The notes beneath the pieces were generated by a model. The model worked only from the letters and a program-made list of their open reading frames with translations. It did no database searches and had not been told where the DNA came from. A stretch of DNA of 64,000 nucleotides, from positions 14,341 to 78,340 of the forward strand of contig JASJAX010000001.1 in assembly GCA_030066755.1 (NCBI GenBank), in the 5' to 3' direction. A program made the translations under genes and the position numbers. Origin of the DNA: Acidimicrobiia bacterium (GTDB lineage Bacteria > Actinomycetota > Acidimicrobiia > Spongiisociales > UBA5794). Positions 1 to 64,000 of the stretch are shown here, piece after piece (position 1 is the stretch's first letter; each line of letters begins with the position of its first letter).

Positions 1-4
1 CGTC

Positions 5-388
5 GTGCTCTACGCCGGCCCTGGTGTCGCCGGCGCCGAGGGCCAGGGCTTGTGTCCGGGCAACTCGATCGCCGCTCCGGGCTTCCAGAACATCTCGAAC
101 ACTCCGGTCGAGGCCGGATCCTGTGAAGGTTTCCCGACCGACGTCGCATCCGTCCAGGTGTGCAGCGGTGGCGTGTGGATCTACCGCACCCTGATTCCTT
201 CGGATCTGGAAGGCACGCTGTTTGCGAGCCTCGAATGGACGTCGGGCGACGGCACCGTCAAGGGTCTGACGAGTCAGCTCCCGACAACACCCGACCTTCC
301 GGAGATCGAATACGGGCTTCCCTCGTACTCCCTATGGGAGGGCTTCACCTCAGACGGCTCGACAACCATCACCTGCAGCGCGCCGTAG
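5..388 (+). CDS. C-terminal fragment of a hypothetical secreted protein; the 5' end lies outside the window
   Basis: ORF runs to the window edge. Gly/Ser/Thr-rich with a Cys pair. No recognisable family. Confidence 0.3.
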   Translation: MLYAGPGVAGAEGQGLCPGNSIAAPGFQNISNTPVEAGSCEGFPTDVASVQVCSGGVWIYRTLIPSDLEGTLFASLEWTSGDGTVKGLTSQLPTTPDLPEIEYGLPSYSLWEGFTSDGSTTITCSAP

Positions 389-417
389 GAGTAGTGAGTA
401 CCGAGTACTGAGTACCG
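389..417. repeat. heptanucleotide tandem array, about 4 units of GAGTA(C/G)N
   Basis: The sequence gagtagtgagtaccgagtactgagtacc lies between two convergent gene ends. Confidence 0.7.
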
Positions 418-488
418 ACACGTCGGTCGTTTGGTCCGAGGTCCTCGAGCAACCGCACTGCTTCGCAACCGGGGCTGACTCCCCAGTA

Positions 489-3104
489 TCAGAGATCTGG
501 ATCCGGCTGCGCAGCCTGTACGTCCTCGGGGACGGCCCCGGCCAACGCGATCTCGATCGCCTCGGGCAGGTCCAGGACACGACCTGGGGCGACCATTTCT
601 CCCATCCGCCCCTCACCGAAGCGCTCCTTCAGGTTCCCCTTGGCGTCGAAGGCCCCAGCTGTCCCCGGACCCCAACCGGCGCCGGCTCTCTCTCGCTGAG
701 CTTCGGCAGCGCCAACCAGCAGCGCGGCCAGGTCGATGTTGCCGGACTTCAGTTCGATGCTTGCGAGGTATTCGAGCCCCCATGTCTGGAGGAAGACGTC
801 ACTCAGCTTGACTCCTCGTTCCAGGCCGGTGCGTGCTAGACGACCGGCATCTTCGAGCCGGTCTTCCTCCAAGGCGGCACCCGCTTGGGCGTATATCGAC
901 TGCGTGGCCTGGATCTGGCGTCCGGCTTGCTCATAGAGGTCGGCGCTCCGTTCGAACTCCGCCGTCAATCCGGCGAACCCCTTCTCCCTGACCACGGCGA
1001 ACGCATCACCCGCCACGATGTCGGCAACCCCGCCCAGGTCACCCAGCTCGGCGTAGATCGCGCGAGCCTCGTCGAGCAGCGGCACAGCCTCGCTCGGCCG
1101 ATCGGCCACGATCAGGGACGTAGCCAGCCCATAGATGGCGTCCGCCGTCAAGGCGCGATCGCCCAGTGCCTGCGCCCGTTCCACGGCTTGTCGGTAGTCC
1201 TCAACCGCCAGCTGCGCTTCCTCTCGCCAGTAGTAGAGGGCAGCTCGAGCCATCAGTCCCTTGACCCGACCCACACTGTCGGCCTCAGCGGCGGGCAGTG
1301 CAAAGAATCGTTTCAGCCACATCTCGGCCTCCACCAGGTGACCCCGGCTTTGGTAGAAGCGCCAGATGTTGCCGAGGAGCTCCAATCCTCTGTCGGCGTC
1401 TTTGTCCGTGTGGAGCATCGTCAGCACTTCCCTGACGTTCCCGAACTCGTCGTCGAGATGGGACTGCCACCACTCGCCCCGGTCAGACTGAAGCCCCACA
1501 TAGGCCTCATCACCCAGACGGCAGTAGTAGTCCACAAACCGATTCCTGACCCCGTCGCCCTCCTCCGACTCGGCGAGAAGGTGGCGTCCGAAGCGTTGAA
1601 CCCCGTTCAGCATCCGGAACCTGCTCGACGAGCCTGGCTGGCGCAGGAGCATGGACTGATCTACGAGCTCGCCTATCGCGACGAGGGCGTCGGGCACGCC
1701 GTCGCCCCCAGCCACGGCTTCGGCCGCCTTCAGGCTCATGTCGGTGGCGAATACCGAAAGGCGACGGAACACGGTGCGGCCGGTCTCGTTCAACAGGTCA
1801 TAGCTCCATGACAGGGCATCGCTCAACGTCCGCTTCCGTTCCGGCGTGGCCCCTGGCGAGGTGTAGGAGATGCTGCCGGCTTCCATCCGTTCCAGCATCT
1901 CCGCCGGAGACAGCAGATTGACCCGGGCAGCGACCAGTTCGATGGCAAGCGGCAGACCGTCGAGACGGGCCACCAGCGCGACAACGTCCGCAGCATCCGC
2001 CGAGAAGGAAGGGTCCGCGGCGCGAGCACGTTCGTAGAACAGCCGAACGGCGGCAGGGTCTGGCGAACCATTCACGGGAAGTGTCGGCAATACGTAGCGC
2101 TGTTCACCTGCCAGCCGTAGCGGCCCCTGGCTGGTGACCAGGAAACGCGCCTGACCGCTGGCGCTCATCAGCCGACCGAGGTCGTCCGCTGCTTCGACCA
2201 CCTGCTCGAAGTTGTCGAGCAGGAGGAGGGCTTCGGAACCGGCGAGTCGCTCAGAGGTGGCCTCCACGGTGGCAGCGTCGATCTCCAAGGCATCAGCGAT
2301 GGACGGGATGACCAGCGCCGGTTCCGAGACCGCTGAGAGGTCGACGAAGGTGACTCCTCCCGGAAACCGGCCCGCAATGAGGTTCCCGACCGTCACTGCC
2401 AGACTGGTCTTGCCAACACCCCCAGGCCCGAGGATCGTGACGAGACGGTGCTGGTCGATCAACGCGGAGATCGTCTCGATATCCGCGTCGCGCCCGATGA
2501 TCGAAGCGACTCGAGTGGGCAGGTTGTTGGGGATCGAAGAAGTGGTGTTGAGCGGAGGGAACTCGGAAGGCAAACCCGAGAGGATCAGCTGGAAGACCTC
2601 TTCGTCGTTCTCGAGACCGCGGAGGGTGTGTCGCCCCAGCGATCGGTATTCGAACTCGGATCCGGAAAGCAGCCGAGCCGACTCGCTGGCCAACACCTGT
2701 CCCCCGTGCCCAGCCGCCATGATTCGGGCGGCCTTGTGGACTTCGAAGCCCACGTAGTCGCCGTCGGTCACGGTTGCCTCGCCGGTGTGGACCCCAACTC
2801 GGACGCTGATGTCTCCACCCTCAGGCCATTCCTTGGCGTACATACGCTGCTGGATCCCGCCGGCTGCCCTCACGGCGCCTGCCGCGCTCGGGAATGCGGC
2901 AAACACCCCGTCGCCTGTTGTATTGACTTCAACACCCCCCGAGCCTGCGACCTCGTCTCGGATCATCGAGAAGTGTTCGGCAACGAGCGCGGCATAGTCG
3001 GCACCGAACTTCTGGGCCAACGCGGTCGAGCCCTCGATATCGGTGAACACGAAAGTCACTGTTCCCAGGGGAAGTTCTTGCGCCATTGGTTCGTAGTCTG
3101 CCAT
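489..3104 (-). CDS. class III adenylate/guanylate cyclase fused to an AAA/NB-ARC ATPase and TPR repeats (large signal-transduction regulator; no C-terminal LuxR HTH visible)
   Basis: N-terminal FVFTDIEGSTAL and TTGDGVFAAF cyclase motifs. Walker A GPGGVGKTSLA. A long helical repeat C-terminal region. Start chosen at MADYEP (3104); the ORF extends to 3179. Confidence 0.75.
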   Translation of the reverse strand: MADYEPMAQELPLGTVTFVFTDIEGSTALAQKFGADYAALVAEHFSMIRDEVAGSGGVEVNTTGDGVFAAFPSAAGAVRAAGGIQQRMYAKEWPEGGDISVRVGVHTGEATVTDGDYVGFEVHKAARIMAAGHGGQVLASESARLLSGSEFEYRSLGRHTLRGLENDEEVFQLILSGLPSEFPPLNTTSSIPNNLPTRVASIIGRDADIETISALIDQHRLVTILGPGGVGKTSLAVTVGNLIAGRFPGGVTFVDLSAVSEPALVIPSIADALEIDAATVEATSERLAGSEALLLLDNFEQVVEAADDLGRLMSASGQARFLVTSQGPLRLAGEQRYVLPTLPVNGSPDPAAVRLFYERARAADPSFSADAADVVALVARLDGLPLAIELVAARVNLLSPAEMLERMEAGSISYTSPGATPERKRTLSDALSWSYDLLNETGRTVFRRLSVFATDMSLKAAEAVAGGDGVPDALVAIGELVDQSMLLRQPGSSSRFRMLNGVQRFGRHLLAESEEGDGVRNRFVDYYCRLGDEAYVGLQSDRGEWWQSHLDDEFGNVREVLTMLHTDKDADRGLELLGNIWRFYQSRGHLVEAEMWLKRFFALPAAEADSVGRVKGLMARAALYYWREEAQLAVEDYRQAVERAQALGDRALTADAIYGLATSLIVADRPSEAVPLLDEARAIYAELGDLGGVADIVAGDAFAVVREKGFAGLTAEFERSADLYEQAGRQIQATQSIYAQAGAALEEDRLEDAGRLARTGLERGVKLSDVFLQTWGLEYLASIELKSGNIDLAALLVGAAEAQRERAGAGWGPGTAGAFDAKGNLKERFGEGRMGEMVAPGRVLDLPEAIEIALAGAVPEDVQAAQPDPDL

Positions 3105-3219
3105 CAATCGGATAGACGGGAGGTGTTGGTGCTCTCGACGCAAGAAGAGGTTCGAAACCGGACAGGGCTCGAACCTCATCAGTAGTCGGTAGCCAGAGGT
3201 AAGTCTCAGTGGTGCCGAA

Positions 3220-3254
3220 TACTCGGTACTCAGTACTCGCTACTCAGTACTCAA
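3220..3254. repeat. heptanucleotide tandem array, 5 units of TACTC(G/A)N
   Basis: tactcgg tactcag tactcgc tactcag tactcaa. Lies between the cyclase-regulator start and the tRNA-Ala terminator. Confidence 0.75.
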
Positions 3255-3281
3255 GAAGCCCGGCGTTGAGCCGGGCTTCTT
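3253..3281 (-). terminator. GC-rich hairpin (12-bp stem) immediately 3' of tRNA-Ala
   Basis: aagaagcccggc-gttga-gccgggcttctt is a perfect inverted repeat, 1 nt downstream of the tRNA 3' end on the minus strand. The U-tract is weak. Confidence 0.5.
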
Positions 3282-3282
3282 G

Positions 3283-3356
3283 TGGAGGTGACGGGATTTG
3301 AACCCGTGACTTCTACGTTGCGAACGTAGCGCTCTGCCGGGCTGAGCTACACCCCC
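3283..3356 (-). tRNA. tRNA-Ala: tRNA-Ala (anticodon CGC)
   Basis: Read by hand on the reverse complement. Acceptor stem GGGGGUG/CACCUCC with a G3:U70 wobble pair, the Ala identity element. D stem GCUC/GAGC. Anticodon stem CUACG/CGUAG with loop UUCGCAA. T arm ACGGG-UUCAAAU-CCCGU. Discriminator A. CCA is not encoded. Confidence 0.85.
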
Positions 3357-3410
3357 GGGCAGCGCCGAAGTGTAGCCACTGGGGGAACGATTCGAGCCGC
3401 CGGGTTCAGC

Positions 3411-3743
3411 ATGAGGCCGTACGATGGAGGGGTGGCACCCTCATCGACTCCGGGGCGCTTGCCCCTCTTGGCGCTGGCGATCGCAGCCGCAGTTTCCATC
3501 GGTGTGTTGATGGTCGCAACGCCCCCCGAGCAGGCAACGACTCCGCCGACGGGTCAAACTCAGGTCGCACCGCTCGCCGAACCGGCCGACGCCCCAGCCG
3601 ATGTGCTTGTGCCCGGCGACATGGGTCGGGTGCTCTCCCCCTTCATGGCGATCCTCGAAGGCGATATTGCCCACGGCGGCGAGAACCGATCCGTTTGGAG
3701 AGCGTCGTCGGACGGCCTCAGCTACTCGGCCACCGGTGATTGA
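3411..3743 (+). CDS. hypothetical small membrane/secreted protein
   Basis: ATG start with a hydrophobic N-terminal segment (LPLLALAIAAAVSIGVLMV). Codon usage is consistent with the neighbours. No homology recognised. Confidence 0.35.
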   Translation: MRPYDGGVAPSSTPGRLPLLALAIAAAVSIGVLMVATPPEQATTPPTGQTQVAPLAEPADAPADVLVPGDMGRVLSPFMAILEGDIAHGGENRSVWRASSDGLSYSATGD

Positions 3744-3748
3744 TTCGG

Positions 3749-4381
3749 TCAGTCGAGGCGGCCCTCGAGCTTGGAGCGGAGTCGCTCCTGAACAATCGTC
3801 GTGGTGATGTCGGCACGGCTCCGCTCGATCAGACTTCGTGCAACATCGGTGGTCCGGCGGAGACCCGAGGTCATCCCGTCCGGGTAGTCCAGCGATTGCA
3901 GGAGATCCTGGATCGTCTCCATGCGGCGGAAGGTCGCCTCTCCGGCGGCCAGTTCGCCGGCCCGCAGCTGATCCAGAAGCCGACGACGCATCTCGCCAAC
4001 TGCCTCACCGAGACCCTTCAGGTACGGGACGGCGTGGAGTCCGAGATCGGTCGGCAGCGGGATCGGCTGCTCGTTGAGGAGGGCCGCCGTCAGTTCAGCT
4101 TCGGCGTACTCCTTCACGGCGTCGTAGAAGAACCCGGCGTAGTAGATGTCCTGGTGCTCGGTCAGGGGCGCTTCCGCCTCCTTGATGAGCTCCTTGACCT
4201 CCGCGATGAGCCCGGCCGCAACGTCCTGTTCGTCTCGGTGGAGCGCGCGGATAGCCTTCGACGAGCCCTGGATGACCTTGCGGCAGTTCCTGAGCGCGAG
4301 CTCGCGAGCCGCCATCTTGCCGTCCAGTTCAGCACGCACTGCGGTCTCGAGCGGATCGAGATCGAGGGGAGGGTCGGTCAC
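3749..4381 (-). CDS. hypothetical protein, possibly translin-like
   Basis: Helical protein with DIYYAGFFYDAVKEYAEAE and an LDYPDG...RRTTDV pattern that resembles the translin family. The family call is from memory. Start is GTG 4381 or ATG 4315. Confidence 0.4.
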   Translation of the reverse strand: MTDPPLDLDPLETAVRAELDGKMAARELALRNCRKVIQGSSKAIRALHRDEQDVAAGLIAEVKELIKEAEAPLTEHQDIYYAGFFYDAVKEYAEAELTAALLNEQPIPLPTDLGLHAVPYLKGLGEAVGEMRRRLLDQLRAGELAAGEATFRRMETIQDLLQSLDYPDGMTSGLRRTTDVARSLIERSRADITTTIVQERLRSKLEGRLD

Positions 4382-4385
4382 CAGG

Positions 4386-4817
4386 TCAGCCGGCGACGAC
4401 GCGCACTGTGTGCTGCGCCGGTTCGGTCTCCGTGGCAGCCGGTTGCGAGATCGGCACCACCGGCGCCGGCGCACCCCGCTGACGCAGCTGCATCAAGAGG
4501 GCCACATACCCGGCGATGGCGACATCGAACACCAACGTCACGCCGAGCCAGACGACACTGGAACGCATGATGGCGACGGTCAGCGAGATGATCGCTCCGG
4601 CGGCAAGTGCGTAGAGGAAGCGACGGCGGCGTTCCCGCGCCTTGCGGCGAGCCATGACCTCGGTTCCGGGCACCGTGGCGACCGATGCGAGCAATGCGGT
4701 CGAACGCGCAAAGTCACGAGTTGCATTGATCGGGGCGCGTCGCCGTGACTCGAAGAAACTCGGCAGGAGAAACGCGGCCCAGATGAAGGCAATCAGTATG
4801 AAGGCGAGTATTTCCAT
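4386..4817 (-). CDS. hypothetical membrane protein
   Basis: Two or three predicted TM helices (ILAFILIAFIWAAFLL; AAGAIISLTVAIM; VTLVFDVAIAGYVALLM). Confidence 0.5.
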   Translation of the reverse strand: MEILAFILIAFIWAAFLLPSFFESRRRAPINATRDFARSTALLASVATVPGTEVMARRKARERRRRFLYALAAGAIISLTVAIMRSSVVWLGVTLVFDVAIAGYVALLMQLRQRGAPAPVVPISQPAATETEPAQHTVRVVAG

Positions 4818-4902
4818 GTAGGCGGTCCCTTACTCCGTCCGCCGCGGAGCGTAGGTTCGATGTGCAGCCGCGACAAGGATTTCGCGACTTGTGGCTTCAA
4901 TG

Positions 4903-5382
4903 TCACGCATTGTGGTCGGTTTCCCGGTCTACGAGCAACTCCACAGCATGGCCGAGAGCGGGGCCAATCACCTCGAGCGACTCCCGCACCCCACGTTCGG
5001 AGCCGGGCAGGTTGACGATCAACGTGCGCCCGGCAATCCCCGCGAGGCCACGCGACAACATCCCATGCGGATTCACCCCAAAGGTGGCTGCTCGCATGGC
5101 TTCAGCGAGGCCGGGGGCCGGCCTCTCGATCACTGATACCGTGGCCTCAGGAGTCAGGTCACGCGGACTGAATCCAGTACCACCGCTGGTCACAACGAGG
5201 TTGACTCGATCGATGAGGCCGGCGAGCGCCTCGGACACCGAATCGATGCCATCCGGCACGACGATGACCCGATCGACGGAGAACCCGAGGCGCCCCAGGA
5301 GCTCAGCAGCTGCCGGCCCCGAGGTGTCGACGGCGGCGCCTCGCGACACTCGATCGGATACCGTGACCACAACAGCCTTCAT
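4903..5382 (-). CDS. molybdenum cofactor biosynthesis protein, MogA/MoaB family
   Basis: MKAVVVTVSDR...VVTSGGTGFSPRD...GRTLIVNLPGS is the MogA/MoaB fold. ATGA overlap with moaC. Confidence 0.8.
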   Translation of the reverse strand: MKAVVVTVSDRVSRGAAVDTSGPAAAELLGRLGFSVDRVIVVPDGIDSVSEALAGLIDRVNLVVTSGGTGFSPRDLTPEATVSVIERPAPGLAEAMRAATFGVNPHGMLSRGLAGIAGRTLIVNLPGSERGVRESLEVIGPALGHAVELLVDRETDHNA

Positions 5383-5804
5383 CGGGTCCACTCTCCGGAA
5401 CGACCGCCGGATTTGGCCAGCAACCGCACGGCGACGATCTGCGCGCTGCGGTCCACGCCCTTCACCATGTCGTAGAGCGCAACCGCCCCGATGGACGCTC
5501 CGGTCATCGCCTCCATCTCCACGCCGGTTCGCGCCTCGACCTCGCACGTCACCTCGATCCGTGCTCCGTTGTCGACTCGGGTGATCGCAACGGCTACGTG
5601 GTCGAGCCCGATCGGATGACACAGCGGAACCAGCGCGGCAGTCTGCTTGGCCCCCATGATCGCCGCGACCCTGACGACCCCGAGTGCGTCGCCCTTTGGG
5701 AGCGTTCCCCCGAAGAGCGCTTCGGCAGCCTCGGAGGCGAGGTCGACGAGAGCTTCGGCAACGGCACGTCGCCGGGTGATCGGTTTCGAGCCGACGTCGA
5801 CCAT
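5379..5804 (-). CDS. moaC: cyclic pyranopterin monophosphate synthase MoaC
   Basis: MVDVGSKP...LVPLCHPIGLDHV...EVEARTGVEMEAMTGASIGAVALYDM are classic MoaC motifs. Confidence 0.85.
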   Translation of the reverse strand: MVDVGSKPITRRRAVAEALVDLASEAAEALFGGTLPKGDALGVVRVAAIMGAKQTAALVPLCHPIGLDHVAVAITRVDNGARIEVTCEVEARTGVEMEAMTGASIGAVALYDMVKGVDRSAQIVAVRLLAKSGGRSGEWTR

Positions 5805-5838
5805 GTGAGCATCGCCGGCCTCGTCGAGGTGTGAAAGG

Positions 5839-7074
5839 TCAGTCAACGAGTGCCTCCGTCCGAGTTCGGGTTTCCGGCCAGCGAAACATCTCGAGCTCCA
5901 GGTCGGTGCCGGCCTCAACCGCACCAACACCGACCGGAACGACGGCGAACGCATTCGCTGCCGCAAGTGCCGATAGCACGTTCGATGATTGCCCACCGCT
6001 GAGGCGAGCCGACCATGCACCTTCGTGATAGGACGCTTCCGTTCGCAGGAACACCGCTTTGGCCGGATCCGTGCGCACAGCGTCGGCCAGGGCGCCAACC
6101 ACACGGGGGCGGAACAACCGGTGCGCCCCCATCATTGCCAGGAGGGCAGGGCGGAGGAACTGCTCGAACGCCACGACGACCGAAACCGGATTCCCCGGTA
6201 GCCCGAAGAACGGTTTGCCGCCGACCGTTCCGAACCCGAGCGGCTTTGCCGGCTGCATCGCAACTCGATAGAACTGCACGTCTCCGACGTCGGCGAAGAC
6301 GAGCTTCACGACGTCGTACTCGCCCATCGACACTCCACCGCTCGAGACCACGACGTCGGACTCCTGCGCAGCGTGGGCGAGTGCACGCCGCAACTCGTTG
6401 GGATCATCGGAGGCGATACCGAAATCGACGACGACGGCGCCGAACTCCTCGAGGACGCCACGGAGGAGGAACCGGTTGGCGTCCCGGATCTTTCCGGGCG
6501 CAAGGGTCTTCGTCTCCGGCGGGACCACTTCGTCCCCGGTCGACAGGATGCCGACAACCGGGCGCTTGCGGACGTCGGGCCATGCGATACCGAGCGACGA
6601 CAGCACGCCGAGATCGGCCGGACCGAGTCGGGTCCCTGCGGTGAGCACGGTTGTCCCGGCGGTGACGTCGCCGCCGGCCGGGCGAACCGCCTCACCGACG
6701 GGCACACCGGCAAGGATGCGGACGGCACCGTCGATCGACTCGGTGTCCTCCACTTTGACCACTGCGTCGGCGCCCTCGGGCATGGGTGCACCGGTCATGA
6801 TCTGGATCGCAGTGCCGGGCTGCACGGTCGAGGCAGCCACCTCTCCCGCAGCAACGGACTCGAGCACGGGGAGCTCAACCGGAGCCTGGGCCACGTCGAT
6901 CGCCCGTACTGCGTACCCATCCATTGCGGAGTTGGGGAACGGGGGGAGATCGTGCGGGGCCGACACGTCCGTTGCGAGCACGAGTCCGAGGACTTCTCGG
7001 ATCCCGATACGTCTCACCGGAAGCGGCGACATCGAGTCGAGGATCTCCGCCTGCATGTCCGGCAGGGGTCGCAT
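5839..7074 (-). CDS. moeA: molybdopterin molybdenumtransferase MoeA
   Basis: PFPNSAMDGYAVRA...SGGVSMGEYD...GLPGNPVS are MoeA/gephyrin E-domain motifs. Start taken at MRPLPDMQ. Confidence 0.85.
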   Translation of the reverse strand: MRPLPDMQAEILDSMSPLPVRRIGIREVLGLVLATDVSAPHDLPPFPNSAMDGYAVRAIDVAQAPVELPVLESVAAGEVAASTVQPGTAIQIMTGAPMPEGADAVVKVEDTESIDGAVRILAGVPVGEAVRPAGGDVTAGTTVLTAGTRLGPADLGVLSSLGIAWPDVRKRPVVGILSTGDEVVPPETKTLAPGKIRDANRFLLRGVLEEFGAVVVDFGIASDDPNELRRALAHAAQESDVVVSSGGVSMGEYDVVKLVFADVGDVQFYRVAMQPAKPLGFGTVGGKPFFGLPGNPVSVVVAFEQFLRPALLAMMGAHRLFRPRVVGALADAVRTDPAKAVFLRTEASYHEGAWSARLSGGQSSNVLSALAAANAFAVVPVGVGAVEAGTDLELEMFRWPETRTRTEALVD

Positions 7075-7091
7075 CGCGTCGTGCGGAGCCG

Positions 7092-7673
7092 TCACGATGA
7101 CGTCACGCTTCGTTCGCTTCCGGCGAAGATCCGACGGATGTTGCCGGCGTGCCGGGCAATGACGAGTCCTGCGGTTGCACCGGCCCAGAGCAAGCCGATC
7201 CCTCGCGTTCCGAACACCAGGTAGCCCGGGACGTACAGCACCATCGCCGCGAGGGATGCAATGGATGCGGTCTTGGTCGTTGCAACGACGCCGCCCCAGC
7301 CGACGGCCAGGATCAAACCCCAGATCGGCTCGAGCCAGAGCACGGCGCCCACCGCGGTGGCCACCCCGCGCCCGCCTTGGAATCGGTGCCATACCGGAAA
7401 GCAATGCCCAACCACGGCGGCGAGCGCACACGCAAACCCGACGGGAGAGCTGATCCATGCGGCACCGATCGCGGCCGCAGCCAGGCCTTTGAGGGAGTCA
7501 CCCAGGAGCACGACGGCCGCAGCCTTCTTCCCGACCGTGCGAAACACATTCGACGTTCCCGGATTCCCGCTGCCTTCGGCATAGATGTCTTTGCCCATGA
7601 GGCGGGGCACGATCACGCCAAAATCGATGCTGCCGATGAGGTACGCGAGAACGACCGCGACGAGTGTCTGCAT
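7092..7673 (-). CDS. plsY: glycerol-3-phosphate acyltransferase PlsY
   Basis: LIGSIDFGVIV...GSGNPGTSNVFR...GGRGVATAVG are PlsY motifs. Multi-TM protein. Confidence 0.8.
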   Translation of the reverse strand: MQTLVAVVLAYLIGSIDFGVIVPRLMGKDIYAEGSGNPGTSNVFRTVGKKAAAVVLLGDSLKGLAAAAIGAAWISSPVGFACALAAVVGHCFPVWHRFQGGRGVATAVGAVLWLEPIWGLILAVGWGGVVATTKTASIASLAAMVLYVPGYLVFGTRGIGLLWAGATAGLVIARHAGNIRRIFAGSERSVTSS

Positions 7674-7800
7674 GGTCCAAGTCTCGCACACCCCTGTGGC
7701 GTACGCTCCGCTCCCGTCCGACATGGCCGTCCCCGAGCGCTGATACCATCGTCCCGCGGCGACCAAGCCGCATGGCCTGATTCTGAAGGGGTAATCGGCA

Positions 7801-8553
7801 ATGATCGGTGTGTTCGGCGGTTCCGGGTTCTACGACTTCCTGGACAATCCGCGTGAAATCAAGGTGGAGACACCGTTCGGCGACCCCGCTGCGCCGTATC
7901 TCGTCGCAGAGATCGAAGGCGCCGACGTTGCGTTCCTCCCCCGCCACGGCCGTGACCACCAGTTCCCCGCCCATCGGGTGCCGTTTCGCGCCAACGTCTA
8001 CGGCATGCGAGAGCTCGGCGTGACCCACGTCATCGGACCGTGCGCCGCCGGCAGCCTCCAAACGGCACTCGAACCCGGGAGTTTCGTGGTGTGCGACCAA
8101 CTCGTCGATTGGACCAAGGGTCGCGCCGGCACGTTCTTCGACGGGCCGGAGCTGGAACATCTCTCGTTTGCCGACCCGTACCAACCAGAGTTACGGGCGA
8201 TCGCCGTCGACGCCATGCGCGCGACCGGTGCCACAGTCCATGACGGCGGTACGGTCGTCGTCATCGAGGGTCCACGCTTCTCGACCCGAGCGGAATCCGC
8301 GTTCTTCGCAGCCCAGGGCTGGGGCGTGATCAACATGACCCAAGCGCCCGAGGCGCAACTGTGCGCCGAACTCGGCATTGGCTATGTGAACGTGTCCGTG
8401 ATCACCGACTACGACGTCGGAGTCGAAGGCTCAATCGAGCCGGTGACCCACGAGGAAGTCCTGCGCCAGTTCTCCGCATCGCTCGACACCTTGCGTGCCG
8501 GTATCTGGGCGATGGTGCCGCAGATGGCGGCGCTGCCACCGTTGGCAGGCTGA
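7801..8553 (+). CDS. S-methyl-5'-thioadenosine phosphorylase (PNP family)
   Basis: MIGVFGGSGFY...AFLPRHGRDHQFPAHRVPFRANV...GVTHVIGPCAAGSL is typical of MTA phosphorylase. Confidence 0.8.
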   Translation: MIGVFGGSGFYDFLDNPREIKVETPFGDPAAPYLVAEIEGADVAFLPRHGRDHQFPAHRVPFRANVYGMRELGVTHVIGPCAAGSLQTALEPGSFVVCDQLVDWTKGRAGTFFDGPELEHLSFADPYQPELRAIAVDAMRATGATVHDGGTVVVIEGPRFSTRAESAFFAAQGWGVINMTQAPEAQLCAELGIGYVNVSVITDYDVGVEGSIEPVTHEEVLRQFSASLDTLRAGIWAMVPQMAALPPLAG

Positions 8554-8962
8554 CCGCGCTCTGAGGTCGAGACCTGCAAATCAATCCTTCTCAACACCGG
8601 CTCGACGCGCCACAATGGGGCGCGGCGAACTCGAGGAGTGGGAGTTCCGCGTGGTGCGTTTCGGGCGCCTAGCCCAAAACCGAGGGGGAATGACCTCTGT
8701 TTTGAGCTGCCCTCATCGAGTTCGCATCGACCGAGTTCGCCAGGTCCCCTCCCCGGTTGGCTGATCGCAAGTCCCCCACCATTCCCCCTGCTTGCGTGAG
8801 GCTCCCTTCCCTCTTCGGAGGGAGGGGCCGGGGAGGGTTCGCGTGTGAGGCCGCGCGGCGGCCAGTCGCCAGTCGAGACCTGGAGGATCGCAGGCGTTCG
8901 ACTCGTCCTCACCGAAGGGCAGACCACTTCCTTCCCGGGATCGGGTTCGGTACGTTCGTGGC

Positions 8963-9481
8963 GTGTGGTGGTTGCAGCCGATCGCATGGTTCCGCTGGTC
9001 GATCGCAGGCCTCGTTGTCGTCGCAGTGATCGTGGTTGAACTCGGCGAGCCGCCCACCATCGCCTATCCGTTTGCCGCCGACGCCATCGAAGCCGGCGTC
9101 GCCGCAGACGAGGCGTCGATCGAATGGCGAGAGGTTCCGGAAGGCCTCCTCCCACATGCCCAACTCGCCGGCAGCGTTCGGACCGATATCGACGCAGGAT
9201 CGCCGATCACTCCGGATCGACTGACGGCGACCTCGACCGTTCCGGCCGACTGGTGGGTCATCGAACTCCCGGTCGGCCGCACCGCAACCGTTGGGGCGGA
9301 GATTCGTATCGTGGTGCTCGATCCACGGACCACGGTCACCGGCGTCTTGACCGGACTGCCCGAACCCGACCCGTTCGGCGGAAACCTCCTCGGCGCCGTA
9401 GCCATCCCACCGAACGCTGTCGACCTGGTCGCGCGGGCGGCCGCCAACGACGCAGTGGTCACAATGGCGCGACACGAATGA
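8963..9481 (+). CDS. SAF-domain protein, CpaB/RcpC-like (N-terminal TM)
   Basis: N-terminal TM (IAGLVVVAVIVV). SAF-like ITPDRL segment. C-terminal AIPPNAVDLVARAAANDAVV resembles the CpaB tail. No other tad genes nearby. Confidence 0.4.
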   Translation: MWWLQPIAWFRWSIAGLVVVAVIVVELGEPPTIAYPFAADAIEAGVAADEASIEWREVPEGLLPHAQLAGSVRTDIDAGSPITPDRLTATSTVPADWWVIELPVGRTATVGAEIRIVVLDPRTTVTGVLTGLPEPDPFGGNLLGAVAIPPNAVDLVARAAANDAVVTMARHE

Positions 9482-9490
9482 ACTGCCGGA

Positions 9491-9553
9491 CGACTGACGA
9501 CTGGCGACTGGCGACTGGCGACTGGCGACTGGCGACTGGCGACTGGCGACTGG
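9491..9553. repeat. heptanucleotide tandem array, 9 units of CGACTG(A/G)
   Basis: cgactga then cgactgg x8. Ends 24 nt upstream of the uppP ATG, in a 95-bp intergenic gap. Confidence 0.85.
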
Positions 9554-9576
9554 CGAAAGCCCTAACCTCAGCCGCC

Positions 9577-10335
9577 ATGCTCGAAGCAATCTTGTGGGGG
9601 CTCGTCCAGGGCTTGACCGAGTTTCTGCCGATCTCGTCGAGCGGGCACCTGGTATTGGTTCCCGAGCTGCTCGGCCTCGACCCCCCGGACCTCGCAACCT
9701 CGGCGGTACTCCATCTCGGGACGCTGGTCGCCGTGCTGGTGTACTTCAGAGCTGAAGTCATCGCCATGTTGCGCTTCACCGACGAGGGGAAGCACCTTCT
9801 TCGACTCCTGATCGTAGGGTCCATCCCAGCGGTCGTCCTCGGACTGGCATTCGAGTCTCGTCTCGAGACGATCAACGACACTCCGCGACTCGTGGCGCTC
9901 TTCCTCATGGTCGCCGGACTCGTCTTCATTGCGACTCGATGGCTCCCGGTTGGCCGGCGTTCCGTCGAATCGTCGTCACTCCGGGACGCCTTGCTCCTCG
10001 GGCTCGGTCAGGCACTGGCACTCATCCCGGGCGTGTCCCGGTCCGGATCGACGATCTCGACGGGCCTCGCACGAGGTTTCGATCGTGCCCAAGCGGCCCG
10101 GTACTCGTTCATCCTCGGCATCCCGGTGATCGCCGGGGCGGGGCTGTTGCAGTTCGTCGAACTGGCCTCGGAGGACGGCGGAATTGGGATCGAGACCATC
10201 GTTGGCATGCTCGTGGCTGCCGTATCGGGTTACGCCGCGATTGCCTTCCTGCTGCGGCTCATCCGCTCTACGGGTCTCGCCCCGTTCGGGGCGTACTGTG
10301 TGGTTGCCGGCGCGATTGCGCTGATCCTCGTATGA
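9577..10335 (+). CDS. uppP: undecaprenyl-diphosphatase UppP (BacA)
   Basis: MLEAILWGLVQGLTEFLPISSSGHL...PGVSRSGSTI are BacA signature motifs. ATG at 9577. Confidence 0.85.
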   Translation: MLEAILWGLVQGLTEFLPISSSGHLVLVPELLGLDPPDLATSAVLHLGTLVAVLVYFRAEVIAMLRFTDEGKHLLRLLIVGSIPAVVLGLAFESRLETINDTPRLVALFLMVAGLVFIATRWLPVGRRSVESSSLRDALLLGLGQALALIPGVSRSGSTISTGLARGFDRAQAARYSFILGIPVIAGAGLLQFVELASEDGGIGIETIVGMLVAAVSGYAAIAFLLRLIRSTGLAPFGAYCVVAGAIALILV

Positions 10336-10336
10336 G

Positions 10337-10735
10337 TCACGCAGTCCAGTAGCAAAGCGCTCGTCGTTCGCCGGCGTCCCAAGCTTCCTCGGTCGGGATC
10401 AGCCAGCCAACCGAACGGTTCATGCTCGAGAACCCACCGGTGTCCTCTTCGTAGAGACGACTGCACCAGTTGGGGAGGATCCCGTTGAAGTCCCGCACGG
10501 GGAGATACTCGTCGTAGTCGGAGAAGTCGACCCAGCCGATGACATTGGCGACGTCGCTGCGAAGACACGAGCGACGCTGCACCCGGTCCAGTTCGTCTGG
10601 CAGGTTGTCCAAGCTGAAGCAGTCGCCAGGCTCGAGCGTGTCGACCGCAGGCTCCGAGAAGTCGGCGAACGAACGTGCGCCGACAACCAGCGCCCCGATG
10701 ACCAGGAAGACCCCAAGCATCCCAATGAACTTCAT
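10337..10735 (-). CDS. hypothetical secreted protein (possibly septum-formation family)
   Basis: N-terminal TM/signal sequence (MKFIGMLGVFLVIGALVVGA). Conserved Cys residues (GDCF..., SCL, WCS). Confidence 0.4.
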   Translation of the reverse strand: MKFIGMLGVFLVIGALVVGARSFADFSEPAVDTLEPGDCFSLDNLPDELDRVQRRSCLRSDVANVIGWVDFSDYDEYLPVRDFNGILPNWCSRLYEEDTGGFSSMNRSVGWLIPTEEAWDAGERRALCYWTA

Positions 10736-10818
10736 GTCGCCAAGATCGGCCGCCCACGGACCTCGCTTGAGCGCCAGCGACGCTCGACCTGGAACATGCG
10801 ACACGAGACTTGGAGCTC

Positions 10819-10850
10819 GCTACCTGGGACTTGGGACTTGAGACCTGGGA
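10819..10850. repeat. heptanucleotide tandem array, about 4 units of AC(C/T)TGGG
   Basis: acctggg acttggg acttgag acctggg. Confidence 0.7.
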
Positions 10851-10857
10851 CGCTCCC

Positions 10858-12507
10858 TCAAATCCCGTACGCCGAACTCATCCGCAACTGTTCAGCGATG
10901 TGGACGTTGACCAAGGCCGGTACCCCACTTGCCTCGGCTCGCTCGAGCGCCGGGCGCACCTCTGCAGGATCATCGACGAACTCTCCATATCCGCCCAGAC
11001 CATCGACCATCGCGTGATAGGGGCGAATGCCGAGGTCGGCGCCAACCATCCGGTCGGGATACAGCATCCGGTGGATGACCTTGATGTTGTTCCAGGCACC
11101 GTCGTTGCCGACGACCCCCACCACCGGCAGCTGGTGGCGAATCAACGTGTCGTACTCCATGCCGTTGAAGCCGAACGAGCCGTCGCCGTAGACAATCCCA
11201 ACGCGGCGATCCGGCTCGACCACCTTCGCGGCCGTCGCAAACGGCGCACCGACACCGAGACAGCCAAACGGCCCGGGATCGAGCAATCCTCCCGGGCGTG
11301 AGGTGTGCAGCCACTTGGCGGTCGTCGAGACGATGTCGCCTCCGTCGGCGCACACGATGCTCTCGTCCCCGAAGAAGTCGGCGACCTCGCGAGCAAATCG
11401 CTCGGGATGCACCGGCGAAGCATCCGAAGCGGCGGCTTCCTCTGCCGCAGCTCGCTTCGCCTTCTCGGCAGCCTGGATGGTCTCGAGCCAGCTCGACGCC
11501 ATCGGTGTGCCGAACTTCCCGGCCGCTTCGGCCAGTTGGGCGGCAACCACACCGGGATCTGCTGCGATCCCGACGTCGGCTCCGCGGTTCCACCCGACCT
11601 TGGTTGCCTCGGCATCCACGTGGACCACCTTGGTCTCCAGCCCGATCTTGCTGCCGTATCCGGTGCGGAAGTCCCAGTCGACGCCGAGTGCGACCACGAC
11701 ATCGGCGTCGCGGAAGGCCGCAGAGCGAGCCCGATTGCCAAGAAGCGGATGGTCGAACCGAAGCGAACCGCGAGCGAGGCTGTTCAGGAATACCGGTGCC
11801 CCGAGGGCGCCGGCAAACGCATCGAGTGCGCCTGACGGATCCCCGTGACGACTCCATCGGTACCCGGTGCCGGCAAACACCACCGGGCGATCTGCGCCGG
11901 CGAGGAGCTGAGCGACCTCGTCGATCGCTGCCGGATCGGCGCCGCTGGGCCGGCCGGGCCGGTACCCCTGTGGCCATGCGATCGCGGTCTCCTCGACCAT
12001 CGTTGTCTGCACATCCCATGGGATGTCGAGGAACACCGGCCCTCCCCGACCGGCAAACGCGTGCCGGGCGGCGGTGGCGACATACTCGGGAAGGCGTCCG
12101 GCGTCGAAGGCGGTGGCGGCCCAACGGGTGATGGAGTGGAACAGCCTCGGGTGGTCCATCTCCTGAAGACCGCCGCGGAGGTCTTCGCCGGTCAAGTGCC
12201 GGCCGCCGATCAGCAGCATCGGCGTGTTTGCGTACCACGCGTTCGCCACGCCGGTCAGAGCATCGGTGACCCCGGGTCCGGCGGTGACGATTGCGACGCC
12301 CAGTCGCCCGGTGAGCCGGGCGTAGGCATCGGCAGCGTGCGCTGCGGCCTGCTCGTGACGAACGTCGACGACACGAATGCCCTCTTGAACACACCCGTCG
12401 ATGATGGCCAGGACATGGCCGCCGGTGAGCATGAACACCGTGTCGACGCCCTCAGCTTTGAGGGCTCGCGCCACCGCCTGGCCTGCCTGGATCTTCGCCA
12501 CATTCAC
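10858..12507 (-). CDS. thiamine-pyrophosphate-dependent enzyme, acetolactate-synthase-like
   Basis: Three-domain TPP enzyme: N-terminal Pyr domain (GVDTVFMLTGGH...), C-terminal GDGSFGFN TPP-binding motif. GTG start at 12507 with GAGAGG upstream. Confidence 0.75.
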   Translation of the reverse strand: MNVAKIQAGQAVARALKAEGVDTVFMLTGGHVLAIIDGCVQEGIRVVDVRHEQAAAHAADAYARLTGRLGVAIVTAGPGVTDALTGVANAWYANTPMLLIGGRHLTGEDLRGGLQEMDHPRLFHSITRWAATAFDAGRLPEYVATAARHAFAGRGGPVFLDIPWDVQTTMVEETAIAWPQGYRPGRPSGADPAAIDEVAQLLAGADRPVVFAGTGYRWSRHGDPSGALDAFAGALGAPVFLNSLARGSLRFDHPLLGNRARSAAFRDADVVVALGVDWDFRTGYGSKIGLETKVVHVDAEATKVGWNRGADVGIAADPGVVAAQLAEAAGKFGTPMASSWLETIQAAEKAKRAAAEEAAASDASPVHPERFAREVADFFGDESIVCADGGDIVSTTAKWLHTSRPGGLLDPGPFGCLGVGAPFATAAKVVEPDRRVGIVYGDGSFGFNGMEYDTLIRHQLPVVGVVGNDGAWNNIKVIHRMLYPDRMVGADLGIRPYHAMVDGLGGYGEFVDDPAEVRPALERAEASGVPALVNVHIAEQLRMSSAYGI

Positions 12508-12605
12508 CTCTCGCGCGCTGGCAGCCGATTCTGCCGACGCCCGAGCCGGCTCGCAATCCGTCCCGGCGGTTTCCACTTCGATGCAGCGTCGGTACGCTTT
12601 CTCCC

Positions 12606-13757
12606 GTGGCCAAGCAGCTCGTGATCGCAATGACGGTGCTGGCGCTCGCCCTCACGGCGTGTGGGGCTGAGCCGAGCGCTGAGGCAGCTGCGCCCGCGCC
12701 GACGTCGTCGGCCTCGACGACAGCGCCGCCGACGACGACCACAGCAACCACCACGGTGGCGCCAACGACCACAACGTTGCCGCCGCCAACCACAACCACA
12801 CTGCCGCCTCGGGAGCCGATCGTGCTCGGCTTCGCCGGTGACACGTCGTTCACCCACAGCTTGCACGCCCGCGATCCGCTCGGCGACATCACTGCAGAGC
12901 TTTCAGCCCCGGATGCGATGTTCGTGAACCTCGAGACCACCGTCGCAGAGTCCGACGTCGGCCGCCGGGTGAACAAGACCTACACCTTCAAGTCACCTCC
13001 GGAGTCGGTCCAGCTGCTGACCGCCGCCGGCATCGACGTCGTCCAACTCGCCAACAACCACATTCTCGACTTCGAACGGCCCGCCCTCCTCCGTACGCTC
13101 GAACTGCTCGACGAGGGCGGCGTCGCCCACGCCGGCGCCGGCACCGACCCCGAGGCGGCCTATGCCCCCCGCTACGTCGAAGTCGGCGACTGGACGATCG
13201 GCCTCGTGGCATTGAACCGGGTGCCCTGCAGCTGGTCCGTTTCGGGCGAGAACACGCGACCTGAGGTGGCCTGGACGTGCGACCCGTTCATCCTCGACGG
13301 AATGGCGTCCGTGCTCGAGGCATCGCTCAACAGCGACCTCGTCGTGGTCATGGCCCATTGGGGCATCGAACGAGACAACTGCCCTCAGCCGTATCAGCGC
13401 GATCTGGCAACAGCTTGGGCGGAGGTGGGGGCCGACCTGATCATCGGCGGACATCCCCACGTCCTTCAGGGCGTGGAGCGCATCGGCGACGCCTGGCTGG
13501 TGCATTCGACCGGCAACTTCGCATTTCCTTCGGCTCGCGGCCCGAGCGCCCGTTCAGCCATGTTCGAGTTCACCATCGCCGAGGATGACATCGGGCTCCG
13601 AGCCATCCCCGTGCGCATCACGTCCGGCAGACCGGCACCGGCGACCGGAAGCGACGCCGAGGCAATCCTGGCCGACTTGAGCCGCTGGTCATTTGGCTGG
13701 ACGTTCGACGAATCTGGCGTCGCCGTACCGACCGACGAAGCGGGTCGCTGCCAATAG
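12606..13757 (+). CDS. CapA-family metallophosphatase-like lipoprotein
   Basis: Lipobox LALTAC. Thr/Pro-rich linker. CapA/PGA-synthesis-like motifs (GDTSF...ANNH...GGHPH). Confidence 0.65.
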   Translation: MAKQLVIAMTVLALALTACGAEPSAEAAAPAPTSSASTTAPPTTTTATTTVAPTTTTLPPPTTTTLPPREPIVLGFAGDTSFTHSLHARDPLGDITAELSAPDAMFVNLETTVAESDVGRRVNKTYTFKSPPESVQLLTAAGIDVVQLANNHILDFERPALLRTLELLDEGGVAHAGAGTDPEAAYAPRYVEVGDWTIGLVALNRVPCSWSVSGENTRPEVAWTCDPFILDGMASVLEASLNSDLVVVMAHWGIERDNCPQPYQRDLATAWAEVGADLIIGGHPHVLQGVERIGDAWLVHSTGNFAFPSARGPSARSAMFEFTIAEDDIGLRAIPVRITSGRPAPATGSDAEAILADLSRWSFGWTFDESGVAVPTDEAGRCQ

Positions 13758-13824
13758 GCAATTCGGTCGATTCGGGCCGCTCCACGCCGGTATAGCCTGA
13801 CGCCTGACGACGCATGGAGGATTG

Positions 13825-14679
13825 ATGGGCATCGAACGGGTTGGGATCGTCGGCGGCGGTCAGATGGGCGCCGGTATCGCCGAGGTATGCATCAAGGCCG
13901 GTGTCGACGTGTTCGTCCACGAGATCAACGACGACTTGGCGGCCGCAGCGCGGTCGAGGGTCGAGAAATCCCTCGGACGAGCGGTGGAGAAGGGGAAGCT
14001 CGACGAGACGGGCCGCAACGAGGCGTTGTCCTTGCTGCGGACCGGCAGTGACCTCGACGCCATGGCCGACCGTGATCTCGTCGTCGAGGCTGTGATCGAG
14101 GATGAGGGCATCAAGAAGGCCCTCTTCGAAGACCTCGACCGTATCGTCGAATCAACGAGCGCAATCCTGGCGTCGAACACTTCGTCGATTCCGATCACAC
14201 GAATTGGCCAAGCGACGTCACGACCGGAAGCCGTCGTCGGGATGCACTTCTTCAACCCGGCACCAGTGATGCCCCTCGTCGAGATCGTGCGGAGCCCGGT
14301 GAGCAGTGACGACACCGTGGAGCGTGCGGCGTCGTTCGCTGCGGACCGGCTTGGCAAGACCGTGGTGCACGCCAAGGATCGGGCCGGCTTCATCGTCAAC
14401 ATGCTCCTGTGTCCGTACATCATCGACGCGATCCGGATGTACGAGTCGGGCTTCGCCACCAAGGAGGACATCGACGCCGGAATGGTGAACGGCGCCGGCT
14501 ATCCCATGGGACCGCTGACCCTGAGCGACCTGATTGGCAATGACACGATGCTCGCCGTAGCCGAGTCACTCTTCGAGGAGTTCCGCGAGGCCCGCTACGC
14601 CCCGCCGCCACTGCTCAAGCGCATGGTGGAGGCGGGCCTGCTCGGCAGGAAGACCGGCCAGGGGTTCTACTCGTATTGA
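13825..14679 (+). CDS. 3-hydroxyacyl-CoA / 3-hydroxybutyryl-CoA dehydrogenase
   Basis: GIVGGGQMGAGIA Rossmann motif, NTSSI, and the C-terminal 3HCDH domain. GGAGG upstream. Confidence 0.85.
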   Translation: MGIERVGIVGGGQMGAGIAEVCIKAGVDVFVHEINDDLAAAARSRVEKSLGRAVEKGKLDETGRNEALSLLRTGSDLDAMADRDLVVEAVIEDEGIKKALFEDLDRIVESTSAILASNTSSIPITRIGQATSRPEAVVGMHFFNPAPVMPLVEIVRSPVSSDDTVERAASFAADRLGKTVVHAKDRAGFIVNMLLCPYIIDAIRMYESGFATKEDIDAGMVNGAGYPMGPLTLSDLIGNDTMLAVAESLFEEFREARYAPPPLLKRMVEAGLLGRKTGQGFYSY

Positions 14680-14704
14680 GTACTGAGAACTGAGTACTGA
14701 GACT
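14675..14704. repeat. heptanucleotide tandem array, 4 units of TGAG(T/A)AC
   Basis: tgagtac tgagaac tgagtac tgagact. Starts at the stop codon of the upstream gene. Confidence 0.7.
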
Positions 14705-14796
14705 CCTCGAGGCCAATGCGACGCACGCTTGCCGATCATCGTGCGTTGGTTGGGTTCATCGCTTTCTCGGCGCGGAGACCTGTGCGGAATGCGCCT

Positions 14797-15519
14797 TCAA
14801 GACGATCGCGGCCTGAAACTCAACTGACGCCCAATCACGGTGAGTCCAAGCGAACCTGCGAGCCTCTGCGAACCTTGGTTGTCCTCGGCCGCCCGCCATT
14901 GGGCGAGAAGCCCATTGCTCGAGGCAAGTCCGAGGGCGGCCGCAGCTGCGATGGTCCCGTACCCCGCACCGCGGGCATCCGGAACGGTCAAGACGCTCAT
15001 GTGGGCAATCGACTCCGGCCACCGTCGATACCCGCTTGCGCTGACCGGATCTCCGTCTGCATCGCGTGATAGAAACACACCCGAATCCGTCCTCATCAGA
15101 TCGCTCTCCGCTCGTTCCTCGGGTGAACAGCGCTCGAGGACACGTTGAACTCGCCAGTCGCTGGGAGCGACCGGACCCAGCGCTCCGGACATGGCCTCCG
15201 TGGGGCCACTGCCGTAGGCAAGCACCGCAGGGCCGAGGCATTGAGCAGGTTCTCCGAACACCCCCGCAACCCCGCGCACTGTGGTCAAGGCGTCGATGGC
15301 GGGCGACATTGCGAGTCCACGATCGACCACGGTACGAAACTCGTTCGGGGTGGCGATCACCACGCGGTCGTAGAGGGAGACGATCCCAATCCAGCCGGAC
15401 GGCGAGAGCCGATGGCGGTCCGACTCAACCACTGTGACACCGGAACTCTGGAGAGCCGTCTGCCCACCCGACAGTCCCCGCCAGAGCCCGGCGATCTGGG
15501 CGAGCATGTCGGTATCCAT
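14797..15519 (-). CDS. hypothetical protein, possibly GNAT-like acetyltransferase
   Basis: The ORF contains ARGAGYGTIAAAAAL, which resembles a GNAT acetyl-CoA binding motif. Weak call. Confidence 0.35.
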   Translation of the reverse strand: MDTDMLAQIAGLWRGLSGGQTALQSSGVTVVESDRHRLSPSGWIGIVSLYDRVVIATPNEFRTVVDRGLAMSPAIDALTTVRGVAGVFGEPAQCLGPAVLAYGSGPTEAMSGALGPVAPSDWRVQRVLERCSPEERAESDLMRTDSGVFLSRDADGDPVSASGYRRWPESIAHMSVLTVPDARGAGYGTIAAAAALGLASSNGLLAQWRAAEDNQGSQRLAGSLGLTVIGRQLSFRPRSS

Positions 15520-15739
15520 GACCCGATCATCCCAGGTCTGGTGCCGAGGCCCGAACCGCGAGCGAGCCAACCGATCACCAGCCACGGAGCAGTAGCGCAG
15601 ATGTCCCCCACCGCGAGATCGGCACATCGGCGCTCACCCGGAAGCGGCACCCGCGCCGGTTCAGTGAGAAGGTCGGCGTCGGTTGCCGTCGCGCGAGTAG
15701 GTTCGAGTCCGCCGGCTTCCGACGGAAAGGAAACCCATC

Positions 15740-16132
15740 GTGGCAGCACCGATAGTCCATGTGGAGGTACGAGGGCTGGACGAACCGTTGCTCAGGAGCT
15801 TCTATGCCGACATCTTCGGCTGGATGCGCAGCGAGGAGCTTTCGATCGACGACTACTCGATCTCGGAGATCGGCGGCAACGGCCTCACGGCAGCCACCGG
15901 GCGGGTCGCCGATTGGCACGCACGAGAGTGCCTCTTCTACATCCAGGTAGATGACCTCGACGAAACCCTCACGAAGATCGAAGCTGCCGGCGGAAAGGCA
16001 GTGATGCCGAAGACGGTTGGGCCCGATGACTTTCCTGCCGAGCACATCCGAGTGTTCACCCAGTTCATCGATCCGGCCGGAAACGTCGTCGGCCTCGTCG
16101 AGACACCGCGTCCTCGCAGCAACCGCCCGTGA
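15740..16132 (+). CDS. VOC-family (glyoxalase/bleomycin-resistance-like) protein
   Basis: 130 aa. HVEVRGLDEPLLRSFYADIFGW...AGNVVGLVE is typical of a VOC fold. Confidence 0.7.
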   Translation: MAAPIVHVEVRGLDEPLLRSFYADIFGWMRSEELSIDDYSISEIGGNGLTAATGRVADWHARECLFYIQVDDLDETLTKIEAAGGKAVMPKTVGPDDFPAEHIRVFTQFIDPAGNVVGLVETPRPRSNRP

Positions 16133-16295
16133 TGTCATACGTGAGTGCGCTCACGTCGAATCACTCGAGCCGCCAGATCCTTGGCAACCGTCGATGGTGA
16201 ATCCGGCCAGGCTCCCACTCCTGTGGAGTCGGCGGTGAACCTGGACTGACCGAAAGCGTCTCGGCCGCAACGCTCACACAGATTGAAGGCCGGGA

Positions 16296-16721
16296 TCAGA
16301 GCGCTTTGACGGCGCCCTCGCGTTCGAGGACTCGTTGGAACTGGTCCTTCTTCACCAGGCCGGAGCTGCGCCAGCGGGGGGCAAGCGGGTTCTGTCGACC
16401 CTTGGGGCGATCCTTCGCCCGCTTGGCTGCCTTCTTCGAGACCTTCGGCGGGGTGTTGCTGAGCACCATGAAGGTCGGCGTGGATCGGATCTGAAACGCT
16501 TGGGCGGCGCCCGGAACGACGCCGACATCGACCTTGACGATGTGGGCCGACTCGCCGTACTCCTCCGCGAGCTCGTTGACGATGCCGTCCATGATCTTGC
16601 AGGAGCGGCAGTTGACCTGCATGAAGTCCAGCAACACGGGCTTGCCCGATTCGATCATCGGCTTGAGCTCATCGAGCGACTGCATCTTGACGGGCTTTGG
16701 CTTGCGGGAGAAGAGCGGCAT
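16296..16721 (-). CDS. thioredoxin-family protein
   Basis: VLLDFMQVNCRSCK has a CxxC redox motif in a thioredoxin fold context. Lys-rich C-terminal tail. Confidence 0.7.
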   Translation of the reverse strand: MPLFSRKPKPVKMQSLDELKPMIESGKPVLLDFMQVNCRSCKIMDGIVNELAEEYGESAHIVKVDVGVVPGAAQAFQIRSTPTFMVLSNTPPKVSKKAAKRAKDRPKGRQNPLAPRWRSSGLVKKDQFQRVLEREGAVKAL

Positions 16722-16893
16722 GAAGGTCCTGGGTCGGGTTCTCTCCGTGCGAACGCACGAGGGCACCGAAGTATGCCGGGCACGGAGACGTGTACCAAGT
16801 TCTGCAGTGTGGCCGACCCAGGCGCCTCCAGCCGCCGGCACCCAGCCTCCAGTGTTGGACACTCGCTCCCGAACGCGAGTGCCCGCACTACAG

Positions 16894-16935
16894 GCTGGTG
16901 GCTGGTGGCTGGTGGCTGGTGGCTGGTGGCTGGCC
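16894..16935. repeat. heptanucleotide tandem array, about 6 units of GCTGGTG
   Basis: gctggtg x5 then gctggcc. Lies in the divergent promoter region between the thioredoxin gene and an SDR gene, 38 nt before the SDR ATG. Confidence 0.8.
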
Positions 16936-16972
16936 AATAGGATGCTCGCAATTGGGCGAGCGGGAGGAACTC

Positions 16973-17704
16973 ATGAGTGTCGTCAGTCTGGTCACGGGGG
17001 CCGGATCTGGGATTGGTGCGGCGACGTGTCGAGTGCTGGCTGAGCGCGGCGACCGAGTCGTCTGTGTCGACATCGACGCCGACTCCGCGCAACGCACTGC
17101 CGATGAGGTCGATGGCTCGATCGCAGTTGGCGCCGATGTGACCGACGCTGCCGACCTCGAACGGGCGGTGACCACCGTCGTGGAGCAGCTGGGCGGAATC
17201 CACAACGTCGTGACCTGCGCCGGCATCGAAATCGGTGGGCACGCCCTCGACGTCGAACCGGAGACGTTCCGACGAATCCTGGACGTGAACGTCACGGGGA
17301 GCTTCCTCACCGCACAAGCCGCCGCACGGGCAATGCGTGATGCGAGTCACGGCGGGTCGATCGTTCTCATTGGATCGCTCAACTCGCAAGCGGCGCTCCC
17401 GGGAGCGTCGGCCTACGTCGCCTCGAAGGGGGGCGTGTTGATGCTCGGCAAGGCGCTGGCGCTCGATTTCGCTCCGCACGGCATCCGGGTCAACATCATC
17501 GGGCCGGGTGTGACCGATACGCCCATGAGCGCAGCGACCCTTGCCGATCCAGAGCGATCGGCCATCTTCCTCGACCGGATCCCGCTCGGCCGCGCAGCTG
17601 ATCCCGCCGAGATCGGTCGTGCCGCTGCGTTCCTCACGTCGGCCGATGCCAGCTACATCACGGGAGCCTTCCTCCCGGTCGATGGGGGTTGGCTCGCCAA
17701 GTAG
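16973..17704 (+). CDS. SDR-family oxidoreductase
   Basis: TGAGSGIGAA...NVVTCAGI...YVASKGGV...PGVTDTPM. GGGAGG RBS upstream of the ATG. Confidence 0.8.
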   Translation: MSVVSLVTGAGSGIGAATCRVLAERGDRVVCVDIDADSAQRTADEVDGSIAVGADVTDAADLERAVTTVVEQLGGIHNVVTCAGIEIGGHALDVEPETFRRILDVNVTGSFLTAQAAARAMRDASHGGSIVLIGSLNSQAALPGASAYVASKGGVLMLGKALALDFAPHGIRVNIIGPGVTDTPMSAATLADPERSAIFLDRIPLGRAADPAEIGRAAAFLTSADASYITGAFLPVDGGWLAK

Positions 17705-17810
17705 GAGTCGGTCGAGCCCTCGTGCCGAGATCGACTTCAGATACCCGAGGTCGATTGGCCGAGGGCCTCAACCCCCGACGACTCGTTGTCCGTTGCCGAT
17801 CGGGACCTCG

Positions 17811-18860
17811 CTACGCCATCCCGACGTCGACGACGTACCGCTTGCCGCCGGTGCCGTGTTCGACGATGTAGTCGAGCGTCGCCGGGACCTCGTCGAGGGT
17901 CACCGTGGGACCGACCAGCGGGCTGACGTCGAGACGACCGCCGAGATACAGCGCGTTGCCGATGAGGAAGTCCTTGCGGGTGAAACCGAAGGTCGTCACG
18001 AACGAGACCTCCCGTCGTACGAACTCGGCCAGGTAGCTCTCGAAGTTGATCGCCGTACGACCGTCGACGATGCCCATCATCATTGCCGAGCCGCCGGGAC
18101 GCAGCACTTTGATCGTCGTATCGACGCTGGACGCTTGACCCGCGGTCTCGAACCCCACGTCGAATCCGTGCGGGACACCACCGGCCTCGCGCATCGCCGA
18201 ATCGGCTTCGGCCGGCGTCATGTCGCCGACGTTGATCGTGGCGTCGACCCACGGCGCAACGGCCTCGAGCTGTGCGTCACTGACGTCGGCGGCAACGATC
18301 GTGGTTGCGCCGAACGCCTTGGCGACCTGACATACCGCAAACCCGATGCTCCCGACACCACTGACGGCAACCCGCATCCCGGCGTCGACACCGACCTTCG
18401 ACACGGCATGAACCGTGGCCGGTACGGCCGAACTGAGCATCACCGCCTCTTGAACGTTGATGTCCGGTGGCAGCGGGAAGATGTTGGCCTCCGGCGCCAG
18501 TACATACTCAGCGAACCCGCCGTCGAGGTCGATCCCGAGATGGTGCATCCACGGGCAGATACTGTCTTCGCCGCGTATGCACCACTCGCACACCCCGCAG
18601 CCAACGACGGCGTCGGAAACGACGAGCGTGCCGGGCGGTGGGCTCGCTGGTGAGCCCGCCTCGACGATCTCACCGATGATCTCGTGCCCGAGGATGCGCG
18701 GGAGCCCGCCGGTGTCCAGCATGCCCTTCACCATCTGCGTGTGGAACAGACCGGCCGCCGAAGCGACGGTACGAAGCAGCGCCCATCCTTCGCGGACTTC
18801 AGGGACGGCAATCTCGTCCATCTCGAGGCGGCCCTCACCAACCATCTGCAATGCCCGCAT
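17811..18860 (-). CDS. zinc-dependent alcohol dehydrogenase (MDR family)
   Basis: GHEIIGEIVEAG...GCGVCEWC (structural Zn) ...VSGVGSIG Rossmann motif. Confidence 0.85.
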   Translation of the reverse strand: MRALQMVGEGRLEMDEIAVPEVREGWALLRTVASAAGLFHTQMVKGMLDTGGLPRILGHEIIGEIVEAGSPASPPPGTLVVSDAVVGCGVCEWCIRGEDSICPWMHHLGIDLDGGFAEYVLAPEANIFPLPPDINVQEAVMLSSAVPATVHAVSKVGVDAGMRVAVSGVGSIGFAVCQVAKAFGATTIVAADVSDAQLEAVAPWVDATINVGDMTPAEADSAMREAGGVPHGFDVGFETAGQASSVDTTIKVLRPGGSAMMMGIVDGRTAINFESYLAEFVRREVSFVTTFGFTRKDFLIGNALYLGGRLDVSPLVGPTVTLDEVPATLDYIVEHGTGGKRYVVDVGMA

Positions 18861-18902
18861 CCTCAGCTTCCCTTCTTCTCGTTGTGTAATCGAACGACGA
18901 CG

Positions 18903-20957
18903 TCAGATCTCCGACCCGACGCGAAACCCGCCAGCGACAGCATCGACGATCAGCCACGGCCGCTCGGCACTGTCCGGTCCAATGGTGTGCAGCTCGGGGC
19001 CGAGGTCGGCAAAGGCGCGCTGGAGCGCCGTGTTGGGTCCTTGCGGTAGGGCGAGCACGATGTCGTCGGCGGGAATCGTCAGCTCGTCGCCGTCGCGAGT
19101 GCGGAGCTGTACCCCGTCGTCTCCGATCTTCTGGAGTTCGACACCCAGGTGGATCGGCGTGTTGTGCTCCCCAAGCCAGGCCTCCAGGCGCATCAGCAAC
19201 CGTGCCGGCATCCCATCACCGAACGAATCGTCCGTGTCGATGATCGTGACCTTGCGTCCCCGTTTGATGAGGAACTCGGCCGTCTCGGCACCTTCGATGC
19301 GAGCGCCGATCACGACGACTCGCTTCCCAAACGGCAAGTACAGGTTGGTCAGCGACCTCGCCCGCTCCGGACCGAACCAGCGCAACGGCAGCTTTCCGCG
19401 CTTGGCGAGCTGTGGCGTCGTCATGACGTGACGACCGGCGATTCCGGGGATCTGGGGCACGCCGTAGGTCCCGCCGCCCGCAAGGACGACCACATCCGGC
19501 GAGCCTGCGCGGACGAGGTCGGGTGTCGCTTCGGTACCGAGCCGAACGTCGACACCGAGCGAGTCGAGCTGGCGTTCCAGATAATCGAGGTAGGCCAGGA
19601 TGTCCTCCGTCTCGGTGCCTTTCACCATCACGGCCAGTGGGAGCATTCCCCCGAGACGGGACTCCTTCTCGTAGAGCGTGACGCTGTGGCCGCGCTTCGC
19701 GGCCACCCGCGCCGCCTCCATTCCGGCCGGTCCCCCGCCGACGACGATCACACGGCGCGATTGCGCCGTCGGTTGCAGCTCGTACTCATCGACACCGCCG
19801 AGCGCAGCGTTGACCCGGCACTTGCGTGGGCTGATCTCACACGTGGCGCAACGGGTACACGGCCGGATATCCGCGACGCGCCCGGTGGCGAGCTTGACGG
19901 GCAGGTCCGGGTCAGCCCAGAGCGCCCGACCGAGCGCCGCAAGATCGGCCCGACCGTCCTCGAGCATTTGCTCGGCAGTCTCCGGCGTCAGGCCGCCCAC
20001 CCCGATGACGGGAGCTCGGACAGCGTCCTTGATCGCCCCGGCAGCCGGCAGGAGCAGCCCTTCCTTCTCCGAGGCGGCAATAAACGGCTCCATGTCGGGC
20101 TGGGGCTCCGGATACCGCCAGTAGTCGGGCACGTACTTGAACGGGACGGGTCCATGGCCGTACCCCGTGACGCTGATGTAGGCCGGATCGAGGGCGTCGA
20201 TCGCAATGGCGTTCTCGACCGCCTCGTCGACCGTGAGCGCACCGGGTGCACCCCACTCCCGACCATTGATGCGAACCCCGATCACGAAGTCGTCGGGAAC
20301 GCGAGCACGGATCCCTCGGATGATGTTGGCGACGATCCGCGTCCTCGACTCGGCAGTCTCTGGGCCGTACTCATCGGCCCGCCGGTTCCAGATTCGAGTC
20401 AGGAAGCAGGCGAGCATGTACGTGTGAGCAGCGTGAACTTCCACGCCATCGAAGCCGGCTGCGTACGCCCGCTCGGCCCCGCGGATGTAGGCCGCCTCGA
20501 CGGCCACAACCTCATCGAGATCGAGTCCACGAACCGGCTTGAAGTGCGGGGCCGGCGAGGGCAGCTCGTCTTCCTCCAGCGTCGAGGAGGACCAGGCCCG
20601 ACCCCTCGGGTAGTGATCGACTTCCGCTGGTCCGCCGTGGTTGAGCTGAACGACGATCTTCGCGCCGTGCCGATGTACCGCATCGGCTACCCGAGTCAGC
20701 CCGGGGATGAACTCGTCGTCCCAGATCGCGATCTGCGTCGCCCCGGGCGCCATGGGAATCGGCGGCACGCTGGCGAGCACGATGAGGCCGGCACCGCCAC
20801 GAGCCAACGCCTCGTAGAGCGCAACGACGCGGTCCTCCACATGACCGTCAAGTCCAACGAAGTGGGTGTCCTGGGGCGCCTTGACGATCCGATTGCGGAG
20901 CTCGACACCACCGATCGTGATCGGTGAGAGCAACCGAGCGAAGTCGTCGCGACTCAT
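18903..20957 (-). CDS. NADH:flavin oxidoreductase (OYE-like) fused to an FAD/NAD(P)-binding domain, 2,4-dienoyl-CoA-reductase-like
   Basis: N-terminal TIM-barrel OYE motifs (VQLNHGGP, HAAHTYM). CxxC...C Fe-S cluster. Two Rossmann motifs (VVGGGPAGMEAA; VVVIGARIEG). Confidence 0.8.
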   Translation of the reverse strand: MSRDDFARLLSPITIGGVELRNRIVKAPQDTHFVGLDGHVEDRVVALYEALARGGAGLIVLASVPPIPMAPGATQIAIWDDEFIPGLTRVADAVHRHGAKIVVQLNHGGPAEVDHYPRGRAWSSSTLEEDELPSPAPHFKPVRGLDLDEVVAVEAAYIRGAERAYAAGFDGVEVHAAHTYMLACFLTRIWNRRADEYGPETAESRTRIVANIIRGIRARVPDDFVIGVRINGREWGAPGALTVDEAVENAIAIDALDPAYISVTGYGHGPVPFKYVPDYWRYPEPQPDMEPFIAASEKEGLLLPAAGAIKDAVRAPVIGVGGLTPETAEQMLEDGRADLAALGRALWADPDLPVKLATGRVADIRPCTRCATCEISPRKCRVNAALGGVDEYELQPTAQSRRVIVVGGGPAGMEAARVAAKRGHSVTLYEKESRLGGMLPLAVMVKGTETEDILAYLDYLERQLDSLGVDVRLGTEATPDLVRAGSPDVVVLAGGGTYGVPQIPGIAGRHVMTTPQLAKRGKLPLRWFGPERARSLTNLYLPFGKRVVVIGARIEGAETAEFLIKRGRKVTIIDTDDSFGDGMPARLLMRLEAWLGEHNTPIHLGVELQKIGDDGVQLRTRDGDELTIPADDIVLALPQGPNTALQRAFADLGPELHTIGPDSAERPWLIVDAVAGGFRVGSEI

Positions 20958-21011
20958 CTCAGCCCCGTCGAACGGAGCGGGTGTCGGCTCGTGCCGCTCG
21001 GCGACCCGTGG

Positions 21012-21683
21012 TCAGGCGATGATGTCTTCGCGATCGATCTCCCAGATGAGCTCCGAGTAGAGGTCACCACCGGGCACCCAGTGTTTGCGTGAGTACTTGG
21101 CGTTCGGGTTGTACGCCTTGATGATCCACTCATCGAGGTCGCAGTAGTTCGACGAGTAGTCGGTGTCCGGCGAATTGTCGCGCAGATAGTCACCGATCGG
21201 GCAGTTCAACCTGAGGACATACTTCACCATCGTGCCGTCATCGTCGTAGTACCGCTCCGTGTCGAGCTTCGGCGACCACTGGAAGTACGACCAGAACTCG
21301 TTGAAGAAGTTCTCGAGGTTGAGCGGCAGGCCCTTGGCGCGCACCTTGTCGCGCATCATGGTGCCCATCTCTTCTCCCTGGCGACGGCGTGCTCGTTCGA
21401 CGGCGGCTCGGCCTTCGTCGGTCCCGAGCTCACTCTCGAAGGCGTTCGCCATCACGGAGAAGATCTTGGTCTTGGCGTGGAACTCGGCTTCGTTCTTGTC
21501 CCAGCCTTGCTGGATCGGATCGCTCTTCGAGACCTCGCGGTACTTCTCCATGTATCGACGTTGACCGTCGAGGTCCTCTTCGATGCTCGTGCGAGCATGC
21601 GAGTCGCCTTTGACGCTCTTGACGGCGTCGGCGAGCTCCTTCAGTTCGGGATGGGCCACCTCGACCCGTGCGTAGTCGCTCAC
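21012..21683 (-). CDS. hypothetical protein with atypical (K/E/N/Y-rich) composition
   Basis: GTG start with GGAGG at -7. Conserved Cys pair (NCPIGDY...NYCDLDEW). Visibly less GC-rich than the neighbours. Confidence 0.5.
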   Translation of the reverse strand: MSDYARVEVAHPELKELADAVKSVKGDSHARTSIEEDLDGQRRYMEKYREVSKSDPIQQGWDKNEAEFHAKTKIFSVMANAFESELGTDEGRAAVERARRRQGEEMGTMMRDKVRAKGLPLNLENFFNEFWSYFQWSPKLDTERYYDDDGTMVKYVLRLNCPIGDYLRDNSPDTDYSSNYCDLDEWIIKAYNPNAKYSRKHWVPGGDLYSELIWEIDREDIIA

Positions 21684-21737
21684 GGTTGAACCTCCGGGCA
21701 GTCGTCGACGTTGCGGCTGCTCAGTACCAGCCAGTAC

Positions 21738-22706
21738 TCACTCTAGTCGATGCTGCACGGCAACGCCGGGGAGCGGACGTGAACGTTCGGCCGCCCGAGC
21801 GCGTGCGACGGTGACGACGGTGACTCCCGCGATCACCATGACCAGACCGGCCCACTGAGACAGCGAGAAGACCTCCTGGAAGATGAGATACGCCCACAGG
21901 ATGGTTCCCGCCGGCTGCAGGACGAGCAACATCGATGTCTCCCACGCCTCGATCAGCGGCAACGTCGCATTGATCAACAGCCACCCCACGACCTGCGACC
22001 CCAGGGCAAGCAAGAGCAGCCACCCGTGGGACGGCCACGAGATGGCCAGCGAGAAGCCTCCGTCGAACGGCGCGAGGGCGAGTGCGCCGACCGCCGCTCC
22101 GGCCGTTGCATCCAGCAATGACTCGGCAGGCGACGCGCCTGCGGTGCCCGCTCCACGAAGCAGGAGCACGTACGTCGTGTACAGCACAGCGGTGAGGACG
22201 CCGAACACGACGCCCAGAACCGGATCCTCACCCTGTGCGTCGGCGCTCCCGAATCCCGAGATGAACACCACGCCGACCATGACGACCGGTGTCGCCAGCA
22301 CCGCAAGCGACGTCGGTCGCTGACGCAACAGCAACCACCCAGCCAGCATGGTTGTGACGACGTGCACGCTGCCGACCACGGTCGCAAGACCTGCGCCGAT
22401 GAGTTCGATGGCGACATGCCACGCTGCGAGATCGCCGGCGAACGCAAACCCGGCACCAAAGGCCATGAGACGTTGGGAGCGGGTTCGCATCGAGCTGCGA
22501 CGCATCGCACGACTCAGAAGCCACAGCGCGGGCACCGCGTAGGCCGTCCGAAAGAACGCAACGGTGATGGGCGACGCCTCGGAGAGACGCACGAAGATCG
22601 CGCTGAACGAGATGATGGCCACGCCGAGCACCATTCGCCAGCGAAGCATTGCCCCGGAACCGGCGGGTGATCGTGCCGAGGTCATCCGCTCACACTCGGC
22701 GGACAA
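21738..22706 (-). CDS. EamA/DMT-family transporter
   Basis: About 10 TM helices with two EamA-like halves. Confidence 0.75.
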   Translation of the reverse strand: MSAECERMTSARSPAGSGAMLRWRMVLGVAIISFSAIFVRLSEASPITVAFFRTAYAVPALWLLSRAMRRSSMRTRSQRLMAFGAGFAFAGDLAAWHVAIELIGAGLATVVGSVHVVTTMLAGWLLLRQRPTSLAVLATPVVMVGVVFISGFGSADAQGEDPVLGVVFGVLTAVLYTTYVLLLRGAGTAGASPAESLLDATAGAAVGALALAPFDGGFSLAISWPSHGWLLLLALGSQVVGWLLINATLPLIEAWETSMLLVLQPAGTILWAYLIFQEVFSLSQWAGLVMVIAGVTVVTVARARAAERSRPLPGVAVQHRLE

Positions 22707-22733
22707 GGCCGGCGCAGCGGCCGTGCAGCCGGG

Positions 22734-23207
22734 TCACTGCCAGTCGGATCCCGTTTGGAACAACTCCAGAACGATGCCACCGACCTCCCGAGTATCGAAA
22801 TACGCAAAGTGGCCCCCGTCGGACAGCCAGCCCTCGGAGATCACGTCGTAGCCGAGCCCGGTGAGCTCCTCCTTGTCGCGCTCGAGATCGTCGGTGAACG
22901 CACACAGGTGGACTACCCCTTCGCCGTGGCGCTCGAGGAACTCCCCCTGGATCGTGTTCCCCGATACGGGCTGGAGGAGTTCGAACTCGATGTCGCCCAT
23001 CTTGGCGAGGGTGCCGCGTACTGCGGCATCCGGGGCAGATTCGCCGTAGATCTCACGGCGCAACGTGTGCGCCGATGGACCTTCCTCGAACGGTCCGATC
23101 CCGAGGCGTTCGTAGAATGCTTTGGCACGGTCGAGGTCTCTGACGACCACGCCTACTTGGTACGTGCGATCCCACAGACCGGGGCGTGCTCCCTGCTCGT
23201 CGGCCAT
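22734..23207 (-). CDS. VOC-family protein (glyoxalase/methylmalonyl-CoA-epimerase-like)
   Basis: 157 aa. YQVGVVVRDLDRAKAFYERLGIGPF...GEGVVHLCAF. Confidence 0.75.
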   Translation of the reverse strand: MADEQGARPGLWDRTYQVGVVVRDLDRAKAFYERLGIGPFEEGPSAHTLRREIYGESAPDAAVRGTLAKMGDIEFELLQPVSGNTIQGEFLERHGEGVVHLCAFTDDLERDKEELTGLGYDVISEGWLSDGGHFAYFDTREVGGIVLELFQTGSDWQ

Positions 23208-23376
23208 GGCTCTCCTCCACCGCTCGATGTCGGGTCGGATGCACGATGCCGGCGGCGGTCCTGCCGTCGGTTCGACGCCGGATGCACCTGCATCCGTCCG
23301 GTACTTACGGGTACCCTACTCGAAGGCCGATTCGCACGATCGGCTGCGATGCCACCCCGATCCAGCAGGGGGATCC

Positions 23377-23901
23377 ATGGAAGACGGCACCCACTCCACC
23401 CTCGGACCGTACGAGCGAGCCAGGCCGGACGACCGCCTCGAGATCGCCGATCTGATCCACCGCTACGCCTATCACTTCGACCGAAACGAACCGGAGCTCG
23501 TGGCCGATCTGTTCACGGAGGACGCCGTGATCGACTACGGACCCGAGTTCCCGCCCATCATCGGCCGTGACACGGTCGCCGGTCGAATCACCCCGGGCCT
23601 CGAAACGATCTTCGCTGCCTCGAGCCACCACATCGGGAACGTCATCGTCAACTTCGTCGGCAGCGACGAGGCAGGGGCGATCGCCTACGTCTACGCCTGG
23701 CACCGGTACGTGGCCGACTCGAGCATTGGACAGATGTGGGGGCAATACCACCTCGACGTGCGACGGACGGCCGATGGCTGGCGGATCGCTGCCCTCACCT
23801 TGCGCGTTGTTGCGACTGAGGCGTTCCACCGTGACCGCATGCATCCGATCGGCCGGCGGCCCGTGGCCCCTGCGACGCCCGATCCGGGCGACCGGCACTA
23901 G
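23377..23901 (+). CDS. SnoaL-like / NTF2-family protein
   Basis: IADLIHRYAYHFDRNE...LFTEDAVIDYGPE is typical of an NTF2-like fold. Confidence 0.6.
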   Translation: MEDGTHSTLGPYERARPDDRLEIADLIHRYAYHFDRNEPELVADLFTEDAVIDYGPEFPPIIGRDTVAGRITPGLETIFAASSHHIGNVIVNFVGSDEAGAIAYVYAWHRYVADSSIGQMWGQYHLDVRRTADGWRIAALTLRVVATEAFHRDRMHPIGRRPVAPATPDPGDRH

Positions 23902-23913
23902 ATTCCAATCCAG

Positions 23914-24534
23914 ATGGCGATCAAGCACGACCCCGAGACGACGAACGAGGCGCTTGCCGACGAGCCGGTCGGCGCCGACGAAAACGGTGAGCGGGTTCGC
24001 GCAGCCATCCTCGACACCACCTACGACCTCCTCATCGACAAGGGGTACGCCGAGGTCACCACCGACGACATCGCCTCAGCCGCCAGGGTGAGCAAGGCCA
24101 CGATCTACCGACACTGGCGGAGCAAGCAGGAACTCGTCGTGGACGCCGCACGGAAGCACTTCGGCAAGGTCGACGCGCCCGATCTCGGCTCCTTCGGCGA
24201 AGAGATCCACTGGATCCTCGAGCACCGCCTCCAGGACTACCGCGAGCCTGGAACGCTCCGCCTCGTCGGCAGCCTCGTCGGTGCAGCGACGTCGGATCCC
24301 CAGCTTCAATCGTTGTTCACCGAGTGGGTCGAGCAGCTGAGCCGGTCCATCCGCCGAGCGATTCAGCGCGGCATCGCACGCGGTGACGTTCGCCCAGAGG
24401 TCGACATCCTGGCTCTCGAGACGGTCATTGCCGGCATCGTGGCTCGCACGGTGGTGGCCCAGCACAGCTTCTCCCTGGCCACAGTTACCGGCATCGTCGA
24501 CCTGATCTCCACGGCTGCAACTCCGGCTGATTGA
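23914..24534 (+). CDS. TetR-family transcriptional regulator
   Basis: N-terminal HTH: TTDDIASAARVSKATIYRHWRSKQELV. Confidence 0.85.
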   Translation: MAIKHDPETTNEALADEPVGADENGERVRAAILDTTYDLLIDKGYAEVTTDDIASAARVSKATIYRHWRSKQELVVDAARKHFGKVDAPDLGSFGEEIHWILEHRLQDYREPGTLRLVGSLVGAATSDPQLQSLFTEWVEQLSRSIRRAIQRGIARGDVRPEVDILALETVIAGIVARTVVAQHSFSLATVTGIVDLISTAATPAD

Positions 24535-24686
24535 GGAGACTCCGGCCGTCCGGTACGGCCGAGTATCCACCCTTCCCGTCGCACTTGCCGGGCGCCAGGC
24601 GACCGCAGGCGGCAGGTCGAAACTGATATGATCAGCGTTGGACCAGCACCATGACGAAGCCACGGCGCTGAAGACGTGCCGACTGA

Positions 24687-24700
24687 GTACTGATCAGTAC
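24687..24700. promoter_or_regulatory. perfect 14-bp palindrome GTACTGATCAGTAC, a candidate TetR operator
   Basis: Perfect palindrome 45 nt upstream of the E1-alpha start and downstream of tetR. A related half-site, CTGATATGATCAG, is at 24623-24635. It also fits the heptamer-family motif. Confidence 0.35.
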
Positions 24701-24744
24701 AGGGCAAGGTACGACCGGCCGTCCGGCAGAGGAGAGCACGGAGC

Positions 24745-25761
24745 ATGACAGCAGGGGCGGATGCATCGGCGGACACGGTCTCGATCCCCCTCGACAAGAA
24801 GCTCGAGATGTATCGAATGATGCTCGACGCTCGACTCTTCGAAGAGAAGGCGCACAAGCTCTTCTTCGAAGGACTCGTCAAAGGCACCTCGCACCTCGCC
24901 CTCGGTCAGGAAGCCGTCGCCGCCGGATTTGCCGCAGCGATGCGCAGTGACGACCTGACCTTCTGTACGTATAGAGGCCACACCCACACCCTCCTGCGCG
25001 GCGCAGACATGGGCGCCTTGATGGCCGAACTCCTCGGTCGCGGTAATGGGATCTGCGGCGGCAAAGGTGGCTCGATGCACCTGACCGACGTGAGCGTGGG
25101 TGCAATGGGCTCGTACGCCATCGTCGGCGCGCACCTCCCGATTGCCGCCGGCGCCGCTTGGGCGGCCCAGGCACGCGGGACCGGACAGGTCTCGGTGGTG
25201 TTCTTCGGGGATGGCGCCACCAACATCGGCGCGTTCCACGAGGCGCTCAATCTCGCTGCGGTCTGGAGCCTGCCCGTGGTCTTCGTTTGTGAGAACAACC
25301 TCTACATGGAGTACACCCCGATCGGCGCAGTCACCGCCGTCCCCAACCCTGCTGCGGATCGAGCCGGCGCCTACGGGCTCGAGGGCATCATTCTCGACGG
25401 GAACGACGTCGAGGCGGTCTACTCCACTGCGACGGCGGCGCTGGAGCATGCTCGAGCCGGCGGCGGACCACAGCTCATCGAGGCCAAGACCTATCGACAT
25501 GGTGGCCACTCGCGGGCCGATCCGGGCACCTACCGCCCTGACGAGGAGGTGCAGGAGTGGTTGGATCGGGATCCGATCCCGGCATTCCGGGCCAGGCTCG
25601 AAGCCGCCGGAGTGGCCGCAGAGACGCTCGACACCATCGAGGCGGAATCCGACGCGGCCGTCGAAGCAGCCACCGAAGTGGCTCGTAGCGGTCCGTTCCC
25701 CGATCCGGCGAACCTGGAGACCCAGGTGTGGGCCGATGGAGGTTCATCGTGGCGGAACTGA
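24745..25761 (+). CDS. 2-oxoacid (pyruvate/acetoin-type) dehydrogenase E1 component, alpha subunit (TPP-binding)
   Basis: YRGHTHT...GGKGGSMH...VVFFGDGATNIGAFHEALNLAA...CENNLY. Confidence 0.85.
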   Translation: MTAGADASADTVSIPLDKKLEMYRMMLDARLFEEKAHKLFFEGLVKGTSHLALGQEAVAAGFAAAMRSDDLTFCTYRGHTHTLLRGADMGALMAELLGRGNGICGGKGGSMHLTDVSVGAMGSYAIVGAHLPIAAGAAWAAQARGTGQVSVVFFGDGATNIGAFHEALNLAAVWSLPVVFVCENNLYMEYTPIGAVTAVPNPAADRAGAYGLEGIILDGNDVEAVYSTATAALEHARAGGGPQLIEAKTYRHGGHSRADPGTYRPDEEVQEWLDRDPIPAFRARLEAAGVAAETLDTIEAESDAAVEAATEVARSGPFPDPANLETQVWADGGSSWRN

Positions 25762-26726
25762 CATACCGACAAGCCGTCGCACGGGGCATCGCCCAGGAGA
25801 TGGACCGCGATCCGACCGTGTACTTCATCGGTGAGGACGTGGCCGCGGCAGGTGGCGTCTTCAAGACCACGGAGGGACTCCAGGATCGGTTCGGTCCGGA
25901 ACGGGTTCGCGACACTCCGATCTCCGAGGAGGCGATCACCGGTGCCGTGATGGGGGCCGCGATGAACGGGCTCCGTCCGATCGCCGAGATCATGTTCTCG
26001 GACTTCTTTGCCACGTGCTGGGACATCGTCGCGAACCAGATCGCCAAGGCCCGATACATGACGGACGGTCAGATCACCTTGCCGCTCGTGATCCGTGCGG
26101 CCAACGGCGGCGGCGCACGTTTCGGTGCGCAGCACTCGCAGGCGATGGAGAACTGGGCGATGGCGATCCCGGGCCTGAAGGTGGTCGCACCGTCGAACGC
26201 CCACGACGTCGTCGGATTGCTTGCGGCGTCGGTGCGCGACGACGATCCGGTCGTCTTCCTGGAGCAGAAGTCGCTCTACGCATCGAGGCAGGAAGTCCCG
26301 GAAGGGGAGATCGTCGGGGAACTCGGCAAGGCCGCCGTCGTGCGTGAGGGCGCTGACATCACCGTCGTGGCGCTCGCCGCCATGGTGCCACGGGCGCTGG
26401 AAGCCGCCGAGACGTTGGCCGGTGAGGGCATCGACGTCGAAGTCGTCGATCTGCGCAGCCTCGTCCCTCTCGATGTGACCACGGTGCTGAACTCGGTCGT
26501 CAAGACCTCGCGGATGGTCACGGTCGAGGAGAACCCCCGGCTGTGTGGGTGGGGTGCGGAAGTCACGTCGATCGTGACCGAAGAGGCCTTCTACGACCTC
26601 GACGCGCCGACGCTGCGGATCACCACGCCGCACATCCCCCTGCCGTCCGCCGATACGCTGGAGGATCTCGCCATGCCGTCCGCCGAGACCATTGCGTCCG
26701 AGCTTCGGCGCGTGGGCAATGGCTGA
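25749..26726 (+). CDS. 2-oxoacid dehydrogenase E1 component, beta subunit
   Basis: GTG start with GGAGG at -7. AELTYRQAVARGIAQEMDRDPTVYFIGEDV is the classic E1-beta N-terminus. Overlaps the E1-alpha stop. Confidence 0.85.
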   Translation: MAELTYRQAVARGIAQEMDRDPTVYFIGEDVAAAGGVFKTTEGLQDRFGPERVRDTPISEEAITGAVMGAAMNGLRPIAEIMFSDFFATCWDIVANQIAKARYMTDGQITLPLVIRAANGGGARFGAQHSQAMENWAMAIPGLKVVAPSNAHDVVGLLAASVRDDDPVVFLEQKSLYASRQEVPEGEIVGELGKAAVVREGADITVVALAAMVPRALEAAETLAGEGIDVEVVDLRSLVPLDVTTVLNSVVKTSRMVTVEENPRLCGWGAEVTSIVTEEAFYDLDAPTLRITTPHIPLPSADTLEDLAMPSAETIASELRRVGNG

Positions 26727-26753
26727 GGACGAGCCGATCGGGAGCCCGATCCC

Positions 26754-27866
26754 ATGAGCACGGTGCTGCTCTCCGGCGTCGGTGCGTTGGGAAGCTGGGC
26801 GCTCGAGCTCCTCGCCCGGGCCGACGGCGTCGACCGGATCATCACGCTGAAGCGGCGCCCCTGGGATGGTCCGTCGCGGACGAACCTCGCAATGATCGGT
26901 GCCGTCTTCCAGGGCCATACCAAGGCGTGGGAACACCGGGAACTCGATCTCGCCGACGTCGACCTGGTGGCCAAGCTGATCGCCGAAGAACGTCCTGACG
27001 CCATTCTCCACTCGGCAACGGTCCAGTCACCGCGCCGGTTGATGAACGCATCGGTCGACCCAGCGATCCGGGCGCTCATGCGAAAGGCAACCTTCGGGAT
27101 GTGGCTGCCGTGGCACCTCCTGCCCGCTGCTCGACTGACTCAGGCCATCGACGCAGCGGGCATCGAGACGGTGGTCGTCAACGCGTCGTTCCCGGACGTC
27201 GTCAACCCGGTGATCCACCGCCAGTTCGGTCATGGGCCCATCGCGGGAGCCGGCAACGTCGAGATCTGTGTCGCTCAAATCGTCCGCTACATGGTGGACG
27301 TGGCTCACGTCGACCCGACTGATCTCGATGTGTCGCTGGTCGGGTCGCACGCACTCCTCAGCTACGGCGAGGAGGTCCCCCACCATCTCCATCTGACGAT
27401 CGACGGCCGCGACGTCAATGACGAGTACGACCTCACCACGATGCTGCACTGGCCCAAACCGATTCAGTGGAACCGGGTCGACGAGTTCTCGCTGTTCGCC
27501 GCTTCCGCCGTCAAGAACCTGCTGGCGCTCATCGGTGATCACGACGCACGCACCCATGTGTCGGGGCCGCTCGGCCTTCCCGGCGGCTACCCGGTCATCG
27601 TCGGACCGGGAGGCATCGAGCTCGATCTGCCCCCGGAAATCGACCTCGACACCGCAATCGATCTCAACACCCGAGCCGCCCGCTGGGACGGCATCGAACG
27701 GATCGACGACGACGGCACCGTGGTCTACACCGACAGCGCCCGTGATGCGATCGGCGAACTCGGCCTTTCCGACCCCGACGTCCATCTCGACGACATCGTC
27801 GAACACGCCGCCCAACTCTTGGAACTGTATGAACGACTCACGACTCTGGAGGGCACCCATGCCTGA
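26754..27866 (+). CDS. NAD(P)-binding protein, saccharopine-dehydrogenase-like
   Basis: N-terminal Rossmann motif VLLSGVGALGSWALELLA. Long C-terminal domain. The family call is tentative. Confidence 0.5.
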   Translation: MSTVLLSGVGALGSWALELLARADGVDRIITLKRRPWDGPSRTNLAMIGAVFQGHTKAWEHRELDLADVDLVAKLIAEERPDAILHSATVQSPRRLMNASVDPAIRALMRKATFGMWLPWHLLPAARLTQAIDAAGIETVVVNASFPDVVNPVIHRQFGHGPIAGAGNVEICVAQIVRYMVDVAHVDPTDLDVSLVGSHALLSYGEEVPHHLHLTIDGRDVNDEYDLTTMLHWPKPIQWNRVDEFSLFAASAVKNLLALIGDHDARTHVSGPLGLPGGYPVIVGPGGIELDLPPEIDLDTAIDLNTRAARWDGIERIDDDGTVVYTDSARDAIGELGLSDPDVHLDDIVEHAAQLLELYERLTTLEGTHA

Positions 27867-28803
27867 GTTCGTCCGCAAGCCCCTCGCGGGACTCTTCCCG
27901 CTCGTTCCCCTCAGCCTCGACGCCGACGAGGAGATCGTTCTCGAAGGCGTCCGCGACAGCATTGGGCTGCTCGGTGCATCCGGGGTCCCGGGATGCATCG
28001 TCTTCGGGTCCATGGGTCAGATGACCAATGTGAGCCCGGACGAGTTCGATGCTGTGTGCGACACGGCGGTGGAGGCGGCCCATGAGGCAGGAATCGCCGT
28101 GGTTGTTGGGAGCACCTCTGCGTATCAGCGCGAGGCAATCCGACGTGCCCGGTACGCAGAGCGGGCTGGTGCCGACGGGTCCATGCTGGCAGCGCCGTAT
28201 GCCCTCCCGGTGACGCCCGACTGGGCAATGAGCTTCTTCGTCGAGGTCGCCGAGTCGCTCGACGGTGACATGGCGCTCATGCTCTACAACTACGGGCCAC
28301 TCAACGGTGTCAACATCACGGCAGACATGTGGGAACGGCTGCTCGAGGTCGAGAACATCAAGTCGATCAAAGAATCCAACCTCGCCCTCCCCCACGCCGA
28401 CCAGGTGCTGCTGACGATCGCCGACCGGGTGAATGTCTTCTCGGGCAACGATCCGGGCTTCTTCCACTCGTCGATGCTCGGCGCCGTCGGCGCCACCGGC
28501 ATCTTCAGCTGGGCCGGCCTGAAGACCGGCAACAAGTTCGTGGAGGAGTGCCGCAAGGGCAACCACAACGATCCCTGGGTGCGGAAGGCGTTTGCCGCGA
28601 TCCAGGGCCTGTCGGCGTCGATTCGCCGGCCGGACATGCCGTCGATGCTCTCGCACGAGCACGGCTACCTGAATGCCATCTCGGAGCTGGGCGGCGCAAC
28701 CCCGGGGGCGCCACGCAAGCCCTACCGGCCGATCCCGGATGCCGCGGTTGCCGAAGTGCGCAAGGCGGCAGCCGCCGTACAGACACTGGAGGCAGAACTG
28801 TGA
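27859..28803 (+). CDS. DapA-family (dihydrodipicolinate synthase/N-acetylneuraminate lyase family) aldolase
   Basis: GSMGQMTNVSPDEF...VVVGSTSAYQREAIRRARYAERAGADGSMLAAPY is the DHDPS-like TIM barrel. 8-nt overlap with the upstream gene. Confidence 0.7.
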   Translation: MPEFVRKPLAGLFPLVPLSLDADEEIVLEGVRDSIGLLGASGVPGCIVFGSMGQMTNVSPDEFDAVCDTAVEAAHEAGIAVVVGSTSAYQREAIRRARYAERAGADGSMLAAPYALPVTPDWAMSFFVEVAESLDGDMALMLYNYGPLNGVNITADMWERLLEVENIKSIKESNLALPHADQVLLTIADRVNVFSGNDPGFFHSSMLGAVGATGIFSWAGLKTGNKFVEECRKGNHNDPWVRKAFAAIQGLSASIRRPDMPSMLSHEHGYLNAISELGGATPGAPRKPYRPIPDAAVAEVRKAAAAVQTLEAEL

Positions 28804-29840
28804 GCAAGGGCGACCGCCACCCCGGCGAGATCCTCGTCATCAACCGAACCGAGGTTGAGGAGCTGCTCAGCCCGCAGGCCTGCGTGGAACGGGTGCTCGA
28901 CACATTCCGCTGGGTCGGATCCGGCGAGGTCGAGCAGACCAATCCCGTCAACCTCTATGTCCACGACCGGCTCGGACCAGAGCCGGAGTACGGCCACGGC
29001 GTCGTCCAGGCGTTTCCAGCGATGATCCGGCCGCTCCACCGGGCGGCGGTCAAGTGGCTGGGCAGCTACCGCAAGAATCCCGGGCGCGACCTGCCGGCGA
29101 TCTCCGCGCTCGATCTCGTGACCGACATCGAGACCGGCATGCCGTTGGCCCTCGTCGACGGCACTTCGGTGACGAACATGCGGACCGGCGGTCATGCGGC
29201 CGTTGGGGCGAAGTACATGGCTCGGCCCGAGTCCGAGACCGTGGCGATCATCGGCTGCGGGAACGAGGGCCGGACTCACTTGCGGGCGCTGGGTGTGCTG
29301 TTCCCGATTCGGCGCGTCGTCGCGTTCGATATCCACGAGTCCGCCGCCGCCTCGTTCGCCGAGGAGATGGGGAACGAACTCGGCGTGACGGTGGACATCG
29401 CTTCGAGCGTCGAGGCCGCGGTTGCCGGCGCCGACATCATTTGCGTTGTCACGACGGCACCACAGCCGGTGCTGATGGAGCCGTGGGTCGAGGCAGGCAC
29501 CCACGTATGCGCAGCAACGGGCTTCCGCGATGTCGACAAGACCTGCGCCACGGCCTTCGACAAGTGGGCCGTGGGTTGGTACCGACGGGATCTCGAGTGG
29601 GTCGAGGGACCCGAGGTCGGCAGGATCGGCGGGCTGCAGCCCGGCGATCTGTGGAAGGACGACATCTACGCCGACATCGCCAGCGAGATCATGCCGGGCC
29701 TTCGGCCGGGACGTGATGGCGACGAGGAACGCACGATCATGACCCACATGGGTATGCCGGCCCTCGACGCAGCCGCAGCCGCGTTGGTCTTCGACCTTGC
29801 CCTCGAAGCCGATGCCGGGACCTGGATCCGGGTGTTCTGA
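28800..29840 (+). CDS. ornithine cyclodeaminase / mu-crystallin family protein
   Basis: GTGA overlap with the upstream stop and GGAGG upstream. [13 protein letters not shown] Rossmann motif. OCD-like fold. Confidence 0.8.
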
Positions 29841-29842
29841 CG

Positions 29843-30115
29843 GTGGTGGCGATCGATCGCGGTGCAGTCGAGGCGGCGCTCGACGAGATCCGGCCCGCCT
29901 TACACAGCGATGGTGGGGACTTGATCCTCCATGACATCTCGGAGGACGGCATCGTGAGCATCGAGTTGCTCGGCGCCTGCGGAACCTGCCCGATCTCGAT
30001 CATCACCCTCACCGCCGGCATCGAGGTGATCGTCCGCGCCAGAGTCCCGGAGGTAGCCGGAGTGCTACCGCATGCGGCGACACACGAGGATGTATTGGGG
30101 CTGAGAGCGGAGTAG
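29843..30115 (+). CDS. NifU-like (Nfu-type) Fe-S cluster domain protein
   Basis: 90 aa. [10 protein letters not shown]...[11 protein letters not shown] is the Nfu C-terminal domain with a CxxC motif. Confidence 0.7.
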
Positions 30116-30244
30116 CGAGTATCCCCCTCCCTTCCAGGGAGGGGGTGGCCTCCACGCAGTGGAGGTCGGGGAGGGTGTCACCGGTGGTTGGAGTAGCGGT
30201 GAACCCCTGTCCGGACCGGGCAACTCCGTTCAACCGACACCGCT

Positions 30245-30312
30245 CCGAACCGCGGAAACCCTCCCCTGGCTGCTGGCGCAGCCTGTCCCCGCCCTACAAG
30301 GGCGGGGGATCC
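30245..30312. repeat. conserved two-hairpin intergenic element, copy A
   Basis: ccgaaccgcggaaaccctcccctg, then GGCTGC-tggc-GCAGCC, then ctgt, then CCCCGCCC-tacaa-GGGCGGGG-gatcc. About 90% identical to the copy at 45270-45336. Followed by a heptamer array. Confidence 0.75.
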
Positions 30313-30318
30313 GCCTAG

Positions 30319-30353
30319 GACCTGGGACTTGCGACCTGGGACCTGAGACTCGG
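30319..30353. repeat. heptanucleotide tandem array, 5 units of GAC(C/T)TGN
   Basis: gacctgg gacttgc gacctgg gacctga gactcgg. Confidence 0.75.
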
Positions 30354-30360
30354 CTCTCCG

Positions 30361-30741
30361 TCAGGAGCGCCGCGCCACCGCATCGATCTGCACCTTGGCG
30401 CCCTTCCACAGGAAGGCGACTCCGTAACTGCATCGCGCGGGGTACGGCTCGCGGAACCGCTCGGCGTAGATGCGATTCATGTCGTCGAGATCGTCTTCGT
30501 CGACGAACTGGATGCTGGTGTGCACGACCTGCTCGAGCGACGACCCAGCTTCCTCGAGGATCGCCTCGAGGTTGCTGATGGCCCGATGAAACTCGGGGTC
30601 GAAACCGCCGGGGACAAAGTCGCCCGATCCGGGGTCGCGGCCGATCTGTCCGGTCACCCAGACGTGATCGCCGTCGATGCGGACATGAGGGTACGGACCG
30701 CGCGGCTCCGGTGCTGATTCGGTCGTGATGGTTTCGCTCAT
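30361..30741 (-). CDS. RidA-family (YjgF/TdcF) reactive-intermediate deaminase
   Basis: 126 aa. PYPHVRIDGDHVWVTGQIG...PARCSYGVAFLWKGAKVQID is the RidA signature. Confidence 0.85.
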   Translation of the reverse strand: MSETITTESAPEPRGPYPHVRIDGDHVWVTGQIGRDPGSGDFVPGGFDPEFHRAISNLEAILEEAGSSLEQVVHTSIQFVDEDDLDDMNRIYAERFREPYPARCSYGVAFLWKGAKVQIDAVARRS

Positions 30742-30757
30742 TGCAGCTCCTCTCAGC

Positions 30758-31627
30758 TCATCCGCTCCGCATTCGTTCGAGCGTCCGCTCCGGTCCGTCG
30801 GGCGTCAGCCAATCCACCTCGATGATGACCTCGTCGACACCGACTTCGGCCAGCACCGGCATCGCCGCCGCCGCCGCATCGAGCGGCCCGGTGAGCCGAA
30901 CGACGAACCGCCCGCTCGTCCGCCCGGCCTCCTCCGCCGCCGCCCGCATCCGCTCGGAGCCGTCCCGCAACGCCGCGAGATTCAGATCGTCGGCTCGCTG
31001 GAAAGCCAGCCATCCGTCGCCCAGCCTCCCCGCACGACGCACGGCAGCCTTCGACATGCCGCCGATCAGGATCGGGATGTGGTGCTCCGGCGTCGGGAAA
31101 CTGAGGAGGCCGGCCGGCACCTCGTAGTGCTCATAGGAAGCGGCGTGCGGCCGCCCGGTCCACACGTCGTTGATGATCTCGATCCACTCGTCGAGCCGCC
31201 TGCCGCGACTCTCGAACGGCACACCGACGGCGTCGAACTCCTCCGCAAGCCACCCGGCGCCGGTCCCGATGATGATGCGGCCGTGGCTGACCACGTCGAG
31301 GGTTGCGAGCTGCTTGGCCAAGATCAGTGGGTTCCGGAGTGCGGCCAGCAGGATCGCCACGCCGACGTCGACGTGTTTCGTAGCCGTTGCGGCCATCGTG
31401 AGGGCGACGATCGCATCGAAACGGGGATGTGCCGCATCCCAGGTGATTGCGCCGTCGTCGGAGTAGGGGTACTTGGACCGTGATTCCTGGACCATCACCA
31501 CGTGATCGCTCACCCAGACTGAATCGAACCCGGCCGCTTCTGCTCTGCTCGCAGCGTCGGCGAGATGCACCTCGTGGACGATTGGACCGAAGACCGGGAG
31601 CTTGGCGCCGATACGAATGTGGTCCAT
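30758..31627 (-). CDS. LLM-class flavin/F420-dependent oxidoreductase
   Basis: Luciferase-like TIM barrel (GFDSVWVSDH...). ATG at 31627. Confidence 0.8.
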   Translation of the reverse strand: MDHIRIGAKLPVFGPIVHEVHLADAASRAEAAGFDSVWVSDHVVMVQESRSKYPYSDDGAITWDAAHPRFDAIVALTMAATATKHVDVGVAILLAALRNPLILAKQLATLDVVSHGRIIIGTGAGWLAEEFDAVGVPFESRGRRLDEWIEIINDVWTGRPHAASYEHYEVPAGLLSFPTPEHHIPILIGGMSKAAVRRAGRLGDGWLAFQRADDLNLAALRDGSERMRAAAEEAGRTSGRFVVRLTGPLDAAAAAMPVLAEVGVDEVIIEVDWLTPDGPERTLERMRSG

Positions 31628-31649
31628 GGGGTGTTGCTCCGTGGGTGAT

Positions 31650-32417
31650 TCAGGTGAGCCAGCCGCCGTCGACGACCAGCACGTGGCCGGTGACGTAGCT
31701 CGCATCGTCGGACGACAGGAAGTCGACCGCAGCTGCGATCTCTTCGGGACGTCCGAGGCGCCCGACCGGGATGTGGGTCGCCGCCAGCTGGTCCAGCGCA
31801 TCGGGGTCGTCTGACAAGGATCGAGTGAGATCCGTGTTGACGGTACCCGGGGCAACGGCGTTGACTCGAACGCCCGTCGCAGCGAGTTCGCGGGCAGCGG
31901 CGATCGTCAGCATGCGCACCGCACCCTTCGAGGTGTCGTAGGGAACCATTGGAGTCGTCGATGCGGTGAACGACGATGTCGACGCCAGGTTGACGATCGC
32001 CCCGTGACCGCGGGGGATCATACGTTTGGCCGCCGCCTGCAGAACCAGGAAGACCCCACGCAGATTGACACCCATCAGGGTGTCGAACTGCTCAGGTGTG
32101 ATGTCGACGAGCGGCGTGACAAAGCCGATTCCGGCGTTGTTGACCACGGTTCCCAACGGTTCCTCGTCGTCGATCCGCTCGACCGCAACGGCAACCGACG
32201 CCGCGTCGGCCACATCGAGCTCCAGGCCGCGGACGTCGAGCCCGGCGCTTCGAAGGGCAGCCGCCGTCGCTTCCGCTGCAGTCCCGTCCACGTCGGCGAT
32301 GAACACGACGTCACCACGGCGTGCAAGGCGTTCGGCGATGGCACGACCAATGCCTCTGGCGCCCCCGGTTACGAGGGCGCCAGAAGCTCGGTCATCAGTG
32401 GCGGACACGTCCGCCAT
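31650..32417 (-). CDS. SDR-family oxidoreductase
   Basis: TGGARGIGRAIA...NNAGI...YDTSKGAV...PGTVNT. Confidence 0.85.
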   Translation of the reverse strand: MADVSATDDRASGALVTGGARGIGRAIAERLARRGDVVFIADVDGTAAEATAAALRSAGLDVRGLELDVADAASVAVAVERIDDEEPLGTVVNNAGIGFVTPLVDITPEQFDTLMGVNLRGVFLVLQAAAKRMIPRGHGAIVNLASTSSFTASTTPMVPYDTSKGAVRMLTIAAARELAATGVRVNAVAPGTVNTDLTRSLSDDPDALDQLAATHIPVGRLGRPEEIAAAVDFLSSDDASYVTGHVLVVDGGWLT

Positions 32418-32438
32418 CAGCTCATGGACACGTCGGGA

Positions 32439-33317
32439 TCAGCTGCAGGGCGGCAGACCCTCGGTCGGTCCAATGATGTCGGTGTACATCTGGTCGAGCG
32501 TGCCTCGGGAGATGTAGTACCCGAGCCAGCCGTTGACGTACTCCTTCCAGACGATGTCACCGCGCGGCACGGCCCAAGCGCCGTACTCCTGCGAGAACGG
32601 ATTGTCCGGGTTCAGCACCGATGTCGACGGGTTCTCCCGCACGAACGGGATCGCCAGGTACTCCTCGACCACGATGGCGTCGGCACGGCCTGATGCCACC
32701 TCGAGGAACGCCGGGGCCTGCTCGAGACCAACCAGTTCAGCCTCGGGGAACTGCGCCTCGATCAGGTTGGCGGCCGTCGATCCCTGCAGCGCCGTCATCG
32801 TGATGTCGGAGCTGTTCAGCTGATCGAGCGACGTGATGCCAGCGTCGTTGTTGACCACGACAACTTGGCGATACGGCACATACGGGCACGTGAACCAGAG
32901 CTGCTCGAGTCGGGCCGGGCGACCAACGAGCCCCACGGAAATGAGGTCGAACTGGTCGGCCAGCATGCCCGGAATCAACGCATCGAACTCCAGGTCCTGG
33001 ATGTTCAGCGTGACACCGAGATCGTCTGCGAGCATCTTGACGAGCTCGACGTCGTAACCGGCGGGCTCGTCGTTGGCATCGCGATACATCTGCGGCTCGA
33101 ACTGCAGCGTCATGCCGACGATCAGCTCGCCGCGATCCTTGATTGCATCGAGGCGATTTCCGTCGAGCACCGCGGCCGCACCGGTCATGCTCGACGAGTC
33201 ACCGTCGCCGTTTCCGTTGCCATCGCCGTCGGCGCCGCCCTCATCGTCTCCCGAACATGCCGCTACGGCCATCGCGAAGACAACGAGCAGAATCGCCCAC
33301 TTCCTGTACTTGCTCAC
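32439..33317 (-). CDS. amino-acid ABC transporter substrate-binding lipoprotein (family 3)
   Basis: Lipobox AVAACSG and an SBP_bac_3-like fold. Confidence 0.8.
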   Translation of the reverse strand: MSKYRKWAILLVVFAMAVAACSGDDEGGADGDGNGNGDGDSSSMTGAAAVLDGNRLDAIKDRGELIVGMTLQFEPQMYRDANDEPAGYDVELVKMLADDLGVTLNIQDLEFDALIPGMLADQFDLISVGLVGRPARLEQLWFTCPYVPYRQVVVVNNDAGITSLDQLNSSDITMTALQGSTAANLIEAQFPEAELVGLEQAPAFLEVASGRADAIVVEEYLAIPFVRENPSTSVLNPDNPFSQEYGAWAVPRGDIVWKEYVNGWLGYYISRGTLDQMYTDIIGPTEGLPPCS

Positions 33318-34201
33318 GGGTTCGTACTCCCTTCCTCCTCGTACATGTCTTCTGGAGGGTCATACTCCAGCGACCCGATATCGGCGGTGTGACCCGCCAG
33401 ATCCTCCTCTGTGGTTCCCTTCTCCTTTGCAGCCGTCACGGCCGCCTGCAATGCCCGCAACCGCTCGACCTTCCGTCGGGCGAATGGCGACCAGGTGCGG
33501 GCCTTTGAGGTGAGGACGTCAACGAGGGCGTACCGGCGTTCCAGGTACTTCACGCCGAAGTAGACCGCCGTCGTCAGGACCAAGTAGATGAGCACGACGG
33601 CGAGGTAGACCTCGAAGTAGCGGAACGTACGGTTGGCGAGCCGGAAGCTCACCCGGAACAGCTCCGGAACGCCGATCAGATAGACCAGCGACGAGTCCTT
33701 GATCATCCCGATGAACATGTTCCCGGTTGGGGGGATCACGATGCGCACGGCCTGCGGCAGGATGACCCGGAAGAAGGTCTGCGCCCTCCCCATCCCCACA
33801 GAGAGCGCGGCTTCGCGTTGCCCGTGCGGTATTGCCTGAATCCCGCTGCGGAAGATCTCGCCCAGCCACGCCGAATACTGCAGCGTGAGCGCGAAGATCC
33901 CTGCCTGGATCGCTGAGATGCTCAGCTCGAACTGGATCGCGATGCCGTAGTAGACGAACACGATGAACACGAGCAGCGGAATCGCTCGGAAGATGTTGAT
34001 GTAGGCAGCCATGATCGGCTGGATGATGCGATTCGTCGACATCCGCAAGAGCGCAACTGCCAGCCCGGCGAACGTCGCCAGCGTGAACGCCACGAAGGCG
34101 ATGAAGAGCGTGAGCCACACACCGTCGATGAAGATCTCCCGGTTCTCCCAGATGAACTCCCAACGGAAAGTGGCCTGCGCGAGGAAGAACGAAGTGATCA
34201 C
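33314..34201 (-). CDS. amino-acid ABC transporter permease with a C-terminal cytoplasmic extension
   Basis: His/Gln-type permease: EAA loop ([21 protein letters not shown]). About 75 extra acidic C-terminal residues. Confidence 0.85.
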
Positions 34202-34986
34202 AAGATCGCCCTGATGAACTCGCGGGTACGTTCCTCCTGGGCGTCCGAGAAGATCGCGGCGTCACCTTGTTCGACGATCATGCCCTCGTCCATGAAGATG
34301 TTGAGGTCGCCGACTTCCCGGGCGAACCCCATCTCGTGCGTCACGACGACCATCGTCATGCCGGTCTCGGCGAGTGCTCGCATCGTGTAGAGAACCTCGC
34401 CGACCAGCTCCGGGTCGAGAGCCGAAGTCGGCTCGTCGAACAGCATCACCCGGGGTTCCATGACGAGCGCCCGGGCAATCGCAACCCGTTGCTGCTGACC
34501 GCCCGACAACATGGACGGATACGACCCGAGTTTGTCGAGCAGACCGACCCGGTCGAGATAGGTTGCAGCAGCCATCTCCGCCTCGTCCTTGGAAATCGAC
34601 TTCACCCGCCGGAGCGCCAGGGTCACGTTCTCGAGTGCGGTCAGGTGGGGGAACAGGTTGAACTGCTGGAACACCATCCCCACTTGCTTGCGCAGTTCAC
34701 GGGGCCGGCCCTTGCTGAGCTTCTCACCATCCAGCCCAGGGCCGTACTCCTTGCCGTCGAACCACACGGACCCGCTCTGCGGCTTCTCCAGGAGGTTCAT
34801 GACTCGCAGCAGGGTCGACTTGCCGGATCCGGACGGACCGAAGATGACGATGTGCTGGCCCTGGGCGACGTCGAGGTCGACGCCCTTGAGCACGTGGTTC
34901 GAACCAAACGACTTGTGAATCTGGCGCAGCCTGACCACCGGCTCCGTCGTTCCCGGAGAGGCCGTGTGGCCTGAGGGCGCCGTCAT
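34198..34986 (-). CDS. amino-acid ABC transporter ATP-binding protein
   Basis: Walker [10 protein letters not shown], signature [15 protein letters not shown], Walker [11 protein letters not shown]. Confidence 0.9.
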
Positions 34987-35240
34987 GCATCGAACTCCGT
35001 CGGTTGAGACTCGGCGGTGTGACCGTGCCGCGTCAACAGCTCGACGATGGCGTCTTCGGCAAACCGCAGTCCATCGTGGACTCCGAGACGAAAGGCGCTC
35101 TGCCCCTTTGCGTCGTTGTAACCGATCTCCTCCTGAATCCGCTCGAGCAGGGCGGCAAGGCCGTCCACCAGCGTTGCGCCTTCATCGGCGACGCGGGCAC
35201 GTTGGTCCTGCTCGAGCGAGTTCCCCGGAGGTGCGGTCAT
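34983..35240 (-). CDS. small hypothetical protein (85 aa)
   Basis: ATGA-type overlaps at both ends within the operon, which suggests translational coupling. No family recognised. Confidence 0.4.
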
Positions 35241-35440
35241 ACGGCAGTCATCTCCCGGTAGTCAGTAATGACACGATCCAGCGCGTCGGGGTCGAAACCG
35301 ACCACCTCATGGTCGCGGAAGAGGAGCAGCGGCACAATCAGATCTTGCGACCGGGCACGCAGTTCCTCCCGGGCCGCCTCGCTCTGTCGGATGTTGCGAT
35401 CGTCGAACTCGACGGAATGCGCATGCAGATAGTCACGCAC
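35237..35440 (-). CDS. glutaredoxin/NrdH-like protein: annotated ORF lacks the CxxC N-terminus and may extend upstream through an in-frame TGA to a GTG at 35509
   Basis: The ORF (GTG at 35440) encodes only the C-terminal two-thirds of a Grx/NrdH fold (VVGFDPDAL). In frame upstream: GTG-DRPILYSLNTDARTPT-TGA-QECCR. See the findings section. Confidence 0.5.
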   Translation of the reverse strand: MRDYLHAHSVEFDDRNIRQSEAAREELRARSQDLIVPLLLFRDHEVVGFDPDALDRVITDYREMTAV

Positions 35441-35697
35441 GCGACAACACTCCTGTCAGGTCGGGGTGCGAGCGTCCGTGTTGAGGCTGTACAGAATCGG
35501 TCGGTCCACGCCCTCACCCTCCTCATCCGTTCTCACGCTCTCCGAGTACTTTAGCGTACTCGCCCCGGCGCTGCCGGGGCGGGCGACGTTCGGTCGCCTG
35601 TACCTGGTACCTGAACCGTGCCGAGTGGTTCCTTGTACGCACCCGCACCGACTGGTCGCAGGGGCTCCAAACAGGCGTTCGCGCAGCAAACTGCAAT

Positions 35698-35716
35698 GGG
35701 CTTGCGAGGCAAGCCC
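35698..35716 (-). terminator. hairpin terminator after the PPOX-family gene
   Basis: gggcttgc-gag-gcaagccc lies immediately 3' of the stop codon and is followed by a U-containing tract on the minus strand. Confidence 0.5.
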
Positions 35717-35717
35717 G

Positions 35718-36122
35718 TTACCAAGCGCGACTGCGAGTGGGGGTGATCCGAATTGGGACCGAGTAGTCGGCCGCAAAGGAGGCAGGGGTCCAGCCGTTGC
35801 GCTCGATGCGTTCGGCGTACTTGGCAACGAACGCCGGGACTTCGTGGGCCGGCGCATGGCCGGGAACGATCCGGGCCCGACCTTCGATCGTGACGATGTC
35901 GCCACCAACCCCGTTCCCGTCGAGGTTGAGCGCAACCCGTGGATTCGCCTCGATATTGCTGAGCTTGGCAACCGCGGGTTTCGAGTAAACGAGGAACTCA
36001 TCGTCCTCGAGCAGGAACCACACCGCCGACGCCTGCGGCTGCCCATTGGGCCGCACCGTGGTCAACCAGATGATGAGTTCAGAATCCAATCGAGCAGCTG
36101 CGCGCGGGTTCTCGGGGAGCAT
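35718..36122 (-). CDS. pyridoxamine-5'-phosphate-oxidase-family protein (probable F420-dependent PPOX class)
   Basis: 134 aa. LIIWLTTVRPNGQPQASAVWFLLEDDEFLVYS is the split-barrel fold. Confidence 0.75.
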   Translation of the reverse strand: MLPENPRAAARLDSELIIWLTTVRPNGQPQASAVWFLLEDDEFLVYSKPAVAKLSNIEANPRVALNLDGNGVGGDIVTIEGRARIVPGHAPAHEVPAFVAKYAERIERNGWTPASFAADYSVPIRITPTRSRAW

Positions 36123-36132
36123 GGGCCAGAGG

Positions 36133-36206
36133 GTAGCGAGTAGCGAGACGAGTCAGCTCTTGGGACCGGGTGTCTCCGGACTCAGTACTCGGTACTCAGT
36201 ACTGCG
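36133..36206. repeat. two adjacent heptanucleotide arrays (GTAGCGA x2-3; ACTC(A/G)GT x4)
   Basis: gtagcgagtagcgagacgagt ... actcagtactcggtactcagtactgcgg. Confidence 0.7.
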
Positions 36207-36217
36207 GCCGTAGGCCG

Positions 36218-37168
36218 CTACGCGTGGCCTGGCGGATTCTTGATCGACTCGATGGCGCGGCGGCGATTCTCGACGATCTCCTTGGCGATCTGGTCGAGGG
36301 AGTCCATGAGCCAGAGGTGAGCGGCCTTGCCGGGTCGATAGTCGGCTTCGGCCATTCCCTGGATCCTGCCCTGCTCCTGGAGTTGCTTCACCTGTTTGTG
36401 GTTGTTGCGAGGCTCGAGGTTGTAGACCCCGAGCGTCTTGCCGCCGCTCTGGTTGAGAATCGAGAAGACCGGAACGTCGCTGGGACCGTCGGCGATGTAG
36501 ATCATGTTGCGCAGCGGAACCCGGCGTTGCGCCTCCGACATCCGGGCATTCACATCGATCTGAGGGTTCTTGTTGACGCCCTTGTTGATCTCGAACAGCG
36601 CTCTGGTCTTGGACGTGTGACCGATGAACTGACCGAGATGGCGGATCTCGGTCGGAGGGTCGGCGACCGGGAGCCGATCGACGAAACCCGGTGGCGCAGT
36701 GTGCTCGACATAGGAGTTGGCCCAGATGCCGTCGATGTGGGGAGCGATAGCGGATCCCTGGATCATCGGGAGGATCCCCGTCGAGACAACGTAGTGCTCG
36801 ACAGTGATTCCCTCACCGGCGTACTCGGGAACGCCGGCGACATGTTTGCGCGTGCTCTCGAAGAACTCGGGGATCCCGGGGCAGAACTCGAGGTTGGCCC
36901 CGAGTTCCTTGAGCTTGGCGTTGGTGAGCCCGGCGAAGACCCCTTGCTCCACGTACGTGAGGATGTGGAGGAGGTACGCCATGTCCCGGGCGAGCAGCTC
37001 CCGACGCTCGTCGTGCCAGCGCACCATGGATTCGACCTCGGTCCAGAAGTCCCCGGCGTCCACGCCGTACTCGTCGAAGATCGGCGTCTGCATGTTGTCC
37101 GGGATCAACGTGCGATCGAAGTCCCAGATGAACGCAATGACAGTCTGCGTATGCAGCGGCACAGGCAT
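36218..37168 (-). CDS. HAD-superfamily hydrolase
   Basis: FIWDFDRTLIP (DxD motif I) ... IYIADGPSD (motif IV). Confidence 0.6.
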   Translation of the reverse strand: MPVPLHTQTVIAFIWDFDRTLIPDNMQTPIFDEYGVDAGDFWTEVESMVRWHDERRELLARDMAYLLHILTYVEQGVFAGLTNAKLKELGANLEFCPGIPEFFESTRKHVAGVPEYAGEGITVEHYVVSTGILPMIQGSAIAPHIDGIWANSYVEHTAPPGFVDRLPVADPPTEIRHLGQFIGHTSKTRALFEINKGVNKNPQIDVNARMSEAQRRVPLRNMIYIADGPSDVPVFSILNQSGGKTLGVYNLEPRNNHKQVKQLQEQGRIQGMAEADYRPGKAAHLWLMDSLDQIAKEIVENRRRAIESIKNPPGHA

Positions 37169-37212
37169 GGGCGAAGGTTAGGCGGCTAGGCAGAGAAATC
37201 GCGGTCTACCCG

Positions 37213-37310
37213 CAAGTAGCCAGTAGCCAGTAGCCAGTAGCCAGACCCTGGGGCTCCAGGCTTGAGACCTGAGACCTGAGACCTGAGACTTGAGACTTGA
37301 GGCCTGACCT
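37213..37310. repeat. long heptanucleotide array of about 14 units with maintained 7-bp register (CCAGTAG x4 drifting to (C/T)TGAGAC x6)
   Basis: caagtag ccagtag x3 ccagacc ctggggc tccaggc ttgagac ctgagac x3 ttgagac ttgaggc ctgacct. Confidence 0.85.
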
Positions 37311-37371
37311 AGGCGATCGCCGGATCACGGCTGCCGCGTACTACCCGGTTGGGAGCCGGAGCTGGAGCCGC

Positions 37372-37755
37372 CTAGGGAACCTCGTATCCCCCGAAGTGCA
37401 CGTCGTCATCCTCGATCCACCACGCCTGAAGGAGGCAGTCGGTACCGCGCAGGCCGAGGTGGGCTTCACCGAGGCGTTCGCTGGGGACGAGGATCGTGAC
37501 CACCCAGCCTTCATCGTCGAGCACGGTGACCGGTCCACGGAGAGATGACGGGTCCGAACCCATGGAGAGGATGATCTCGACGGTCTGGGGTTCATCGGCG
37601 ACCAGACACAGCGTTCCTGCGGGCACTCCGAGCCCGTAGACGAGGTCGGTCAGGCCAACCACACGCACGTCGCTGCGGCGGTCGGTGTACACGTCACCGA
37701 CGGCCTCGGCGACTCGCTCGGACACGCCGAGCGGCATGGTTGCCGGCAGGGCCAT
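37372..37755 (-). CDS. hypothetical protein
   Basis: ATG at 37755 is preceded by GGAGGG. 127 aa. No family recognised. Confidence 0.5.
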   Translation of the reverse strand: MALPATMPLGVSERVAEAVGDVYTDRRSDVRVVGLTDLVYGLGVPAGTLCLVADEPQTVEIILSMGSDPSSLRGPVTVLDDEGWVVTILVPSERLGEAHLGLRGTDCLLQAWWIEDDDVHFGGYEVP

Positions 37756-37939
37756 GGTCGTTCCCTCCAATGGTGTAGTTACGCAAGTGTAATTCATCCG
37801 CCGCATGTTCGGGACGAGAACCGCGATCGACGTGCCCGCTCGTCTCGGCAACGCTGAAGAGCGTGACATCAGACGGAGACGTCAGATCGGGGGACCGGTT
37901 CACAGCAGCGAGGTTTCAGCGTGGTCGCCGCGTCCCGGC

Positions 37940-37980
37940 TCGACCGACGACTGACGACTGACGACTGACGACTGACGACA
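37940..37980. repeat. heptanucleotide tandem array, 5-6 units of CGACTGA
   Basis: cgactga x4 flanked by gaccga and cgacaga. About 65 nt upstream of the P-type ATPase ATG. Same unit family as the array upstream of uppP. Confidence 0.85.
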
Positions 37981-38043
37981 GATCCTCCCCCACCCCGCAG
38001 CCTCCGGACGGCCTCCGCAGCCATCCCCGGTAGGCTCGTCCCT

Positions 38044-40677
38044 ATGGCGGAAACCGACCCTGCCGTCGGCCTCACCCAGGCCCAGGTACGCGATCGAACC
38101 GAACGCGGCCTCAGCAACGTGCAGCCGGAGAGTCCCTCCCGTTCAACCCGGGAGATCATCCGGGCCAACGTCATCACTCGGTTCAACATCCTGCTCTCGA
38201 TACTTCTCGTAGTGATCCTCGTTGCGGTCCAGGCGCCACGTGATGCGCTGTTCGGCATCGTGATGGTCACCAACGCCGCGATCGGCATCATCCAGGAGCT
38301 CCGCGCCAAGGCAACGCTCGACCGGCTTGCGCTGCTCACAGCTCCTCGTGCGCGGGTGGTACGAGAGGGAACCGTTCGCGAAGTCGACATTGCAGGGGTG
38401 GTCGTCGACGACATCATCGAACTCCGGAGCGGAGACCAGCTCCCAGTGGATGGTGACGTTGTGACCTCACGAGGCCTCGAGATCAACGAGTCGCTGCTCA
38501 CCGGCGAGAGCGACCCGATCCTCAAGGAGCCGGGCGACGTTGCGCTGTCGGGAAGCTTCGTTGCGGCGGGAAGCGGTCGGTATCGGGCGACCCAGGTGGG
38601 GAGCAACGCATACGCCGCCAAGCTCGCCCGCGAGGCAAAACGATTCACGCTGGTCCGCTCCGAGCTCCGCGACGGAATCGACTGGATCCTCGCCGGCGTC
38701 TCCTGGGCAGTCGGTCCCGTCATCGTGCTCCTCGTCTGGACGTCGATCCGGGCCGACGCCGAGATTCGGGAAGCCCTCGCGTCGGCAGTCGCAGGTGCCG
38801 TCGGCATGGTTCCTCAGGGCCTCGTGTTGTTGACGTCGATCGCGTTCGCCGTCGGCGTGATTCGCCTCGGGCGGCGCAACGTCCTCGTCCAGGAGCTGCC
38901 GGCGATCGAAGGATTGGCCCGCGTCGACGTTGTCTGTTTCGACAAGACCGGCACGCTGACCGAAGGCCGCCTCGTCGTGCAGGATGTCATCACGCTGCAT
39001 GGCGGCGATCCGGTGGCGCCCCTTGGAGCCCTCGGCGCGGCCGAACCGGACCCCAACGCGACGCTGAAGGCGGTGATCCGGCGCTTCCCCGCTCCCGACG
39101 GATGGCACGCGTCGACCGCGGTCCCGTTCTCCTCCGCCCGCAAGTGGTCCGGGGCTTCGTTCGACGGCCGCGGCACATGGGTGCTCGGTGCCCCCGAGAT
39201 TCTGGCGCCGGACGACTCGCAGGTGGCATCGATCGCCGACGAACACGCCGCGAGAGGCCGCCGGGTGCTCCTTCTGGCGTACAGCGAGCTCCGCCTCGAA
39301 ACCGAGCGGGCTCCGCGCCGGCTGGAGCCACATTCGGTGCTCGTGCTGGGCGACCAGATCCGTACGGATGCAGCGCAAACCCTCCGCTACTTCGCCGACC
39401 AGGGTGTCCAGGCCAAGGTGATCTCCGGCGACCACCCCGATACGGTCGCCGCGATCGCTCGCGATGTCGGCGTGCCAGGCTCCCAGCACGTCGTCGATGC
39501 TCGGACCATGCCGGCGGAGCCAGAGGCACTCGCCCAGGTGGTCGAGTCGGGGACCGTCTTCGGCCGGGTGACTCCCTATCAGAAACGAGCGATGGTCAAG
39601 GCACTCCAGTCGCAGGGTCACGTCGTGGCCATGACCGGCGATGGCGTCAATGACGTGCTCGCACTGAAGGACGCCGACATTGGCATCGCCATCGGAACGG
39701 GTTCGGCCGCAGCACGCTCCGTCGCCCAGCTCGTTCTCATCGACGGCAAGTTCGACACGCTGCCCGGTGTCGTTGGGGAAGGGCGGCGCGTCATCTCGAA
39801 CATCGAACGTGTGGCCAACCTCTTCGTGACCAAGACGGTCTACGCCATCTTCATCGCCCTCGCCGTTGGGCTCGCCGGACGGACGTTTCCGTTCCTCCCC
39901 CGTGATCTGACCCTGGTCGGCTCGGTCACGATCGGTATCCCCGCCTTCTTCCTCGCCCTCGCTCCAACGACACGTCGAGCAGCTCCCGGCTTCGTTTGGC
40001 GGGTAACCCGGTTCGCGGTACCAACCGGAGTCGCTGCGGGCCTCGCGACGTTCTTCGCATACGAGTTAGCGATCAGCGAGGAAGTGACCCTGGCTGAGGC
40101 GCGCACCACGGCGACACTGGTGCTCTCGGCCCTCGGCCTCTTCGCTCTCGGCATGGTGGCGCGGCCCCTGCGGCCGTGGAAGAAGGGCCTGATCTGGTCG
40201 ATGGCTGGGCTGCTCCTGATCCTCCTGCTCTCCGGCCCTTCGCAGGAGTTCTTCGAACTCGACCTGCCTCGTACGGCGATCCTCCTTGCTTCCCTCGGTG
40301 TGGTTGCGATCGCCGGGTTCCTCATGATCGGGACATTGCGCGCCGTCGGCTGGATCAAACACGTTCCCGAGCTGCTGCGAGAGAATCCGCCGACTGCTCG
40401 TGGGTTCTGGCGGTCGATTCGAACACGGATCGGTGCGTTTGGTGGTCCTGCGGAACCTCAGGCGCTCGATCGAGAAGCCTTCACCGTTCCGCCCTCCGCA
40501 GCTGCCGAGGAGGAGACGGACGCGTCGCCGGAACCGGAGCCGCCACCAGAACCGGAAATCGCGGCCGTCGACGCGCCACCGGCGTTTGATCCGATCGAGC
40601 ACGCCCGAACCATCGACTGGTTCGATCCGGATGTCGATCCGATCGACATCCTCAACGAGCCCACGAGTGGCGATTGA
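38044..40677 (+). CDS. cation-transporting P-type ATPase with a Pro/Glu-rich C-terminal extension
   Basis: DKTGTLT phosphorylation motif, MTGDGVNDVLALKDADIGIA hinge, TGES-like actuator. About 10 TM helices. About 130 aa of low-complexity C-terminus. Confidence 0.9.
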   Translation: MAETDPAVGLTQAQVRDRTERGLSNVQPESPSRSTREIIRANVITRFNILLSILLVVILVAVQAPRDALFGIVMVTNAAIGIIQELRAKATLDRLALLTAPRARVVREGTVREVDIAGVVVDDIIELRSGDQLPVDGDVVTSRGLEINESLLTGESDPILKEPGDVALSGSFVAAGSGRYRATQVGSNAYAAKLAREAKRFTLVRSELRDGIDWILAGVSWAVGPVIVLLVWTSIRADAEIREALASAVAGAVGMVPQGLVLLTSIAFAVGVIRLGRRNVLVQELPAIEGLARVDVVCFDKTGTLTEGRLVVQDVITLHGGDPVAPLGALGAAEPDPNATLKAVIRRFPAPDGWHASTAVPFSSARKWSGASFDGRGTWVLGAPEILAPDDSQVASIADEHAARGRRVLLLAYSELRLETERAPRRLEPHSVLVLGDQIRTDAAQTLRYFADQGVQAKVISGDHPDTVAAIARDVGVPGSQHVVDARTMPAEPEALAQVVESGTVFGRVTPYQKRAMVKALQSQGHVVAMTGDGVNDVLALKDADIGIAIGTGSAAARSVAQLVLIDGKFDTLPGVVGEGRRVISNIERVANLFVTKTVYAIFIALAVGLAGRTFPFLPRDLTLVGSVTIGIPAFFLALAPTTRRAAPGFVWRVTRFAVPTGVAAGLATFFAYELAISEEVTLAEARTTATLVLSALGLFALGMVARPLRPWKKGLIWSMAGLLLILLLSGPSQEFFELDLPRTAILLASLGVVAIAGFLMIGTLRAVGWIKHVPELLRENPPTARGFWRSIRTRIGAFGGPAEPQALDREAFTVPPSAAAEEETDASPEPEPPPEPEIAAVDAPPAFDPIEHARTIDWFDPDVDPIDILNEPTSGD

Positions 40678-40713
40678 TGACCCGTCGACGAGTGATGACG
40701 GACGCCTGAACCC

Positions 40714-41769
40714 TCAGGTCGATGCCGTGACCCGGTAGTCACCCATGTCGCTCACCCACTCGAGGTGGACGAGCCCGCGTGTGTCGGCTGCTCGCACGAA
40801 CTGCAGGAAGCCGGTGTACCCGAATCGTTTCTCGGAGAAGTTCGACTGGCGCTTGCGCATTTCGTTCTTCAACCCGGAGAGCGCTGGTGGGCCATCCTTG
40901 CCCTGGATCTCCGCCACGGTGTCGGCGAGCAGGGCAAATGCATCGGCCTGGACGCTGCCTTCCTCGGTGAACTCGATGACGGGATCGCCCCGCGACCCCT
41001 CGTCATCGGTGAGGTGCAGTACGTTGCGCTCTGCGAGGTGACGGAGGAGCTCGCCGAACGCTCGGAATCCGTAATCGGCCTCGTTGAATGTCGGATCCTT
41101 GCGAAGGAGCGCCCTCTTGAGCATCGAGGACCGCACCGCCGACCCCGAGGACCGTTGGAGTCCGGCGAGCGTCCCCGTGACCAGGACGGCGAGCTGATCG
41201 ATATCGCCGCCACCGTTCCCCACCTGCTGCGGCGCCGGCTTGTCCGCACCGTTGCTCGGCTTCGCCTTCGGCTTCTGACTGGCTTTGCGTCGGGGGATTT
41301 CAACCCCCTCGAGCCGCTCGTAGAAGAGGAACTCATCGCACGCCGGCGGGAGAAGTGCAGAGGTCGATGCCTTCATCCCGACACCGATGACTCGCTTGTT
41401 CAACTCGCGGAGCTTGTGCACGAGCGGCGTGAAGTCCGAGTCGCCGGTGCAGATCACGAATGTGGTGACGTAGTCCCGCTCAAATGCGAGCTCGATCGCA
41501 TCCACTGCCATCTTGATGTCGGCCGCGTTCTTGCGTACCAATCCCCGACGTTGCGGAATCTCGATCATCTCGACATGGTTCTCCACCAGATTCCGACGAT
41601 CGTCGTCGAACGCCGTCCAATCGGCGTACGCCCGCCGAACTACCACACGACCACGCTCGGCCAGCGCGTCGGCGATGGGTTTGAAGTCCATGTCGATGCC
41701 GAGATCATCTCTCGCACCGATCGCCAGGTTCTCGTAGTCGATGAAGAGTCCGATCCGTTCTTCTTCCAT
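40714..41769 (-). CDS. NYN-domain (LabA-like) protein with OST-HTH/LOTUS domain(s)
   Basis: N-terminal NYN fold (IGLFIDYENL...FVICTGDSDFTPLV) plus C-terminal helical OST-HTH-like repeats. The start could instead be at 41826. Confidence 0.75.
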   Translation of the reverse strand: MEEERIGLFIDYENLAIGARDDLGIDMDFKPIADALAERGRVVVRRAYADWTAFDDDRRNLVENHVEMIEIPQRRGLVRKNAADIKMAVDAIELAFERDYVTTFVICTGDSDFTPLVHKLRELNKRVIGVGMKASTSALLPPACDEFLFYERLEGVEIPRRKASQKPKAKPSNGADKPAPQQVGNGGGDIDQLAVLVTGTLAGLQRSSGSAVRSSMLKRALLRKDPTFNEADYGFRAFGELLRHLAERNVLHLTDDEGSRGDPVIEFTEEGSVQADAFALLADTVAEIQGKDGPPALSGLKNEMRKRQSNFSEKRFGYTGFLQFVRAADTRGLVHLEWVSDMGDYRVTAST

Positions 41770-41916
41770 GAGAGGGAGGGTAGCTGGGAGCGGGGAGATG
41801 GCTTCGCGAGCTCCCAGCGGATCCATAGCCACAGAGTGCTGCCATGGCCGGTGGCGGCCGTGCTGCGCACCGGAGTACTGAGCACTGTCAGGGAGTACGG
41901 ACAATCCCGGCTCGTG

Positions 41917-42402
41917 TCAGCGGATACGCCTCGCCAGGCGATCGTCGATTTCGATTTCGTGACCATGGACTTGGGCGACACGTCGAACGTCGGCTACCGC
42001 CCTGATCTGCCATTGAGCGGGGCCCATGTGCCACACATACACCGCCGGCGGGAAGCGCACGCCGACCGGATGACCATCGCTGCGGATGCGGGGCACCCAC
42101 CGCACCGCAGGAGAGAACGCTCGATCGATACGGCGGATCCGAATGACCTCGATCCGGGTCGTCGTGAAGAGTCCTCGAATCGTGACGTGGGCCTCCCCAA
42201 CGATGACGCGTGGCCGATACGCCGTCCAGACGAACCACGCGAGTATCGGTGGGATCAAGACCAGCCCCCCACGGTCGGAGGTGGATGCTTCTCCGAAGAT
42301 GAGCCCGACAGGTATCGCAACAACGATGAGGACGCTGAACAGGAGCACCGTGAGCCGCCATGCCAGCTCGTAATACGTCCGCTCTGATAGCTCGTCCGGC
42401 AT
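41917..42402 (-). CDS. hypothetical membrane protein (PH-domain-like)
   Basis: Two N-terminal TM helices followed by a small soluble domain. Confidence 0.4.
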   Translation of the reverse strand: MPDELSERTYYELAWRLTVLLFSVLIVVAIPVGLIFGEASTSDRGGLVLIPPILAWFVWTAYRPRVIVGEAHVTIRGLFTTTRIEVIRIRRIDRAFSPAVRWVPRIRSDGHPVGVRFPPAVYVWHMGPAQWQIRAVADVRRVAQVHGHEIEIDDRLARRIR

Positions 42403-42467
42403 CGGGACCAGCGTACAACCGCCCATCGCCGGCCCCACTCGCGGCCACGACCGACGCGCGCGCGGCG

Positions 42468-42500
42468 TCTCTGTACTGAGTACTCAGTACTCAGTACTCC
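42468..42500. repeat. heptanucleotide tandem array (T(C/G)AGTAC x4) with a conserved flank
   Basis: gcgtctctgtac tgagtac tcagtac tcagtac tcc. Both flanks match the array at 59448-59482. Confidence 0.8.
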
Positions 42501-42529
42501 CCCACCGCACGATCCCCCCGCAGACGTAT

Positions 42530-43315
42530 TCAGACTCTGCGAAACAGATGCATCTGCCACTTCGACAGCGGGCTCTCGCCGGTGGCTTGGTACCGCTCGA
42601 TGGCTTCGGCGGCGGTCAGGTGGCCGCCCGCGCCGTCAGAGAAGGTGTAGGGGATGCCGCCCTCGGCTTCGATCCGGGCGTATTCGACGATCTGGAAAGC
42701 CAGATCGGCGCGGGACTGGTCGAACGGCACCCAATCCGTCGTGCCCGCGACGCCTTCGTACCGATAGCCGGGAACGTCGTCGACGAGCCCCTCGATCCGG
42801 GCGATCGCGTACTGGTACGAGATCTGCACGAGGACCGGCGCACCGGGGACGACGAAGTCGAGCCCACCCCGCAGTGCCTCACGACGCCAGTCGAGGCCGT
42901 CGCCGGTGGGGCTCGCCGGCGGGTTGGCCACGAGAAAATCTGCGCGACCCCGGAGATCGTCGATATCCGGCTGATCATCGGGATCGACCGCGGTGTAGGA
43001 ATCGGCGTGGACGAACCGTGTGGCACCACCGACGCCGTTACGTTCGGCGTTGGCGCGGGCGACCGGTAGGTCTGCCTCGTCGAGCTCCAGTCCCAGCACG
43101 AAGTCGACATCGTCGACGAGGGCTGCGCCAATCGCGAGTAGGCCCGTCCCGGCTCCCCAATCGAGCCCCCGGCCGTGCAAGAAACGCGCATTGTCCCCGA
43201 TTGCGGCGACAGCCATACGGCTGGCCGGAGTGATCGTCTGGCGGCCCTGCGGAATCGCAACGGTGATCGGACCAAGACCTCCCGTTGCCTCGAGCGTGAC
43301 GACGTCGGATGCCAT
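42530..43315 (-). CDS. class I SAM-dependent methyltransferase (HemK/RsmC-like)
   Basis: LDWGAGTGLLAIGAA (motif I) ... FLVANPP (NPPY-like motif IV). Confidence 0.7.
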   Translation of the reverse strand: MASDVVTLEATGGLGPITVAIPQGRQTITPASRMAVAAIGDNARFLHGRGLDWGAGTGLLAIGAALVDDVDFVLGLELDEADLPVARANAERNGVGGATRFVHADSYTAVDPDDQPDIDDLRGRADFLVANPPASPTGDGLDWRREALRGGLDFVVPGAPVLVQISYQYAIARIEGLVDDVPGYRYEGVAGTTDWVPFDQSRADLAFQIVEYARIEAEGGIPYTFSDGAGGHLTAAEAIERYQATGESPLSKWQMHLFRRV

Positions 43316-44148
43316 CAGCCGATCGGCTCGCCCGAGTCGCGTTCTCGCACCGCCTGCTGGAAGCCGACTGCTTCGGCGCGCTCCTTGAACCACATGCCCT
43401 CGGGTGAGTGGCGCGTGATGCCGTCGAAGAGTGTTGCGACCATCTGCGTCGAAGCGAGACCCATGTTCTCGTACGCCTGGTTGATCATCAGCTTCTGCAT
43501 CATGAGCTGGTTCTTCGGCACGCCCGCCATTCTGGCGGCCAGTTCGTCCACCCGTGCGTCGAGTTTCGCCTCGGGCACCGCTTCGAGGACCAGGCCGATG
43601 CGGGCCGCCTCCGTCCCGTCGATGAGATCGCCCGTGAGCAGCATCCGTTTGGCTCGCTCGGCGCCAACCCGGTACACCCACATTGCCGTAGTCGGGCAGC
43701 CCCACACCCTCGCCGGCGGATAGCCGATGCGGGCGTTCTCGGCCATGACGACGACATCGCAACACAACGCAATATCGGAACCGCCCGCTACGGCGAATCC
43801 TCGAATCTTGGCGATCGTCGGTTTGTGGCAGCGCCACAGGCGCATGAACTGTTCGGTGTTCTTCCCCATCATCGAGTAGTCGACCATCGGATCCCAGGGC
43901 ATCTCTTGCACGCCGGGATTTGGACCCTCGGTTTCGGCATACAGCTTGAGGTCGTAGCCCGAGCAGAACGCTCTCCCCGCACCCGTGACGACGATGACGT
44001 GGATGTTCGGATCGGCTTCAGCGACATCAACCGCCTCGGCGATTTCGCCCGGCATCGCCCAATCGATGGCATTGAGCCGGTCGGGCCGGTTGAGCGTGAT
44101 CGTTGCAACTCGGCCGGCGGTTTCGTATTCGATGCTCTCGTAGCTCAC
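43315..44148 (-). CDS. enoyl-CoA hydratase/isomerase (crotonase) family protein
   Basis: [13 protein letters not shown]...[14 protein letters not shown]...[17 protein letters not shown] start with GGGGAGG at -5. Confidence 0.8.
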
Positions 44149-44344
44149 GACGCCTCCCCTCGTCCAGCACCATGATGGCGCGTTGGACGAGCCGACGACG
44201 GCACGATCCTCGATCGTCGGGTACGCATTGGGCAGCCCCCTCAACGTGCGGCAATCGCCCGACGGAGAGATCCTGCTGGTCCAGCCGGGCGCGATCCGAC
44301 CAGCGCAGACCGTCGAGGCGTTCCAGCTGTGCCTGACGTCGTGA

Positions 44345-45133
44345 TCAGGGGCGTTTCGCCACCCAAACGGTCCAATCGAGAATCTCACGGTCCCGATCGT
44401 GGTCCCGCTTCCACTGCCGCTGCTGCTCGAGATAGTCGGCGGCCTTCGGGCCGGGATTCCGTTCAGCCCACGTCTCGGCGGATTCCATGATCCGCTGCTG
44501 ATACCCGTCCCATCCGGAACTGCCGGCATCGATTCGCTCGACTACCGAAAGGCCGAGACCCTCGAGAATCCTCTCCTGATCGTTCGCCGTCAGCACGGTG
44601 CCGTAGGTCTCAGCGATCAACGCTGCGTTGGCGTCGCTGCGAAGCCGCAGATCGCCGATGGCCAGGCGGCCACCCGGACCCGCACGGTCAACCTGGGCGC
44701 GAGCCGTTCCAGCGAAACCATGCCAGATCCACGAAGCCCCCAGACACGTCACGATGTCGAACCGCTCGTTCTTGTCGAGATCGTGTGCATCGCCGAGCCG
44801 CCACGACAGACGGCCCGAAGCCGAGCGTTCGGCCGCTGACTCGATCGACCGGACCAACACCCACGGTGACAGATCGACGCCAACGCCCCGGATGTCGGCG
44901 CGCTCGGCACCGCGAACCAGGAGCTCCCCATGACCGCAGGCGATGTCGAGCCAGGTGTCATCCGCCCGTGGGGTCAACGCGTCGAGCACGACGTCGAGGT
45001 CGGCGCCGGTCATGGGGTTGCAGATCCGCATGCCATGATGCAACGCCTCGAACACCTCGAAACGCTCCCACGCCCCGTCCACATCCGTCCCCGGGAGCAC
45101 GGTGATCTCTGGAGGAAGATGAGGCCAGGCCAT
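44345..45133 (-). CDS. class I SAM-dependent methyltransferase
   Basis: [11 protein letters not shown] (motif I) ... FDIVTCLGA. Confidence 0.75.
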
Positions 45134-45269
45134 AGCGCGAAGCCTAGAAGCCGCTCCCGTTCAGGAGTGGTGGCCTCTGCAAAGGAGAGGTCGGGTTGAG
45201 TGTCGACAGCTCATCGCGATCACCGTGGTGCCCGTTTCGAAGGCTGCCGCATCGTCGAACCTGATCGGA

Positions 45270-45336
45270 CCGAACCGTGGAAACCCTCCCCTGCCTGCTA
45301 CGCAGGCTGTCCCCGCCCTACAAGGGCGGGGGATCC
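45270..45336. repeat. conserved two-hairpin intergenic element, copy B
   Basis: ccgaaccgtggaaaccctcccctg, then GCCTGC-tac-GCAGGC, then tgt, then CCCCGCCC-tacaa-GGGCGGGG-gatcc. The first stem has a compensatory G:C to C:G swap relative to copy A. Followed by a heptamer array. Confidence 0.75.
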
Positions 45337-45380
45337 TGAGACCTGGGACCTGAGACGTGCGACCGGGGACCTGAGACGCG
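45335..45380. repeat. heptanucleotide tandem array, about 6 units of CTG(A/G)GAC
   Basis: ctgagac ctgggac ctgagac gtgcgac cggggac ctgagac. Confidence 0.75.
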
Positions 45381-45438
45381 AAACAACGAAGGGCGGCCGT
45401 GCGGCCGCCCTTCGTCAGTCCCTACCAGGGATTCCTCA

Positions 45439-46386
45439 TCACGCTTTCGTGTGCACGAACTCGAAGTACTTCTTGTTGCCGAAGGCGTCCTTGACCTTCA
45501 CCGAGAAGACCTTGCCCTTTGGTGCCTCCTCGAAGTACACCTTGACCTCCCACTCACCTTCTCCGTTGACCTCGGCCGAGCCTGATCCGTACTCGGACGA
45601 GATCGTCACGACGGTGCCCGGCTTGGCCGTTCCCCAGAAGACGTCGTACGGGGGGTCCTCGGCGCACGATCCGTAGACCTGGTGGGCGGTGAACTCCCAT
45701 TCCTTCGGGTCGTCCTTCGGCGGTGGCGGCGGGTCGTAGTAGACGACGACTGATGCGGTTGCCTGGTTGCCGGCGACATCCGTTGCCGTGAACGTGGCAC
45801 GGTTGGCGCCCTCGCTCAGGACCAGCTTGATCGCCCAATGCCCGTCGGCGTCGACATCTGCCTCCCAGCGGCCGGCGGCGACCGTCGCACCCGGTTCGGT
45901 GGTGCCCTCGAACCAGATCGTCTTCACGTCGAACCGGTCACCGTCCTTGGGTGACGTGATCGCGATCGGGGGAGGCTCGACATCAACGGGCTCCGTCGTC
46001 GGCGGTGGCGTCGGTTCGGGCTCTGGATCCCCGGCAGGCTCCTCCGGCAGCGGATCGACTGCTTCGGGATCCGGCTCGGTCGGGTCGATCGGCAGATTCA
46101 CATCGGGTGGCGGCACGACATCGGGCAGCTCCGTCTCGATGTCCGGCGTCTCGTCAACGATGGGATCGGGAATCGTGTCGGCAACATCCGGGGTCGGCGT
46201 TGGCCTCAGCATTGCGCCCACGACGATGAAGGCGACCACGGCGGCGAAGGCCAGGGCTCCCTGGGCCACTTGCGCCCAGCGGGCTCGACGGATCACGACG
46301 GGGAACGGCGTGGCCGGCGTGTATTCGTTGGTGCTCACATGGATGGACTCGGCGGCGCGACGCGCCCGATCGTCGAGGGTCTTCAT
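45439..46386 (-). CDS. anti-sigma-factor-like membrane protein with a Pro-rich linker and an extracytoplasmic beta-sandwich domain
   Basis: ATGA overlap with the ECF sigma gene. Single TM (ALAFAAVVAFIVVGAML). PxP-rich spacer. C-terminal Ig-like domain. Confidence 0.6.
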   Translation of the reverse strand: MKTLDDRARRAAESIHVSTNEYTPATPFPVVIRRARWAQVAQGALAFAAVVAFIVVGAMLRPTPTPDVADTIPDPIVDETPDIETELPDVVPPPDVNLPIDPTEPDPEAVDPLPEEPAGDPEPEPTPPPTTEPVDVEPPPIAITSPKDGDRFDVKTIWFEGTTEPGATVAAGRWEADVDADGHWAIKLVLSEGANRATFTATDVAGNQATASVVVYYDPPPPPKDDPKEWEFTAHQVYGSCAEDPPYDVFWGTAKPGTVVTISSEYGSGSAEVNGEGEWEVKVYFEEAPKGKVFSVKVKDAFGNKKYFEFVHTKA

Positions 46387-46877
46387 GCGTCACCTCCGAT
46401 CTCGAGATTGAGCCGATCGGCGAGGGTCAGCCGTCCGTTGCGGAGATGGACCTTCACCGTGCCGACGGCGCAGTCGAGGATGTCGGCAATGTCGGCTACC
46501 GATCGATCCTCCAGATAGTGCAGGGCAATGGCTTGGGCCTGGCGCTTCGGAAGCGCGCGCACCGCCGCCCAGAAGGCATCATCTTCGGCCGGTAGCGCCG
46601 GCATGACGGCCTCGGGCATCCGGAACCGGGCGAGCGCCTTGGCTTCGCGCATACGACGACGGAACAGCGACACGGACTTGTTGGCGACAACACGGCGGAC
46701 CCACGCACCCGGCTTCTCATAGGCGCCCACCCGGTCCCAGCTCTTGTGGGCGGCGAGAAACGCCTCCTGAGCAAGGTCCTCAGCAGCAGTCCGGCTCCCT
46801 GAAAGGGCATATGCCAGGCCGATCACTGCTCGCAGCTCCTCTTGATAGAACGCTTCAAACGTCGCAACCGCCCGCAT
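46383..46877 (-). CDS. ECF-subfamily RNA polymerase sigma-70 factor
   Basis: Sigma region 2 (AEDLAQEAFLAA) and region 4 (QAQAIALHYLEDRSVADIADIL...GTVKVHL). An alternative GTG start is at 46955. Confidence 0.8.
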   Translation of the reverse strand: MRAVATFEAFYQEELRAVIGLAYALSGSRTAAEDLAQEAFLAAHKSWDRVGAYEKPGAWVRRVVANKSVSLFRRRMREAKALARFRMPEAVMPALPAEDDAFWAAVRALPKRQAQAIALHYLEDRSVADIADILDCAVGTVKVHLRNGRLTLADRLNLEIGGDA

Positions 46878-47130
46878 CGGAGCAGGCGCGTCCGCCACAC
46901 CAGCCTTGGTGGCGGCCGGCGAACCCCTGGCTCCGGATCGCGGTCGGATTGTCACGTGTCACTCAGTTACTCGCCGAAGGGGCCTCGGAGGTTTATTCCC
47001 GTTCCCCACCTCTCTGAACGGTTATCGAACGGTGACCCGAGACCCTGTAGGGCAACAACGTCGATCTGGTGCCTGAAACGCAGGTTTCCTACGATTGGGT
47101 CCGATTCCGGACCGCACCGCAGGAGACGTG

Positions 47131-48648
47131 ATGGCCGACACGGCGAACGACAAGGACACCAAAGCGACCGAGGACGAGGCAGCCGCAGACGACGCAACTG
47201 CTGAGTCGCCGCCGCATCACGAAGAGGAGTTCGTGGCCACGCAGCACAGCGTGAAGGTCGGACGCAAGAAGGTGGAGTACACGGCGACGGCCGGTCGCAT
47301 GCTGCTGCGCGAGGAGGATGGCAAGAAGCAGGCCACGTTCTTCTTCGTCGGGTACACCCGTGAGGATGTCGCCGATCCGTCAACGCGACCGATCGTGTTT
47401 GCGTTCAACGGCGGCCCGGGCTCGTCATCCGTCTGGCTCCACCTCGGTGCACTCGGTCCGCGGCGGGTCCTCCTCGCCGACGACGGCATGGCAGTACCGC
47501 CGCCGGGGCGACTGGTCGACAACGCGTACTCGATCCTGGACGTCGCCGATCTCGTCTTCATCGACCCGATCGGCACCGGGTACAGCCGAGCGATCCCGAA
47601 CGAAGAGGCGAAGCAGTACCACCACTTCAAGAAAGACATCGAGACCGTCGGAGAGTTCATCCGGGCGTACCTGACCAAGCACGATCGCTGGGGTTCGCCG
47701 AAGTTCCTCGCCGGCGAGAGTTACGGCACGACCCGTTCGGCGGGCGTTGCGGCGCACCTGTTCCGCCGCCACGGCATCTACTTCAACGGGCTGCTGTTGA
47801 TCTCGTCGATCCTCAACTTCCAGACCGCAGGGTTCGATCCGCAAACCGGGACGTTCCGGCGCGGCAACGATCTCCCGTACGTCGTGTTCCTCCCGACCTA
47901 TGCGGCTGCCGCCTGGTACCACGGCAAGCTGGCGAAGAAGTATCAGAAGATGTCGATCCGCAGCTTCCTCGACGAGGTCGAAGCATTCGCCGCCAATGAG
48001 TATGCGCTGGCGTTGTTTCAGGGTGACCGGCTCAGCGATGCGGATCGCGCCACCATCGTTCGCCGACTCGCCGAGTACACCGGGCTGTCGGAGACCTATG
48101 TACAGCGGTACGACCTGCGCATCGAGATCCTGCGATTCTGCAAGGAGCTGCTGCGTGCCGAGGGCTACACCATCGGCCGGATCGACGCCCGCTACAAAGG
48201 GCGGGGTCGGTTCGACGACGGGGACTCCATGGAATCCGATCCCTCCATCGACGCCACCATGGGTCTCTACACGTCGGCCCTCAATGACTACGTGAAGCGC
48301 GAGCTCGAGTACGAGTCCGATCTCCCGTACGAGGTCTTGTCCGAGCAGGTCTGGCAGAACTGGGACTACGAGGACTTCAAGAATGCGTACGTCGACGTTT
48401 CGGAGTCGTTGCGTGAGGTGATGGCCCGCAACGCATTCATGAAGGTCTTCGTGGCGAACGGTTACTTCGACCTGGCGACCCCCCATTTCGCCACCGAGTA
48501 CACGTTCAGCCACATGGGGCTCAGCCCCGAGGTTCGCGACAACGTCGAGATGACCTACTACGACGCCGGTCACATGATGTACGTCCACTTGGAATCGCTG
48601 GACCAGCTCGCCAAGGATCTCAGGGATTTCATCGCTCGAGCGTCATAA
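47131..48648 (+). CDS. S10-family serine carboxypeptidase
   Basis: NGGPGSSS and GESYG(T) are S10 catalytic-serine motifs. AGGAG RBS 6 nt upstream of the ATG. Confidence 0.7.
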   Translation: MADTANDKDTKATEDEAAADDATAESPPHHEEEFVATQHSVKVGRKKVEYTATAGRMLLREEDGKKQATFFFVGYTREDVADPSTRPIVFAFNGGPGSSSVWLHLGALGPRRVLLADDGMAVPPPGRLVDNAYSILDVADLVFIDPIGTGYSRAIPNEEAKQYHHFKKDIETVGEFIRAYLTKHDRWGSPKFLAGESYGTTRSAGVAAHLFRRHGIYFNGLLLISSILNFQTAGFDPQTGTFRRGNDLPYVVFLPTYAAAAWYHGKLAKKYQKMSIRSFLDEVEAFAANEYALALFQGDRLSDADRATIVRRLAEYTGLSETYVQRYDLRIEILRFCKELLRAEGYTIGRIDARYKGRGRFDDGDSMESDPSIDATMGLYTSALNDYVKRELEYESDLPYEVLSEQVWQNWDYEDFKNAYVDVSESLREVMARNAFMKVFVANGYFDLATPHFATEYTFSHMGLSPEVRDNVEMTYYDAGHMMYVHLESLDQLAKDLRDFIARAS

Positions 48649-48696
48649 CCCGAACGGCGCGGGAGATACCATTGCTGCGGCCCTGCGTCTGCACGC

Positions 48697-48769
48697 GCCC
48701 CAGTAGCTCAGGGGATAGAGCACCGGTTTCCTAAACCGGGTGTCGGAGGTTCGAATCCTCCCTGGGGCA
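48697..48769 (+). tRNA. tRNA-Arg: tRNA-Arg (anticodon CCU)
   Basis: Read by hand. Acceptor stem GCCCCAG/CUGGGGC. D stem GCUC/GAGC. Anticodon stem CCGGU/ACCGG with loop UUCCUAA. T arm GGAGG-UUCGAAU-CCUCC. Discriminator A. No CCA encoded. Confidence 0.85.
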
Positions 48770-49186
48770 CTCGGCGCCTGCCGGCTCCGCCGGCGGCGCT
48801 CCGCTCGCGGGCTCGCCGAGATCCGATGGCTACTCGCCATCGGACTCTCACCTCTCCCTGGGATCTCACTCCACCGGGGTCCTAGCTGCGAGACCCCGAC
48901 CGATCAGAACAGCGCCGCCGGGCGCAACCATGGGCAGCCCGCGACCCAAGAGCGAGGGTTCGAATCCTCCCTGGGGCACTCGGCGCCTGCCGGCTCCGCC
49001 GGCGGCGCCTCGTTCGCGTGAGTTCCGAGATCCGATGGCTGCTCGCCATCAGACTCTCACCTCTCCCTGGGATCTCACTCCACCGGGGTCCTAGCTGCGA
49101 GACCCCGATCTTCTAGAACAGCGCCGCCGGGCGCAACCATGGGCAGCCCGCGACCCAAGAGCGAGGGTTCGAATCCTTCGTGCCAA
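48744..49186 (+). repeat. 209-bp tandem direct repeat (2 full copies plus a truncated third) whose units begin with the tRNA-Arg 3' end
   Basis: The period is exactly 209 bp: ttcgaatcc recurs at 48750, 48959 and 49168. Copies are about 93% identical. Each unit starts with gagggttcgaatcctccctggggcac. A degenerate unit tail recurs at 49375-49457 after an unrelated insert of about 190 bp. Confidence 0.85.
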
Positions 49187-49521
49187 ACGGAACGAACCGC
49201 TGCTGCGCCGACCTCACACGACCAACGAACGGAACACCCACTCCTCTGGCCGCCTCCGGCGAGCGCGACCGCCGCGAATAGTCCCCCCGAAGGGGGGAAG
49301 GTACCGCCGGCCGAACAGGCCGGGGGTAGGGGGGATCAGCACTCGTCGACCACCGCACACAACCCCTCGGGATGCTGGCTGCGAGACCCCGACCGATCAG
49401 AACAACGCCGCCGGACGCAACCATGGGCAGCCCGCAACCCAAGAACGAGAGGCTCGGTGAGTACTGCAGCCGAAGGCTGCACGGCCTGCCGAGTAGCGCG
49501 TGGGCTCGGTAGGTTGGTGCC

Positions 49522-50109
49522 ATGGCGATTGCCCCCGATGCGAGAAACGAGTACCCGCCGATCGAGACGGATCGGCTGGTGCTCTCCCCTGGCACTGCCG
49601 ACGATGCTGGGGTGCTGTTTCCCCATGTGCACGGTGACGCGGGTCGGGAGGTGACCGACACGTTGATCTGGGACGGCCCCGACGCCGTCGACGACTTGGT
49701 GGAGTTCTTTGCACTCCACATGAGCAGTACGTTCGCACAGGGAGGGTTCCACTGGCTTCTCCGCGACCGCACTGGAGAGCTGACGGGCGGCCGAGGGCAG
49801 GCGATCGGCTCAATTGGGTTGGAGCCCGGAGCCCAGGCTGACGAATGCGCGATCGGATACTGGCTCGCTCCCCCCTTCTGGGGAAAGGGACTCATGGGCG
49901 AAGCCATCGTGGCCGTCAGTCAGCTCGCCTTCTCAGCGGGCTACGAGCTCATCGAAGCGACGGTGTTTGTCCACAACGGGCGTGGCTGCGCACTCGTCGA
50001 AAAGCTCGGGTTCCGCAAGGACAAGCGGGTCACCGACTACGCCATCAAACGTGGCGTCCCCCGGGACGCGTATCGGTACGTGGCGACCGAAAGCACCCTC
50101 GCCACCTGA
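49522..50109 (+). CDS. GNAT-family N-acetyltransferase (RimJ/RimL-like)
   Basis: IGYWLAPPFWGKGLMGEAI...ATVFVHNGRGCALVEKLGF. Confidence 0.8.
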   Translation: MAIAPDARNEYPPIETDRLVLSPGTADDAGVLFPHVHGDAGREVTDTLIWDGPDAVDDLVEFFALHMSSTFAQGGFHWLLRDRTGELTGGRGQAIGSIGLEPGAQADECAIGYWLAPPFWGKGLMGEAIVAVSQLAFSAGYELIEATVFVHNGRGCALVEKLGFRKDKRVTDYAIKRGVPRDAYRYVATESTLAT

Positions 50110-50137
50110 TCTGGAGACGCTCCAGTCTGCCTGGGCA

Positions 50138-50539
50138 TCACTCGGCGCAGAACGCAGCAATGTTCTCGAGTGCAGCTGCCGTGGCGTCGGGATCGAAGGC
50201 GTTGAAACGATCATCGTTGGCGCCAAGAACGGCTTGGAAGTCCCATTCGTACTCGGCGAGCAAGGACCCGAAGCCGTCAACGGCGTCGTACAGGATCTCG
50301 ACGTCATCGGCGACCTCAGAAGGTGCATCTACGGCTACCTCGTCGAGGACCTCCAGCCGCTCGGTGAACGCGGCCTCCAGCGCTGCCGGAGTGGCCGTTC
50401 CATCGATGATGTCGAAGTCCTCGGTCTCGAGGTCGGGCGCAAACTCACACCACTCGCTCGAATCCGATCCGCATGCGGCAGCGGCCAGGCTGAGCGCGAC
50501 AACGAGCACGAGTGTGCGTCCAATCTTCCAGGATGCCAA
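50138..50539 (-). CDS. hypothetical lipoprotein
   Basis: TTG start with GAGGAGG at -4. Lipobox LSLAAAACGS. Acidic mature domain. Confidence 0.5.
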   Translation of the reverse strand: MASWKIGRTLVLVVALSLAAAACGSDSSEWCEFAPDLETEDFDIIDGTATPAALEAAFTERLEVLDEVAVDAPSEVADDVEILYDAVDGFGSLLAEYEWDFQAVLGANDDRFNAFDPDATAAALENIAAFCAE

Positions 50540-50669
50540 GCGTCCTCCTCGGTAGCCGTTCGTCGACGCACCTCGCGCCGTGGGCCGGACCCTACCGATG
50601 GGGATCAACCCGTGGTGGATGACCCCTGGGAGGGTGTTCCTGACAACCGACCGTGCCGAGGCCGCGGCA

Positions 50670-51362
50670 TCAGCGGCGGCAGAGGTACGTGGCGTAGACG
50701 CTCCGTCGGACGGACTTGTGAACAATCTCGAACCCGGTTCGTTGGAGGGCCGACTCGAGCAACCAGCTGAACGTTGAGTATTCGGACATGATGTGGGTTC
50801 GAAGGTCAGCCCGGGTGTACCCCGAGGCGGGATCAGACGGCGCAGCTGCGAGCCATCCATCGATCGTGGGCACGATCTCGTGCGGCGGGATGTCGTAGAC
50901 GATGTCACGCAGCAGAAAGAGTCCGCCGTCCGTCAGGAGCTGTGCAATCCGTTGGAGCGCGATCACCTTCCAGAACTCGGGCAGCTGGTGCAAGGCGTTT
51001 CGCGAGTACACGAAGTCCACGGGCTCGCCGTCGTGCTGATACGAGAGCATTCCGGCCTCAACAACGACCAGGTTCGGGTAGAAACCGCTCTTCGACCGGA
51101 TGGCTTCCGCCATCGCCGGAGATGGGTCGACGGCGATCACGGTTGCACCAGTCTCCGCGGCAGCTGCGGCAAACGTGCCGGTACCCGCGCCCAGGTCGAT
51201 CACCGTCGCATTACGCGCCAATCCGTGGCGGACCAGTAGATCAATGTCGTCGGTCGGATCAAACTGCGCCTTGGAGTCGTAGGCCTCGACAAATGTTGCG
51301 TCGAGGTGCTCTGCACCCACGAATCGCTCGTCGTTCGGCCACCAATCAACCATCGCTGCCAA
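50670..51362 (-). CDS. class I SAM-dependent methyltransferase
   Basis: VIDLGAGTGTFA (motif I) ... VDFVYSRNALH. Confidence 0.75.
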   Translation of the reverse strand: MAAMVDWWPNDERFVGAEHLDATFVEAYDSKAQFDPTDDIDLLVRHGLARNATVIDLGAGTGTFAAAAAETGATVIAVDPSPAMAEAIRSKSGFYPNLVVVEAGMLSYQHDGEPVDFVYSRNALHQLPEFWKVIALQRIAQLLTDGGLFLLRDIVYDIPPHEIVPTIDGWLAAAPSDPASGYTRADLRTHIMSEYSTFSWLLESALQRTGFEIVHKSVRRSVYATYLCRR

Positions 51363-51431
51363 GCTAGTGGGTGAGCCAACACGAGACGATCGTCCTGATC
51401 CCGGTAGGCTTCGACGGGAGGTCTGGAGTCC

Positions 51432-52565
51432 TTGGTGAAGCGCTCGCTCTCAATCCTCGTGGTGGTTGCGACAGCGTGCTCGGGTGGTGCGACATCGCCC
51501 ACGCAGGCCGCAACAACGGCTCAGACGACGGACACCCCGGCGGTGACCTCGTCGACTGTCGCTCCAGCGACGGCACCACCACAACAGAACCCGGCCACGA
51601 CCGCAGACGGCGAGGAAGTCAGCTTCACTTCGAATGACCTCGAGATGCTCGGAGACCTCCGGCTTCCCGCCGCCGCCGAGCCCGTCCCGGCGGTGGTGCT
51701 GATCCGGGGTTCCGGTCCCCACAATCGAGACGCCCCGCTCGCCGCTCAACTCAACATGGCCTTCGGATTTGAGATCCCTGTGTTCGCAGAGATCGCCGTC
51801 GGCTTGCAGCGCGAAGGGATCGGCGTTCTCACCTACGACAAACGCACGTGCGGCACCTTCAATCAATGCGGCGACACGGGATATCCGCTTCCTTCGGACG
51901 ACCTCACGGTCGACGACTTCATCGCAGACGCGCAAGCGGCCGTTGCGTACCTCCGTTCTCGCCCCGAGGTCGACCCGGACCGGATCAGTGTCGTGGGACA
52001 CAGCCAGGGAGCGCAGTTCATCACGGTTCTGCTGCAAGCGGATCCGCGCATTGCCAGCGGGGTGATGATTGCCGGCCCGTTCCGACCAATCGACGACATC
52101 ATTCGAACCCAGGTCGACTTCACCATCGAACTCCTCAGCACCCTCGGTGTCGGGAAGGAAGAGGCCTTGGCGTCGCCCGGCGTCGCAGCCCTGGCTGAGA
52201 TGGCCGACGGCGTCGACGCGATCCGCGCAGGCGGCGACGCCCCGGCCGCTGCAACGAGCGCCGCCTTCTGGCGCAGCTGGTTCGCCATCCACGAGCGTGG
52301 TCAGGCAGCCGCTGCGGCCATCGACCAACCGATACTCATCGTCAACGGCGAGTTGGATTGGAACGTCGACACGAGCGAGGCCGAGGCCTGGAAGGTCTTC
52401 CTCACCGGCGTCGGCGCCGACCACCGGGTCGTCACCCTCCCGTGTATCACCCACGCCTTGAACTGCGTCACCGAATCGGATCCGACGGCGATCACCGTCG
52501 ACGACCTAGGTACTGAAGTGGCGCCTGAAGTCATCGGAGCCCTCGTCGAGTTCCTCGGCGACTGA
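51432..52565 (+). CDS. alpha/beta-hydrolase lipoprotein
   Basis: Lipobox VVATACSG. Nucleophile elbow VVGHSQGA. Ala/Thr/Pro-rich linker. Confidence 0.65.
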   Translation: MVKRSLSILVVVATACSGGATSPTQAATTAQTTDTPAVTSSTVAPATAPPQQNPATTADGEEVSFTSNDLEMLGDLRLPAAAEPVPAVVLIRGSGPHNRDAPLAAQLNMAFGFEIPVFAEIAVGLQREGIGVLTYDKRTCGTFNQCGDTGYPLPSDDLTVDDFIADAQAAVAYLRSRPEVDPDRISVVGHSQGAQFITVLLQADPRIASGVMIAGPFRPIDDIIRTQVDFTIELLSTLGVGKEEALASPGVAALAEMADGVDAIRAGGDAPAAATSAAFWRSWFAIHERGQAAAAAIDQPILIVNGELDWNVDTSEAEAWKVFLTGVGADHRVVTLPCITHALNCVTESDPTAITVDDLGTEVAPEVIGALVEFLGD

Positions 52566-52570
52566 AGCCG

Positions 52571-53380
52571 CTACTCCCCCAGTACGCCGCCGGCCTCAAG
52601 GAGCTCCCGCAGCGTTGCGCCGAACCTCGCAGCTGGACCGCCGTCAACGGTGGTGTGGTCGATCGTCACGGTGAGGTCGAGGATCTTGCGGACAACGATC
52701 TCGTCGTCGACAACCCAAGGACGCTCCGTGACGCCACCGACGAGGACCGTCAGCGGCATGATCGTCTGTACCCCGATGCCGTGACCCGAACCCCCGAGGA
52801 ACATGCCAACGCTGGTCAGCGTCACTGTTCCGACCCGACGTCGCGCCGCAACCGACCGCGCCACGATCCAGTAGAAGAGAGCGAGCAGGATCGGGATCCG
52901 ACCGAGCGCCGCGACGAGCGTGGTCAGCCACCGCCCGCTCTGGCTGCGGCGGGGCTCCGTCTTGACACGGCGAATCTCGGCGGTGATGTCCTCCACGCTG
53001 CGGTTTGCCGCGTCGACCACCACGTGGGCGAGCGGAAACGGGCCGCGCTCCGTCTCGACCTCGATCATCAATGCAATGTCGACAGATTCGTGCACAACGA
53101 GACGACCGAAGAAGTCCCGGTAGGCGTGCACATCGGGATGGCGAGCGACCGCCCGTGCCACTGAGGCAAGGACGAATGCGGTCAGCGATCCGTCCGATCG
53201 TTCGAGCCGTCCCAGCGGCTCGGTCACGTCGAGCTGCACCAGGCCATGCATCGGCGAGGCAGTCCTCCCGGCGCGCATTGCTCGCACGACGAATCGCCGT
53301 GCCGGAGGGAATGGACGACGGATGAACCCAGGGTTGCCTTCGGGGACCATTGCTCCTCGAGTCGATGCCGGCAGCATCAC
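52571..53380 (-). CDS. stand-alone 2-oxoacid dehydrogenase E2-type acyltransferase catalytic-domain protein
   Basis: DHTTVDG matches the DHRxxDG catalytic motif of the E2 catalytic domain. No lipoyl or PSBD domains. Confidence 0.6.
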   Translation of the reverse strand: MMLPASTRGAMVPEGNPGFIRRPFPPARRFVVRAMRAGRTASPMHGLVQLDVTEPLGRLERSDGSLTAFVLASVARAVARHPDVHAYRDFFGRLVVHESVDIALMIEVETERGPFPLAHVVVDAANRSVEDITAEIRRVKTEPRRSQSGRWLTTLVAALGRIPILLALFYWIVARSVAARRRVGTVTLTSVGMFLGGSGHGIGVQTIMPLTVLVGGVTERPWVVDDEIVVRKILDLTVTIDHTTVDGGPAARFGATLRELLEAGGVLGE

Positions 53381-53467
53381 ATCGGACCTGATGGGCAGCT
53401 ACGGCCGGACGACCCATCCCACACCGCCCAGCCACTCCGTAGTCTGAACCAGACGAAGGGAGCCCGT

Positions 53468-53815
53468 ATGGACGACGAAGCCAACGACGAGGTGGCCGGC
53501 GAGGCCATCCCCCATCTCACGGGTACCGAGATGACGGTACGCGAGTCGCAGATCGGGCGCCTCGAGGCCGCCCGGGTAGACGTGGACCGATCTCAGGTCG
53601 GGTCACTCGCATCTGACCGCGCCCAGGTCTCCGAGTCCAAAGTCGGTTTCGTCATCGCCCGGGACCTCCAGGCCGACGAAACGGAGGCCGGGATCATCAT
53701 CGCCTTCTCGCAGCAGGGCACCATCAACACCGCCGTCGACGGACGGATCGTTGTTGCCGCAGCCGGCGTCATCGGAGTGGTGGTGTTCTTCCTCAGCCGC
53801 ATCTTCCGCCGTTAG
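53468..53815 (+). CDS. hypothetical protein (repeat-containing, C-terminal TM)
   Basis: AAGGGAG RBS upstream of the ATG. Repetitive D/S/Q-rich segments. Hydrophobic C-terminus VVAAAGVIGVVVFFL. Confidence 0.4.
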   Translation: MDDEANDEVAGEAIPHLTGTEMTVRESQIGRLEAARVDVDRSQVGSLASDRAQVSESKVGFVIARDLQADETEAGIIIAFSQQGTINTAVDGRIVVAAAGVIGVVVFFLSRIFRR

Positions 53816-53921
53816 CCGGCAACGCCGCTGGGACCAGCCCGGCTCGCCCGCCAAACACTGCTCACTCACGGATCGTCACTGAGGCACGGCCTCCGCGTAC
53901 GGCCTAATCTCCCTTTTCGCG

Positions 53922-56900
53922 ATGTCAGTTGATCGATCCGTGCTCAGGCCGCCGCTTTGGTACAAGGACGCCGTCATCTATGAGGTGCACGTGCGTGCCT
54001 TTGCCGACTCCAACGACGACGGCATCGGCGACTTCCCCGGCATCACGTCGCGACTCGACTACCTGAGCCGCCTCGGCATCAACACCATCTGGCTGCTGCC
54101 CTTCTATCCGTCGCCGCTGCGCGACGACGGATACGACATCGCCGAGTACTACGACGTCCACCCGAGTTACGGCACATTGGACGACTTCAAGGCATTCCTC
54201 GACGCCGCGCACTCACGCAACATGCGGGTGATCACCGAGGTCGTCATCAACCACACATCAGACCAGCACCCGTGGTTCCAGCGCGCCCGCCGTGCCGAAC
54301 CCGGCACACCCGAACGGGACTTCTACGTCTGGAGCGACACCCCCGACAAGTACGGCGATGTCCGGATCATCTTCTCCGACACCGAGACATCGAACTGGAC
54401 GTGGGATCCGGTCGCCGATGCGTACTACTGGCACCGGTTCTTCTCCCACCAACCCGACCTCAACTACGACAACCCGTTGGTGAAGGAAGCCGTCACTGAC
54501 GTGCTCCGGTTCTGGCTGGACATGGGCGTAGATGGTGTCCGGCTCGATGCGATTCCCTATCTGTTCGAGCGGGAAGGAACGAACGGCGAGAACCTCCCGG
54601 AGACCCACGAAGAGCTGAAGCGCCTCCGCTCCTTCGTCGACGACAACTACGACAACCGCTTGCTGCTCGCCGAAGCCAACCAATGGCCGGAGGACTCCGT
54701 GGCCTACTTCGGCGATGGCGACGAGTGCCACATGGCGTTCCATTTCCCGCTCATGCCCCGGCTCTATCTCGCCCTCGAACGGGAGAGCCGCCTGCCGATC
54801 ATCGACATCCTCGAGCAGACACCCGAGATTCCCGAAACGGCCCAATGGGCGATCTTCCTGCGCAACCACGACGAACTCACGCTCGAGATGGTGTCCGAAG
54901 AGGAACGCGACTTCATGTGGCGCACCTATGCGCCCGATCGGCGCGCTCGGCTCAACATGGGGATTCGCCGGAGGCTGGCTCCGCTGATGGGAAACGATCG
55001 GCGCCGCATCGAACTGCTCTACAGCCTCCTGCTCTCGCTCCCCGGCACGCCGGTTCTCTACTACGGCGACGAGCTCGGAATGGGCGACAACATATTCCTC
55101 GCCGACCGCGACGGTGTCCGGACTCCGATGCAGTGGAGCAACGACCGCAACGCCGGGTTCTCGAAGGCGAACCCTCAGTCGCTGTACCTGCCGGCCATCG
55201 TCGACCCGCAGTTCCACTTCGAGACGGTCAACGTCGAAGCGCAGCAGGCCAACCCCAACTCGCTCCTGTCGTGGACCCGCGGCATGATCCGGCGCCGGCA
55301 ACGTCATCCTGTGTTCGGCCGTGGCTCCATCGAGTTCCTCCATCCGGAGAACGACCGGGTCCTGGCGTATCTGCGCGAGAGCGACGACGAAACCATCCTC
55401 GTCGTCGCCAATCTCAGCCGGCACGCCCAGTTCGTCGAGCTCGACTTGAGCCAGTTCGCCGGGCACCGGCCGAACGAGCTCCTCGGCCGGACCGAGTTCC
55501 CCACCATCGGCGAGTTGCCGTACCTGCTCACCATCGGCCCGTATGGCTACTACTGGTTGTCGTTGACGAGCTCGGACACAACGAGCGATGGCGTCGAATC
55601 AACGCTCGTGATCGACGGCGCGGTGGAGAGCGCCTTCGCCTCCGACAGCCCGCTCCTCCCCCACCTGACGTCCTTCATTGCCCGACAGCCTTGGTTCCTC
55701 GGACGGAATCGGCGAGTCCTCGCCGTCGAGGTGTTCGACCTGATGCCGGTGACTCCCGGGGCAGCCGATCCGGAGCGCTGGATCGCGATCATCCGCGTCG
55801 ACTACCGCGCCGGGGCCCCCGACCTCTACGTCGTTCCGCTGGCCGCACAGTTCGGCGACCCACCAAACGTCGACGACGACGCCATTGTCGTTCGGGTCGA
55901 ACGTGACGGAACGCCTGGTGTCATCTACAACGGCCTGACCGACGACGGATTCCGAGCCGCGCTACTCGACGCCGTCCTCGGAAGCGAGACGCTCCTCGGC
56001 CGCACCGGTGCGTTGAGCTGCACCGTGGGCCCCGCCGCTTCGGTTCTCGACATCGACGAGACACCCCAGTCACGGGTCGTGACGACGAGCCAGGGCGAAA
56101 CCCACATCGAGTACGCCGACGGTGTGGCCATCAAGCTCTACCGCAGGATCGAACCAGGCGTCAACCCGGACCTGGAGCTGCGGCGATTCCTGACAGAACG
56201 CACCGCGTTCGAGGCGCTTCCCAACGTGTACGGCTCGCTCGACTACCGGAGCGGCGACACGTACACGATTGGTGTGCTGCAAGCGTCCTTCTCCGGTAGC
56301 CCGACGGCGTGGAGCCGCTTCGAGCGACATTGTGCCCGATGGCTCAACGCGATCGACGCTGCGGAGACTCCCCCCGAACCTCCTGCGCTGGGGTGGGCTT
56401 CTGCCGAGGTCGAGTTGGACCTGCCCAAGCGCAAGAAGCTCGCCGCTTCGCTCGAGCTCGCACGGAAGCTGGCCGCGACCACGGCTCAGCTCCACCTCGC
56501 GCTCGCAACACTGAGCGAGGACCCCGATATGCGACCGGTGGGCTTCTCCCAGCTCTATCAGCACGCGCTGTACCAATCCCTGCGTGCAACCGTCCGTCAG
56601 GAGTTGCGCCGGCTCCGCCGGATGACCAACGGCACCAACGGCACCAACGACGCCGCCGACGTCAGCCTCTCCGACGTATTGGCTGCAGAGGGTCGAATGC
56701 TGGAGCTGCTCGATCCGATCCGTCGTAATCCGATGGCCGGACAGCGTGTCCGAGTCCACGGCGACTACCGGCTCGACGAGGTGCGGATCGTCGACGACGA
56801 GTTCATGCTCGTCGACTTCTCCGGCGATCACGCCAGCCCGCTCAGCGAGCGGCGACTTCGCGCTTCACCGCTCCGTGATGTTGCCCAGATGCTCCGATCG

Positions 56901-57197
56901 CTCGACTACGTCGCGGTGGTCTCGGCGAGCCGCATCGGGAGCGAAGCCGACTCGTGGGCACCGTGGTGGGCACGCGCCGTCGGCCTGGAGTTCGTGCAGG
57001 CGTACCTGTCGGCCATGGAGGATTCGCCGGCTCTGCCGGACGATGCCGCCGACATCGACTCGCTCCTCACCGCGTACACGCTCACCCGTTCGCTCAGCGA
57101 GCTGCATTGGGAAGCCGAGGTTCGCCCAGACTGGATCGACGTTCCGATCGCGGGAATCCGCAGGATCATCAGCTCGCAGGACGGCGAGAACGACTGA
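53922..57197 (+). CDS. treS: trehalose synthase fused to maltokinase (TreS-Mak/Pep2)
   Basis: N-terminal GH13 TreS ([11 protein letters not shown]...[13 protein letters not shown]...[11 protein letters not shown]) plus a C-terminal kinase-like maltokinase domain. 1091 aa. Confidence 0.9.
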
Positions 57198-57199
57198 GC

Positions 57200-57931
57200 T
57201 CAGTTGGATCGGGCGCCGGCCAACGCTTCGAGGACGTCGGCGACACCGTCGGGATCGTCGACACGGAACTCGGCGGCGGTCGCACCCTCACCGACTTTCA
57301 CGCCGACATCCCCAGCAACGAGCGTCCTGAGCACGTCCTCGTCGGTGGTGTCGTCACCGAGGAACACCACTGCCGTCGCACCCACCCGGCGCCGCCGATC
57401 GGCAATAGCCGTGCCTTTGTCGCCGTCGCCCACCAGGAGCTCGACCACCTCCTTGCCGAGGATCATTCGCACCCCCAACCGATGCCCAACCGCCTGCGCC
57501 GCGGCAGATGCCGCCGGCTGGTCGGTTGCCTGTCGATAGTGCAGCGACGCGCCACTCGGCTTCGGCTCGAGCAGCGTGCCCTCGTGGTTTGCGGCGACCT
57601 CCTGGAGTGCAGCGACGAGCTCACGGACCCGAGCCGCCTGATCTGGATCGGCATCCTCGGACGTCTCCGTCCCGTGCGTACCGATGAGCATGATGGAGTC
57701 GGGCGCGTCGGTCAGCTCCGCCAACACACTTCGCTCGCGCCCGGAGATGATCACCGCGTGCACGCCCGACATCTGGGAGAGCCGGACCAACGCGGCGAGT
57801 GCTCGCGCATGTGGTTTGGCCTCCGCAGGGTCGGGCACCAAGGGAGACAATGTCCCATCGAAATCGGCAGCCACCAGCAACTCGGATGTCTGCGCAACAC
57901 GTTCGAGTGCGGTTCGCAGGGCCGGATCCAT
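57200..57931 (-). CDS. otsB: trehalose-6-phosphate phosphatase OtsB
   Basis: HAD motif I LVAADFDGTLSP ... motif III VVFLGDDTTDED. One-nt TGATG overlap with otsA. Confidence 0.8.
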   Translation of the reverse strand: MDPALRTALERVAQTSELLVAADFDGTLSPLVPDPAEAKPHARALAALVRLSQMSGVHAVIISGRERSVLAELTDAPDSIMLIGTHGTETSEDADPDQAARVRELVAALQEVAANHEGTLLEPKPSGASLHYRQATDQPAASAAAQAVGHRLGVRMILGKEVVELLVGDGDKGTAIADRRRRVGATAVVFLGDDTTDEDVLRTLVAGDVGVKVGEGATAAEFRVDDPDGVADVLEALAGARSN

Positions 57932-59301
57932 CAACGAGTCTCCAAGGTCGAGAGACACCGCTGCGCCCACTCGAACACATCCGACTCCCGAACGACCCGC
58001 TGAAGCTTCCGCATGCGGGTCTTGACCTCACGGTCGGACATGGAGGCAGCCTGCTGCATGGAGTCCGTCACGCCATCGACGTCGTAGGGGTTCACGATGA
58101 TCGCCGAGCGCATCTGTTCTGCGGCACCGGCGAACTCCGACAGGATAAGGACGCCATCGCCGTCGACGCGGCACGCTGCGTACTCCTTGGCAACGAGGTT
58201 CATCCCGTCACGCAACGGCGTGACGAGCATGACATCGGCGGCGACGTAGTAGGCGATGATCTCCTCGAAGGGCAGCGTGCGATACAGGTACGAGACCGGC
58301 GACCATCCCGGCGCTCCATAGGCGCCGTTGATCCGACCGACGAGTTGCTCGATTTCGGCGCGCAACTGCTGGTAGGCCGGCACCTGCTCCCGGCTCGGCA
58401 CTGCGGCCTGCACAAACGCAAACCTCCGCTCGCCCTCCGCAGCTCGTTCCAGGAGGCCGGCGAAGGCCTTCAGCCGCAGATCGATGCCCTTCGTGTAGTC
58501 GAGGCGATCCATCCCCAGGATGATGTGGTCGACGTCACCGAGTTCATGACGCACCTCGGCGGCGCGCCGCTGAACCTGCGGCAGACGGGCCATCCGTTCG
58601 AACTCGGCTGTGTCGATCGCTATCGGTGCTGGCTGGAGGTGCACCGCCCGACCCGCCCACTGCAAGTCCCGCCGACCGAGCGAAACGGCACCGGCAAAGC
58701 GACGGGCAGCCCTTGCGAAGTTGTCGGCGCTTTGCCGGGTCTGGAACGCAATCACATCCGATCCGAGCAGCCCTTCGAGGATCTGGCGACGCCACGGCAG
58801 GCGAGCAAAGACCTCGACGGGCGGGAAGGGGATGTGCAGGTAGAAGCCGATCGTCACCTCGGACCGCATCGCCCGGAGCATCGATGGCACCAGCTGCAGC
58901 TGGTAGTCCTGCACCCATGCAATGTCGCCGGGACGAACGGCGGCGGCCGTCTCCTCGGCGTAGCGGCGATTCACCGCTACGTACGGTCGCCACGTGTGTC
59001 GATGGAACTCGGGAGGAACAATGGCGTCGTGGTAGAGCGGCCAGAGCGTGCCGTTGCAGAACCCGTAGTAGAACCCGTCCACTTCCTCGGTGCTGAGCGG
59101 CACCGGACGCTGCTCGATGCCGTCGTGCTCAAACGGCTCGTGATGGGAGTCGGGAATCCCCGGCCAACCGACCCAGGCGCCCTCGGCCTCCTGGAGCACC
59201 GGAGTGAGTGCCCGCACCAATCCGCCTGGACTCGCCACCCACTGCTCGCCGTTCCACGAGACCGGCAGCCGGTTGGCCACAACGATGATCCGTTGGCCCA
59301 C
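57931..59301 (-). CDS. otsA: alpha,alpha-trehalose-phosphate synthase OtsA (GT20)
   Basis: IIVVANRLPV...FLHIPFP...DYTKGI...LRDGMNLVAKEY are GT20 motifs. GTG start with GGGAAGGGGA upstream. Confidence 0.85.
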   Translation of the reverse strand: MGQRIIVVANRLPVSWNGEQWVASPGGLVRALTPVLQEAEGAWVGWPGIPDSHHEPFEHDGIEQRPVPLSTEEVDGFYYGFCNGTLWPLYHDAIVPPEFHRHTWRPYVAVNRRYAEETAAAVRPGDIAWVQDYQLQLVPSMLRAMRSEVTIGFYLHIPFPPVEVFARLPWRRQILEGLLGSDVIAFQTRQSADNFARAARRFAGAVSLGRRDLQWAGRAVHLQPAPIAIDTAEFERMARLPQVQRRAAEVRHELGDVDHIILGMDRLDYTKGIDLRLKAFAGLLERAAEGERRFAFVQAAVPSREQVPAYQQLRAEIEQLVGRINGAYGAPGWSPVSYLYRTLPFEEIIAYYVAADVMLVTPLRDGMNLVAKEYAACRVDGDGVLILSEFAGAAEQMRSAIIVNPYDVDGVTDSMQQAASMSDREVKTRMRKLQRVVRESDVFEWAQRCLSTLETR

Positions 59302-59316
59302 GAACGTCCCCTTCCC

Positions 59317-59351
59317 TCGAGTAGCGAGTAACGAGTAGCGAGTAGCGAGAC
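59317..59351. repeat. heptanucleotide tandem array (CGAGTA(G/A) x4)
   Basis: cgagtag cgagtaa cgagtag cgagtag cgagacc. Immediately upstream of otsA. Confidence 0.75.
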
Positions 59352-59447
59352 CACATCGGGTGACGAAATCGCTCTCTCGAAGCTCGCCGCTACGCCGAGC
59401 GTAATGCGGTCGCGACCCCGAGTATCTACTTCTTGGCCGCCTCGCCG

Positions 59448-59482
59448 TCTCTGTACTCAGTACTCGGTACTCAGTACTCCGA
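59448..59482. repeat. heptanucleotide tandem array (TC(A/G)GTAC x4) with a conserved flank
   Basis: gccgtctctgtac tcagtac tcggtac tcagtac tcc. Same flanks as the array at 42468-42500. Confidence 0.8.
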
Positions 59483-59501
59483 CCGGGCAGAGCCCGGTCG
59501 G

Positions 59502-60293
59502 CTATGCCTGTTTGGGGAGAAGCTCCTGGAGACGCTTGAAGAAGCGGGATCGTGCGACCGCATCGTCGGCACCGAGGCTTCGCGCTCGGACCAAGGCGAT
59601 GTCGTCGACATGGGGACCGAATGCGATCGTGCGGACCCCGGCGGCGGCCGCGGCCCTGATGGCATCGTCGGCAGCTGGATGGGTCAGGTCGACGAGCACG
59701 AGGACGGGCAACACGCTGCCGAGGCCGGCCTCGATGGCCGCTGGGTTGCGCCACACTTCGAGCGCCAATCCGCCGGCGGCGACGACCGGCTCGATACGTG
59801 ATCGATCCATCAAGTCGGTGCCGACCAAAGCTACCGCAGGCCGCCGTACAGCTTCGGTGTGCCCTTCGTTGCGTGGCCTTGCACCCCCGACCGCCTGCGC
59901 CTTCTGAACGCCCCATGCGAGATGAGCGCGCCACGCATCCTCACCAAGGTCACGCGATGACGCCGGCGCCAATCCGTAGAGGTCGCCCGGGAGCGCACGA
60001 GCCGCCACTTCGTCGCGTGGTGCTGGCTCGACTCCTGCGCTGTGAAGCGCATCCGTTGGGAACCGCATGGCCTCCTGGAACACTTCCAGCGGCGACCGAC
60101 GTTGCTCGTCGAGGGGCAGGTCGAGCAACTCGGTCAGTGCGCGTTGGAGCCAAGCCGCACCTTCGTCGACGACCGCCGACCAGCCTTCGGGCGGTGAGAT
60201 CAGGCGGTCGTGGAGGGCGGCGTCGATCACAGGACCGTAGGCAGCAACGAACGTAGTCACGAGATCACGGTCGATCGACATCTCAGGATCCAT
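59502..60293 (-). CDS. hypothetical protein
   Basis: ATG at 60293. Good coding character. No family recognised. Confidence 0.4.
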   Translation of the reverse strand: MDPEMSIDRDLVTTFVAAYGPVIDAALHDRLISPPEGWSAVVDEGAAWLQRALTELLDLPLDEQRRSPLEVFQEAMRFPTDALHSAGVEPAPRDEVAARALPGDLYGLAPASSRDLGEDAWRAHLAWGVQKAQAVGGARPRNEGHTEAVRRPAVALVGTDLMDRSRIEPVVAAGGLALEVWRNPAAIEAGLGSVLPVLVLVDLTHPAADDAIRAAAAAGVRTIAFGPHVDDIALVRARSLGADDAVARSRFFKRLQELLPKQA

Positions 60294-60434
60294 CAAGCGG
60301 AGGATACGGGGGGCCGATGCCAATCGGAAGGTTGCCCATTGGCGGGGTCGCTCGGCACCGACGGCGCCACGAGTCGACATTGCTCGGCAGCCACCTAGAG
60401 TCCTGCAGAAGCCCAAAGTTGGAGAATCTGACCC

Positions 60435-61154
60435 ATGCGCAAACTGTGGCGAATCGCCATTCTGCTCGCTCTCGTGACGACGGCCTGTCGCATCGAGGCG
60501 AACCTCGATCTCGTCATCGAAGAAGACGGCTCCGGCACCTACACGTCTGAGGTTGGATTCGACGAAGAGGTCCAGCAGGCGCTCTCTGTGTTCGGCGACA
60601 CCGACGAATTGCTCGGGGCCCTCGACTTTGGCGTACCCGGCGCTTCGACAAGTGAACGCGTCGAAGGTGACATGACCTATTCGGTGGTGACCTCCCCGTT
60701 CTCCGACGCCAGTGAGCTCACGCAGATCATCCTCGACAACGTCGAAGGCGAGAACCCGTTCGACCGTTTCGAGATCGACGTGACGGACGATGGTGCGACT
60801 GTCGATGCTTTGGTGCGGCTCCCCGAGGGATTTGCCGGTGCGTTGGGCGCCGCACCGGATCTCGGCGAGACGTTGGACGCTGCGATCGCCGTGAAGATCA
60901 CGATGCCCGGCCGCATCGTGAGCTCCAATGCCGACCGCACGGTCGGCGACAACCAGCTCGTGTGGGACCTCGGGTTCTCCGACACCGAGGTCGTGATCGA
61001 AGCCGAGTCGACGTTCAAGGAAGATGGCTTTCCGTTCTGGATCATCATCCTGGTGATCCTCGTGGCCGCTGCACTCGCCGGCTGGTGGTTCTGGTCGAAG
61101 CGCCAGGAGCAGAGCGCCATCGCAAGCATCGAGGCTGCCCAGGCGGAGATGTAG
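60435..61154 (+). CDS. hypothetical lipoprotein with a C-terminal TM (LppM/DUF3153-like)
   Basis: Lipobox LVTTACR. Acidic domain. C-terminal TM WIIILVILVAAALAGWWFW. Confidence 0.5.
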   Translation: MRKLWRIAILLALVTTACRIEANLDLVIEEDGSGTYTSEVGFDEEVQQALSVFGDTDELLGALDFGVPGASTSERVEGDMTYSVVTSPFSDASELTQIILDNVEGENPFDRFEIDVTDDGATVDALVRLPEGFAGALGAAPDLGETLDAAIAVKITMPGRIVSSNADRTVGDNQLVWDLGFSDTEVVIEAESTFKEDGFPFWIIILVILVAAALAGWWFWSKRQEQSAIASIEAAQAEM

Positions 61155-61307
61155 CCGCCAGTAGCCAGCGCATCAGCTCCTGCCGGCAGTCGCGTCAAAC
61201 CTCCTCTCGAGGCTCGAGGCTTGACCTCACGGTGAGACAACGCCGGTCTGCCGCGTCGACGAGTCGAATGCGGCGAGATCGTCGAGGCTCGAAGCTCAAC
61301 TCGGGGC

Positions 61308-62279
61308 TCAGTCGGTCAGGACTACCACGATCAGCAGCCCAAGCGGGCCTTTGACGGCGCCGACGCCGATGCGGAGATGGTTCCGATCGACCAGCTCTTC
61401 GAGCGAGGCCGGATCTGCCGCGAGGCCCTCCGTCGCCGACCGTGGTGAGGATGCCAAGGCCACGACCTGATCCGCCTGCTGGATCGGGAGGCCGGCGCGC
61501 TGCATGCGCTCCTCGATCGTGGATCCGTCAGCGGCGACGTCGGACAACCTGCCGTCGAGGTACAGCTCCTCCGCATAGGACAGCGCCATGCCATCGAGCA
61601 CGTCGTTGCGGACCAGCGGGGCCGCATCATTCGCCACCCGAATCCGGTTGATCTGCCGGAATGCGCTGCCTGCAGCCTTGCTGGTGATCTTCGTCTCCCC
61701 CGACTCCGCAGCCGGGATCCGCGTCGTCCCCGAGTCGGGGCCGATGACGACGGAGTCACCGAAGATGCCTTGGATCTGCAGTACTGCGGCGACAACTCGG
61801 TCGCCCGCAATGACCCCGATCAGCCGCTGCGGCAACCCATTGGGATCGGTGACCGTACTTGCGAACCGCGACTCGTCCAGCTGATCGGAGACCCCGGTCG
61901 GGATCGGCAGGAGGCTGAGAATCGAGACCACCACGGTGAGCACGACGGCACCGGCGAGCACCGAGAACCCGACACCCGCACCACGGTTGAGGGTCGACAA
62001 GCCGGGCATCAACTTGATGCCGTAGTGCAGCACGTTGGCCACGATCGTGGCGCCGATCCCGATGGCGAGGATGATCACGAGGCCCGCAATCAGACGGGAG
62101 ACGTCGGCAGACGTGCCGGCGAGCGATTCGACGACGACGCCAAACGGCGTACTGAGGCGAAAGGCGAGGAACAGGCCGACGATGACGACCGCGAGGCCGA
62201 TCACCTCTCGAATGAGTCCTCGCATCCAGCCTCGAACGGCAAGCAACGCGAAGATCGCCAGGAGTAGCCAATCCACCAC
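61308..62279 (-). CDS. CvpA-family-like membrane protein with a C-terminal soluble domain
   Basis: Four N-terminal TM helices resembling CvpA, plus a soluble domain of about 150 aa. Confidence 0.45.
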   Translation of the reverse strand: MVDWLLLAIFALLAVRGWMRGLIREVIGLAVVIVGLFLAFRLSTPFGVVVESLAGTSADVSRLIAGLVIILAIGIGATIVANVLHYGIKLMPGLSTLNRGAGVGFSVLAGAVVLTVVVSILSLLPIPTGVSDQLDESRFASTVTDPNGLPQRLIGVIAGDRVVAAVLQIQGIFGDSVVIGPDSGTTRIPAAESGETKITSKAAGSAFRQINRIRVANDAAPLVRNDVLDGMALSYAEELYLDGRLSDVAADGSTIEERMQRAGLPIQQADQVVALASSPRSATEGLAADPASLEELVDRNHLRIGVGAVKGPLGLLIVVVLTD

Positions 62280-62297
62280 GATGATCCCTCGGTTTCG

Positions 62298-63662
62298 TCA
62301 GACGGTCGACGGGGCGTCGTCGCCCGGTTGTCCGTTGCCGCCATTGTCGGTGGCCTCGGTGTCGTCCTGAGTATCCAACGCCACACCCCCGGCCTCGGGT
62401 TCCTCCGTCGAGGCTTTGCCGTGGTCGTGTTCGATGTGCAACAGGTCCTCGGCCTTCCAGAGGGCGCGACGGGGCAGCGACGGCTTGATCAAGGCGTCCT
62501 GAGCTTCTTCCCACGACTGGCCGAGTACCCGGGTACGCCAGTAGTGCCCCGCGAGGATTTTGACCGATGCCGTCACCGGCACAACGAGAATCACGCCCCA
62601 CACGCCGCCGACGGCGCCGCCCAGGATGAGAACCAGCAGCACAACGGCAGGATGGAGGCTCACCGTGGCTCGCAGTACGGCGGGGCTGATGAAGTTGTTG
62701 TCGATCTGCTGGACGGCAAACGCTACGACGGCTGCTGCAATTGCGGTGGTCACCTCACCGTTGACCACGAGCGCAACCGTCACACCGAGGCCTCCACCGA
62801 CCCAGGGGCCGACGAACGGGATGATGTTCAAGAATCCCGCAATGAGCCCAATGATCAGCCAGAACTCGAGACCGATGATGCGGAATCCGAGGCTCGTCAA
62901 GACCCCGACGATCAACGCTACGAGCACCTGCCCGCGAAGGAAGCCGCCGACCGCAGCGCCGAGGCTGCGGGTGACATGCAGGGTCTCCGCACGAAGGCGT
63001 TCGGGAATCATGTCGACCGTCTCCTTGCGGATGCGCGGGAGATCGATCAGGACGTAGAACGCTACGACCGGAGCCACGAGGAACACCAGGACGGCTTCGA
63101 AGAGACCCGAGGTGATAGCTCCCAGGTTGTCGAGCGCCGTGGAGATGATCTGATCCTGGTTGTCGGGATCGTTGAGGAAGTCCTCGACCTGCTCATACGA
63201 CCACAGGTCTACATCACCGAACCCGAGATCGGCGATCAGGCCCTCGATCTCCGCTGCCGAGTCCTCGTAGATGACCGGGAAGTCATCGGCGAGGGCTCCG
63301 GCCTGATCAGCGACGCTGGGCACGACGAGAAAGCCGAGGATCACGATGAACCCGGCGAGGACGAGGAACGCCGCAAGCGAGCCCAGAATCCGATGCACTC
63401 GACGGTGGTGGAGCCAGTTGACGATCGGATTCAGCAGGTAGATCAGCACGACGGCGAACACAACGGGCGCCAACAGCACCTCGAACCACCGGAGCACGAT
63501 GAGCAGCAGGTAGGCAGCAATCAGCAGCCCGATGATGCTCCATCCGGCGACCCCCGCCCTGGTGAGGAGCGCCCCAAGCGTTGGGCGGCCGTTTGCGGTG
63601 TCCGCGAGCTCTCGCCGAACGGCCTGGACGGGACCGACTGGCGGCGGTTGCTCGTCGGTCAC
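62298..63662 (-). CDS. AI-2E-family transporter (PerM-like)
   Basis: 8-TM AI-2E fold (LNIIPFVGPWVGG). Candidate GTG start at 63662 overlaps the stop of the upstream DUF3263 gene (GTGA). The ORF extends to 63869. Confidence 0.7.
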   Translation of the reverse strand: MTDEQPPPVGPVQAVRRELADTANGRPTLGALLTRAGVAGWSIIGLLIAAYLLLIVLRWFEVLLAPVVFAVVLIYLLNPIVNWLHHRRVHRILGSLAAFLVLAGFIVILGFLVVPSVADQAGALADDFPVIYEDSAAEIEGLIADLGFGDVDLWSYEQVEDFLNDPDNQDQIISTALDNLGAITSGLFEAVLVFLVAPVVAFYVLIDLPRIRKETVDMIPERLRAETLHVTRSLGAAVGGFLRGQVLVALIVGVLTSLGFRIIGLEFWLIIGLIAGFLNIIPFVGPWVGGGLGVTVALVVNGEVTTAIAAAVVAFAVQQIDNNFISPAVLRATVSLHPAVVLLVLILGGAVGGVWGVILVVPVTASVKILAGHYWRTRVLGQSWEEAQDALIKPSLPRRALWKAEDLLHIEHDHGKASTEEPEAGGVALDTQDDTEATDNGGNGQPGDDAPSTV

Positions 63663-63952
63663 GACGTACCGTCGCGGCCGCGTACCCGAGCGGCGATCTG
63701 CGCAGTGCGGTCGCGACGCATCCGCTGCAGTCGGCGAACGGTCATCGGTGCGTAGGCGAGGGCGGTGTCGTCGTCCATCAGCCGCCGGAGTGCCTGGTAG
63801 TAACGGGTTGCGCTCATTCCGAGGTACTCCGGTATCGCCCGGTCCTTGGGCTGCGGATAGAGCCACCACGAGCCCTCGAAGTCGAGGACTCGCCGATCCC
63901 GCTCGGACAGTCGGTCCGCTGCCTTGTCGGTGTCCGTCACCATGGCCGCCAC
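63659..63952 (-). CDS. DUF3263-family small protein
   Basis: LSERDRRVLDFEGSWW...GMSATRYYQALRRL is typical of actinobacterial DUF3263. Confidence 0.6.
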   Translation of the reverse strand: MAAMVTDTDKAADRLSERDRRVLDFEGSWWLYPQPKDRAIPEYLGMSATRYYQALRRLMDDDTALAYAPMTVRRLQRMRRDRTAQIAARVRGRDGTS

Positions 63953-64000
63953 GTTATTCGCGGGGTGTGACAGATCTGGGTATTTGGGGCCGCCGGGGGC

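What the first reader, a model, noticed from the sequence alone, without database searches (positions are those of the whole stretch)
48697..49457. tRNA-Arg(CCU) followed by 209-bp tandem repeats that each begin with the tRNA 3' end, but with no integrase
The 3' 26 nt of tRNA-Arg (T-arm plus acceptor strand) form the start of a 209-bp unit. The unit is repeated head-to-tail: copy 1 at 48744-48952, copy 2 at 48953-49161, and a third copy truncated after gagggttcgaatcc. A degenerate unit tail resumes at 49375-49457 after an unrelated insert of about 190 bp. Units carry internal hairpins (gcgcctgccggctccgccggcggcgc; ccgatggc...gccatcgg). Repeated tRNA 3'-end segments are the hallmark of attL and attR sites left by tRNA-targeting integrases. 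Here three such att-like segments occur only 209 bp apart, and the nearest genes (GNAT, lipoprotein, methyltransferase) include no integrase. This could be the scar of repeated integration and excision at tRNA-Arg, a small non-autonomous element that reconstitutes the tRNA end, or a tRNA-primed tandem duplication.
Basis: partly seen in the sequence, partly recalled or inferred. Interest (0 to 1): 0.55.

Follow-up and report, generated by a model that had tools for sequence, protein, structure and literature searches.

The report
Gene-less repeats behind tRNA-Arg integration site
Behind a tRNA-Arg gene of an uncultured Acidimicrobiia bacterium sits a tandemly duplicated, gene-less 209-bp insert bracketed by copies of the tRNA's 3' end, most likely a stripped-down integrative element at an integration hot-spot, and unusual because its non-tRNA part is far better conserved between species than neutral DNA.

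Summary
tRNA-Arg(CCT) lies at 48697-48770. Two 209-bp head-to-tail units (93% identical) each start with the tRNA's last 23 nt. A third start is cut after 12 nt, followed by a 190-bp unrelated stretch and an orphan 82-nt unit tail. No integrase domain was found in the ORFs tested in the 64-kb window.

A related metagenome contig (L023, peptidase 93% identical) has the same unit once, bracketed by two tRNA 3' ends. That is the signature of an insertion, not a duplication. L023 also carries a separate 2.3-kb integrase-less defence islet bounded by a 48-nt tRNA repeat. Gene content after this tRNA differs in every relative examined, so tRNA-Arg is an integration hot-spot.

The unit is non-coding and matched nothing else in the collections searched. 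Its 141-nt core is 89% identical between the two species with no indels. Fourfold-degenerate sites are 50-55% identical and spacers 51-65%. So it is not a decaying scar.

Best reading (about 0.42): a gene-less, att-flanked mini-element, duplicated by exchange at the tRNA-end repeats. Main rival (0.25): a conserved tRNA-linked non-coding RNA or regulatory module. Copy-number variation is only suggested, because short-read assemblies may collapse the repeat. Interest is moderate.

The parts
48697..48770 (+). tRNA-Arg(CCT), intact. Its last 23 nt (48748-48770, called H) form the first copy of the repeated tRNA end. T stem is GGAGG/CCTCC.
   Evidence: ARAGORN; Rfam RF00005, 69.7 bits; sequence.
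48748..48956 (+). Unit copy 1 (209 bp): H (tRNA 3' end), hairpin 1 with a variable patch (48771-48815), then the conserved M'-T block (48816-48956).
   Evidence: TRF; the repeat finder D1; allele comparison.
48957..49165 (+). Unit copy 2 (209 bp), 92.8% identical to copy 1. All 15 differences lie after position 52, in short patches.
   Evidence: The same copy-2 allele adjoins the truncated head in contig L004.
48774..48799 (+). Hairpin 1 (GCGCCTGCCGGC-TCC-GCCGGCGGCGC) directly after the tRNA end; repeated at 48983-49008. A CCGGC-NNN-GCCGG hairpin occupies the same place after the tRNA in L023 and L025, so it looks like the tRNA's native downstream hairpin.
   Evidence: L023 unit vs L025 66 nt at 92%.
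48816..48956 (+). Conserved non-coding M'-T block of copy 1 (141 nt). It includes hairpin 2 (48818-48848) and hairpin 3 (48875-48898). It is 89.4% identical, with no indels, to L023:6778-6918.
   Evidence: no frame open in all alleles.
49025..49165 (+). Conserved M'-T block of copy 2 (141 nt), 88.7% identical to L023.
49166..49177 (+). Truncated third tRNA-end copy (h, GGTTCGAATCCT). Identity with the tRNA stops after 12 nt.
   Evidence: What follows cannot complete the acceptor stem (sequence).
49178..49367 (+). X: a 190-bp stretch unrelated to the unit, with two hairpins (TCCCCCCGAAGGGGGGA and CCGGCCGAACAGGCCGG). It is identical in all strain contigs that cover it.
   Evidence: no significant local alignment to the unit or to related loci.
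49368..49449 (+). T3: an orphan third copy of the 82-nt tail (91.5% to T1, 85.4% to T2, 86.6% to the L023 tail), not followed by a tRNA end.
49522..50109 (+). GNAT acetyltransferase gene, first gene of the strain- and species-variable segment (about 48771-51403) between the tRNA and the conserved alpha/beta-hydrolase gene.
   Evidence: Pfam; homology with L023 resumes at window 51404.

Best explanation
The array is the product of site-specific integration at the T-loop-to-3'-end segment of tRNA-Arg(CCT).

Anatomy under this reading:
- About 186 bp of gene-less DNA (hairpin 1, M' and T) lies between the regenerated tRNA 3' end, which acts as attL, and a displaced copy of that end, which acts as attR.
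- This makes it a stripped-down integrative element, comparable to a cis-mobilizable element but reduced to its attachment-site arms.
- T would be the arm upstream of the core, and hairpin 1 plus M' the arm downstream.
- Each internal T-H-M junction is then equivalent to a reconstituted attP.

History in the window's lineage:
- The single insert, a state still seen in L023, was duplicated by exchange between the flanking tRNA-end/hairpin-1 repeats. This could be unequal crossing-over or attL x attR recombination between sister chromosomes.
- A later rearrangement cut the distal tRNA end to 12 nt and left X plus an orphan tail (T3).

The arms stay conserved because they are still bound by something, most likely a recombinase or accessory proteins encoded elsewhere in the genome.

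Shown: the anatomy, the insertion signature in L023, the hot-spot behaviour of this tRNA, the absence of an integrase in the window, the non-coding nature of the unit, and its conservation above neutral.

Inferred: the integrative-element origin, arm function, trans-mobilisation, and the order of events.
For: 1. The repeat starts at the T-stem/T-loop boundary and runs to the discriminator base. From my own knowledge, this is a classical integrase crossover sublocation (Williams 2002, cited in PMC9897764).
2. In L023 the unit occurs once and is bracketed by two copies of H plus about 27 nt of hairpin 1 (6697-6745 and 6920-6968, 88% identical). An insert flanked by target repeats is an integration signature.
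3. The T-to-H junction is at the same nucleotide in both species.
4. The same tRNA in L023 also carries an unambiguous 2.3-kb insert with a 48-nt anticodon-loop-to-3'-end repeat and a compensated T-stem difference. Downstream gene content differs in L023, L024, L025 and the P0007 contig. High-GC proviral contigs carry fragments of this tRNA end.
5. M'-T is not detectable in the tRNA flanks of L024 and L025.
6. The M'-T block is 89.4% identical over 141 nt with no indel. Fourfold sites are 50-55% identical, spacers 51-65%, and the hairpin-1/variable part of the unit 51%. So conserved blocks lie on both sides of the core, separated by free spacer, as in attP arms.
7. H plus hairpin 1 (52 nt) is identical in copy 1, copy 2 and the L001 allele, although it is the fastest-evolving part between species. 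This fits recent exchange at that segment.
8. A conserved element-derived motif immediately upstream of each displaced repeat, and integrase-less tandem islands, are described for Dehalococcoides ssrA islands (PMC3146451).
Against: - No recombinase domain in any of the 31 window ORFs tested, and none in the L023 locus.
- No autonomous relative with T and M' separated by genes was found.
- No second locus was found. The 19-mer scans of 596 Gb of genomes and of JGI metagenomes returned only this locus plus chance hits. Phage, plasmid and IMG/VR searches were negative. These scans needed exact words, so diverged copies would be missed.
- A 209-bp unit is very small for intramolecular excision.
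- The repeat extends past the tRNA end into the native hairpin, which also fits plain homologous exchange.
- The H copies in each species match that species' own tRNA version (CCTCC or CCTGC). That fits vertical inheritance more simply than recent transfer.
- T3 has no adjoining tRNA end.
- The spacer between core and M' differs by 13 nt between species.
Confidence: 0.42

Rival explanations
1. M'-T is a lineage-specific functional non-coding module: a small RNA, or a protein-binding regulatory DNA, linked to tRNA-Arg. It would be inherited vertically and kept by purifying selection. The adjoining tRNA-end/hairpin-1 segment would serve as its 3' processing or terminator module, or be a by-product. 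Copies multiply by unequal crossing-over at the repeated tRNA end.
For: - 89% identity with no indels, against 50-55% at neutral sites.
- Conserved blocks alternate with short hypervariable patches that fall mostly in loops and linkers.
- The + strand folds much better than shuffles (z = -6.1).
- Every T is followed by a hairpin.
- The H copies match each species' own tRNA version, as expected for vertical inheritance.
- T3 keeps 85-91% identity although everything around it is unrelated.
Against: - No Rfam family matches at E <= 1.
- No promoter-like site.
- Stem changes in hairpins 2 and 3 are single and uncompensated (C-A, A-C and C-C mismatches). There is no double compensatory change inside M'-T.
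- The module is absent from relatives with 74-85% identical peptidase.
- This reading does not explain why the module is bracketed by tRNA 3' ends that start exactly at an integrase crossover position.
- In L023 the next gene downstream is convergent, so T is not a promoter or leader for a downstream gene.
Confidence: 0.25
2. The unit is an actively mobile, gene-less 'attP-only' mini-element, the integrase-world counterpart of a MITE. It would excise as a circle of about 209 bp or be exchanged between chromosomes, re-integrate in tandem at tRNA-Arg using an integrase supplied in trans, and have moved recently between the two species.
For: - High inter-species identity of M'-T against saturated neutral sites.
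- Three distinct alleles within one population-level species: copy 1, copy 2 and the L001 allele, 90-95% identical, while the flanks are 98.3-99.6% identical.
- The variable patch V3 of copy 2 matches L023 rather than copy 1.
- Contigs differ in apparent copy number.
Against: - If the whole unit had been transferred recently, its hairpin-1/variable part should be as similar as M'-T. It is only 51% identical.
- The unit was found at one locus only.
- The H copies carry each host's own T-stem variant.
- No helper integrase was identified.
- The apparent copy-number differences can be explained by repeat collapse or chimeric assembly.
Confidence: 0.15
3. This is a plain tandem duplication of native tRNA-flanking DNA by illegitimate or homologous recombination. 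No integrase was ever involved and the DNA has no function.
For: - Head-to-tail copies with exact period and no indels.
- The repeat includes the tRNA's native downstream hairpin.
- No integrase found.
Against: - L023 has 1.2 copies, an insert flanked by repeats, not two full copies.
- The left breakpoint coincides with the T-loop crossover position in both species.
- M'-T is absent from the native flanks of L024 and L025.
- The block is far more conserved than neutral DNA.
Confidence: 0.12
4. The two-copy arrangement is an assembly artefact of a strain mixture.
For: - The source is metagenomic.
- Several contigs break inside the repeat.
- L003 is probably chimeric at the tRNA.
Against: - The T-to-H junction continues into CCTCCCTGGGGCA beyond the 12 nt shared with the single-copy junction. 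That is shorter than any assembly k-mer, so real reads must span it (inference).
- L023, an independent assembly from another sample, has the same T-to-H junction.
- L004 independently supports copy 2 followed by the truncated head and X.
Confidence: 0.04

Closest known systems
attL/attR direct repeats of tRNA-targeting integrative elements (genomic islands, prophages, actinomycete integrative elements), including tandem 'accretion' arrays such as the Dehalococcoides ssrA islands (PMC3146451)
   Same: - An intact tRNA is followed by displaced copies of its 3' segment, starting at the T loop.
- A conserved, element-derived sequence lies immediately upstream of each displaced copy.
- Several units lie in tandem.
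- The downstream region varies between relatives.
   Different: - The bounded segments are only about 186 bp and contain no gene at all. Known islands are kilobases long.
- No integrase is present in the unit, the window or the related locus.
- The repeat extends into the tRNA's downstream hairpin.
- The bounded DNA is conserved far above neutral.
Cis-mobilizable elements (CIMEs) of streptococcal ICEs: att-flanked elements lacking recombination and transfer genes (reviewed in PMC5704250; the concept is applied in PMC3146451)
   Same: The unit is flanked by attL- and attR-like repeats, has no integrase of its own, and is arranged in tandem at one site.
   Different: - CIMEs carry cargo genes and have identifiable parental ICEs that use the same att sites. 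No parent or helper was found here.
- Mobilisation is untested.
- The size is one to two orders of magnitude smaller.
The 2.3-kb integrase-less insert at the same tRNA in L023 (48-nt repeat, PDC-M05A candidate defence gene)
   Same: Same tRNA target, no integrase, bounded by tRNA 3'-end repeats, and with short repeated motifs inside both ends.
   Different: - It uses the anticodon-loop sublocation (48-nt repeat) rather than the T loop (23 nt).
- It carries two genes.
- It has no sequence similarity to the unit.
MITEs and other miniature non-autonomous mobile elements
   Same: Small, gene-less, hairpin-rich, and presumably dependent on an enzyme supplied in trans.
   Different: - No terminal inverted repeats and no short target-site duplication.
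- Not dispersed; it is found at a single locus.
- Its ends are defined by a tRNA segment.

Membership tests
tRNA-targeted integrative element (att-flanked island) | Direct repeat of the tRNA 3' segment, from T loop or anticodon loop to the 3' end, bounding the insert, with an intact tRNA at one end | tested here: met
   23-nt repeat at 48748-48770 and 48957-48979, plus 12 nt at 49166-49177. The tRNA is intact. L023 shows the same arrangement.
tRNA-targeted integrative element (att-flanked island) | Integrase (tyrosine or serine recombinase) gene inside or next to the bounded segment | tested here: not met
   The unit is non-coding. No recombinase domain in 31 window ORFs or in L023 genes.
tRNA-targeted integrative element (att-flanked island) | Bounded DNA absent from the same site in relatives (empty site) | tested here: inconclusive
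   L024 and L025 have the tRNA without M'-T, but their flanks carry other insertions (PadR genes, Tn3 transposase). No clean empty site was seen in a close strain.
Cis-mobilizable element (CIME) | attL and attR present; recombination and transfer genes absent | tested here: met
Cis-mobilizable element (CIME) | A related autonomous element using the same att sites exists | tested here: not met
   No T- or M-like DNA in phages, plasmids, IMG/VR, GTDB representatives or JGI metagenomes at the sensitivity used.
Cis-mobilizable element (CIME) | Excision or integration in the presence of a helper integrase | not testable with these tools
   Needs reads or experiments.
Neutral tandem duplication / minisatellite | Head-to-tail copies that diverge at the neutral rate, with at least 2 full copies wherever present | tested here: not met
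   L023 has one unit plus a flanking repeat. M'-T is 89% identical against 50-55% at neutral sites.
Known RNA family (Rfam 15) | Covariance-model match | tested here: not met
   Only the tRNA itself matches at E <= 1 in 47500-50500.
MITE / IS-derived element | Terminal inverted repeats, short target-site duplication, dispersed copies | tested here: not met
   No terminal inverted repeats. No other copy in the window or in the collections.

The most novel reading that the evidence does not exclude
The 209-bp unit is a gene-less integrative mini-element consisting of nothing but an attachment site (arms plus the tRNA-end core). It would be maintained and multiplied at tRNA-Arg by an integrase supplied in trans, making it the site-specific-recombinase counterpart of a MITE. 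Its arms would be kept 89% identical between species by selection for mobility.
Probability: 0.15. Interest if true: 0.7.

Novelty: new variant of a known kind. Interest (0 to 1): 0.42.

Why it matters
tRNA 3'-end fragments are routinely read as fossil att sites that mark the ends of kilobase-sized islands. Here the bounded DNA is under 200 bp and has no gene. It is nonetheless about as conserved between species as first and second codon positions, and it is amplified in tandem.

If the unit is a trans-mobilised attachment-site-only element, it defines the lower size limit of integrative elements. It would also show that island-finding tools that require an integrase miss a class of elements.

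If instead it is a tRNA-linked non-coding RNA or binding module, it is a new conserved non-coding element in the poorly studied Acidimicrobiia.

In either case the locus, together with the 2.3-kb integrase-less defence islet at the same tRNA in a relative, documents an integration hot-spot populated by elements that have lost, or never had, their own recombinase.

Tried and rejected
1. Exact 19-mer scans of the unit tail. The scan of GTDB species genomes gave 6 hits and the scan of JGI metagenomes gave 9. All were chance except the known locus.
2. Viral-contig scans with the 19-mer and with a two-anchor pattern gave 0 hits. BLAST of the unit against phages and plasmids gave no match.
3. Viral contigs carrying the same tRNA end gave 48 hits. 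Most are unrelated low-GC tRNAs with the same T arm and acceptor strand. The few high-GC fragments have no T- or M-like neighbour.
4. A six-frame pseudo-protein of the unit was searched against the protein collection to catch spurious ORFs on other contigs. It returned nothing.
5. Look-ups of the window's own peptidase and of P0001 were not on record. The Big-domain protein returned only 2-kb contigs that do not reach the array. P0003, P0005 and P0010 loci have no tRNA after the peptidase. The P0007 contig had no DNA available.
6. I suspected similarity between X and the left end of the L023 insert. It is not significant.
7. A small ORF starting at the ATG in T (MGSPRPKSE...) is rejected, because no frame stays open in all alleles.
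8. A tRNA-like fold of T plus H is rejected. At the junctions the 5' strand of the T stem is missing, and no partner for the acceptor strand exists (sequence inspection; one search shows only pairing between repeated tRNA ends).
9. An apparent 9-nt motif, GAGWYCCGA, as arm-type sites is rejected. Two of the copies are just the arms of hairpin 2, and the motif is not enriched in the window.
10. L003 as evidence for a single-copy allele is rejected. It is 82-85% identical to all other loci left of the tRNA and 99.8% identical to the window right of it, so it is probably a chimeric assembly.

Full report
**Observation**

The window holds an intact tRNA-Arg(CCT) at 48697-48770 on the + strand (ARAGORN; Rfam tRNA 69.7 bits). 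Tandem Repeats Finder reports a 209-bp period over 48748-49177, with 2.1 copies, 93% matches and no indels.

In register, the locus reads as follows:
- the 5' part of the tRNA
- H, the tRNA's last 23 nt (GGTTCGAATCCTCCCTGGGGCAC)
- M1-T1
- H-M2-T2
- h, 12 nt of H (49166-49177)
- X, 190 bp unrelated to the unit (49178-49367)
- T3, an orphan 82-nt tail (49368-49449)
- 72 bp, then the GNAT gene (49522-50109)

The 22-mer of the tRNA end and a 19-mer of the tail occur nowhere else in the 64 kb. X has no significant similarity to the unit or to the related loci.

**No integrase**

The upstream neighbour is an S10 peptidase. Downstream lie a GNAT, an ORF with no Pfam match, a methyltransferase, an alpha/beta hydrolase and a 2-oxoacid dehydrogenase fragment. 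I called genes by GC3 and scanned all integrase-sized ORFs of the window against Pfam. All matches are metabolic or transport families, and none is a recombinase.

**Source and relatives**

The flanking proteins come from uncultured Acidimicrobiia (names). Metagenome contigs encoding the identical GNAT (L001-L007) are 98.3-100% identical to the window.

L001 and L003 show only one unit between the tRNA and h. I do not regard this as proof of copy-number variation, for two reasons:
- L003 is 82-85% identical to everything left of the tRNA and 99.8% identical to the window right of it. It is probably chimeric at the invariant tRNA.
- The unit edges share at least 52-57 identical nucleotides, enough for a short-read assembler to skip a copy.

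What is solid:
- L001 carries a third allele of the unit, 94.7% identical to copy 1 and 90.0% to copy 2.
- L004 independently supports copy 2 followed by h and X.
- The T-to-H junction cannot be an assembly artefact. Only 12 nt are shared with the alternative junction, which is shorter than any assembly k-mer.

**The informative relative**

L023 is a JGI contig whose peptidase is 93% identical. It has the same peptidase and tRNA-Arg arrangement, and its anatomy is as follows:

1. The tRNA is followed by a 2.3-kb insert bounded by a 48-nt direct repeat running from the anticodon loop to the 3' end (4335-4382 and 6673-6720, 96% identical). The displaced copy has a compensated T stem, GCAGG/CCTGC, which is also the version found in the more distant relatives L024 and L025. 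The element therefore supplied the present GGAGG/CCTCC half.
2. The insert has CGCGGACTT-type repeats inside both ends and two genes. One is a strong match to the PADLOC candidate defence family PDC-M05A (E = 2e-57). The other has no match in any library searched. There is no integrase.
3. Directly after the displaced tRNA half comes one copy of the window's unit (79-89% identical). It is followed by a second H plus 27 nt of the hairpin that follows the tRNA (6920-6968, 88% identical to 6697-6745).

So in L023 the unit is a single insert flanked by target repeats. That is the signature of integration, not of tandem duplication. The T-to-H junction is at the same nucleotide as in the window.

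Homology between L023 and the window stops at the tRNA/unit and resumes just before the hydrolase gene (window 51404). In between, the genes are entirely different. L024 (PadR), L025 (Tn3 transposase) and the P0007 contig differ again. tRNA-Arg(CCT) is therefore an integration hot-spot in this clade. Some high-GC proviral contigs in IMG/VR also carry fragments of this same tRNA end starting in the anticodon loop.

**Nature of the unit**

The head of the unit (H plus hairpin 1) looks like the tRNA end with its native downstream hairpin. A CCGGC-NNN-GCCGG hairpin follows the tRNA in L025, L023 and the window, with different stem sequences.

The rest, M'-T, has these properties:
- It is not detectable in the tRNA flanks of L024 and L025.
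- It is non-coding, because every frame has a stop in at least one allele.
- It has no Rfam match.
- It has no promoter-like site.
- It is hairpin-rich (z = -6.1 on the + strand).
- Stem changes are single and uncompensated.

Differences between alleles cluster in short multi-nucleotide patches between invariant blocks. All 15 differences between copy 1 and copy 2 lie after position 52.

**Key quantitative result**

Identity between the window and L023:

| Region | Identity |
|---|---|
| Fourfold-degenerate sites, two flanking genes | 55% and 50% |
| Three intergenic spacers | 51-65% |
| Hairpin-1/variable part of the unit | 51% |
| 141-nt M'-T block | 89.4%, no indel |

The M'-T value is comparable with first and second codon positions (92-96%). 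M'-T is therefore either under purifying selection or was exchanged long after the species split. A passively decaying scar is excluded.

The contrast within the unit argues for differential constraint rather than recent transfer of the whole unit. Conversely, the 52-nt H/hairpin-1 segment is the least conserved part between species, yet it is identical in all three alleles of the window's species. That suggests recent exchange at exactly that segment.

**Interpretation**

The most economical history has three steps:
1. A small insert of integrative-element type sat at the T-loop sublocation of tRNA-Arg, flanked by H/hairpin-1 repeats. L023 preserves this state.
2. In the window's lineage, exchange between the flanking repeats produced two tandem units with an attP-like T-H-M junction. 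The exchange could be unequal crossing-over or attL x attR recombination between sister chromosomes.
3. A later rearrangement cut the distal H to 12 nt. X and the orphan T3 belong to an older or rearranged unit.

Conservation of sequence on both sides of the core, separated by free spacer, is what attachment-site arms look like. The closest described situation is the tandem ssrA islands of Dehalococcoides. There, each displaced repeat is preceded by a conserved element motif and some islands lack integrases, and these were interpreted as cis-mobilizable elements (PMC3146451). tRNA fragments as attR sites are general knowledge (PMC9897764).

What is unusual here is the size (about 186 bp, no gene), the lack of any detectable parent or helper, and the strength of conservation.

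The main rival is that M'-T is a conserved tRNA-linked non-coding RNA or binding module. That explains the conservation equally well, but it does not explain the bracketing by tRNA ends at an integrase crossover position. An actively mobile attachment-site-only mini-element is the most novel reading still open.

**Limits**

- Only two species carry the unit, so covariation analysis has little power.
- The large DNA scans required exact words and are exhausted.
- No reads or transcriptomes were available.
- The complete genomes were not available for a search for integrases elsewhere.
- Copy-number variation is suggested but not shown.

**Verdict**

The feature is real and of att type. It is a new variant of a known kind, a gene-less att-flanked mini-insert amplified at a tRNA integration hot-spot, with an unexplained level of conservation. 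Interest is moderate.

Noticed in passing
L023:4383-6672: A 2.3-kb integrase-less insert sits at the same tRNA-Arg in a relative, bounded by a 48-nt tRNA repeat (anticodon loop to 3' end). It carries a PADLOC PDC-M05A candidate defence gene (198 aa, E = 2e-57) and a 435-aa protein with no match in Pfam, PHROGs, NCBIfam, PADLOC or PDB. CGCGGACTT-type repeats lie inside both ends (4491-4540 and 6597-6635). The element replaced the tRNA's 3' half with a version carrying a compensated T stem.
   Followed up: partly
L003:1-520 versus the rest of L003: This contig is 82-85% identical to the window and to all relatives left of the tRNA, but 99.8% identical to the window for 8 kb right of it. The likeliest cause is chimeric metagenome assembly at the invariant tRNA. 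The alternative is a real inter-species exchange with its breakpoint in the tRNA.
   Followed up: partly
L025:7754-10859: A Tn3-family transposase (DDE_Tnp_Tn3, DUF4158) and a resolvase-HTH fragment lie directly downstream of tRNA-Arg in a more distant relative (peptidase 74% identical). This is another kind of insertion at the same hot-spot.
   Followed up: no
L026, L077-L080 (peptidase 81-87% identical): In these relatives the peptidase is followed within about 60-80 bp by a convergent gene, and there is no tRNA-Arg. The peptidase/tRNA-Arg adjacency is therefore not universal in the clade.
   Followed up: partly
window 52571-53380 (-) and equivalents in L001-L005: The 2-oxoacid dehydrogenase catalytic-domain gene is called at very different lengths in near-identical strain contigs: 226 aa in L002, L004 and L005, but split into 77 + 98 aa in L001 and 97 + 98 aa in L003. 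This suggests frameshifts or pseudogenisation in some strains, or assembly errors.
   Followed up: no
L023:7030-7314: Twelve overlapping copies of a 15-nt period (a pentapeptide-type coding repeat) lie at the 3' end of the S8 peptidase gene (7037-8491, minus strand).
   Followed up: no
window 49188-49240: Inside X there are two short AACG(G/A)AACG(A/G)AAC-type runs (49188-49200 and 49224-49238), followed by two strong hairpins (49283-49299 and 49309-49325). Their significance is unknown.
   Followed up: no
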